Source: an uncultured virus (IMG/VR IMGVR_UViG_3300029787_000013) (lineage: Duplodnaviria; Heunggongvirae; Uroviricota; Caudoviricetes). From it: 24,602 bases of DNA. The notes under the pieces are model-generated. The model worked only from the letters and a program-made list of their open reading frames with translations, searched no databases and was not told the origin of the DNA. The DNA lies in IMG/VR virus record IMGVR_UViG_3300029787_000013; one strand, 5' to 3'. The number at the start of each line of letters is the position of its first letter. Position 1 is the stretch's first letter. This document shows, one piece after another, positions 1 to 24,602 of the stretch. Made by a program: the position numbers and the translations under genes.

Positions 1-119
1 CAAGACTGGCATGCTTTTAATCTTTCTTCGTATTGCTCAGTAGTTACATTAGGTGCGCCCGATGCAATATATTTAGTTGCCTCTTTTGCAAATTGTAATG
101 TTAATTTAAAAATATTCAT
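1..119 (-). CDS. Small phage protein, 5' part only (runs off left edge); probably a Cys-rich small protein
   Basis: Hand translation from ATG at 119: MNIFKLTLQFAKEATKYIASGAPNVTTEQYEERLKACQS..., open to the edge. The 'YEERLKAC..C' pattern resembles the start of common small Cys-rich phage proteins. Confidence 0.65.
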   Translation of the reverse strand, partial: MNIFKLTLQFAKEATKYIASGAPNVTTEQYEERLKACQS

Positions 120-243
120 CTGTTATTAATTTACTATGTACGTATTTTCCTTTTTTATCTGTTATAATTTCTACGGCTCCTCCATGAATCTCGTAAACAT
201 ATAAAAGTAAAGTTTTATTTGCTACCAGTCCAAACCACTTCAA
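106..243 (-). CDS. Possible 45-aa hypothetical protein (start uncertain, TTG)
   Basis: Open frame (L)KWFGLVANKTLLLYVYEIHGGAVEIITDKKGKYVHSKLITDEYF* fills the gap between neighbours and overlaps both, as elsewhere in this cluster. Confidence 0.4.
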   Translation of the reverse strand: MKWFGLVANKTLLLYVYEIHGGAVEIITDKKGKYVHSKLITDEYF

Positions 244-538
244 CTGTAATGCTATCGGGTCTTTTGAGGATTCTGTGTAAAACATAATTATTATTTTTTA
301 AAGTTATAGCTCCTTTATCTTTGAAGCGTTTTACATAATTATTCAATTTGTTTGGATCATCTATTTTTAATTTTTTTGCCACTTTAACTTTATTATCATA
401 AGAACATAAATTTTCACTTTTATTAATATCCATTAAAGCTGATAATATAGATAATTCTTTAGCTGTTAAATTAAACATACTGTTCCAAAACTGTAAGTAT
501 TTATAATTACTATTTATTTCTAATTTAATTTTTTTCAT
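215..538 (-). CDS. Winged helix-turn-helix DNA-binding protein (RepL/MarR-like)
   Basis: 107 aa with 'LTAKELSILSALM...KVKVAKKLKI...LNNYVKRFKDKGAI...NNNYVL', a typical wHTH pattern. Confidence 0.6.
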   Translation of the reverse strand: MKKIKLEINSNYKYLQFWNSMFNLTAKELSILSALMDINKSENLCSYDNKVKVAKKLKIDDPNKLNNYVKRFKDKGAITLKNNNYVLHRILKRPDSITVEVVWTGSK

Positions 539-701
539 TTTCTATTTCTATTTGCAATACATAATAATCTTTGCTAACAAACATTGTTAATCTAGAATCA
601 CAATTACTAATCTTTTTAAAATTTTTTAATTTCTTTTCAAAATCTATACTAGTTTTTATCCAATCTTCAAATTTTTTTATCCTATAATTAGTTTTTAACA
701 T
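525..701 (-). CDS. 58-aa hypothetical protein (below ORF-track cutoff)
   Basis: Hand translation MLKTNYRIKKFEDWIKTSIDFEKKLKNFKKISNCDSRLTMFVSKDYYVLQIEIENEKN*. It overlaps both neighbours by 14 nt and fills the gap. Confidence 0.6.
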   Translation of the reverse strand: MLKTNYRIKKFEDWIKTSIDFEKKLKNFKKISNCDSRLTMFVSKDYYVLQIEIENEKN

Positions 702-933
702 CTTTTATTTCTATACTTGCTTTACTACCATCAAAAGTAATCTTACAGGTTTTAGATTGTAAATTAAATTGCTCTATATATTTACCCATATTTTCTCTAG
801 ATGATAAAAACGATAAAAATACAGCTAATTCTTTAGCTGTCCTATATAAATGCTCTTCTTTTTCAGTTAGAGTTTTATTTTTATCTTGCAATTTAGTATA
901 ATCCTCTAAGCTAATAGTAACTGTACCTTTCAT
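688..933 (-). CDS. Hypothetical protein
   Basis: 81 aa, 'MKGTVTISLEDY..L' N-terminus followed by a coiled-coil-like segment; abuts the upstream gene. Confidence 0.7.
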   Translation of the reverse strand: MKGTVTISLEDYTKLQDKNKTLTEKEEHLYRTAKELAVFLSFLSSRENMGKYIEQFNLQSKTCKITFDGSKASIEIKDVKN

Positions 934-1116
934 CTATTTTACAGGTTCTTCTTTTGCTAAATATGTATAGTATACACGATCAGAGATCTTTTTACTATTT
1001 GTATTATATAAAACAGATCCATCTTTAGCTATTCCATATATATCTTCTCCATACATATCTTTAAAGAAATCCTGTTTCCATTGTACCATTTCTGATATTA
1101 AGTAAATCTTTTCCAT
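934..1116 (-). CDS. Hypothetical protein
   Basis: 60-aa ORF tightly packed between groES and the 81-aa gene. Confidence 0.6.
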   Translation of the reverse strand: MEKIYLISEMVQWKQDFFKDMYGEDIYGIAKDGSVLYNTNSKKISDRVYYTYLAKEEPVK

Positions 1117-1118
1117 AA

Positions 1119-1406
1119 TTATTGTTTAAATATACCCATACAGAAATGTTCAGGAATCATTATATATGATACATCCTCTATATTTATAATATTACCTGTA
1201 GTTGTTGGATTAACCATAGCAAGATCTCCAACCTTAGCTTGTTTACACTCAGGTCCTATAGCTAGTATTTCAGAAATGTTAGATTGTAATTTAGCAGACA
1301 TATTTTCTGGTAAGATAATACCACTTTCAGTCTCCTCTACTCTAGGATCAGCAATTAACACCCAATCCCTTGTTGGAGTAAAGTCTTTTAAAGTTTGTTT
1401 TGACAT
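1119..1406 (-). CDS. groES: Co-chaperonin GroES (Cpn10 family)
   Basis: 95 aa; 'PTRDWVLI', mobile loop 'ETESGIILP', 'EILAIGP', 'KVGDLAM', 'YIMIPEHFCMGIF' follow the Cpn10 pattern. Confidence 0.9.
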   Translation of the reverse strand: MSKQTLKDFTPTRDWVLIADPRVEETESGIILPENMSAKLQSNISEILAIGPECKQAKVGDLAMVNPTTTGNIINIEDVSYIMIPEHFCMGIFKQ

Positions 1407-1430
1407 AGTCTAGTTTATTTTAGTTATAAG

Positions 1431-1460
1431 CAAATATATAACAAAATTTTTTATATCAAA
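1431..1460 (-). promoter_or_regulatory. Bacteroidota-type sigma-A promoter for the groES cluster
   Basis: Minus-strand TATATTTG (1438-1431) matches -7 TAnnTTTG, with TTTG (1460-1457) 18 nt upstream, about 25 nt before the groES ATG. Confidence 0.6.
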
Positions 1461-1621
1461 ACAAAAAATAAAATATTTTTTTTAAATAATTGAGAATTGG
1501 ATACACCTCCCCCCTTGGAAATTAGTTTAATTTTGAATTTCTACTTACCGTTTTTAGCCTGCGTGGGTACATTTCTGTCAGCCTATAGTATTACTCCCAC
1601 CTAAGTTTTATATCAAAACAA
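1449..1621. repeat. 16-bp exact direct repeat TTTTATATCAAAACAA (1449-1464 and 1606-1621)
   Basis: Read directly from the sequence. Confidence 0.8.
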
Positions 1622-1728
1622 TTTTTGGAATTATTGGGGACAACCGTGACTAATTAGATTAGTTCGTAAACCCAACTTCTGACCCTATAACTACCTTTTG
1701 GCCCTCTAGGGTGATCTAAGATTCCAGT
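1505..1728 (-). ncRNA. Candidate two-domain structured ncRNA, family unassigned
   Basis: ORF-free, locally GC-richer stretch with nested complementary segments: 1531-36/1613-18, 1543-47/1602-06, 1563-67/1596-1600, an ACA-GAAA-UGU hairpin (1578-1569), 1626-31/1721-26, 1634-38/1671-75, 1649-54/1658-63 and 1682-87/1707-12. Confidence 0.5.
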
Positions 1729-1853
1729 GCAATATTACATAATACCTATGACAAATGCAAGGATTATAATAAAAATATATAAATAATTTGAAATATCTAT
1801 TTTCATATTGCAATATACAACTCTAATGTTAAACTAATATTACAACAGTATTA

Positions 1854-1861
1854 CAAAATTA
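1854..1861 (-). promoter_or_regulatory. Possible leftward -7 element TAATTTTG
   Basis: Matches TAnnTTTG on the minus strand in the divergent region; chance matches are common in AT-rich DNA. Confidence 0.3.
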
Positions 1862-1888
1862 TTAAAAAAATTTTTTAGGCGTGGCCTA

Positions 1889-1896
1889 TATTTTTG
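1889..1896 (+). promoter_or_regulatory. Possible rightward -7 element TATTTTTG
   Basis: Matches TAnnTTTG about 100 nt upstream of the first rightward gene. Confidence 0.35.
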
Positions 1897-1994
1897 AGCG
1901 TGTGAAGGTATTAAATAACTCACCCCACTTCTTTTCCAAGGTTCAAATGCCCCGTTGGGTATAAGAATTAAAGTATTAATTTAAAAAATTGCAA

Positions 1995-2360
1995 ATGAAA
2001 CATTTACAGATCTTTGTTGCTTCCGTAGAAGGAAGTAAGTATGTCGCTGCGGGTTCTCGCGGCAAACAGTCATGGGATGAATACACAACCCTTGACTGCT
2101 TAATCCCAAGTTTGGGAACTAACATCACCGTTAAGTTTAACGGGAAGTACGATGAGTCCATGGGACGTCTCGTTAAAGTACAGTTCAACGCTAAAGGTGA
2201 ACTATACTTCTCTGGAGAAGAAATACCTTCGGATTACTTCAAACTTCGCTGTTTCATAATGAATACAGACAAAGTCGTTGATGAACTCAAGAAGTTCAGC
2301 AACTATCGTGCTAAAGCACGCAGAGAACTAGCGTTATCTGCAACACTAAAGGGGAAATAA
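1995..2360 (+). CDS. Hypothetical protein, first gene of the rightward (probably early) block
   Basis: ATG at 1995 after an A-rich leader is preferred over TTG 1989; followed directly by an intrinsic terminator; GC-richer than the rest of the window. Confidence 0.75.
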   Translation: MKHLQIFVASVEGSKYVAAGSRGKQSWDEYTTLDCLIPSLGTNITVKFNGKYDESMGRLVKVQFNAKGELYFSGEEIPSDYFKLRCFIMNTDKVVDELKKFSNYRAKARRELALSATLKGK

Positions 2361-2373
2361 TTTCCCTTTTTTT
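2348..2373 (+). terminator. Intrinsic terminator
   Basis: GGGAAA-TAA-TTTCCC hairpin overlapping the stop codon, followed by a T7 tract. Confidence 0.75.
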
Positions 2374-2481
2374 AAATTAGAGTGAATGTTTGTGCAATCG
2401 TAGTGACCAACTCTTACACACTACATTTTGCCATATTTCGCACAATTTAACTTTCAAATAAATTAATAATATATAACACTT

Positions 2482-2664
2482 ATGCTTATGTCAACACTAA
2501 AATCAATATTAGTTCAAGAACTATTAGACTTAACAAAAGATCAACCAACACTTAATCTAGATGGTTATGTAGATTATAAAATGTTCTTATATACTTTAAC
2601 TACAAATCAACTAATGGATAGTATAGATTACGAATTACGTGCAGATAATCATACAGAAAAATAA
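2482..2664 (+). CDS. Hypothetical protein
   Basis: 60-aa ORF with an A/T-rich leader. Confidence 0.6.
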   Translation: MLMSTLKSILVQELLDLTKDQPTLNLDGYVDYKMFLYTLTTNQLMDSIDYELRADNHTEK

Positions 2665-2749
2665 AAATACAAGAGATCGCGCTAGTGTAAATTCAGCATT
2701 ATATAAAATGTGTAGCAACCTAGCGCTTTCTCATTAAACTACTCAAACC

Positions 2750-2857
2750 ATGAAATATTTCTATGTCTGGGATGACAAAACTATGTCATTCAAATTAATA
2801 CTAACACCTAAATACATTAAAAACAATGAAGAAAATACGCGTAACGTACGAATGTGA
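2750..2857 (+). CDS. Possible 35-aa peptide
   Basis: MKYFYVWDDKTMSFKLILTPKYIKNNEENTRNVRM*, preceded by 'actcaaacc' and overlapping the next gene start. Confidence 0.4.
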   Translation: MKYFYVWDDKTMSFKLILTPKYIKNNEENTRNVRM

Positions 2858-3110
2858 TACTGCTGATGATCATACAGCTTGTATCACTGATTTAACACAA
2901 ACTTTAACTATGATCTTTAACGATCCAATTGATGCAATACATTTTATATCAGAATGTACATCGTGCAACAGTAATATTTATGAGTTATATCCTAAATATT
3001 TTGCACATGTAGCTAGTGATACACAAATAAGCATCGATGGTAAAACTCTAGATCTTAAACAATTAATAACTGATCTAGAAGAATTTAGAATTAATAATTT
3101 GTATAACTAA
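2826..3110 (+). CDS. Hypothetical protein
   Basis: 94-aa ORF, Cys/His-containing (C..DDH..C; C..C). Confidence 0.65.
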   Translation: MKKIRVTYECDTADDHTACITDLTQTLTMIFNDPIDAIHFISECTSCNSNIYELYPKYFAHVASDTQISIDGKTLDLKQLITDLEEFRINNLYN

Positions 3111-3124
3111 TAATAATCATAAAA

Positions 3125-3727
3125 ATGAAAAATCAATTAAATTCAGGGTCACTGGAGACATTAAAACCAGAACAAACATTACTAATGTCTGCAAGAAAAG
3201 TAAATGGAGGTAAACTTCAATTAGAATTTGCAGAAGTTATTAAAAATGGAAAAGGTATGAATGTACTAGGAATATTAAATAAATCTGATGAAAGATTTAG
3301 TTCTAGTGCTAGACGTGCTTGGGTAACTGCTGAGCCTAATGACGCTCAAGAAAGCTTTGGTATTAACTTTGGTGTTGATGCTGGCTGGGAAATGACAGAT
3401 AGAGGAGAAATACTATTTCTTGATATATTAAATCCTACAATAGATGGAACACGTTGTAGAGTACAAATCAATGAAACAGTTGAAGCTACTGACTGGCAAG
3501 AAGAAAATAAACACAGAGCTGCTAAAAGAAAAGGTAAAGATGGAGATTTTATTACACATGACGGTAATTACATTTATAGTAATACAGCTGTAATATTAAG
3601 TAATGAAACACCAACACATACTATTCTTCAACCTGACTCTATTACAATAAGCGAAATGGTTGACACTACAACTGGTGAAGTTTTAGAAACAGTAGAAGCT
3701 ATGCATGAGGACGACTTACCTCTATAA
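3125..3727 (+). CDS. Hypothetical protein with an SSB-like acidic C-terminal tail
   Basis: 200 aa, beta-rich-looking core, acidic C-terminus ending EDDLPL. Confidence 0.75.
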   Translation: MKNQLNSGSLETLKPEQTLLMSARKVNGGKLQLEFAEVIKNGKGMNVLGILNKSDERFSSSARRAWVTAEPNDAQESFGINFGVDAGWEMTDRGEILFLDILNPTIDGTRCRVQINETVEATDWQEENKHRAAKRKGKDGDFITHDGNYIYSNTAVILSNETPTHTILQPDSITISEMVDTTTGEVLETVEAMHEDDLPL

Positions 3728-3755
3728 TTAACAAGTCAATTTAAATTAATACTTT

Positions 3756-3802
3756 GAGTTTAGTGTAGCCTATATATATTATAGGTTACACTCAGCTCTT
3801 TT
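3756..3802 (+). terminator. Long stem-loop, probable terminator or processing site
   Basis: AGTGTAGCCTATA/TATAGGTTACACT 13-bp stem (one G-U) plus an outer GAG/CTC pair, followed by TTTT. Confidence 0.7.
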
Positions 3803-3868
3803 ATAGATGTTTGGATTAAATTTCAATCGGTGCAACTTCTTAATTTTAACTTTTAATACTTTTAACAA

Positions 3869-3988
3869 ATGGACACAACTTATACAATAGCTGTTTGTTT
3901 AGCACTCGGACTTGGATTTCTTGCAGGATTATATATCTGCACACAAATCAGCGACTGGATAAATAAACAGATTAAAAAAGATAAATAA
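3869..3988 (+). CDS. 39-aa single-pass membrane peptide
   Basis: MDTTYTIAVCLALGLGFLAGLYICTQISDWINKQIKKDK*: hydrophobic helix and basic tail; the stop is 1 nt before the next ATG. Confidence 0.7.
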   Translation: MDTTYTIAVCLALGLGFLAGLYICTQISDWINKQIKKDK

Positions 3989-3989
3989 T

Positions 3990-4577
3990 ATGGGAATGGA
4001 TATTTATGGGTTAAACCCAAAACAAATTACAGGTATAAAACCTGAATTTCCTGATGATTGGAATAAATTATCAGATAAAGCAAAAGAATGTTATTGGGAA
4101 TTAGACGCTGAATTCAAAGCAAATAATCCTGGACATTATTTTAGAGCAAACATTTGGAGTTGGAGACCAATTCATATGGCCTGCTTTGCAGCAAAAACTA
4201 TTCATGATTTACAATTCGATGCAGATCTAGATGAATGGGGCTTTAATAATGGATGTGGACTAAAAACACAAGAAGAATGTAATGATTTAGTAAAAGGACT
4301 AGAAGAATTAATAAAAGGTTTTAATATCGCTGATGTTAAATACTTTGGATATAATTTATCTAGAATGTGGAATATAAAAAATTCAAATGGATATACACAT
4401 ATTGATGATGAGAAACTAATAAACTCATTAAATATGTTATATCCAGAAGATTCTTTAGTTACACAAATGCCTAAAATAAAAGATCAAACATACTTTCCAA
4501 GTCATGTAACAACAACTGAACATTTAAAAGAGTTTGTTGAGTTTTTAAGACATTGTGGAGGCTTTGAAATACTTTAA
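3990..4577 (+). CDS. Phage hypothetical protein
   Basis: 195 aa with 'MGMDIYG', 'YFRANIWSWRPI' and 'EFVEFLRHCGGFEI', motifs typical of uncharacterised phage proteins. Confidence 0.8.
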   Translation: MGMDIYGLNPKQITGIKPEFPDDWNKLSDKAKECYWELDAEFKANNPGHYFRANIWSWRPIHMACFAAKTIHDLQFDADLDEWGFNNGCGLKTQEECNDLVKGLEELIKGFNIADVKYFGYNLSRMWNIKNSNGYTHIDDEKLINSLNMLYPEDSLVTQMPKIKDQTYFPSHVTTTEHLKEFVEFLRHCGGFEIL

Positions 4578-4618
4578 AAATTAGTATATAAATATTTTAA
4601 ATATATAATAAAATTTAG

Positions 4619-4626
4619 TATATTTG
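4619..4626 (+). promoter_or_regulatory. Bacteroidota-type -7 element TATATTTG at the head of the replication block
   Basis: Exact TAnnTTTG match, identical to the groES promoter octamer, in an AT-rich intergenic gap. Confidence 0.55.
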
Positions 4627-4703
4627 TATACGTTATATAAATAATTTGTGTATAAACGATTTTAACTACTTGGAAATCAATACTATACACTACGATGCAA
4701 CAT

Positions 4704-4733
4704 TTAAAGGGGATAGTTTACTATCCCTTTTAA
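4704..4733 (+). terminator. Intrinsic terminator-like hairpin (possible attenuator)
   Basis: GGGATAG-TTTA-CTATCCC stem flanked by A and T tracts. Confidence 0.7.
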
Positions 4734-4750
4734 TTTTAAATACTTTAAAT

Positions 4751-4978
4751 ATGGGATTAGATAGAATTTCAAAACATCAAAAAATAGTCAGTTCAAAATA
4801 TGTTTACAATAAAGATGGTACTTACAAAGGCCATAAAAAAATATGGAACATACCTGAAACTATAACTTCTGATGTAACTTTTCAATTACATTTTGGCTTT
4901 ACCTATCCTAATGATAATTTTAGAATAAAAAAAGTAGGGCAAACATATCCACTGCCTGAAAGAATAAAAAGAAAATGA
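4751..4978 (+). CDS. Hypothetical protein (75 aa; start revised from 4646)
   Basis: ATG 4751 (MGLDRISKHQK...) lies after the hairpin; its stop overlaps the polA start (ATGA). Confidence 0.65.
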   Translation: MGLDRISKHQKIVSSKYVYNKDGTYKGHKKIWNIPETITSDVTFQLHFGFTYPNDNFRIKKVGQTYPLPERIKRK

Positions 4979-6861
4979 TTACATATATAGGAAACGCTAC
5001 AACTTCACAAGATTATTGTACAGTTAAAGGGGGTATAAATGATGTTGTGAAGTATTGTAGCGATAAACATGTAATTGCAGTAGATACTGAAACAAACGGA
5101 TTAGATTTTACTAGCAATGAAATAGTTATGTTACAAATAGGTGATGAACATCATCAATTTATAATAGACGTTAGAACAATTGATATTTCCCCTCTAAAAG
5201 ATATATTTGAAAGTAGAGAGATAATTAAAGTTTTACATAATGTAAAATTTGATTATGTATTTATTAAATCAAAGTTCAGCATTAATATGCAAAATGTTTA
5301 TGATACTATGTTAACTGAAAAAGTTATTCATTGTGGTAAAAACTTAAAATTTGGACTAAAAGATCTAGTAAAGAAATACTTTCAAATAGAAATAGATAAA
5401 AACATTAGAACAACATTTAACACAGAGAAACCATTTACTAAAGAACAAATAAAATATGGAGCTAAAGACATAGAGTATTTAATAAAACTTAAAGACCTAC
5501 AAAAACCATTAATTGATAAATATAAATTAGATAGCACAGTTGAATTAGAAAATAAAGCTGTATTAGCATTTGCTGATATAGAATACAATGGATTAAATAT
5601 TGATAAAGATAAATGGAAACTAGTATACATCGAGAATAAAAAGAGAGCAGATAAATTAAATGAGAAATTAGATTTAATGGTAATTGAGGATATTAGATTG
5701 CAAAAATTTGTATTAGAATATATACAAGGTGATTTGTTTACAGCTACAACTGAACTAAGAAAAGTCAGTGTTAATTGGGACTCACCTAAACAAGTATTAT
5801 CTGTATTTAATTGTATTTTACCTGATTTAGAAAATGTAAATGGTAAATATTTAAATAAACATAGATATAGAATACCTGTAATTAATCAATATATTAAATA
5901 TAAAGAAGCAATGAAATTATGTACATCTTATGGTGATGCATTCTTTGATAATATTCGTGCAGATGGTAAAATACATACAAACTTTCATCAGATATTAGAT
6001 ACTGGTAGAGTTAGTAGTAGTAAACCTAATATGCAACAAATACCTGCTGATAATTTATTTAGAAATTGTTTTATTGCACCTGCAGAGTGGAAGTTCGTGT
6101 CTGCAGACTATAGTAGTCAAGAGTTAAATGTCATTGCTTTTGGTAGCAAAGATCCTGTATGGATTGAAGCGCTTAAAAGAGGCGAAGATTTACACTCTGT
6201 ATGTGCTGATCTTGTTTATGGAGAAAAATGGACAGACGTTGCTGAAACTGATTGTTCTTACTTTATAGATAAATCTAAGTGTAATTGTGCTCAGCATAAA
6301 TCAATGAGAACCAATGTCAAAACTATAAACTTTGGCTTAGCCTATGGCATGGGTCCACATAAATTAGCGGACACGTTGAATATCCCAATCAACGATGCAA
6401 AAATTCTTATTAAGAAATACTTTGCATCTTTTCCAGCTATAGGTGGGTTCTTAGATAAACTTGCAAGATTTGGTAAGAAGTTTGGATATATTAAAACATT
6501 TCCTCCTTATAATAGAAGAAGATGGTTTGATAGTTGGTATCCTAATATTTGGAATGCCTCTGAATCTAAACGTGAACTTGGAAGTATTGAAAGAGCATCA
6601 AAGAATACCCCTATTCAAGGTGCTTCTGCAGATATGACTAAGTTAGCTTTAATATTAATAAGAGAATATATAGCTATAACTAAATGCCCTGTTAAAATAG
6701 TAATGACTGTACATGATCAGATCGATACTATTTGTCATCAAGATTATCTAGATGAATGGACAGCTAAAATAAAAGAACTTATGGAATTAGCTGCTAATAA
6801 AATAGTTACAAATGGCCTGTTAAAAGCTGAAGTGGGAATCAGTGATTACTGGCAAAAATAA
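4975..6861 (+). CDS. polA: Family A DNA polymerase with 3'-5' exonuclease (no 5'-3' exonuclease domain)
   Basis: ExoI 'VDTET', ExoII 'HNVKFD', ExoIII 'YGAKD'; 'TGRVSSSKPNMQQIP'; motif A 'ADYSSQEL', motif B 'RTNVKTINFGLAYG', motif C 'VHDQI'. Confidence 0.97.
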   Translation: MITYIGNATTSQDYCTVKGGINDVVKYCSDKHVIAVDTETNGLDFTSNEIVMLQIGDEHHQFIIDVRTIDISPLKDIFESREIIKVLHNVKFDYVFIKSKFSINMQNVYDTMLTEKVIHCGKNLKFGLKDLVKKYFQIEIDKNIRTTFNTEKPFTKEQIKYGAKDIEYLIKLKDLQKPLIDKYKLDSTVELENKAVLAFADIEYNGLNIDKDKWKLVYIENKKRADKLNEKLDLMVIEDIRLQKFVLEYIQGDLFTATTELRKVSVNWDSPKQVLSVFNCILPDLENVNGKYLNKHRYRIPVINQYIKYKEAMKLCTSYGDAFFDNIRADGKIHTNFHQILDTGRVSSSKPNMQQIPADNLFRNCFIAPAEWKFVSADYSSQELNVIAFGSKDPVWIEALKRGEDLHSVCADLVYGEKWTDVAETDCSYFIDKSKCNCAQHKSMRTNVKTINFGLAYGMGPHKLADTLNIPINDAKILIKKYFASFPAIGGFLDKLARFGKKFGYIKTFPPYNRRRWFDSWYPNIWNASESKRELGSIERASKNTPIQGASADMTKLALILIREYIAITKCPVKIVMTVHDQIDTICHQDYLDEWTAKIKELMELAANKIVTNGLLKAEVGISDYWQK

Positions 6862-6867
6862 TTAAAT

Positions 6868-7278
6868 ATGAAATATAAATTAGATCTTGGAAGCCCTAGA
6901 AATAAAGAGGCTAAACATATTATATTTATAACAGCTAAAGCTACTGGCACAACTGTACAAATGCTTTCGAGTAAATGTAGAGTTAGAAATCTAGTAGATG
7001 CTAGAAGAATCTGTTATGTAATATTAAGAGATACATTAAAAATGACATATGGAGAAATAGGATCTCATTTTGATAGAGATCATGCTTCTATTATGCACAA
7101 TTATGAACAACATGAAGATTTACTTAGAATGTATGCTGATTACAGAATTATGTATGAACGAGTAAAAGGCAGACTTATGAATAATCCTTATGTTGAAAAT
7201 GATATGTATGAAATTATAGATAATTTAAGTTTTAGACTATATGAAGTTGAAAAACAAATAAAAAAGATAAATATATGA
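6868..7278 (+). CDS. Stand-alone DnaA domain IV (Bac_DnaA_C)-like HTH protein
   Basis: 'LSSKCRVRNLVDARRICYVILR...TYGEIGSHFDRDHASIMH' mirrors the DnaA C-terminal R..R..AR...IG..F..RDH.TV.H signature. Confidence 0.8.
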   Translation: MKYKLDLGSPRNKEAKHIIFITAKATGTTVQMLSSKCRVRNLVDARRICYVILRDTLKMTYGEIGSHFDRDHASIMHNYEQHEDLLRMYADYRIMYERVKGRLMNNPYVENDMYEIIDNLSFRLYEVEKQIKKINI

Positions 7279-7559
7279 ATGAAATACCTTATAAAAAATA
7301 TCCAAAAACTCAGATAGAATCTTATGAGAAAATATTAGAATCCCTTGGCGTCAAACAGGCAAAAGTATTACAAGTAGTTAAAAATGATTTAAAAATGGCT
7401 ACTAATAGAATGATTGCAAACAAATTAGGCTGGGAAATTAATAGAGTAACTGGAAGAGTCACTGAATTAGTTAACCGTGGGTTATTACAATCTGCGGGCA
7501 CATATGAAGATAAAGAAACCAATAGAACAGTAACATTATGGAAGTATTCACACGGTTAA
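7275..7559 (+). CDS. Winged HTH DNA-binding protein
   Basis: 'KQAKVLQVV...ATNRMIANKLGWEINRVTGRVTELVNRGLL...TNRTVTLW'. Confidence 0.8.
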   Translation: MNEIPYKKYPKTQIESYEKILESLGVKQAKVLQVVKNDLKMATNRMIANKLGWEINRVTGRVTELVNRGLLQSAGTYEDKETNRTVTLWKYSHG

Positions 7560-8731
7560 ATATGATAAAATCAAAAGATATACAACAGAAAAAAGCATTA
7601 AACGCATGGGCGGCAGCTAAATTTATAGGATCTGTAATTGCAGGTACTGGATTTGGTAAAAGCCGCGTTGGTGTAATAGCTGTTGGTCAAACATTAAGAA
7701 GAGACGAAACAGCCAATGGCCTTGTTTTAGTCCCTACCACCCAATTGCAAGATCAGTTTACTGATGAATTTCACAAATGGGGGTATTCAGATGTGCTTGA
7801 CCGCGTTAATATTTTATGTTATCAAACTGCTTATAAATTGCAAGAACAGTCTTACAAGATTGTTATTTGTGATGAGATACATTTAGGCTTGAGTCCTAAG
7901 TATCGTAAGTTTTTTGAAAACAATACATATGAACGGCTATTATGCATGACTGCAACTTTACCAGAAGAATCTGAATATAAACTATTACTACATAAATTAG
8001 CACCTACTATATATAAAATAACCCTTGATGATTGTGTCAACCTAGGTTTGGTATCACCATATGAATTATATTGTGTACCACTTGAATTAACAAAAACAGA
8101 ACAAGCAGATTATAAAAAGATCAACAATAGTTTTGTTTATTGGAAATATCAATTAGGACAATTTGATGCATTCAACAGAGCTCAAGAAATATTAGCTGAT
8201 AAAAATGCTACTGGAGCTGACAAACAGTCTGCAGTTCAGTTTTATAGAGCTATTAGAGAGCGTAAAAAAATAGTTGATTTTGCATCTAATAAAATAAATA
8301 TTACTAAACAAATTGTAATAAATAATTTAGATAATAAAATCCTTATATTTACGGGAGCAAACGAATTTACAGATACCATATGTTCTGCTATAAAGCCTTT
8401 AGCTTTGTCGTATCATTCTAAGATAGGCAAGAAAGCTAGAACTGCTGCAATAGAGAAATTTAAAAATGGTAAGATAAGTGTATTATGCTCTACAAAAGCG
8501 TTAAATCAAGGATTTGATGTTGAAGATGCTAATATGGGTATATTATGTGGGATCACAAGTAAATCACTATCAATGATACAAAGAGTTGGTAGATTACTTA
8601 GATTTCAAGAAAATAAAGTAGGTAAGATAATTATATTGTATGTAAAAGATAGTCAGGAAGAAAAATGGTTAAAAAATGCAGTCAAAACTCTAGACAACGT
8701 TAATTGGGTGTCTGGAGTAAGTGATTTATAA
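7538..8731 (+). CDS. Superfamily 2 helicase (ResIII/UvsW/SSL2-like)
   Basis: Walker A 'GTGFGKS', Ia 'VLVPTTQL', 'DEIH', 'MTAT', 'LNQGFDV', motif VI 'QRVGRLLR'. The true start may be Met at 7562. Confidence 0.92.
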   Translation: MEVFTRLNMIKSKDIQQKKALNAWAAAKFIGSVIAGTGFGKSRVGVIAVGQTLRRDETANGLVLVPTTQLQDQFTDEFHKWGYSDVLDRVNILCYQTAYKLQEQSYKIVICDEIHLGLSPKYRKFFENNTYERLLCMTATLPEESEYKLLLHKLAPTIYKITLDDCVNLGLVSPYELYCVPLELTKTEQADYKKINNSFVYWKYQLGQFDAFNRAQEILADKNATGADKQSAVQFYRAIRERKKIVDFASNKINITKQIVINNLDNKILIFTGANEFTDTICSAIKPLALSYHSKIGKKARTAAIEKFKNGKISVLCSTKALNQGFDVEDANMGILCGITSKSLSMIQRVGRLLRFQENKVGKIIILYVKDSQEEKWLKNAVKTLDNVNWVSGVSDL

Positions 8732-8749
8732 TTAATAAACTTTACTCGT

Positions 8750-9310
8750 ATGAAAATAGAATTAGACTTAAAATTGTTAGAAGAAATTAAATTAGATGCT
8801 AATGAATATGTAGCATTATATTTAATCTGGCGTAAAGGCTATGGATATTTCAAACCTATTAATTTAAATCCTGATTGGGAAAAGTTGCAACAAGACGGCT
8901 GGGTAGTTATAGCTCCTTTTGGTTCTATATATACTTATAATGTGACTGAAAAATTTACAGATCTATTTGATTGTAATTTTGATCACATGTTTGCTGAACT
9001 TGTTGCTACTTACCCAATGAAAGTTGCTTCTCCAACTAGAGGAGTTAGAATTTTGCATGCTAAAGACCCTGGATCTAAATCCAATTTAAAAGCAAAAAAT
9101 AAGTATCGCAAAATAGTTAACAACAAAAAACATAAGCATAAAGAGATTATGCTATTGTTGCAGAAGCAATTATTAGTAGATCAAGAGAACCTTGGCTACT
9201 TACAGAATTTAGAAACTTGGATTAATAACCATACTTGGGAAAAGTATGAAGAAATAGACATAAACGATGCAAAAGGAACAACAAAACAACGAAACACAAG
9301 GCTCCTCTAA
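8750..9310 (+). CDS. Phage replication initiator / helicase loader-like protein
   Basis: C-terminal 'F..L...YP.K...KAK.KY...YLQNLETWIN..TWE' resembles phage replisome-organiser C-terminal domains; directly precedes and overlaps dnaB. Confidence 0.55.
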   Translation: MKIELDLKLLEEIKLDANEYVALYLIWRKGYGYFKPINLNPDWEKLQQDGWVVIAPFGSIYTYNVTEKFTDLFDCNFDHMFAELVATYPMKVASPTRGVRILHAKDPGSKSNLKAKNKYRKIVNNKKHKHKEIMLLLQKQLLVDQENLGYLQNLETWINNHTWEKYEEIDINDAKGTTKQRNTRLL

Positions 9311-10229
9311 TGTATTCAAAGAGAAAGGATTTCAAAAAATTGATAAGGCTGTAAATCAATCTGTAACCATTGTAAAAGATGCAATGCAGGGAAAAAGGGA
9401 CGTGCTCCCAACTAAATGGCCTCGATTAAATAGAAACCTTCTTGGAGGATTACAAAAGGGTAAGCTTTATGTGATCGCTGGTAGACCTGGCGTAGGTAAA
9501 TCAGCATTTAGTAATCAATTAGTATTTGATATATTGGACTCAAATCCAAACAAAGATCTAATTGTATTATATTGGACTTTTGAAATGCCTGGTTATCAAC
9601 AAGTTATGAGAACAGCTGCTAAAGATGTTAAAAAACAAATGGCAGATTTGTTATCAGTTGATGATCCGCTTTCACAAGTAGACTTTCAAACGTATGCTAA
9701 TAGAGTAGATAAACTAAAGAAGTATAATATATATTTTAACAATATACCAAGAAGTATAGAATTTATTAAACAAGCAAATACACAAATATTTATGGACCGT
9801 CCTAAAACGATGGTAATTAATTTATTTGATCATTCTAGGTTAATACCTGGAACTGAAGAAACAGAATTAAGAAAGCTTAATGCTGTATCTAAAGGATGTA
9901 TGTGGATGCAATCAAGAATGGGAGTGATTAATATATTATTATCACAACTGAATAGAAATATAGAACAAGAACACAGAGCTAAAAATCAATATCAACCATT
10001 GCTATCAGATATATTTGGTGGTGATAGTATAGGTCAAGATGCTCATGTAGTTATGATCTTAAATAGACCACACGATCTGTATGGTGTAGAAGATACATAC
10101 TGTAATGAAGATCCTATTGGATTACTTGCTTGCCATGTTGAGAAGAATAGAGATGGTTTGTTAGGCATGATTCCTTATGAGGCGGAAATGTCAACATTCA
10201 CAATTCATGAACGTATAAAAAATAAATAA
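9267..10229 (+). CDS. dnaB: DnaB-like (SF4) replicative helicase, ATPase domain only
   Basis: 'GRPGVGKS', 'TFEM', 'LFDH', 'LSQLNR', 'SIGQDAHVVMIL.R', 'KNRDG'. At 320 aa it lacks the usual N-terminal domain. Confidence 0.92.
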   Translation: MQKEQQNNETQGSSNVFKEKGFQKIDKAVNQSVTIVKDAMQGKRDVLPTKWPRLNRNLLGGLQKGKLYVIAGRPGVGKSAFSNQLVFDILDSNPNKDLIVLYWTFEMPGYQQVMRTAAKDVKKQMADLLSVDDPLSQVDFQTYANRVDKLKKYNIYFNNIPRSIEFIKQANTQIFMDRPKTMVINLFDHSRLIPGTEETELRKLNAVSKGCMWMQSRMGVINILLSQLNRNIEQEHRAKNQYQPLLSDIFGGDSIGQDAHVVMILNRPHDLYGVEDTYCNEDPIGLLACHVEKNRDGLLGMIPYEAEMSTFTIHERIKNK

Positions 10230-10231
10230 AG

Positions 10232-10936
10232 ATGGAATTCAAATTACCAAAGACTATCGTGAAAGCTTCACGTAAGTCACCTAAAAACATGGTCATTTAT
10301 GGCCCTCCCAAGATTGGGAAAACAACAATGTTATCTAAATTAGATAACTGTCTTATTATTGACTTAGAAGATGGTTCTGACATGGTTGATGCTTTAAAAG
10401 TTAAAGTAAACAACTTAGGTATGTTAGCTGCTATTGGAAAAGAAATAATACAAGAACAAAAACCATATAAATATGTTGCTATTGACACTATCTCTAAACT
10501 AGAGGAATGGTGTGAAGTAGAAGGTAAACGTATTTATATGAAAACTCCAATGGGTAAAAACTTTGAACAAAAGAACCCTGGCGCATCAGTCCTATCATTA
10601 CCAAACGGTGCTGGCTACTTATATTTAAGGATAGCCTTTAAACAATGGATAGACAGATTGAATTTGCTAGCGGACCATATAATCTTAGTTGGTCACCTAA
10701 AGGATAAAATGCTTGAAAAGAAAGGTAAAGAGGTTGCTGTAAAGGACCTTGATTTAACTGGTAAGATCAAGCAAATAACATGCGCTAATGCAGACGCAAT
10801 TGGTTATATATACAGAGAAAATGAAAAAACTATGATTTCATTTGACTCTTTAGATGACACAGTTGCAGGATCACGATGTGATCACTTAAAAGGGCAAACA
10901 ATGCCTTTTGAATGGAATAAAATATTTATAGACTAA
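10232..10936 (+). CDS. AAA_24 / Sak4-like P-loop ATPase
   Basis: 'IYGPPKIGKTT', 'IIDLEDGS', 'VAIDTIS', 'ILVGH', 'ADAIGY'. Confidence 0.85.
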   Translation: MEFKLPKTIVKASRKSPKNMVIYGPPKIGKTTMLSKLDNCLIIDLEDGSDMVDALKVKVNNLGMLAAIGKEIIQEQKPYKYVAIDTISKLEEWCEVEGKRIYMKTPMGKNFEQKNPGASVLSLPNGAGYLYLRIAFKQWIDRLNLLADHIILVGHLKDKMLEKKGKEVAVKDLDLTGKIKQITCANADAIGYIYRENEKTMISFDSLDDTVAGSRCDHLKGQTMPFEWNKIFID

Positions 10937-10955
10937 TTAAAAAAATTTAAATAAA

Positions 10956-11414
10956 ATGATTGAAACACGAATCAACTCTGAAACGGGTAACACGGAGGCT
11001 GTAACGCCACAAAGAATAACAACAACTATGATTATAGATGATTTAGAGAATGGAATTGATAGAACAGGTATAAGAGATAAATATAATTTACAAGCGTGGG
11101 AGGTTAAACAAATGTTTGAGCACCCTGCATTAAAAGGCAAGAAAGCTAAAAAAGTTAAAAAACTATCTTTTGAATTTGTAGATGATACTATTAATCCTAA
11201 TCAACTAGATATTGAAGATCAAATCAAAGAAGAAGAAAGCGTAGAATTATTAGATGTAGAAGAAAAAACAAATAGTTTTGATCCTTCTGATACATATAAT
11301 GATGATAAAATGCATGATGCTGTAATAGATCATGCTGAAGTTAAGTCTGACCCTAATCATATGAATGATGAAGAGTTAACTGACTTTGAACAATTAGACA
11401 ATAATAATTATTAA
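10956..11414 (+). CDS. Hypothetical protein (short HTH-like N-domain, basic patch, long acidic tail)
   Basis: 152 aa; 'KGKKAKKVKK' followed by a strongly D/E-rich C-terminal half. Confidence 0.75.
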   Translation: MIETRINSETGNTEAVTPQRITTTMIIDDLENGIDRTGIRDKYNLQAWEVKQMFEHPALKGKKAKKVKKLSFEFVDDTINPNQLDIEDQIKEEESVELLDVEEKTNSFDPSDTYNDDKMHDAVIDHAEVKSDPNHMNDEELTDFEQLDNNNY

Positions 11415-11432
11415 TTTTAAAACTATATAAAA

Positions 11433-12191
11433 ATGGCTATAAAATCAAATTCAAGTGAACAAGAAGTAATGGGATCAGGTATGAAACTATATTCTGGTTT
11501 AGCTAATATGACTGTAATTGCAGTAAATCCTACAATGGCAGAATTGCACGCAGTAGATATTAATGTTAAAACTGAACCTAATTACTTTTTAGAGCTTAAT
11601 GGCACAGAATACTTTAAAGTAGTATTTTGGATGAAGAATTCTGATCTAACGACTAGATTAGAAATATTAATGACTGATCAACCAAGGATTTCTCAAAGTG
11701 GTAAAAATCAATGGATTAATAACATTGGCCAAAGCACTTGGTCTGAAGCTGCACCAACATATGATTGGTGGAAAGCTGAAGGTCAAAGACATGCTTTTGG
11801 AGGTGAAGAGACATTAATTAATTTTGTTAAAGCTTGGGCTAATGTTGCATCTGGTGATGATGTATCTTTTGAAACCATGCCTAAAATGGTTAAAGGAGAT
11901 GTAACTGAACTAAAAACATTAGTTAAATTATTAAATAATAATCAAGCAAGAGTATTAGTAGGAGTTAAAGATGGTAAATATCAAGTTGTTTATACTAAAC
12001 ATTTTGGTAGAGTTAAACCACAAAGAGATGATTTATTCGTAAAGAATCTTAATGATGAATACGGTACTTTTAATGCAGAGTTTAATACAGAATTAACTTG
12101 GGGAGAATTTAAACCTCAATTAGCTGTAACAACTCCAGATGAAGATAAAGACCCATTTTCTTCAGATGATGAAAATAAAGATTGGGTCTAA
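11433..12191 (+). CDS. Probable single-stranded DNA-binding protein
   Basis: 252 aa, aromatic-rich, acidic tail ending in an aromatic residue (DDENKDWV); located in the Sak4-like to primase cluster. Function inferred. Confidence 0.55.
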   Translation: MAIKSNSSEQEVMGSGMKLYSGLANMTVIAVNPTMAELHAVDINVKTEPNYFLELNGTEYFKVVFWMKNSDLTTRLEILMTDQPRISQSGKNQWINNIGQSTWSEAAPTYDWWKAEGQRHAFGGEETLINFVKAWANVASGDDVSFETMPKMVKGDVTELKTLVKLLNNNQARVLVGVKDGKYQVVYTKHFGRVKPQRDDLFVKNLNDEYGTFNAEFNTELTWGEFKPQLAVTTPDEDKDPFSSDDENKDWV

Positions 12192-12197
12192 TAAATA

Positions 12198-12265
12198 AGA
12201 ACAAAGTTGTAATTTTTAATAACGTCCTGTTATACTTTGTGAAACTAATTACGGTTCTTTGTTCT
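12198..12265 (+). other. Long interrupted stem-loop
   Basis: AGAACAAAG/CTTTGTTCT (12198-206/12257-265), TTGTAATT/AATTACGG and an inner ATAAC/GTTAT hairpin. Confidence 0.6.
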
Positions 12266-12266
12266 G

Positions 12267-12412
12267 AATAAATAGAGGGGCGCTCGGCGTAAGTAGCGGT
12301 TATTCACTCAGTCGTGCATGTAAGTTGCTGATTTAACTCTAGACATTTAAATTCTAGAGCCCAAAGCGACCTGCAGGTAGTAACTAAGCATGTGTGAGCC
12401 CCTCTTTTTATT
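12267..12412 (+). ncRNA. Candidate structured RNA upstream of primase, family unassigned
   Basis: GC-rich island closed by AGAGGGGC/GCCCCTCT then a T-tract. Inner stems: CGCT/AGCG with a GC-GTAA-GT loop, GTGCATGT/GCATGTGT, AGTTGCTG/TAGTAACT, CTCTAGA/TCTAGAG and ACC-TGCA-GGT. Confidence 0.55.
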
Positions 12413-12431
12413 TTAAATTAAATTTAATGTT

Positions 12432-13484
12432 ATGGCAATAAAAAGTAGAAGTAGTGATACATATTTACATTCAAGCGTAATTTTAAATAAGATAAGTGAG
12501 TATGATATATTTAAATATTATTGCCCACAATTTGAAAAACTAGGTAAAAAATTTTGTAGTCCTTTAAGAAATGATTCTAATCCTACTGTATCTATTATAC
12601 AGTGGAGACACAAATTATTATATAAAGATTTTGGACAACCTGAACATACATTTGATTGTTTTTCTTTTGTAAGTCACAAATATGAATGTGACTTTTTTAG
12701 TGCGCTACGTATAGTAGACATGGATTTCAATTTAAACTTAGCATCTCATATAGAAGTAAGAAAATTTACTATGGGATATTTAGGTGTTAAATACAATAAA
12801 GACATTCAACCTAAAAAAGTAACTATTATAAAGAAAAAACGACGAGCATGGAATCAACAAGATGCAAACTTTTGGAGTCTTTTTAGTATATCTAAATTTA
12901 CTCTAAAATATTTTAATGTTGAGCCTATTAGTCATTATTGGATTAATGAAAATAGATTTCATTGTAATGAGATTACTTATGCATATAAGTATAGATCAAA
13001 ATATAAAATCTATTCTCCTTATTCAGAAGTTAAATGGATGAGTAATACAACAGCTAAACAGATTCAAGGTTGGAAACAATTAAAAGTTGATTGGCATACT
13101 CAATATGTTATAATAACATCATCGTTAAAAGATGTAATGTGTTTATACCAAATGGGACATCCAGCAATTGCGTTGCAAAGTGAAATGCAAATGCCTGATG
13201 AAAAATTAATAAGTGAACTTAAAAATAAATTTGAATGTATTATATTACTATATGACAATGATTTTGATAATCCTAACAATCCAGGCCAAACTATGGCAGA
13301 AAAAATTAAAAGTAGGTATTATTCAGAACATGTGCAAAATATATGTATAGATACATCTTATAAAAGTAAAGATTTATCAGATTTAATTAAGAATCACGGG
13401 TTAGAAACAGCAATACATTTTATGAAAACAATAATTGAAAATAAATTAAAAGATTATGAGAAGAGTGAAACGCTCCCCTTCTAA
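12432..13484 (+). CDS. DNA primase (DnaG-like; degenerate CHC2 domain plus TOPRIM)
   Basis: 'FCSPLRNDSNPT...YKDFG...DCFSFV...DFFSAL' N-domain; TOPRIM 'IITSSLKDVM', 'LYDND', 'KDLSD'. Confidence 0.85.
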   Translation: MAIKSRSSDTYLHSSVILNKISEYDIFKYYCPQFEKLGKKFCSPLRNDSNPTVSIIQWRHKLLYKDFGQPEHTFDCFSFVSHKYECDFFSALRIVDMDFNLNLASHIEVRKFTMGYLGVKYNKDIQPKKVTIIKKKRRAWNQQDANFWSLFSISKFTLKYFNVEPISHYWINENRFHCNEITYAYKYRSKYKIYSPYSEVKWMSNTTAKQIQGWKQLKVDWHTQYVIITSSLKDVMCLYQMGHPAIALQSEMQMPDEKLISELKNKFECIILLYDNDFDNPNNPGQTMAEKIKSRYYSEHVQNICIDTSYKSKDLSDLIKNHGLETAIHFMKTIIENKLKDYEKSETLPF

Positions 13485-13908
13485 GGGAAAAATTAAAAAC
13501 GCAACTAAATGTACTTATAAGGGTATAAAATTTAGATCTAAATTAGAACTATTTACTTATAAACAATTAGAAAGCGCAGGAATTAAATCTATGTATGAAG
13601 AAAATACATATACACTTTTACCAGGATTTTATTTAGAGATGGATAGTTATGAACCAAGCAAACAAGGGTATAAAAATAATACCAAAAAAATAAGAGCGGT
13701 TACATACACACCAGATTTTGTAGATCCTAAAGGTAAATGGATAATAGAAGTTAAAGGATACGCTAATGATGTGTTTCCTATAAAATGGAAATTGTTTAAA
13801 TTATATTTATTAGAAAATGAAATGGATTGCACTTTGTTTTTACCTAAAAATCAAAAACAAGTTAAAGAAACTGTTGAACTTATAAAAAAATTAGAAAATG
13901 AGTATTAA
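13456..13908 (+). CDS. PD-(D/E)XK endonuclease (DUF1064 / T7 endonuclease I-like resolvase)
   Basis: 'FRSKLE', 'YTPDF', 'IIEVKG'. Confidence 0.85.
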   Translation: MRRVKRSPSKGKIKNATKCTYKGIKFRSKLELFTYKQLESAGIKSMYEENTYTLLPGFYLEMDSYEPSKQGYKNNTKKIRAVTYTPDFVDPKGKWIIEVKGYANDVFPIKWKLFKLYLLENEMDCTLFLPKNQKQVKETVELIKKLENEY

Positions 13909-16690
13909 AACTATTAATAAAGAAATCAGAGGCTCTGAAGGAATCGCTAAGCGAATCAATAAAGGAGCTGAAAAAATGGTTTTTGATATTTTACAATCTA
14001 CTCAATATTCTACACCTATTCCTTCAACCGTTAGAGAGTTAGTCACAAATGCATGTGATTCTCAACGTGAGAAAGAAATAGCAATAGAAATATTAAAAGG
14101 AGATAAAAAGATTGAAGACTATTACGTTAAAAGACATGGAGAAGCATATGAAGATAGTAATTTTGATCCTAGTTACTATGACTTAAATCATTTGGATCAG
14201 TACAATAACAAGGTTGATGTTTTATATGAACAAAGACCTGGTGTTGGATTTTGTGACACGTTTGCAGTAATTGATTATGGTGTAGGTATAGGAGAGAGAA
14301 GACTTGAAGGTGTTCTTGAGCTAGGATATTCTACCAAAAGAAATACTGCTGAAAATTTTGGAGCATTTGGTTTGGGCGCCAAGGTTGCATTGTCTACTGG
14401 TGTAGACTTTTATACTATTGAAACTATACATAATGGTATGAGATTTAAATGCAATTGTTATAATTATAAGACTGATTTTATTATACCTAAATTTGGTAAA
14501 AATGGAATTAATCCTCATATAACATTCTTAGATGGAACTAAAGTGTATTATGAAAAAACTACTAAGCAAAATTTTACTAAAATATCATTTGGTGTTAAGA
14601 AACACAATCGAAGTAAATTCTTTGACTCTATTGAAGAGCAACTAATTTATCTTGATAATGTTAATTGTAAAAGAGTTGATTATCTTGAAGATGGGTCTAT
14701 TGTCCGTGAGGAAGATGTAGATTTTCAAGCTAAAGTTTTACATAATTCAGAAAACTTAATTATTTCAGATAGTTATATATTTAATAGACCGCATATTGTG
14801 GTTGTTAGAGAAAAAGGAGCTAGTACTGGTATTAATTATGGGCACATAGATTTCCGTGAGTTAGAAATGGAGAGTCTATGGGGTGCTATTGCATTTAAAT
14901 GTCCTATTAGACAGAGTATGCATGATCCTGAAACTAATGAAGAGATAGTTATTCAAGAGGGTGTAGATGTTACTCCATCGAGAGAAAAAGTTATTTGGAA
15001 TGAAAAAACTAAAGCTTATGTCCAAGGTGTAATTAAAAGAGCTGCTGATGAAGCAAGTAAGATCATAGAAGAACAATTGCAAGAAAGCGATTATATTAAA
15101 TGGTTACATGCTTGTACTCAAGTTTTACATGATGCAGATAGTAATTCTACATTAGGAAGACTATCTAAAATTATAGATAAAACTGAGATAAAGCCCAAAT
15201 TTCCTGGTAATAAGAAACTTACTTTTCAAGCTCCTAAAACAGTGTTTAAACATTTAGATGTAAAAACACTTGTACAGGCGTATGATTATAAAGAAAAGAA
15301 AGATAAAATTGAAAGGAATGAATTAGATAAATGGGGAAATTGGAATCCAGAAGCTGTCTATCTTAAATCTACTATGGAAAGTTTTAATAGATTTAAAGAT
15401 ATGTATTTATTAGAATTGCATAGTGGTAAAGTAGTGGTTATAGATGAAGAAATGGATACTATTATACCAGATGCTATTACTAAGATGCAAAGCGGCCATG
15501 GAAAACAACAGGCTGTAGGTTTATTTAAGAATAGTCTTAATAAATCAAAACTTGTTTTTGATGCTATTAAAGCATCGCCAGAACTTAAAAGTTATGATGA
15601 TGTTGAAGTTCCTGAAGAATGGTTAGAAGCTCGTAAGACAGAAATAGCAGAGAAAGAAGAGTTAGCAAAATTTGATAATCTATCAGCTGCAGAGCGTAGA
15701 GAGATAGAAAAGAGAATGGTTGCTTATACTCTTAGGTTTGAAGAAAATCAAGAAAGATATGTTTGGGACAAAATTGAGCCTAAAACTAAAGATCTTATGT
15801 CTACTGAAAGAATCACTTATTATGGTACTAAAGAAGATGAATCACAGCTACAATTTGCAGCAATGACTTTATTTTGGCAAGCGCCTACTCAAAGAGATTT
15901 TTATCAAGAGCAAGATAATGATGATCGTGGGTGGAGACCTTTTAGTAATGCACATGAACCTGTATTCTTTTATGATCAAGCTCCTGTTAGATTTATGAAA
16001 ACTTGGGGATCTGAAAGTGGCGCTTATGAAAAATGGGCACAAACAGAAAATCTTAGAAATGAGGATATAACTCTTCCGCAATTGATTAGATTATCTGCAA
16101 AGTCAGTTAAGTTTGTTAAGCAAAATTCTAACTGTAAGCATATAAGTGAGTACTTTTTACAATTAAACGATAAAAATGAATATACTATGGACACACATTT
16201 AATAAGATGGTATACTGCTCGTAAATTAGATGAAATTAGAAACTATCGATTTATGACAGGACTAAAAGGAATTCATCCTGAACTATTTGAAAAATTCAAA
16301 AACTGTTTTGATATTAGAAACGATCATTATAATCAAAGATATGAGAGATCTAATCAATTAACTAGTGATGAATATAATGGAATTATATCACAAATAGATA
16401 AACTTGATGAGTTTCAAAGATTTTGCAAAGAAACGGATGATGAGAATCTTATTGCACAAAAAAGTAGAGAGCTTTTTGTTCTGGATATTCCAGGAGCAGA
16501 AGCTACAATACAAAGTGTAATAGATGATTATGAAGAAATCCAAGAATTTGGAGAAACTTTACAGCCTTTATTAAATGCAATACCAGACGTTCAAGATGAT
16601 CCTGATTTCACACCAGATGTGACACCAGAATTAGAAAAGGAACTACGTATATATTTAGAAGCTAAAGACAGATTAAAATGGGAAAAATAA
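13898..16690 (+). CDS. rIIA: rIIA-like protein with N-terminal GHKL (HATPase) domain
   Basis: GHKL motifs 'VRELVTNACDS', 'DYGVGI', 'YSTKR...FGAFGLGAK'; 'VDVTPSRE' is typical of rIIA; an rIIB-like gene lies two genes downstream. Confidence 0.85.
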   Translation: MSIKTINKEIRGSEGIAKRINKGAEKMVFDILQSTQYSTPIPSTVRELVTNACDSQREKEIAIEILKGDKKIEDYYVKRHGEAYEDSNFDPSYYDLNHLDQYNNKVDVLYEQRPGVGFCDTFAVIDYGVGIGERRLEGVLELGYSTKRNTAENFGAFGLGAKVALSTGVDFYTIETIHNGMRFKCNCYNYKTDFIIPKFGKNGINPHITFLDGTKVYYEKTTKQNFTKISFGVKKHNRSKFFDSIEEQLIYLDNVNCKRVDYLEDGSIVREEDVDFQAKVLHNSENLIISDSYIFNRPHIVVVREKGASTGINYGHIDFRELEMESLWGAIAFKCPIRQSMHDPETNEEIVIQEGVDVTPSREKVIWNEKTKAYVQGVIKRAADEASKIIEEQLQESDYIKWLHACTQVLHDADSNSTLGRLSKIIDKTEIKPKFPGNKKLTFQAPKTVFKHLDVKTLVQAYDYKEKKDKIERNELDKWGNWNPEAVYLKSTMESFNRFKDMYLLELHSGKVVVIDEEMDTIIPDAITKMQSGHGKQQAVGLFKNSLNKSKLVFDAIKASPELKSYDDVEVPEEWLEARKTEIAEKEELAKFDNLSAAERREIEKRMVAYTLRFEENQERYVWDKIEPKTKDLMSTERITYYGTKEDESQLQFAAMTLFWQAPTQRDFYQEQDNDDRGWRPFSNAHEPVFFYDQAPVRFMKTWGSESGAYEKWAQTENLRNEDITLPQLIRLSAKSVKFVKQNSNCKHISEYFLQLNDKNEYTMDTHLIRWYTARKLDEIRNYRFMTGLKGIHPELFEKFKNCFDIRNDHYNQRYERSNQLTSDEYNGIISQIDKLDEFQRFCKETDDENLIAQKSRELFVLDIPGAEATIQSVIDDYEEIQEFGETLQPLLNAIPDVQDDPDFTPDVTPELEKELRIYLEAKDRLKWEK

Positions 16691-17538
16691 CAAAAGACGT
16701 TAGAAAAACTTTTGTAATACGACCCTCTGGGAGATCTACAGATTATATATCTCCTAGTTTTGGTTATGGTTGCTTGTATGACTGTTCATACTGTTATATG
16801 AAGCGCCATAAACCTGATGGATTATCTATTGCAGTAAACCCACATGATATATTAACAGCTGTTAATGATCATGCTACGTTTGCTGTAGTAGATAAACCCA
16901 ATCAGACTCATGCTAAATATATTACCTATGATATTAGTTGCAACGAAGATTTTGCATTGCATGCTAAATATCATAAATGGGAATATATATTTGATTTTTT
17001 CAAAGAGCATGAACGAGCAATGGGTAGCTTTGCTACAAAGTACGTTAATCCAAATTTAATCAATTATGATCCGCAAGGAAAAATTAGAATAAGATTTAGT
17101 TTAATGCCTCAACATATGTCTGATTTACATGAGCCTCGTACCACACCTATTATTGATAGAATAAAAGCTATTGATGCATTTATAGATGCTGGATACGATG
17201 TACATGTAAATTATAGCCCTATTATAGTATATAAAGGATGGTTAGAAGACTATAAAGAAGTATTTAACATGATGAACGACTATATAGATTACAAAGAACA
17301 AGTATTAGCAGAATGTATTTTTCTAACACACGAAGAGAATAAACACTTAAAAAACTTACACAATAAACCATTAGCAGAGGAAGATTTATGGCAACCCAAG
17401 TTACAAGAGACAAAGAGATCTCAGTACGGAGGACTAAATATTAGATACAAGCTAAATTTAAAACGTAAGTTTATTAGAGAATTTGAACAGCTACATGGAG
17501 CTATGATTCCATGGAATAAAATTAGATATATTTTTTAA
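16678..17538 (+). CDS. splB: Spore photoproduct lyase-like radical SAM enzyme
   Basis: CxxxCxxC 'GCLYDCSYCYM'; 'YDISCNED', 'FATKY', 'RIRFSL', 'EPRTTPIIDRI', 'SPIIVYKGWLEDY', 'QYGG..IRY' and 'IRYIF' are colinear with Bacillus SplB motifs as recalled. Confidence 0.85.
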   Translation: MGKITKDVRKTFVIRPSGRSTDYISPSFGYGCLYDCSYCYMKRHKPDGLSIAVNPHDILTAVNDHATFAVVDKPNQTHAKYITYDISCNEDFALHAKYHKWEYIFDFFKEHERAMGSFATKYVNPNLINYDPQGKIRIRFSLMPQHMSDLHEPRTTPIIDRIKAIDAFIDAGYDVHVNYSPIIVYKGWLEDYKEVFNMMNDYIDYKEQVLAECIFLTHEENKHLKNLHNKPLAEEDLWQPKLQETKRSQYGGLNIRYKLNLKRKFIREFEQLHGAMIPWNKIRYIF

Positions 17539-17558
17539 TAATTAAAAACTAAAGTAAA

Positions 17559-18731
17559 ATGATTTCAATCAACGTTATTGACGACAAGATCTCAGGATCT
17601 TATGGGGATACCCCATTTTGTATAGACTTCGATGAGAAAGTTTATGCACAAATGCAAGAGTTAGCTAATATGGCTAACAAAGCAGAAACGGTTGAGGAAT
17701 ACGAAAGGTCTTTAAGATCTTTCGCTCCTCTAGCCGTGATGGATTACACAAAAACTGTAGAATCACAATGTGAATTTATTCATATAAATAAAGGAACAGG
17801 TGAATTCTTTTTAAAGCACAACGGTGTAGTTTCATCAATACCAATGCCTAAAGCATTAGTAGATAGAATATTTGAATCTATTGATAAAGGTGTTAGTTTT
17901 GACCCACTAGTTAAAATGTGGACTAGATGGTTAAGAAATACTATTCTTAGAAGAAAAACTGAAAAAGGTTTTGGAATGGATTTTTCTACACGATTTTTTA
18001 ATTTTGTAAACATGCAATATGTGCACCCTAAACTCAAAGAAGAGCTTATGGAAGAGCACGGTCTAAGTGAAGAAGCCGCTAGAAAAAGAGCGACGATGTA
18101 TCAAATGAAGATCACTAATGAAGGACTTTTAAATGGTTATAAAGTTTCTACTGAAATACTTGATAAGTATAATGCAGAAACTGGAGAAATAGAACCAAGA
18201 TATAAAAGAACCTTCAATCCTGATACAGGTGAAATTGATTCAGATGGTTTACCTGAAAATGTAGAAGATAGATTATTTCAACCTTCTGTAATGGGAAATG
18301 GTGGTAAAGCATTTTATTGTGAAGGACCAAATGGATACGGTGGAACCCCGCAACATTTTATTAAAGTTGGATGTACTCATAGACTAGCTAGTTGGGACGA
18401 CGTTAACACTAATGATACACGATCATGTGTTCCAGGTCTTCATGTAGGTGGTTTAAAGTATATCTCTTGGTACAGTGGTGAGATACACAATGTATTTATT
18501 GATCCTATGCATATTGGTGCAGTACCTGATGATGAAGATGGTGCGATCAGATGTTTGCAGTATTTTGTTCACTCATCTCTTGCAGGTGTAAATGGTTCTA
18601 TGTATCATAGTTCTAGTTATGCTGCGCAAACAGATGCAGAATGGGACTCAATGCGTGCAGAAGCTGTACAAGCTAAATCTGAATGTAAAGAAGCATGTGA
18701 TAAAGAAACAGCTGAATTAAATGCTTTATAA
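17559..18731 (+). CDS. rIIB: rIIB-like protein
   Basis: 'ITNEGLLNGYK' and C-terminal 'SCVPGLHVGGLKY...VFIDPMHIGAVP...GAIRCLQY' match the rIIB C-domain pattern (C..GLH...Y...V.P.D.V.VP....R...Y). Confidence 0.85.
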   Translation: MISINVIDDKISGSYGDTPFCIDFDEKVYAQMQELANMANKAETVEEYERSLRSFAPLAVMDYTKTVESQCEFIHINKGTGEFFLKHNGVVSSIPMPKALVDRIFESIDKGVSFDPLVKMWTRWLRNTILRRKTEKGFGMDFSTRFFNFVNMQYVHPKLKEELMEEHGLSEEAARKRATMYQMKITNEGLLNGYKVSTEILDKYNAETGEIEPRYKRTFNPDTGEIDSDGLPENVEDRLFQPSVMGNGGKAFYCEGPNGYGGTPQHFIKVGCTHRLASWDDVNTNDTRSCVPGLHVGGLKYISWYSGEIHNVFIDPMHIGAVPDDEDGAIRCLQYFVHSSLAGVNGSMYHSSSYAAQTDAEWDSMRAEAVQAKSECKEACDKETAELNAL

Positions 18732-19585
18732 TGTCAGATAAAGATAATAAGTCACTAGACGAACTCTGGGATGATAAGTCTAGTGACTCATCTTTATTTG
18801 GACCACTGCCATATGAAATAGAATTAATGTATGGAGAGCAATCTCCAGTTGCATTAATTGATGGCGACAGTTTATTATATTATGAAATGAATAAACCTAC
18901 ATTAGAGGAAGCTATTAAATCATTAGATGATAGAATAATAAATATGCTTGCATTTTGTGAAACTTGTAATTTTGTTGGATTCTTAACAATAGGTAAATGT
19001 TTTAGGTATGGCGCCGCAAAACAAAGACCTTATAAAGGTAATAGAAAAGGTGGCTCTAAACCGCCTATATTTTATGCTTTAAAAGAATATATACAACAAA
19101 CTTGGAAGTTCAGATATGTAAAAGGATTAGAAGCAGATGATTTAGTATGTTCTTATAAAACAGGTAATTCAATATTGTGTAGTCCCGACAAAGATGTACT
19201 ATTACAGTCTCAAGGGAGACATTTTAACTATGGTAAAAGTGAATTTGTTATAACTACACATAAAGATGCAGCACAGTTTTTATGGAAACAAATGTTAATG
19301 GGAGACTCTGGAGATGGCATACCAGGCATACCAAAAATAGGTCCCAAAACAGCAGAATTAATCATAAAAGACCAAGAAATAACAGACTTGCCACAAATCG
19401 TATTAAATAAATATATAGAAAAATTTGGAATATTAAAAGGAATTACTATCTTTGAAGAGACATTTAACCTGATCTACATTCTTAGATCTGCAGACGACGT
19501 ACTTCACAGAACAGGAATTCAACTTGAGGAGTTGAATCCAATTAATATTAACATTTTAAATAATTCTATAAATGGCAACAGTTAA
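18731..19585 (+). CDS. 5'-3' exonuclease / RNase H (FEN family, T7 gp6-like)
   Basis: 'ALIDGDSLLY', 'YKGNR', 'LEADD', 'SPDKDV', H3TH 'GDSGDGIPGIPKIGPKTA'. Confidence 0.92.
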   Translation: MSDKDNKSLDELWDDKSSDSSLFGPLPYEIELMYGEQSPVALIDGDSLLYYEMNKPTLEEAIKSLDDRIINMLAFCETCNFVGFLTIGKCFRYGAAKQRPYKGNRKGGSKPPIFYALKEYIQQTWKFRYVKGLEADDLVCSYKTGNSILCSPDKDVLLQSQGRHFNYGKSEFVITTHKDAAQFLWKQMLMGDSGDGIPGIPKIGPKTAELIIKDQEITDLPQIVLNKYIEKFGILKGITIFEETFNLIYILRSADDVLHRTGIQLEELNPININILNNSINGNS

Positions 19586-20321
19586 ATGTGATATACCTAG
19601 CTTCAATGTAGTTGGAGCTGGGCATATACGAATATCTGGTGGTACTAGTTTAATTAAACCACATTATTTTGAAAATGAACTACTATCATTAGAATTCACA
19701 AATGGTAAAGTAATATCTAAAGGAGAAAATCTTATAATTAAAAACAAATCGTATAAAATTAATTTAATACAAAAAACAAAACGTAAAGGTATCCTATTTT
19801 ATGATCTAAAAACATGTAATAGAAATAAAGCATGCTTATTTGTAACTCCTATGTTAGGAGGAAATAAATCATTGTGGTTTTATACTCAATCTTTAATAAA
19901 CACTTTTATAGGAATTAAAGATGATGTAGAAGATAAAATTATTTTATTATATAAAACATCTAGAGATCCATTATTTTTAAAGTTTTTAAATACAATTCAA
20001 AAATTTAAAGCTTTTGAAGAAGTGCGGGACCTAGATAAAGATCATTTAATAGTTATTTTTAATGTGCCTAAAAAACATAAAAAAGATTTTTTAAAATTTA
20101 AAAACGGTAAATATTCAGAAATGTCTCAATTATACAAAGTAAAAATATTAGAATATCATGAAATGTCAGTTGAAGGAATTATAGGACAAATATTGTTTAA
20201 ATCTAAAAAGCGTAAACGTAAATTAGAAAAAATGATTGGAATGGAATTGCCTGATGATGCAGAAGTGTATAGTATACCTAATCCTAAAACTGAATTGCTT
20301 AATACAAATTATTATTTATAG
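19572..20321 (+). CDS. Hypothetical protein (basic), last gene of the replication block
   Basis: 249-aa ORF overlapping the exonuclease stop. Confidence 0.75.
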   Translation: MATVKCDIPSFNVVGAGHIRISGGTSLIKPHYFENELLSLEFTNGKVISKGENLIIKNKSYKINLIQKTKRKGILFYDLKTCNRNKACLFVTPMLGGNKSLWFYTQSLINTFIGIKDDVEDKIILLYKTSRDPLFLKFLNTIQKFKAFEEVRDLDKDHLIVIFNVPKKHKKDFLKFKNGKYSEMSQLYKVKILEYHEMSVEGIIGQILFKSKKRKRKLEKMIGMELPDDAEVYSIPNPKTELLNTNYYL

Positions 20322-20357
20322 CATTAAGGCTGCTGTTAATAGCAGTGGCCTTTAATG
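20322..20357. terminator. Hairpin between convergent transcription units (probable bidirectional terminator)
   Basis: CATTAAGG-CTGCTG-TTAA-TAGCAG-TGG-CCTTTAATG inverted repeat spanning the 30-bp gap between two stop codons. Confidence 0.65.
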
Positions 20358-23300
20358 TTCCATTTGTTTGTATTGTGGATATATTTCAAAATATGAAACA
20401 AATGAGGCAAGCCCTGGAAGAAATTTAAATGTATAGTATCCTGGAGGAGTTTTATCAGGACTATCATCTTCTCCAAACATAGAGTCTGTAAGTTCATCCA
20501 AAGAATTATCTGCAAACTTAATAAATTGGCCTCCCATAGATATTAATGGAACACCTGTAGATCTAGGAGATCCTATAAATTCTCTCCAATCTATAAAGAA
20601 AGCAACTTCACGATAGATTCTATTTAAATATCTATGTAATTGTCTACCAGCCCAAGTTTCTCTTATATCAATATCTCCATCATCATCCCAATCTCCTCCA
20701 ATAGCCATAATTGATAACATCAATAATATCACAGCTCTTACTTCAGATAAAGCCGCCCTTATATTGGCTCTTTTCAATTCCAAAAACTTTTTGAATTCAA
20801 TTTCATATTCAGTATCTCCTTTTTGGATTAATCTTTTAGATCCCTCTTCACCTTTCATAAATTTTGCTTCCCCAAACCTATTTGCTAAAAACTTATTAAA
20901 TTGCCCCTCAGCTATTTCCTGCTTTATATTAAAATTTGGACCGTATCCAAATGTTACTATATCTAATCCTATTTTCATTATATCTGCTCCTACTTGTTTT
21001 GCAGTTAAATGAAATGCTATTTCTGCTTTTATCCCATCTTCTATAGTTTCAAATGCTTTTTCTTTCCCGACATTAGCAAATAAACTTTTCCATGTACCTT
21101 CATTATAATGATCCATTATATAATCATATCTTAAATTTCCATATCTTTCTAAAGCTAACCCAGGTAACCATGATCTGTAATGCATCATTAGTTTTCCAAA
21201 CATACCTGAATGAATTAACATCTTATCGTCTTGATCCATTGTACCTTTAACACTTGTAGATTGAGCTCTTACCTTAGCTTTAAAACTTCTATAATTATCA
21301 AACTCTTGTTTATTTTTTATATCAAGGCTAACACCTTTAACTTTTACTTTATATCTATCTTTTACAGAAGTCCTACTCCAATTTTTAACTTCTTCCATTT
21401 CTATAGTATCCAATAAAGAATCTGTTCCTTCAGGTAAATCCTGCATCCTTTCTAATTTTCCTGTTTCAGGATGAATTCCATAATTTTGTGCCATAGACAC
21501 AGCTAATAAAGCATCAAGTCTATTATCTGCCCTTGCTAAAAACTCGAACCATCTATCATGCTGCATATATTTAGCACGTTTTGATGTAGCTAATAAATCA
21601 CCACGCCTTTGTCTTAGATCAATTAAACTAAAATCAAAATATTCTATTATAGCTCTAACTTTAGGATCAAGAGACATTATCATTTTATAAGCTTTATTTA
21701 ATTGTTTTTGATTATAGAATAATCCTTTAGACGCTTGAATTCTTAATCCCGCTTTACCTGCACCATATGCACCAATAGCCACAGGAATTTTTAAACCTAA
21801 AGCTGTTATACTTGCAAAATTTTTCAGTGCTAAAATACTTTTATTTCTACTTACATTAGTTCCCCACATTAGAACATCTTTTGTGCTCATATTCCTTCCA
21901 TATATTTCCATATCTACAAACTCATTAAAAGTTTCAGCAGTTGTTGATTTTGGAATAACCTGCGCTCTTTGTAATGTTTCCATTACTAAATCTCCTTTTT
22001 TATCTAAAACCTGTTCTTGAACAATTTTATCGTTTAATAAAGCTTCTAATACAGAAATTTGAGGAATAGCTTCAACATTAAATTTATATTGATGGGCTGC
22101 TACAGCTATTAAATATAGATTCTTACCTAATTCTTTACTTTTTAAAGTTCTATCTATCTTACCTGTTTTTTTATTTATTAACTCTCGTACAAATAATCTA
22201 GGCACATGTCTAATATACTCACCGTTAGTATCTGTCATTTGAAGACTTAAATCATGTTCTCTTACTTGAAGTAGATCCATAACAGATTCTGACATTTTTG
22301 ATGCACTAAATCCATCTTGGACCCAAGTATCTATTACATCTTTATGTACATTTGCAATAAACCCCGATCCTAAATCTTTACCAAATATATGGCTAACTTT
22401 CCACATTAAATTTCTATGATAATCATAAAAGTTTCTTAATGCGGGCACAGCTTGAATTCTTTTATAGTCTTCAGATAGATACTCAGCAGCAGCTCCTGAG
22501 ATAGTAGCTAATCCTGTAGGTTTTAAATTTCTTGCATTTAACCATGCAGAGTCATGATTTTTAAGATCCCATCTTTTTTCCCAAGCTGTTTTCTTTCTTT
22601 CCTTTTCTCTTGTGCTTTGGTTTGTAGCCTCAATTGCACGAAAAGCATTAGCTTTCCATTTTTCATAAACTTTATTATATTTTTCTAAATCTATTTGATA
22701 GTATTTTTTAATCCACTGTATTCCTTCTCTTTTCCCTGCTTCATCAACACGCGCTTTATTTAAAGCTTTTTCTCTATCAACTCCAAACTCTGGTCTATAT
22801 TTAGAATGTAAACGCATTCGTTTTTGATCAATTAAAAAATCATACACATTGGGACCATAAACACCTTGAGTCGCTCCATATGTTGTTAGTTCTTGCTCTA
22901 GCTCTTCTATTTCTACTGCAAGATCTTTAGAAATTTTATTGATTTGAGTATGATTTGTATTTACAATATCATGCAAATATCTTATAAAAGGATTATTATG
23001 CCTTGCTAACGATACAAAGTTTTTAGTTACCCAGTCTGTTGGAGTGTTAAAAGATTCTAAACTAAGAATACCTCTACTTTTAGCTCGATCTTTAGCTCTA
23101 GTAAGTAACTGTTCTTGAATAGCACTTAAAGTACGGTTAACTCTAGATGTAACTTCTATTTCTTTTTTTAATGTATCATATCGTTTTTTATCATACTTTT
23201 CTAAAAAGTTCAAATATTCATTCTGCCCTAAATAAGTTTGGTAGTATTTTAAGTCTTTATAAGTTGCAACTAGTTCTGTATCATCTATAAACTTTGTATT

Positions 23301-24602
23301 TGCTTTACCATCAATAAATTCTGGTTCACCTAAATTTTGAAGTCTATTAATAGTATTATTCATTTCTCTTAATGCAGTTCCAATATCGTAATTTACCTGC
23401 ATCTTACGTATAATAAGCTGTGAATCTTGAATTCTTTTTTTAAGGATCTGAGATTGCTTATAATCTGCTTCGTTTAATTCAGCTTTTAATTGTTGTAATC
23501 TTTTATTTTCTAATAAAATTAATTTTTCTAAACTAGTAATTACTTTTCCTTTTGTATCTCTTGGGCGTTCTCCTGCAACAGGTATAGGATCTAAAAAAGA
23601 TCTATAAGATTTAGACTCATGATCTAATCTTCTTTTTCTTGCTTCATTTTTCTCATACTTATTTAAAAAAGGCCCTCCTATTTGAAGATCGTCGATGATC
23701 CCTGTAGGTATTCCTTCTTTACTATATTTATATACTACAGATCCAGGTATAATTCTTGATTCTCTTATATCTTTTACACCATATTTTTTTATCAAAGTTT
23801 CTTTATAATCTGAAATTTGTATATCATATTGATCTATAGAATCTGCATAAAAATCTTTTAATATTTTATATCCTCCAGCTACTTTACGCGCCTGTGCTTT
23901 ATTTAAAGTACTTGGAGTTTTAAATTTATAATCATATATAGATGCTGTATTATCACTATATAAAATTAATACATCAATTGTACCTCCACTTTGTCTAGAT
24001 TCATTAACTACAAATTGTTCTGCTCTAAAAGCAAAATTTTTATTTTTATCAATTGTGTTTTGTGTGGCTCTTGCATGAGACAATAAATTACGAACAAGAC
24101 TTTGTAGTTCAGTAAAATGAGAAACACTTAAACCTGACTCAGCTAAAATAGTTTGTGGAGTTTTAGTAGATTTTTTTGTGAAATAATTTGCTAGATCTTG
24201 TAAAGTATTATGAAACATAGTTCCCCCCTTCATTCTAATCTCACTTATTGTTTTAAAATACTGTTCCTCTTCTTTAGTTCTTTGAATATGCCCATACTTT
24301 TTCATGTTATACAAAGTAACAGCATCACTAGTTCTATGTAATAAATGTTTATCTAAACGTTGATTATAATATCTTGTAATATATTCATCTTCTGTTAATT
24401 TTTGCCACTCAGGGTTATTTGCAGTGACAGCTTCTTCATCTATAATATAATCTTTAGCTATATCGTCTAGCTTTTGTAAAGTCTTTGCTCTAGGATCCAT
24501 TGTTTCTTCTGCTGCATAAAATGCAACATCTTCTTTAAAAACAGCGTCAGTTAATTTACCTTCAAATTTAGATTTTTTAACTAGATAATCCTGTAAAGAT
24601 TT
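20352..24602 (-). CDS. Giant, probably virion-injected protein (C-terminal part) with a RecB-like PD-(D/E)XK domain; 5' end outside the window
   Basis: The frame stays open from 24500 to the window edge (KSLQDYLVKK...AAEETMDPR), so it is >1416 aa. Nuclease motifs 'GTMFH', 'AEQFV', 'GTIDVL', 'IYDYK', 'QISDY'; helical remainder with a hydrophobic segment 'AVILLMLSIMAIGG'. Confidence 0.8.
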   Translation of the reverse strand, partial: KSLQDYLVKKSKFEGKLTDAVFKEDVAFYAAEETMDPRAKTLQKLDDIAKDYIIDEEAVTANNPEWQKLTEDEYITRYYNQRLDKHLLHRTSDAVTLYNMKKYGHIQRTKEEEQYFKTISEIRMKGGTMFHNTLQDLANYFTKKSTKTPQTILAESGLSVSHFTELQSLVRNLLSHARATQNTIDKNKNFAFRAEQFVVNESRQSGGTIDVLILYSDNTASIYDYKFKTPSTLNKAQARKVAGGYKILKDFYADSIDQYDIQISDYKETLIKKYGVKDIRESRIIPGSVVYKYSKEGIPTGIIDDLQIGGPFLNKYEKNEARKRRLDHESKSYRSFLDPIPVAGERPRDTKGKVITSLEKLILLENKRLQQLKAELNEADYKQSQILKKRIQDSQLIIRKMQVNYDIGTALREMNNTINRLQNLGEPEFIDGKANTKFIDDTELVATYKDLKYYQTYLGQNEYLNFLEKYDKKRYDTLKKEIEVTSRVNRTLSAIQEQLLTRAKDRAKSRGILSLESFNTPTDWVTKNFVSLARHNNPFIRYLHDIVNTNHTQINKISKDLAVEIEELEQELTTYGATQGVYGPNVYDFLIDQKRMRLHSKYRPEFGVDREKALNKARVDEAGKREGIQWIKKYYQIDLEKYNKVYEKWKANAFRAIEATNQSTREKERKKTAWEKRWDLKNHDSAWLNARNLKPTGLATISGAAAEYLSEDYKRIQAVPALRNFYDYHRNLMWKVSHIFGKDLGSGFIANVHKDVIDTWVQDGFSASKMSESVMDLLQVREHDLSLQMTDTNGEYIRHVPRLFVRELINKKTGKIDRTLKSKELGKNLYLIAVAAHQYKFNVEAIPQISVLEALLNDKIVQEQVLDKKGDLVMETLQRAQVIPKSTTAETFNEFVDMEIYGRNMSTKDVLMWGTNVSRNKSILALKNFASITALGLKIPVAIGAYGAGKAGLRIQASKGLFYNQKQLNKAYKMIMSLDPKVRAIIEYFDFSLIDLRQRRGDLLATSKRAKYMQHDRWFEFLARADNRLDALLAVSMAQNYGIHPETGKLERMQDLPEGTDSLLDTIEMEEVKNWSRTSVKDRYKVKVKGVSLDIKNKQEFDNYRSFKAKVRAQSTSVKGTMDQDDKMLIHSGMFGKLMMHYRSWLPGLALERYGNLRYDYIMDHYNEGTWKSLFANVGKEKAFETIEDGIKAEIAFHLTAKQVGADIMKIGLDIVTFGYGPNFNIKQEIAEGQFNKFLANRFGEAKFMKGEEGSKRLIQKGDTEYEIEFKKFLELKRANIRAALSEVRAVILLMLSIMAIGGDWDDDGDIDIRETWAGRQLHRYLNRIYREVAFFIDWREFIGSPRSTGVPLISMGGQFIKFADNSLDELTDSMFGEDDSPDKTPPGYYTFKFLPGLASFVSYFEIYPQYKQMEH

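Follow-up and report, generated by a model that had tools for sequence, protein, structure and literature searches.

The minus strand of the 24,602-nt stretch of DNA analyzed here (the window), from an uncultured virus of the Caudoviricetes, encodes, on comparative sequence grounds, a member of a large and so far unnamed family of two-domain RNAs of ~230–300 nt. In the window, the element occupies positions 1497–1727(−), ~231 nt delimited by identity to relatives and by a match to our covariance model R1. It lies at a divergent junction between replication genes and an opposite-strand block that carries, in order, groES, small genes, an HNH endonuclease, the large terminase and the portal gene. 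Both conservation and covariation were found among homologous loci, where helices are kept through compensatory changes, and we hold it to be highly probable that the element is a genuine, selected RNA structure on the minus strand.

Extent and composition of the element

An initial inspection of this DNA (hereafter the sequence-only reading) had proposed a two-domain RNA candidate within a GC-richer, ORF-free island, and the structured RNA is larger than described there. Identity to 12 relatives reaches 93.7% over 1497–1727, compared with 52–66% in three of the four flanks; the 72 nt immediately upstream are 87% identical. The compositional description is accurate, with a GC fraction of 0.33–0.40 over 1501–1750 vs. 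0.15–0.27 on either side, and the stretch is ORF-poor, its overlapping ORFs being only 35 aa long. Read on the minus strand, the element comprises domain 1 (1727–1626), the linker AAAAAUUG (1625–1619), domain 2 (1618–1531), and a 3′ part (1530–1497) that holds AAGGGG as well as the tail UGUAUCCAA. The proposed domain limits, 1626–1726 and 1531–1618, are exactly those of the two covariation-supported closing helices, P1 and the long-range helix. Folding energy, a check suggested at that stage, did not set the region apart: the minimum free energy is no better than that of shuffled sequences (z = +1.43 for the minus and +1.05 for the plus strand). Covariation being the more powerful test, this poor z-score does not in our view weigh against the structure.

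Covariation in domain 1

Domain 1 is closed by P1, in which UGGAAU (1721–1726(−)) pairs with AUUCCA (1626–1631(−)), as seen from covariation and also in the alignment of close relatives. Across 73 distinct copies, all six P1 pairs covary, each with 4–5 pair types. P2 (1682–1712(−); ACCCUA 1712–1707 with UAGGGU 1687–1682), likewise identified by covariation, encloses a GAG/AGUUA internal loop and a GCC-AAAA-GGU hairpin (1702–1693). All of its alignment cells (100%) are paired in the window group, and family-wide six of ten pairs covary, whereas the four ACCC/GGGU pairs do not, three being invariant and one changing on one side only.

The junction CAGAA (1677–1681(−)), recognized by its sequence invariance, lies within the word GGGUCAGAAGUUGGGUU, whose invariance in the main copy collection is by construction since it served there as the search pattern; the word is also present in all viral copies fetched with other patterns. 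P3 (1633–1676(−); GUUGGG 1676–1671 with CCCAAU 1638–1633), assigned by pairing, encloses P3b (1666–1665 with 1646–1645) and the hairpin P3a (1663–1658 with 1654–1649). The outer P3 pairs are invariant or show one-sided changes only (U-A to U-G, G-C to G-U), and four of the eight P3a/P3b pairs covary among 12 close relatives. An apparent resemblance of P3 to part of 16S rRNA was considered and dropped: locus L049 shows P3 simply covarying, and the Bacteroidota sequence of that rRNA part is presumably different.

Over the whole domain, 93.2% of 1812 cells are paired (72.0% in shuffled controls, none of 500 reaching the observed value, and 30–47% in slid ones) and 17 of 29 pairs show both-sided changes, pair counts that are somewhat inflated since alignments made with a covariance model lean toward the model structure. 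In the alignment of close relatives (n = 12), 99.1% of cells are paired and compensatory pairs number 6 of 29. The cell counts also bear on strand. G-U/U-G cells outnumber A-C/C-A cells by 137 to 17 in alignment A5 and by 16 to 5 in alignment A7, with the same leaning toward the model structure inflating these counts somewhat, and this excess points to an RNA that is read from the minus strand.

Domain 2 and the 3′ end

A long-range helix, UUUUGA (1613–1618(−)) with UCAAAA (1531–1536(−)), closes domain 2; it is identified by covariation, with six of six pairs covarying among 23 window-type copies, and reading by eye finds it in 42 compact-type copies as well. Inside it, H4 (1543–1606(−); CUUA 1605–1602 with UAAG 1547–1544) is assigned by pairing, and its pair 28–84 is A-U in 16 copies and G-C in 7; A1606–U1543 could lengthen this helix and was left out of the pair count. 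H4 encloses both H4a (GUGGG 1600–1596 with CCCAC 1567–1563), in which 100% of cells are paired and three of five pairs covary among window-type copies, and the stretch CUGACAGAAAUGU (1581–1569). For the window-type domain 2 as a whole, 82.6% of cells are paired vs. 71.8% in shuffled controls and 12 of 24 pairs are compensatory. In this alignment, as in those of domain 1 and of the close relatives, shuffled and slid controls fall far below the observed fraction of paired cells and covariation score; the number of pairs with both-sided changes does not stand out for domain 2.

The nested stems drawn in the sequence-only reading were confirmed in part: six helices show covariation, and two hairpins proved not to be conserved. 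In the ACA-GAAA-UGU hairpin, 12 of 23 relatives leave the middle pair unpaired, though AGAAA is invariant, and the 3′ hairpin UUUCC/GGAGG is not conserved as drawn, since only 49.6% of its cells pair. The G-rich tract described at the 3′ end is present. Sequence conservation defines this end (1497–1516(−)), which consists of AAGGGG (1516–1511, invariant in 23 of 23 window-type copies), GGAGG and the tail (1505–1497); among compact-type copies, a (Y)CAGGG and a ..UAUAUCYAA tail recur. As for the suggested cross-domain pairing, GUCAG (1683–1679) and CUGAC (1581–1577) are both there. Every fetched copy has GUCAG since it lies inside the search word, and with GUCAG fixed in this way the fifth position of CUGAC pairs with it in 11 of 23 copies. 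We also considered, and set aside, base pairs between the tail and the GAUAUA junction, the AUAG loop of P3 or the ribosome-binding site, as inspection by eye found no consistent covariation.

Copies of the RNA and comparison with known families

We built model R1 on 19 distant copies and left the window out; the model matches the window at 1617–1726(−) over model positions 1–126 of 126 (51.1 bits, E = 1.6e-9). It finds 85 places in 100 sources and 40 in another 80 (125 in 180), and the family numbers over 100 distinct copies. R1 rejects 30 of 33 bacterial-genome loci that share the 17-mer by chance, and L191, L199 and L212 pass; by our own estimate, 33 such loci is about the number expected by chance. 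The family is abundant among IMG/VR contigs; its carriers are uncultivated tailed phages, at least one of which belongs to the Crassvirales. MT774387.1, a human-gut Crassvirales genome, carries a divergent copy upstream of a tail protein gene. Among other Crassvirales, crAss001, phi14:2, cr108_1 and IAS virus yielded no R2 copy in a first-look filter that may miss divergent ones. Each of the five viral records searched holds one copy (5/5). Blastn against GenBank phages returned no match for the window spacer, a 12-kb piece of the window or three other subtypes.

None of the 4227 models of Rfam 15, which include RNase P, 6S, group I/II introns, riboswitches and known phage motifs, reaches its gathering score anywhere in the window, and none matches at E ≤ 10 inside 1495–1745; in 20 diverse homologous loci, no Rfam model matches at E ≤ 0.1 at the element. 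ARAGORN finds no tRNA or tmRNA gene in the window. The initial statement that the element is neither tRNA, tmRNA, RNase P nor intron agrees with these results. Conservation, covariation in six helices, the G-U excess and the lack of Rfam, tRNA and tmRNA matches lend good support to its first proposal, an unassigned phage ncRNA read from the minus strand. The RNA arrays associated with UG27 reverse transcriptases were considered too; those are arrays beside an RT gene, and here a single copy is found, with no RT domain in the window.

Genomic context of the copies

The first same-strand gene downstream of the element in the window encodes a groES-like co-chaperonin (1119–1406(−); PF00166, E = 1.6e-6; phrog_3188, E = 1.2e-11). 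L217, part of a complete 87.9-kb relative, carries on one strand the RNA, a 184-aa ORF, GroES, small ORFs, an endonuclease, TerL (E = 1.3e-135) and the portal (E = 6.5e-129), with DNA polymerase on the other side of the element, and L003 has the same gene order up to the start of TerL. In the compact type, the RNA is followed by a small ORF and a TerS-like gene in seven of seven viral loci; a TerS-like match occurs in 36 loci overall, its position relative to the small ORF having been compared for some of them. Other copies precede an amidase or holin-like gene, and one precedes tRNA genes. The copies have same-strand virion, packaging or lysis genes downstream and a promoter-like box upstream. 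The next same-strand ORF starts no more than 30 nt from the conserved tail in 57 of 110 distinct copies, including the window-type relatives L003, L012, L014 and L176, and of the 95 copies for which a 3′ end was called, 10 have no ORF within 200 nt.

The small protein encoded downstream in the compact type belongs to no Pfam or PHROG family and has no Atlas match; its AlphaFold model (pLDDT 76.6) matches no PDB structure at E ≤ 0.001, and its HMM finds no match in the window. A 56-aa ORF of L003, L001 and L176 was considered as a homologue and dropped, as an HMM rebuilt without L003 misses it. The ORF at 1995–2360, which neighbors the element in the window, has no relative that we could find.

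Promoter-like boxes and RNA-library contigs

A promoter-like box recognized by its sequence, TAATATTG (1730–1737(−)), lies 3 nt upstream of P1. This is the near-consensus −7 box previously noticed before the first stem; close relatives keep it without exception (14 of 14), and it reads like the Bacteroidota −7 element, the consensus of which we take to be TAnnTTTG. A comparable TATATT or TTTG box precedes the picked P1 in most of 100 copies, a survey in which some P1 picks are wrong. The separate promoter reported for groES is also present as the box TATATTTG (1431–1438(−)), identified by sequence and conserved where relatives have groES at this place. In the window and its nearest relatives, an A/T-rich spacer of 79–95 nt (~90 nt in the window) separates the RNA from groES. 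A terminator scan of 1100–2500 found no terminator-like site between 1497 and 1407 on the minus strand. The sequence-only reading had taken the groES promoter as an argument for an independent transcript rather than a leader, a claim that the present results do not establish: 57 of 110 copies abut the next ORF, and the scanned interval holds no terminator-like site. We note that the spacer and separate groES box of the window group fit a stand-alone RNA as well as a leader.

Three short RNA-library contigs of relatives, at a depth of 2–3, overlap the element (1497–1677, 1571–1785 and 1601–1767), and two of them extend 40–58 nt upstream of the proposed start; these contigs, which come from four runs found with the element's own sequence, carry no ends or strand, and DNA carry-over may contribute to them. 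High RNA-library depth at 1444–1491 corresponds to low-complexity A/T sequence.

A putative leader of the late genes and its alternatives

The location of the element at the start of virion and packaging genes suggests that it probably helps to control those genes. We tentatively propose, on the strength of this position, that it acts in cis as a promoter-proximal leader of a late (morphogenesis, packaging, lysis) unit, where late is judged from gene content. Transcription would start a few bases after the host-type promoter box at 1737–1730, and the RNA would then fold into a domain 1 with several helices (P1, P2, P3) and a domain 2 held under the long-range helix, and carry the conserved tail AAGGGG...UAUCCAA. 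So folded, the leader might license or tune expression of the long late unit. It could do so by acting on the transcribing RNA polymerase, through processivity or antitermination of the kind known for the put RNAs of phage HK022, or by binding a phage or host factor or a small ligand and thereby opening the adjacent ribosome-binding region. No terminator/anti-terminator alternative was found, nor, by eye, a conserved pairing that sequesters the Shine–Dalgarno sequence. The downstream genes are heterogeneous, unlike those of most riboswitch classes.

Several features would also suit a trans-acting, stable non-coding RNA or RNP part with its own promoter, perhaps cut from the operon transcript and directed at a host or phage machine, an explanation that we regard as the main rival, though a somewhat unlikely one. 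Its target might be RNA polymerase, the ribosome, an RNase, a defence system or, if it resembles the phi29 pRNA in this respect, the packaging motor. The single-stranded junctions are conserved to a very high degree, beyond what the helices need, and the size, the multi-domain build and the variable peripheral helices around an invariant core resemble ornate RNAs. Similarly in line with an action in trans are the heterogeneous downstream genes, the copies without an adjacent ORF, the recurrent link to terminase genes, the spacer and separate groES box that follow the RNA in the window group, and, in the compact type, a co-inherited small protein behind the RNA whose fold has no PDB match. However, the window lacks this protein and has no terminator-like site behind the RNA, there is no known processing site and the Rfam model of phi29 pRNA gives no match; in addition, 57 of 110 copies are arranged like a 5′ UTR, with the tail abutting the next start codon and often a GGAG motif in between. 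This arrangement, with the tail 0–30 nt from the start codon, would also accommodate a metabolite or ion riboswitch whose aptamer gates translation of the abutting ORF, which is one particular form of action in cis. The multi-helix junction, invariant in its junction nucleotides, and the GGAG-type ribosome-binding motifs directly after the tail in many compact-type copies would fit such a device. We nevertheless consider a riboswitch quite unlikely: the genes downstream (small protein and TerS, amidase, holin-like gene, GroES, tail protein) have no metabolic theme, no conserved alternative pairing with the ribosome-binding site is seen by eye, the nearest start codon in the window is 94 nt off by the 3′-end call and behind its own promoter box, and no known riboswitch model matches.

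The sequence-only reading had also named a structured DNA element, and a pac/cos packaging signal near the terminase or an origin at the border of the replication module would account for a single copy per genome, for the adjoining TerS of the compact type, for the position of the window copy at that border and for the very high sequence conservation. The pairing data speak against it, as six helices keep their pairing through compensatory changes and the excess of G-U over A-C cells (137 vs. 17) is strand-specific and RNA-like; a protein-bound DNA site is not expected to show wobble compensation of the RNA type, and DNA-level explanations therefore fit poorly. Moreover, in the sole record with direct terminal repeats the element sits at 70.8 kb of 90.8 kb, away from the ends (20 kb from the nearer one), and in window-type genomes the terminase genes are 3–4 kb from it. 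We thus judge a role as a DNA site to be very improbable. A different concern is that the family has already been described under another name, for instance among RNA candidates from IMG/VR or the human microbiome. IMG/VR, whose contigs hold many copies of the family, was screened in PMC10690425, and 10,006 structured-RNA candidates have been predicted in it. Against this, Rfam 15 holds no match, the core word and five sample numbers from contig names are absent from the four supplementary files of PMC10690425 that were at hand, and the accessible portion of its text contains neither Bacteroid, Flavobacter nor chaperon. The core sequence was not found in the literature text searched, bar one unrelated primer. 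We therefore think an earlier description unlikely.

Relation to known phage RNAs and significance

The put RNAs of the lambdoid coliphage HK022 mediate factor-independent antitermination in its early operons and consist of ~70 nt with two simple stem-loops. Compared by description, they share with the proposed leader a promoter-proximal position, two folded parts, a place at the head of a long phage operon and indifference to the downstream genes, whereas the element described here is 230–300 nt long, has junctions and a long-range helix, and heads operons of virion genes. An action on RNA polymerase like that of put would be an analogy for which the position at the head of a long operon is the sole argument.

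The leader of lambda-type PR′ promoters (6S RNA; StxS of Shiga-toxin phages, PMC7547250) is short and runs from the start of the late operon. It lies upstream of lysis and packaging genes and may live on as a separate regulatory RNA. In contrast to the family described here, it ends at a strong intrinsic terminator, needs protein Q at a DNA site and is not known to have a conserved multi-domain fold. With no terminator-like site at 1497–1407 on the minus strand, we did not assign the element to this class.

Like the phi29 pRNA (RF00044), which serves DNA packaging, the element is phage-encoded, two-domain and of similar size, and it is repeatedly linked to terminase genes. RF00044 does not match it, however, whether in the window region (E ≤ 10) or in 20 homologous loci (E ≤ 0.1). 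The pRNA forms a ring on the prohead connector by intermolecular loop–loop pairs and is needed for packaging; for the present element, the link to terminase genes is the single hint of such a role. To our knowledge, phi29-like phages lack TerS.

We know of no RNA of the GOLLD, ROOL or raiA type (for such RNAs, see PMC12286853) that marks the start of a late operon. These ornate RNAs, discovered through comparative genomics, are similar to the present family in having conserved complex folds, frequent occurrence in phages or prophages, an invariant core with a variable periphery and no assigned function. They form separate Rfam families, none of which matches the element, and most are larger. 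The GP20 and GP32 candidates of PMC10690425, as far as the available part of that paper describes them, are predicted cis-regulatory structures found consistently upstream of phage structural or replication genes in IMG/VR contigs; by those descriptions, each goes with one gene family, whereas the copies reported here precede several unrelated first genes.

In uncultivated marine phages of ~85–90 kb, the element marks the start of the virion and packaging block, and our literature search turned up no publication on an RNA that heads the late genes of such phages. With its defined sequence and its testable helices, the element provides a concrete handle on how these genes are turned on, and in metagenomic phage contigs it serves as a sequence marker of where the late operon begins. 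Structured RNA classes of this size and with such covariation are rare, and have often proved to be ribozymes, riboswitches or parts of machines. Beyond the leader proposed above, the element might be a self-sufficient RNA device for late expression or packaging that is common to Crassvirales-like and marine phages, an idea to which we assign little probability. Such a device could be a large put-like element that renders host RNA polymerase resistant to terminators over a virion-gene operon of 15–20 kb with no protein factor, or a pRNA-like part of the terminase motor, in phages that possess TerS and TerL as well. If true, it would be the first put-like or pRNA-like RNA beyond a single narrow group of phages, and the first known regulatory RNA of crAss-like phages.

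A conserved two-domain RNA between divergent gene blocks

The element lies on the minus strand of the window (1497-1727, ~231 nt), in a 580-nt spacer separating divergent plus- and minus-strand gene blocks. The plus strand encodes DNA polymerase A, helicases, DnaB, a Sak4-like protein, a primase, a resolvase, rIIA/rIIB-like proteins and an exonuclease, while a groES-like gene (1119-1406, minus strand) followed by small ORFs occupies the left end. The phage segment is A+T-rich, with a GC content of mostly 16-38% in 100-base windows of its first 4 kb. The sequence-only reading had singled out an ORF-free, locally GC-richer island upstream of groES, and both properties hold: GC is 0.33-0.40 over 1501-1750 versus 0.15-0.27 alongside, and overlapping ORFs reach only 35 aa.

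Relatives were gathered with the groES protein as an entry point, which led to three viral contigs whose spacer aligns with that of the window. Words taken from the element, used in four pattern scans over viral contigs, yielded further copies, as did single scans of the word GGGTCAGAAGTTGGGTT over metagenome contigs (>119 loci) and bacterial genome contigs (33 loci). Compared with 12 distinct close relatives, the window is 93.7% identical over the element, 86.9% over the promoter-proximal stretch (1728-1799), 64.8% in the region further upstream beyond 1799 and 65.9% in the spacer on the groES side. The figure at the groES start, 52.5%, is depressed by relatives holding a different gene there.

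All parts of the RNA are read on the minus strand. Domain 1 is closed by P1 (1726-1721 with 1631-1626). Within it, P2 (1712-1707 with 1687-1682) encloses a GAG/AGUUA loop and a GCC-AAAA-GGU hairpin, and a CAGAA junction (1681-1677) leads into P3 (1676-1671 with 1638-1633), which itself contains P3b (1666-1665 with 1646-1645) and P3a (1663-1658 with 1654-1649). After the linker AAAAAUUG (1625-1619), domain 2 is closed by a long-range helix (1618-1613 with 1536-1531) around H4 (1605-1602 with 1547-1544), which may be extended by 1606-1543, and H4a (1600-1596 with 1567-1563). AAGGGG (1516-1511) and the tail UGUAUCCAA (1505-1497) follow. The two domain limits proposed from the sequence coincide exactly with P1 and the long-range helix.

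Covariation in both domains

The element is a selected structure of RNA type. Examination of homologous loci, suggested earlier as a check, finds it conserved, with covariation in domains 1 and 2. In a family-wide alignment of domain 1 (A5, 73 distinct rows), which is model-made and therefore biased towards the model's structure, standard pairs fill 93.2% of 1812 cells, versus 72.0% after shuffling (none of 500 shuffles attains the observed figure) and 30-47% when partners are slid by 1-3 columns. Both sides change in 17 of 29 pairs, and the covariation score is 0.427; shuffling brings it to 0.121 and sliding to 0.070 or less. Covariation is found in all six P1 pairs, each with 4-5 pair types, in all four pairs of P1a, an optional hairpin that the window lacks, and in 6 of 10 P2 pairs. 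The six outer P3 pairs show no both-side changes; four are invariant and the other two vary from U-A to U-G or from G-C to G-U. An alignment of the 12 distinct close relatives made with MAFFT and free of model fitting (A9, domain 1) has 99.1% of cells paired and six compensatory pairs, four of them among the eight pairs of the inner P3a/P3b.

For domain 2, a MAFFT alignment of 23 copies of the window-type subtype (A7) shows 82.6% of cells paired, a count in which four rows misaligned at the closing helix (the L069 group of loci) are scored there as unpaired; the shuffled and slid values are 71.8% (0/500) and 38-55%. The long-range closing helix covaries in 6/6 pairs. H4a (GUGGG/CCCAC) is paired in 100% of cells with covariation in three of its five pairs, and one H4 pair is A-U in 16 copies and G-C in 7. 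Two smaller proposals fared poorly in the same alignment: the ACA-GAAA-UGU hairpin has an invariant AGAAA but an open middle pair in 12 of 23 copies, and the 3' hairpin UUUCC/GGAGG pairs in only 49.6% of cells. The cross-domain pairing of GUCAG (1683-1679) with CUGAC (1581-1577) is possible; GUCAG is present in all fetched copies because it lies inside the search word, and at the fifth position of CUGAC a pair forms in just 11 of the 23 window-type copies.

By minimum free energy, 1495-1745 folds no better than its dinucleotide shuffles do (z of +1.43 on the minus and +1.05 on the plus strand). The sequence-only reading had named this outcome as grounds for rejecting the candidate, so that the result counts against the element on those terms, but it is outweighed by the comparative data.

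The pairs themselves indicate the strand. Among the pairs counted, G-U/U-G cells outnumber A-C/C-A cells by 137 to 17 in A5 and by 16 to 5 in A7, and reading the opposite strand would lower pairing from 93.2% to 86.6% and from 91.6% to 89.0%, respectively. A site acting at the DNA level is very improbable.

A large family of phage RNAs

The element belongs to a large family without an Rfam counterpart: searching the whole window with Rfam gives no family at its gathering score, and no match at E<=10 falls inside 1495-1745. ARAGORN likewise finds no tRNA or tmRNA, in line with the sequence-only reading. A covariance model (R1; 126 positions, 29 pairs) was built from 19 distant copies of the compact-type subtype with the window left out, aligned and with the structure written by hand. 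It matches the window at 1617-1726 (minus strand) over its entire length (51.1 bits, E=1.6e-9). Its matches come to 85 places among 100 sources in one set and to 40 among 80 sources in another. By our own count, it recovers 95 of 119 metagenome loci and 27 of 28 viral or window sources. It matches 3 of the 33 bacterial-genome loci (L191, from a Bacteroidetes MAG, L199 and L212); the remaining 30, which carry the 17-mer, are about as many as expected by chance and served as a negative control.

All subtypes share a core comprising AUCACCC, GGGUCAGAAGUUGGGUU, GUCCCCAAUA, AAAAUUG, AUAUAAA, GGGAG, GAAAUU, UUAAA, (Y)CAGGG and the tail, and the inserts of P2, P3 and H4 vary from subtype to subtype. 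We regard such an invariant core with a variable periphery as typical of RNAs with a tertiary fold. One locus, L049 (1090-1446, minus strand), has only the 19-mer GGCTAAAAACGGTAAGTAG in common with the window; by eye, its helices correspond to those of the window in different letters (UCGGA/UCCGA for UUGGG/CCCAA), and it has a long-range helix of its own. R1 gives no match there, and the family is therefore probably wider than counted.

Each of the five viral records searched with R1 contains a single copy of the RNA; three of these records are rated at least 90% complete (83-91 kb). Isolates offer only distant relatives of the window's DNA polymerase, none above 32% identity, and several of these are Crassvirales. 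With a broader model, R2, a divergent copy is found at 81784-81898 of MT774387.1 (cr111_1), a Crassvirales genome in GenBank (31.6 bits, E=9.4e-5), and none in crAss001, phi14:2, cr108_1 or IAS virus. This copy (L222:1501-1615) sits in an unannotated 1.8-kb gap with a tRNA gene on one side and small hypothetical genes on the other, followed by a tail protein gene. Its junction word is altered and, by eye, P3 appears altered along with it.

It is unlikely that the family already has a name in print, a matter separate from its function. The core word has no match in the literature collection searched except one unrelated primer, and among the matches listed for crAss-like phages with leader or non-coding RNA, none was specific. 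A survey of IMG/VR (PMC10690425) put forward 10,006 predicted structured RNAs, and the element may be listed among these candidates; four of the survey's supplementary tables contain neither the core word nor five sample numbers taken from contig names. In two preprints from 2026 on the discovery of intergenic RNAs, the passages covered describe other elements.

Genomic context and possible function

Same-strand virion, packaging or lysis genes follow the RNA in every copy whose neighbours were examined. With 3' ends called heuristically, 57 of 110 distinct copies have their next same-strand ATG-ORF beginning at most 30 nt from the end; 95 copies have a callable end, and 85 have an ORF no more than 200 nt away. 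In the compact type, the RNA is followed by a 54-67-aa acidic protein and a TerS-like gene (PF03592, phrog_51) in 7/7 viral loci, and the TerS HMM matches 36 loci in total. The acidic proteins (L027:1375-1560, L075:791-952 and ~40 other loci) end in ...LG(I/L)(A/S/T), some with an N-terminal CPxC; neither Pfam nor PHROG has a family for them, and the PDB has no match to the AlphaFold model, which shows four strands and a helix (pLDDT 76.6).

For the window type, locus L003 runs from the RNA through a 56-aa ORF, groES, about ten small ORFs and an HNH-type endonuclease to the start of the large terminase. L217, from a complete 87.9-kb relative, continues on a single strand from the RNA through a 184-aa ORF, GroES, small ORFs and an endonuclease to TerL (E=1.3e-135) and portal (E=6.5e-129), with DNA polymerase on the other side. 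Some other copies have an amidase or holin-like gene downstream. Immediately 3' of the RNA tail, a 175-nt indel distinguishes the window (~1496) from L003 (2754-2921) and L001. The 56-aa ORF within it is present in these two loci and absent from the window and L002, and L176 has an alike-looking ORF cut by the locus end; the 56-aa ORF gives no match to the HMM of the common small protein from which L003 was excluded. Locus L020, from a 90.8-kb viral record that has direct terminal repeats, carries three tRNA genes (L020:1987-2379) on the same strand 500-1100 nt past the RNA.

Upstream of P1, the promoter-like box TAATATTG proposed earlier is present on the same strand (1737-1730), and we take it to resemble a Bacteroidota -7 element. 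TATATT or TTTG variants stand a few bases 5' of the picked P1 in most of 100 copies, some of the scripted P1 picks being wrong. In a run search, 15 DNA-type runs contain the stretch, and four recorded-RNA runs and one guessed-RNA run contain a small share of its words. Four of the RNA runs yield only three short contigs of relatives over 1497-1785 at a depth of 2-3; these contigs show neither ends nor strand and the runs were chosen by this very stretch, so they are evidence neither for nor against expression.

Our tentative reading, which we hold somewhat short of probable, is that the RNA is a cis-acting leader of the late transcription unit. It could then act on RNA polymerase, as HK022 put does, or bind a factor or ligand controlling the adjacent start site. 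A riboswitch, a narrower case contained within this reading rather than added to it, is distinctly unlikely. A stable trans-acting RNA or RNP component, possible if somewhat unlikely, is favored by the spacer and separate groES promoter of the window and by those copies that have no adjacent ORF. The gap from RNA to ORF is 79-95 nt in the window and its nearest relatives and includes a separate TATATTTG box for groES; a terminator scan finds no terminator-like site between 1497 and 1407.

Other features of the window

Upstream of the RNA promoter region, 1865-1960 holds a semi-conserved block (GGTGGGGTG ... CACACGCTCA), after which a short G+C hairpin (1876-1888) and A/T run appear terminator-like on either strand. 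A 121-aa ORF (1995-2360, plus strand) matches no Pfam or PHROG family and has no relative in the pattern search. It is missing in aligned relatives, has a GC content of 37-47% (100-base windows) versus 16-38% in most of the first 4 kb, and ends at a terminator-like hairpin (2348-2370); it looks like a recently acquired gene. An ORF of >1416 aa without a Pfam or PHROG match (20352-24602, minus strand) extends past the window end, and a spore-photoproduct-lyase/radical-SAM-like gene (PF20903, E=2e-24) lies between the rIIA-like and rIIB-like genes within 13898-18731.

Follow-up and report, generated by a model that had tools for sequence, protein, structure and literature searches.

A Short Relative of Spore Photoproduct Lyase Encoded by an Uncultured Marine crAss-like Phage

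A gene of the spore photoproduct lyase (SPL) family is present in an uncultured crAss-like phage of marine origin. On balance, its product is probably a functional radical SAM DNA lyase, which, by analogy with SplB, may directly reverse a thymine dimer of the spore photoproduct (SP) type independently of light. The window analysed here is the whole stretch of 24,602 nucleotides of the IMG/VR record IMGVR_UViG_3300029787_000013, and the features considered in it are given in Table 1.

The SPL Gene and Its Neighbours

The preliminary description had placed a 286-aa radical SAM gene between rIIA-like and rIIB-like genes, and the ORF calls confirm this, with all three genes on the plus strand, an overlap with the rIIA-like gene of exactly 13 nt (16678–16690), and a gap before the rIIB-like gene of exactly 20 nt (17539–17558). 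Such close or overlapping junctions are a block-wide rule and no special mark of this trio, as is seen at primase/HJR (overlap of 29 nt), HJR/rIIA (11 nt), rIIB/exonuclease (overlap of 1 nt), and exonuclease/orf249 (14 nt). Four marine runs, each from a different study, yielded contigs that contain the stretch; the rIIA–SPL junction is spanned by a contig piece from another marine run (X3, 16358–16802), and the SPL–rIIB junction by two pieces from other marine runs (X4, 17231–17629; X5, 17423–17624). A tblastn search of the phage collection with the rIIA-like gene gave no match at E 1e-5, and copies of the rIIB-like gene with 67–93% identity occur in related phages.

Table 1. Coordinates of the genes and residues considered, in window positions
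Feature	Position	Strand	Evidence
SPL-family short-form radical SAM gene, 286 aa	16678..17538	+	ORF call, PF20903, TIGR03886, AF2, Foldseek
rIIA-like GHKL-ATPase gene, 930 aa, upstream neighbour	13898..16690	+	PHROG 612 'RIIA lysis inhibitor' E 4e-18; Pfam HATPase_c_3 25.7 bits
rIIB-like gene, 390 aa, downstream neighbour	17559..18731	+	PHROG 609 'RIIB lysis inhibitor' E 2e-7, match confined to residues 280–341 (62 residues)
DUF1064 Holliday-junction-resolvase-like gene (HJR), left border of variable slot	13456..13908	+	Pfam DUF1064 E 1.7e-11; PHROG 190
5'-3' (FEN-type) exonuclease gene, right border of variable slot	18731..19585	+	PHROG 107 E 7e-48
[4Fe-4S]/SAM motif C32-x3-C36-x-Y38-C39-Y40 (CLYDCSYCY)	16771..16797	+	Translation; invariant in 81/81 phage copies
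C88, counterpart of H-atom-donor Cys	16939..16941	+	Alignments; kept in 81/81 phage copies
R139, counterpart of Geobacillus R193	17092..17094	+	Alignments; 81/81 phage copies
E212, counterpart of Geobacillus E268	17311..17313	+	Alignments; 81/81 phage copies
Beta-hairpin residues 243–257, Y250 at tip, counterpart of SP lyase Y305 hairpin	17404..17448	+	AF2, profile alignment
Y284, counterpart of Geobacillus Y339	17527..17529	+	Alignment; 81/81 phage copies

Family, Fold, and the Missing N-Terminal Domain

The phage protein belongs to the radical SAM superfamily, as indicated by its CxxxCxxC motif, which in this superfamily serves the [4Fe-4S] cluster within a partial TIM barrel, and by Foldseek matches that include SPL, RlmN, PFL-AE, and anSME; its score on the Pfam Radical_SAM model, 21.7 bits, is below the cut-off of 29.5. 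Within the superfamily, it scores 86.6 bits on PF20903 (SPL; positions 63–337 of 338), well above the gathering cut-off of 27. The AF2 model (pLDDT 96.4) matches SP lyase chains of the PDB 4FHC type in Foldseek with TMq 0.87–0.89 and an rmsd of 2.1–2.4 Å, the next radical SAM enzymes reaching a TMq of at most 0.53, and the profile comparison with 4FHC gives E 7e-30 over the full length.

The preliminary label of a spore photoproduct lyase-like protein is thus upheld at the level of family and fold but does not extend to orthology with SplB. The protein reaches 312.9 bits on TIGR03886 ('SPL family protein', positions 62–346 of 346; cut-off of 437.55 bits) and only 80.7 bits on TIGR04070 (SplB, photo_TT_lyase; cut-off of 400 bits), and in the tree it groups with other short forms in a clade of their own (support 95/99). 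It begins at approximately Geobacillus residue 64, so that the N-terminal domain of about 60 residues is absent; in SplB this is an alpha/beta domain with a four-stranded sheet and three helices, as described in PMC3467042. Position 16678 is the first start codon past an in-frame stop, no start codon being possible upstream, and the short N-terminus is therefore real. A search of 8099 six-frame fragments for a separate N-domain ORF nearby found none, the best HMM match being at E 1.7; the control matched in 63 of 81 cases. For these reasons (low TIGR04070 score, missing domain, and short-form clade), assignment as an SplB orthologue was rejected.

Catalytic and Lesion-Binding Residues

The residues that had drawn attention to the gene align with those of characterised SP lyases, whose roles are taken from PMC3467042. 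In the alignments, C32/C36/C39 pair with Geobacillus C90/C94/C97, so that the CxxxCxxC motif is intact, and both flanking tyrosines, Y38 and Y40, pair with Y96 and Y98. The cysteine of the preliminary 'YDISCNED' motif, read in translation as YDISCNEDF at 16927–16953, is C88 and pairs with Geobacillus C140, which is B. subtilis C141; this position is variable in the wider family, where 36 of 65 rows have C, 11 have E, 5 have N, and 4 have Y. Geobacillus R193, the counterpart of R139, contacts O4 of the 5'-dihydrothymine (PMC3467042). The whole set that hydrogen-bonds the thymine rings, consisting of R139, E212, Y284, and the S17–S20 loop, is present together with the H-donor Cys in 81/81 phage copies.

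The hairpin strands in the AF2 model are residues 243–247 and 253–257, and the profile alignment pairs Y250 with Y305 and Q249 with R304; at position 250, 78 of the 81 phage copies have Y and the other 3 have F. The Geobacillus phosphate contacts R273 and K309 fall on T217 and N254 in the sequence alignment, with the invariant R256 and K262 nearby.

Conservation and Position in Related Phages

The SPL gene is under strong purifying selection. Its dN/dS against the related locus L001 is 0.087, the lowest among the 7 neighbouring genes compared, with values of 0.205 for rIIA and 0.150 for rIIB, and phages with about 50% identity in rIIA, HJR, and primase have SPL proteins that are 70–75% identical. 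Matches comprised 3196 proteins, and at least 599 IMG/VR stretches were confirmed to carry the gene (599 of the 600 candidates listed). This shortened SPL relative, which looks catalytically complete, is one of the best-conserved genes that abundant marine phages carry.

The preliminary description had also suggested a link with the rII complex, and we consider it most improbable that SPL and the rIIA-like and rIIB-like proteins act as one three-gene unit. The tight junctions are shared by all neighbours in the block. Of the 80 closest viral loci, 70 have ORFs on either side, and the order rIIA–SPL–rIIB, although it recurs, was found in 20 of these. Elsewhere in this set, SPL occupies many different slots within replication or nucleotide-metabolism modules, and its surroundings in relatives are always genes of these two kinds. 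In three close relatives with a rIIB 67–70% identical (G001, G002, and G003), rIIA directly adjoins rIIB at a distance of about 40 nt, and SPL lies elsewhere, flanked by DnaB and Sak4; in two others (G004 and G005) SPL is present and rIIB has no match, and in further relatives a DUF2201/VWA-ATPase module alongside SPL replaces rII. In the tree, SPL copies from rII contexts (L016 and L045) nest within the HJR-DUF2201 group (support 100/98), and there are no rII genes among the neighbours of the bacterial homologues. The gene thus sits at unrelated positions in relatives, an outcome named beforehand as speaking against the link, which therefore fails; the three-gene reading is largely refuted by synteny. 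That SPL came to lie between the rIIA-like and rIIB-like genes is particular to this lineage, an insertion site without functional meaning, and the absence of a functional message in the rIIA–X–rIIB arrangement is a useful negative result.

Proposed Function and Alternatives

By analogy with SplB, the reduced [4Fe-4S] cluster on C32/C36/C39 would cleave SAM after infection, and the resulting 5'-deoxyadenosyl radical would take a hydrogen from C6 of a flipped-out dimer of the 5-thyminyl-5,6-dihydrothymine type, gripped by R139, E212, Y284, and the S17–S20 loop, with the Y250 hairpin aiding the flip. The methylene bridge would then break, and C88 would return the hydrogen atom, with Y38 and Y40 in the return path, so that a thymine dimer in the phage DNA would be reversed without light before or during replication. 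A literature search found no published activity for any TIGR03886-type or short-form protein, and we infer the substrate from homology alone, and infer the activity and its timing as well.

The main competitor of this reading, which we judge unlikely but deserving of real weight, is that the protein is an SPL-fold radical SAM DNA lyase for a lesion or adduct other than the classical 5R spore photoproduct, for example another thymine or pyrimidine cross-link arising from UV, radicals, or desiccation. Cytophagales genomes hold both a protein of the phage-SPL type and a paralogue nearer to SplB, and in Rufibacter and Pontibacter the two are immediate neighbours; the second paralogue is much nearer to SplB in Rufibacter and Spirosoma (316 and 306 bits on TIGR04070). 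Two types in one genome suggest a division of labour, and their substrates may differ. The lack of the N-terminal domain, scores that stay short of the curated cut-off for either NCBIfam equivalog, and the apparent lack of R273 and K309 counterparts in the sequence alignment point the same way. Against this alternative, the residues that would hold the thymine rings and return the hydrogen are invariant in the phage copies, and the core residues are identical in both paralogue types.

A DNA-modification enzyme is a considerably less probable alternative. Pseudomonas phage M6 gp53, a radical SAM N-alpha-glycinylthymidine isomerase with an SPL-like predicted fold, acts in thymidine hypermodification, which shields phage DNA from host nucleases, and its chemistry at the thymine C5-methyl group illustrates that modification of thymine derivatives in DNA is within the reach of phage radical SAM enzymes with such a predicted fold (PMC8989533). 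The location of the SPL gene among DNA-metabolism genes would suit such a role, but gp53 has 480 aa, matches PA0069-like models only (39.5 bits) and neither SPL model, and aligns with the phage protein in BLASTP over the cluster motif only (E 0.028 over 45 residues), with no significant similarity beyond it. The motif given for gp53 in PMC8989533, CTVGCAFC, is without the flanking Tyr pair. The gene for gp53 lies in a hypermodification cluster (PMC8989533), of which no sign was seen in G001, a relative with a complete genome of 88 kb; the Pfam scan covered 81 of its ORFs, those crossing none of the four 20-kb cuts, of which 50 had no family, and it found no thymidylate-synthase-like, PLP-decarboxylase, or photolyase family, and none of the 5-hmdU pathway genes (dUMP hydroxymethylase, 5-hmdU DNA kinase, amino-acid:DNA transferase, PLP decarboxylase). 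Moreover, chromosomal homologues with 43–50% identity are widespread in bacteria outside phages. The SP-type lyase remains our preferred reading.

Relation to Known Systems and Implications

With the SplB/SPL enzymes of Bacillus and Geobacillus (TIGR04070; PDB 4FHC–4FHG, 4K9R, 4RH0), the phage protein shares the fold, long beta-hairpin included, the CxxxCxxC motif with flanking Tyr, and the H-donor Cys, thymine-binding Arg, Glu, and C-terminal Tyr at matching positions; it differs in an identity of only about 20%, in the unconserved counterparts of R273, K309, and R304 in the sequence alignment, and in being encoded by a phage rather than by a spore-former. The bacterial TIGR03886 proteins (343–350 aa; Rufibacter, Pontibacter, Spirosoma, Mucilaginibacter, Myxococcus) show the above 43–50% identity over residues 10–286 and have YCY, Cys, Arg, Glu, and Tyr in common with it, but these long forms pass the family cut-off (489.5 bits for Rufibacter), whereas the phage protein does not, covers the profile only from position 62, and sits in the short-form clade. 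Short bacterial forms (about 291 aa; Legionella, Candidatus Odyssella, Paracaedibacteraceae, Cesiribacter, Neolewinella) are likewise without the N-terminal domain, keep YCY and the Cys, and fall within that clade, but they are chromosomal, form a sister group to the phage clade, and have a cluster motif C-x3-C-x4-C with a two-residue insert.

Spore photoproduct lyase is regarded as a speciality of endospore-formers, and the setting in which its lesion is known is dehydrated, A-like DNA. A functional analogue in phages is T4 endonuclease V (denV), which repairs UV dimers in phage DNA after infection; it is a glycosylase/AP lyase acting on cyclobutane dimers, and its fold and chemistry are unrelated to direct reversal by radicals. 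We found no paper on the repair or formation of the spore photoproduct in packed phage-head DNA. We propose tentatively, as a possibility rated somewhat below even odds, that near-crystalline phage-head DNA in sunlit seawater gains SP-type dimers. Several marine phage lineages, among them crAss-like phages that have PolA and others whose polymerase is of the PolB type, would then carry a minimal SP lyase, lacking the N-terminal domain, to erase these lesions without light right after injection. If so, SP would be a general lesion of condensed DNA and no spore curiosity. Should the phage enzyme repair SP-type dimers, phages would possess a direct-reversal repair route that needs no light, and the UV chemistry of packaged viral DNA would depart from the assumptions of ocean viral-decay models. 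The short form also offers a natural minimal SPL for mechanistic work.

It should be noted that genes for a bacteriophytochrome and DinB_2 adjoin homologues of the phage gene in some Bacteroidota, a hint of a role connected with UV in these bacterial relatives.

Genomic context of the SPL gene

Between about 2.8 and 20.3 kb, the plus strand of the window carries a replication module, whose genes encode PolA, a DnaA-C HTH protein, an SF2 helicase, a DnaB-like helicase, a Sak4-like protein, a primase, a DUF1064 Holliday-junction-resolvase-like protein (HJR), rIIA-like, spore photoproduct lyase (SPL)-like and rIIB-like proteins and a FEN-type exonuclease. The same module is present in G001, a complete 87,892-base relative with an rIIB 70% identical to that of the window. 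G001 also has genes for a muzzle protein, for tail ring proteins and for the major capsid protein of crassviruses (PF23898, E = 1.6e-78). Given these structural genes and the affinity of the window PolA, which is nearest to crAss-like phages (27–32% identity), we assign the window to an uncultured marine crAss-like phage. The sequencing runs with contigs matching the window DNA carry marine or aquatic viral metagenome labels, and no RNA run is among those listed. As for cultured relatives, tblastn against 50,697 phage records gave one weak match to SPL (24.7% identity) and none to the rIIA-like protein; positions 13000–20000 matched gut crAss-like phages solely in short stretches of HJR. The G+C content is 30%, and TT and AA make up 25.6% of dinucleotide steps.

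Features of the window discussed in the text
Feature	Position	Strand	Basis
GroES-like co-chaperonin gene	1119..1406	minus	Cpn10, E = 1.6e-6; PHROG 3188
rIIA-like gene, 930 aa	13898..16690	plus	ORF; PHROG 612 'RIIA lysis inhibitor', E = 4e-18; GHKL ATPase domain
SPL gene, 286 aa	16678..17538	plus	ORF; motifs CLYDCSYCY and YDISCNEDF
rIIB-like gene, 390 aa	17559..18731	plus	ORF; PHROG 609 'RIIB', E = 2e-7 over 62 residues
Giant ORF, at least 1416 aa	20352..24602	minus	ORF; no Pfam or PHROG match

The two genes flanking SPL are putatively rII-like, by remote homology only. The ORF coordinates reproduce exactly the 13-nt overlap of the rIIA-like gene with SPL and the 20-nt spacer before the rIIB-like gene given in the preliminary description. 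The other junctions of the block also overlap: primase/HJR by 29 nt, HJR/rIIA-like by 11 nt, rIIB-like/exonuclease by 1 nt and exonuclease/orf249 by 14 nt. Since genes throughout the block overlap or abut, the tight spacing indicates one operon rather than one three-gene unit. A promoter scan gave no signal (51 sites vs. 57.9 expected). Both SPL junctions are spanned by contigs of other marine runs, which excludes an assembly artefact as the source of the arrangement. Contigs of two runs (X4 and X5) match SPL to its stop and then diverge into unrelated sequence (window 17545–17548), which is consistent with relatives having another gene downstream of SPL.

The giant minus-strand ORF is convergent with the replication block and runs past the window end. 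Giant ORFs of 4786 and 2087 aa occur in G001, and the shorter one encodes a crAss muzzle protein. A Cpn10 gene near SPL also occurs in three other loci (L053, L054, and L064).

Family, fold and active-site residues

Window SPL matches the Pfam SPL family PF20903 with 86.6 bits (cut-off 27). On the NCBIfam model TIGR03886 ('spore photoproduct lyase family protein') it scores 312.9 bits over profile positions 62–346, below the cut-off of 437.55, and on TIGR04070 (SplB proper), where the cut-off is 400, it reaches 80.7 bits. Thus, the earlier identification as SPL-like stands at the level of the family but does not extend to SplB proper.

A 48-sequence profile aligned over its whole length with Geobacillus SP (spore photoproduct) lyase 4FHC (E = 7e-30). 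Translation bears out the CxxxCxxC motif with flanking Tyr and the Cys in YDISCNEDF, and this Cys (C88) indeed aligns as the equivalent of SplB C141, on Geobacillus C140. The roles of the Geobacillus residues in the alignment follow PMC3467042.

Active-site correspondence in the profile alignment (published Geobacillus numbering, i.e., 4FHC chain numbers minus 27)
Geobacillus residue	Window SPL	State
S76–S79 loop	S17–S20	kept
C90/C94/C97	C32/C36/C39	kept
Y96/Y98	Y38/Y40	kept
C140	C88	kept
R193	R139	kept
E268	E212	kept
R273	T217	not kept
R304	Q249	not kept
Y305 (hairpin tip)	Y250	kept
K309	N254	not kept
Y339	Y284	kept

The AlphaFold2 model of window SPL (mean pLDDT 96.4) has a long hairpin with strands 243–247 and 253–257. 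In Foldseek it superposed on six SP lyase entries with TMq 0.87–0.89 and an rmsd of 2.1–2.4 Å, whereas the next-best radical SAM enzymes reached TMq of at most 0.53.

In the SPL frame, no start codon lies between the preceding stop and the one at 16678, and the phage SPL homologues are 284–303 aa long. An HMM of 53 bacterial N-terminal extensions, run on the window and its 80 closest viral loci translated in six frames, found no match (best E = 1.7 among 8099 fragments; the control matched 63 of 81), so that we reject a split gene with the N-terminal domain encoded separately in these sequences.

Relatives, conservation and phylogeny

At least 599 stretches in IMG/VR encode an SPL relative (599 of the 600 candidates listed). 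In a collection of 5.8 billion proteins there are 3196 matches, some of which already bear the name 'spore photoproduct lyase' from JGI automatic annotation, and 824 cluster representatives (50% identity) match at E of 1e-3 or better.

We assessed conservation in 65 rows, namely the window and 64 near-full-length representatives among the 150 matches listed. C39 is present in 65/65, C32 and C36 in 62/65 each, Y38 in 58/65 and Y40 in 49/65; the C140-equivalent is Cys in 36, Glu in 11, Asn in 5 and Tyr in 4. Within the viral set (the window plus its 80 closest loci), all aligned kept residues are found in 81/81 except Y250, which is Tyr in 78 and Phe in 3. Many family proteins (P0139, P0178, P0216, P0226, P0149, P0174, and others) have Glu or Thr at the position of the H-donor Cys, often with a Cys four residues on (YDIGENSDC, YELGTNSDC), and P0176, P0177, and P0183 are without the first cluster Cys; these members look like functionally different subfamilies.

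Purifying selection on SPL is strong: compared with L001, a locus whose SPL is 94% identical in amino acids, its dN/dS (Nei–Gojobori) is 0.087, the lowest of seven genes (exonuclease 0.130, rIIB 0.150, HJR 0.188, rIIA 0.205, primase 0.257, and orf249 0.302). In more distant phages SPL is still 70–75% identical, with rIIA, HJR, and primase down to about 50%.

Bacterial homologues at 43–50% identity comprise long forms of 343–350 aa (Cytophagales, Sphingobacteriales, Chitinophagales, and Myxococcus), of which that of Rufibacter exceeds the TIGR03886 cut-off with 489.5 bits, and short forms of about 291 aa (Legionella, Odyssella, Paracaedibacteraceae, Cesiribacter, and Neolewinella). It should be noted that one search pattern for these homologues contained the Cys motif, which biases the set to Cys (77 of 80 loci with Cys). 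In the chromosomal short forms of these taxa and others (L085, L087, L089, L091, L094, L099, L104, L109, L151, and L157; SPL at about 5001–5876 in most), the unusual spacing CAGGCRNSYCY (C-x3-C-x4-C) replaces CxxxCxxC.

The maximum likelihood tree (52 rows, LG+G4) was rooted on two SplB-like paralogues after excluding 5 rows (4 long-branch, 1 duplicate) and then 22 more (near-duplicates, long-branch rows, and a number of further representatives of contexts or lineages). The tree unites all 35 short forms in one clade (ultrafast bootstrap 95, SH-aLRT 99), inside which 19 rows form a marine phage clade (100/99). The tree and the family placement together make the phage SPL part of a separate branch of short forms that derives from the TIGR03886 type; it does not belong to the SplB orthologues.

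Within the marine phage clade also group the phage-type SPL copies (55–69% identical) of L081, a 120,283-base contig filed as a Rickettsiales MAG, and of L082–L084, likewise filed as bacterial MAG contigs; these are probably phage contigs binned into MAGs. The copies in Rickettsia asembonensis and R. tamurae (L147 and L155), in which the cluster-motif region is absent or unalignable and Tyr occupies the C140 position (YDIGYSTDV), look degraded.

Position of SPL relative to the rII genes

We compared the closest flanking ORFs (80 aa or longer) of SPL in the 80 loci: an rIIA-like gene is upstream in 22 of the 75 loci having an upstream ORF, an rIIB-like gene is downstream in 21 of the 74 having a downstream ORF, and both occur together in 20 of the 70 loci flanked by such ORFs upstream and downstream. 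The flanking genes belong to 18 different protein clusters upstream and 19 downstream. Other recurrent arrangements are DnaB–SPL–Sak4; HJR–(87 aa)–SPL–DUF2201 metallopeptidase/VWA–ATPase; ribonucleotide reductase–x–SPL–x–MazG; DUF932–SPL–dUTPase; x–SPL–PolB-type polymerase; and PolA–helicase–x–SPL–x–DnaB, all of them replication or nucleotide-metabolism modules.

In the related genomes G001–G003, rIIB is 67–70% identical to that of the window and starts about 40 nt past the end of rIIA, followed by the exonuclease and orf249 as in the window, and SPL is located between DnaB and Sak4. G004 (79% complete) and G005 (100% complete, 129 kb), both with SPL, gave no rIIB match. In the tree, the rII-context copies L016 and L045 nest within the HJR–DUF2201 group (100/98). 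The preliminary description had proposed a possible link of SPL to rII, to be given up if the gene sat at random positions in relatives; its positions do vary, and the synteny and the placement of L016 and L045 largely rule out a functional link. The rIIA–SPL–rIIB arrangement is ordinary gene shuffling within the replication module.

In one phage lineage (L038, L040, L041, L043, L044, L046, L047, L052, and L058), the slot between HJR and the exonuclease holds, instead of rIIA–SPL–rIIB, SPL, the DUF2201 metallopeptidase/VWA protein, an ATPase and a 344-aa protein.

Proposed function

Given the fold and family placement of window SPL, the active-site residues it keeps, the purifying selection on it and its constant proximity to DNA-metabolism genes, it is best read as a radical SAM direct-reversal lyase for an SP-type thymine dimer, which would act on phage DNA after injection. 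We infer this substrate, activity and timing, and on this reading SP would form in packed virion DNA. Indirect support comes from bacterial neighbourhoods, which are variable and mostly uninformative. In three Mucilaginibacter loci (L124, L126, and L133), genes for a bacteriophytochrome histidine kinase and a response regulator, together with a small ORF, immediately precede SPL (5001–5870) in the same orientation, which hints at light-regulated expression, and DinB_2 is downstream of SPL in five bacterial loci. Against this reading, the phosphate-binding residues appear not to be conserved in the alignment, and the N-domain is absent from window SPL. Moreover, Rufibacter and Spirosoma have both a TIGR03886-type copy and a paralogue nearer to SplB (316 and 306 bits on TIGR04070), and such coexistence may mean different substrates. 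A role in DNA hypermodification has a precedent in M6 gp53, a radical SAM isomerase of SPL fold that takes part in modifying thymidine (PMC8989533). This function is unlikely here: window SPL has no sequence relation to gp53, and G001 has no recognisable 5-hmdU pathway genes among its 81 ORFs, 50 of which are without a Pfam family. Among the matches listed in a full-text literature search, M6 gp53 was the only phage-encoded SPL-family enzyme found.

In Rufibacter, Pontibacter, and some other Cytophagales, two SPL-family genes adjoin, one of the TIGR03886 type and one much nearer to SplB; in the paired loci L086, L088, L090, L093, L107, and L111, a minus-strand gene at about 3530–4630 stands beside a plus-strand gene at 4818–5849. 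Tandem SPL-family genes occur in L112 and L118.
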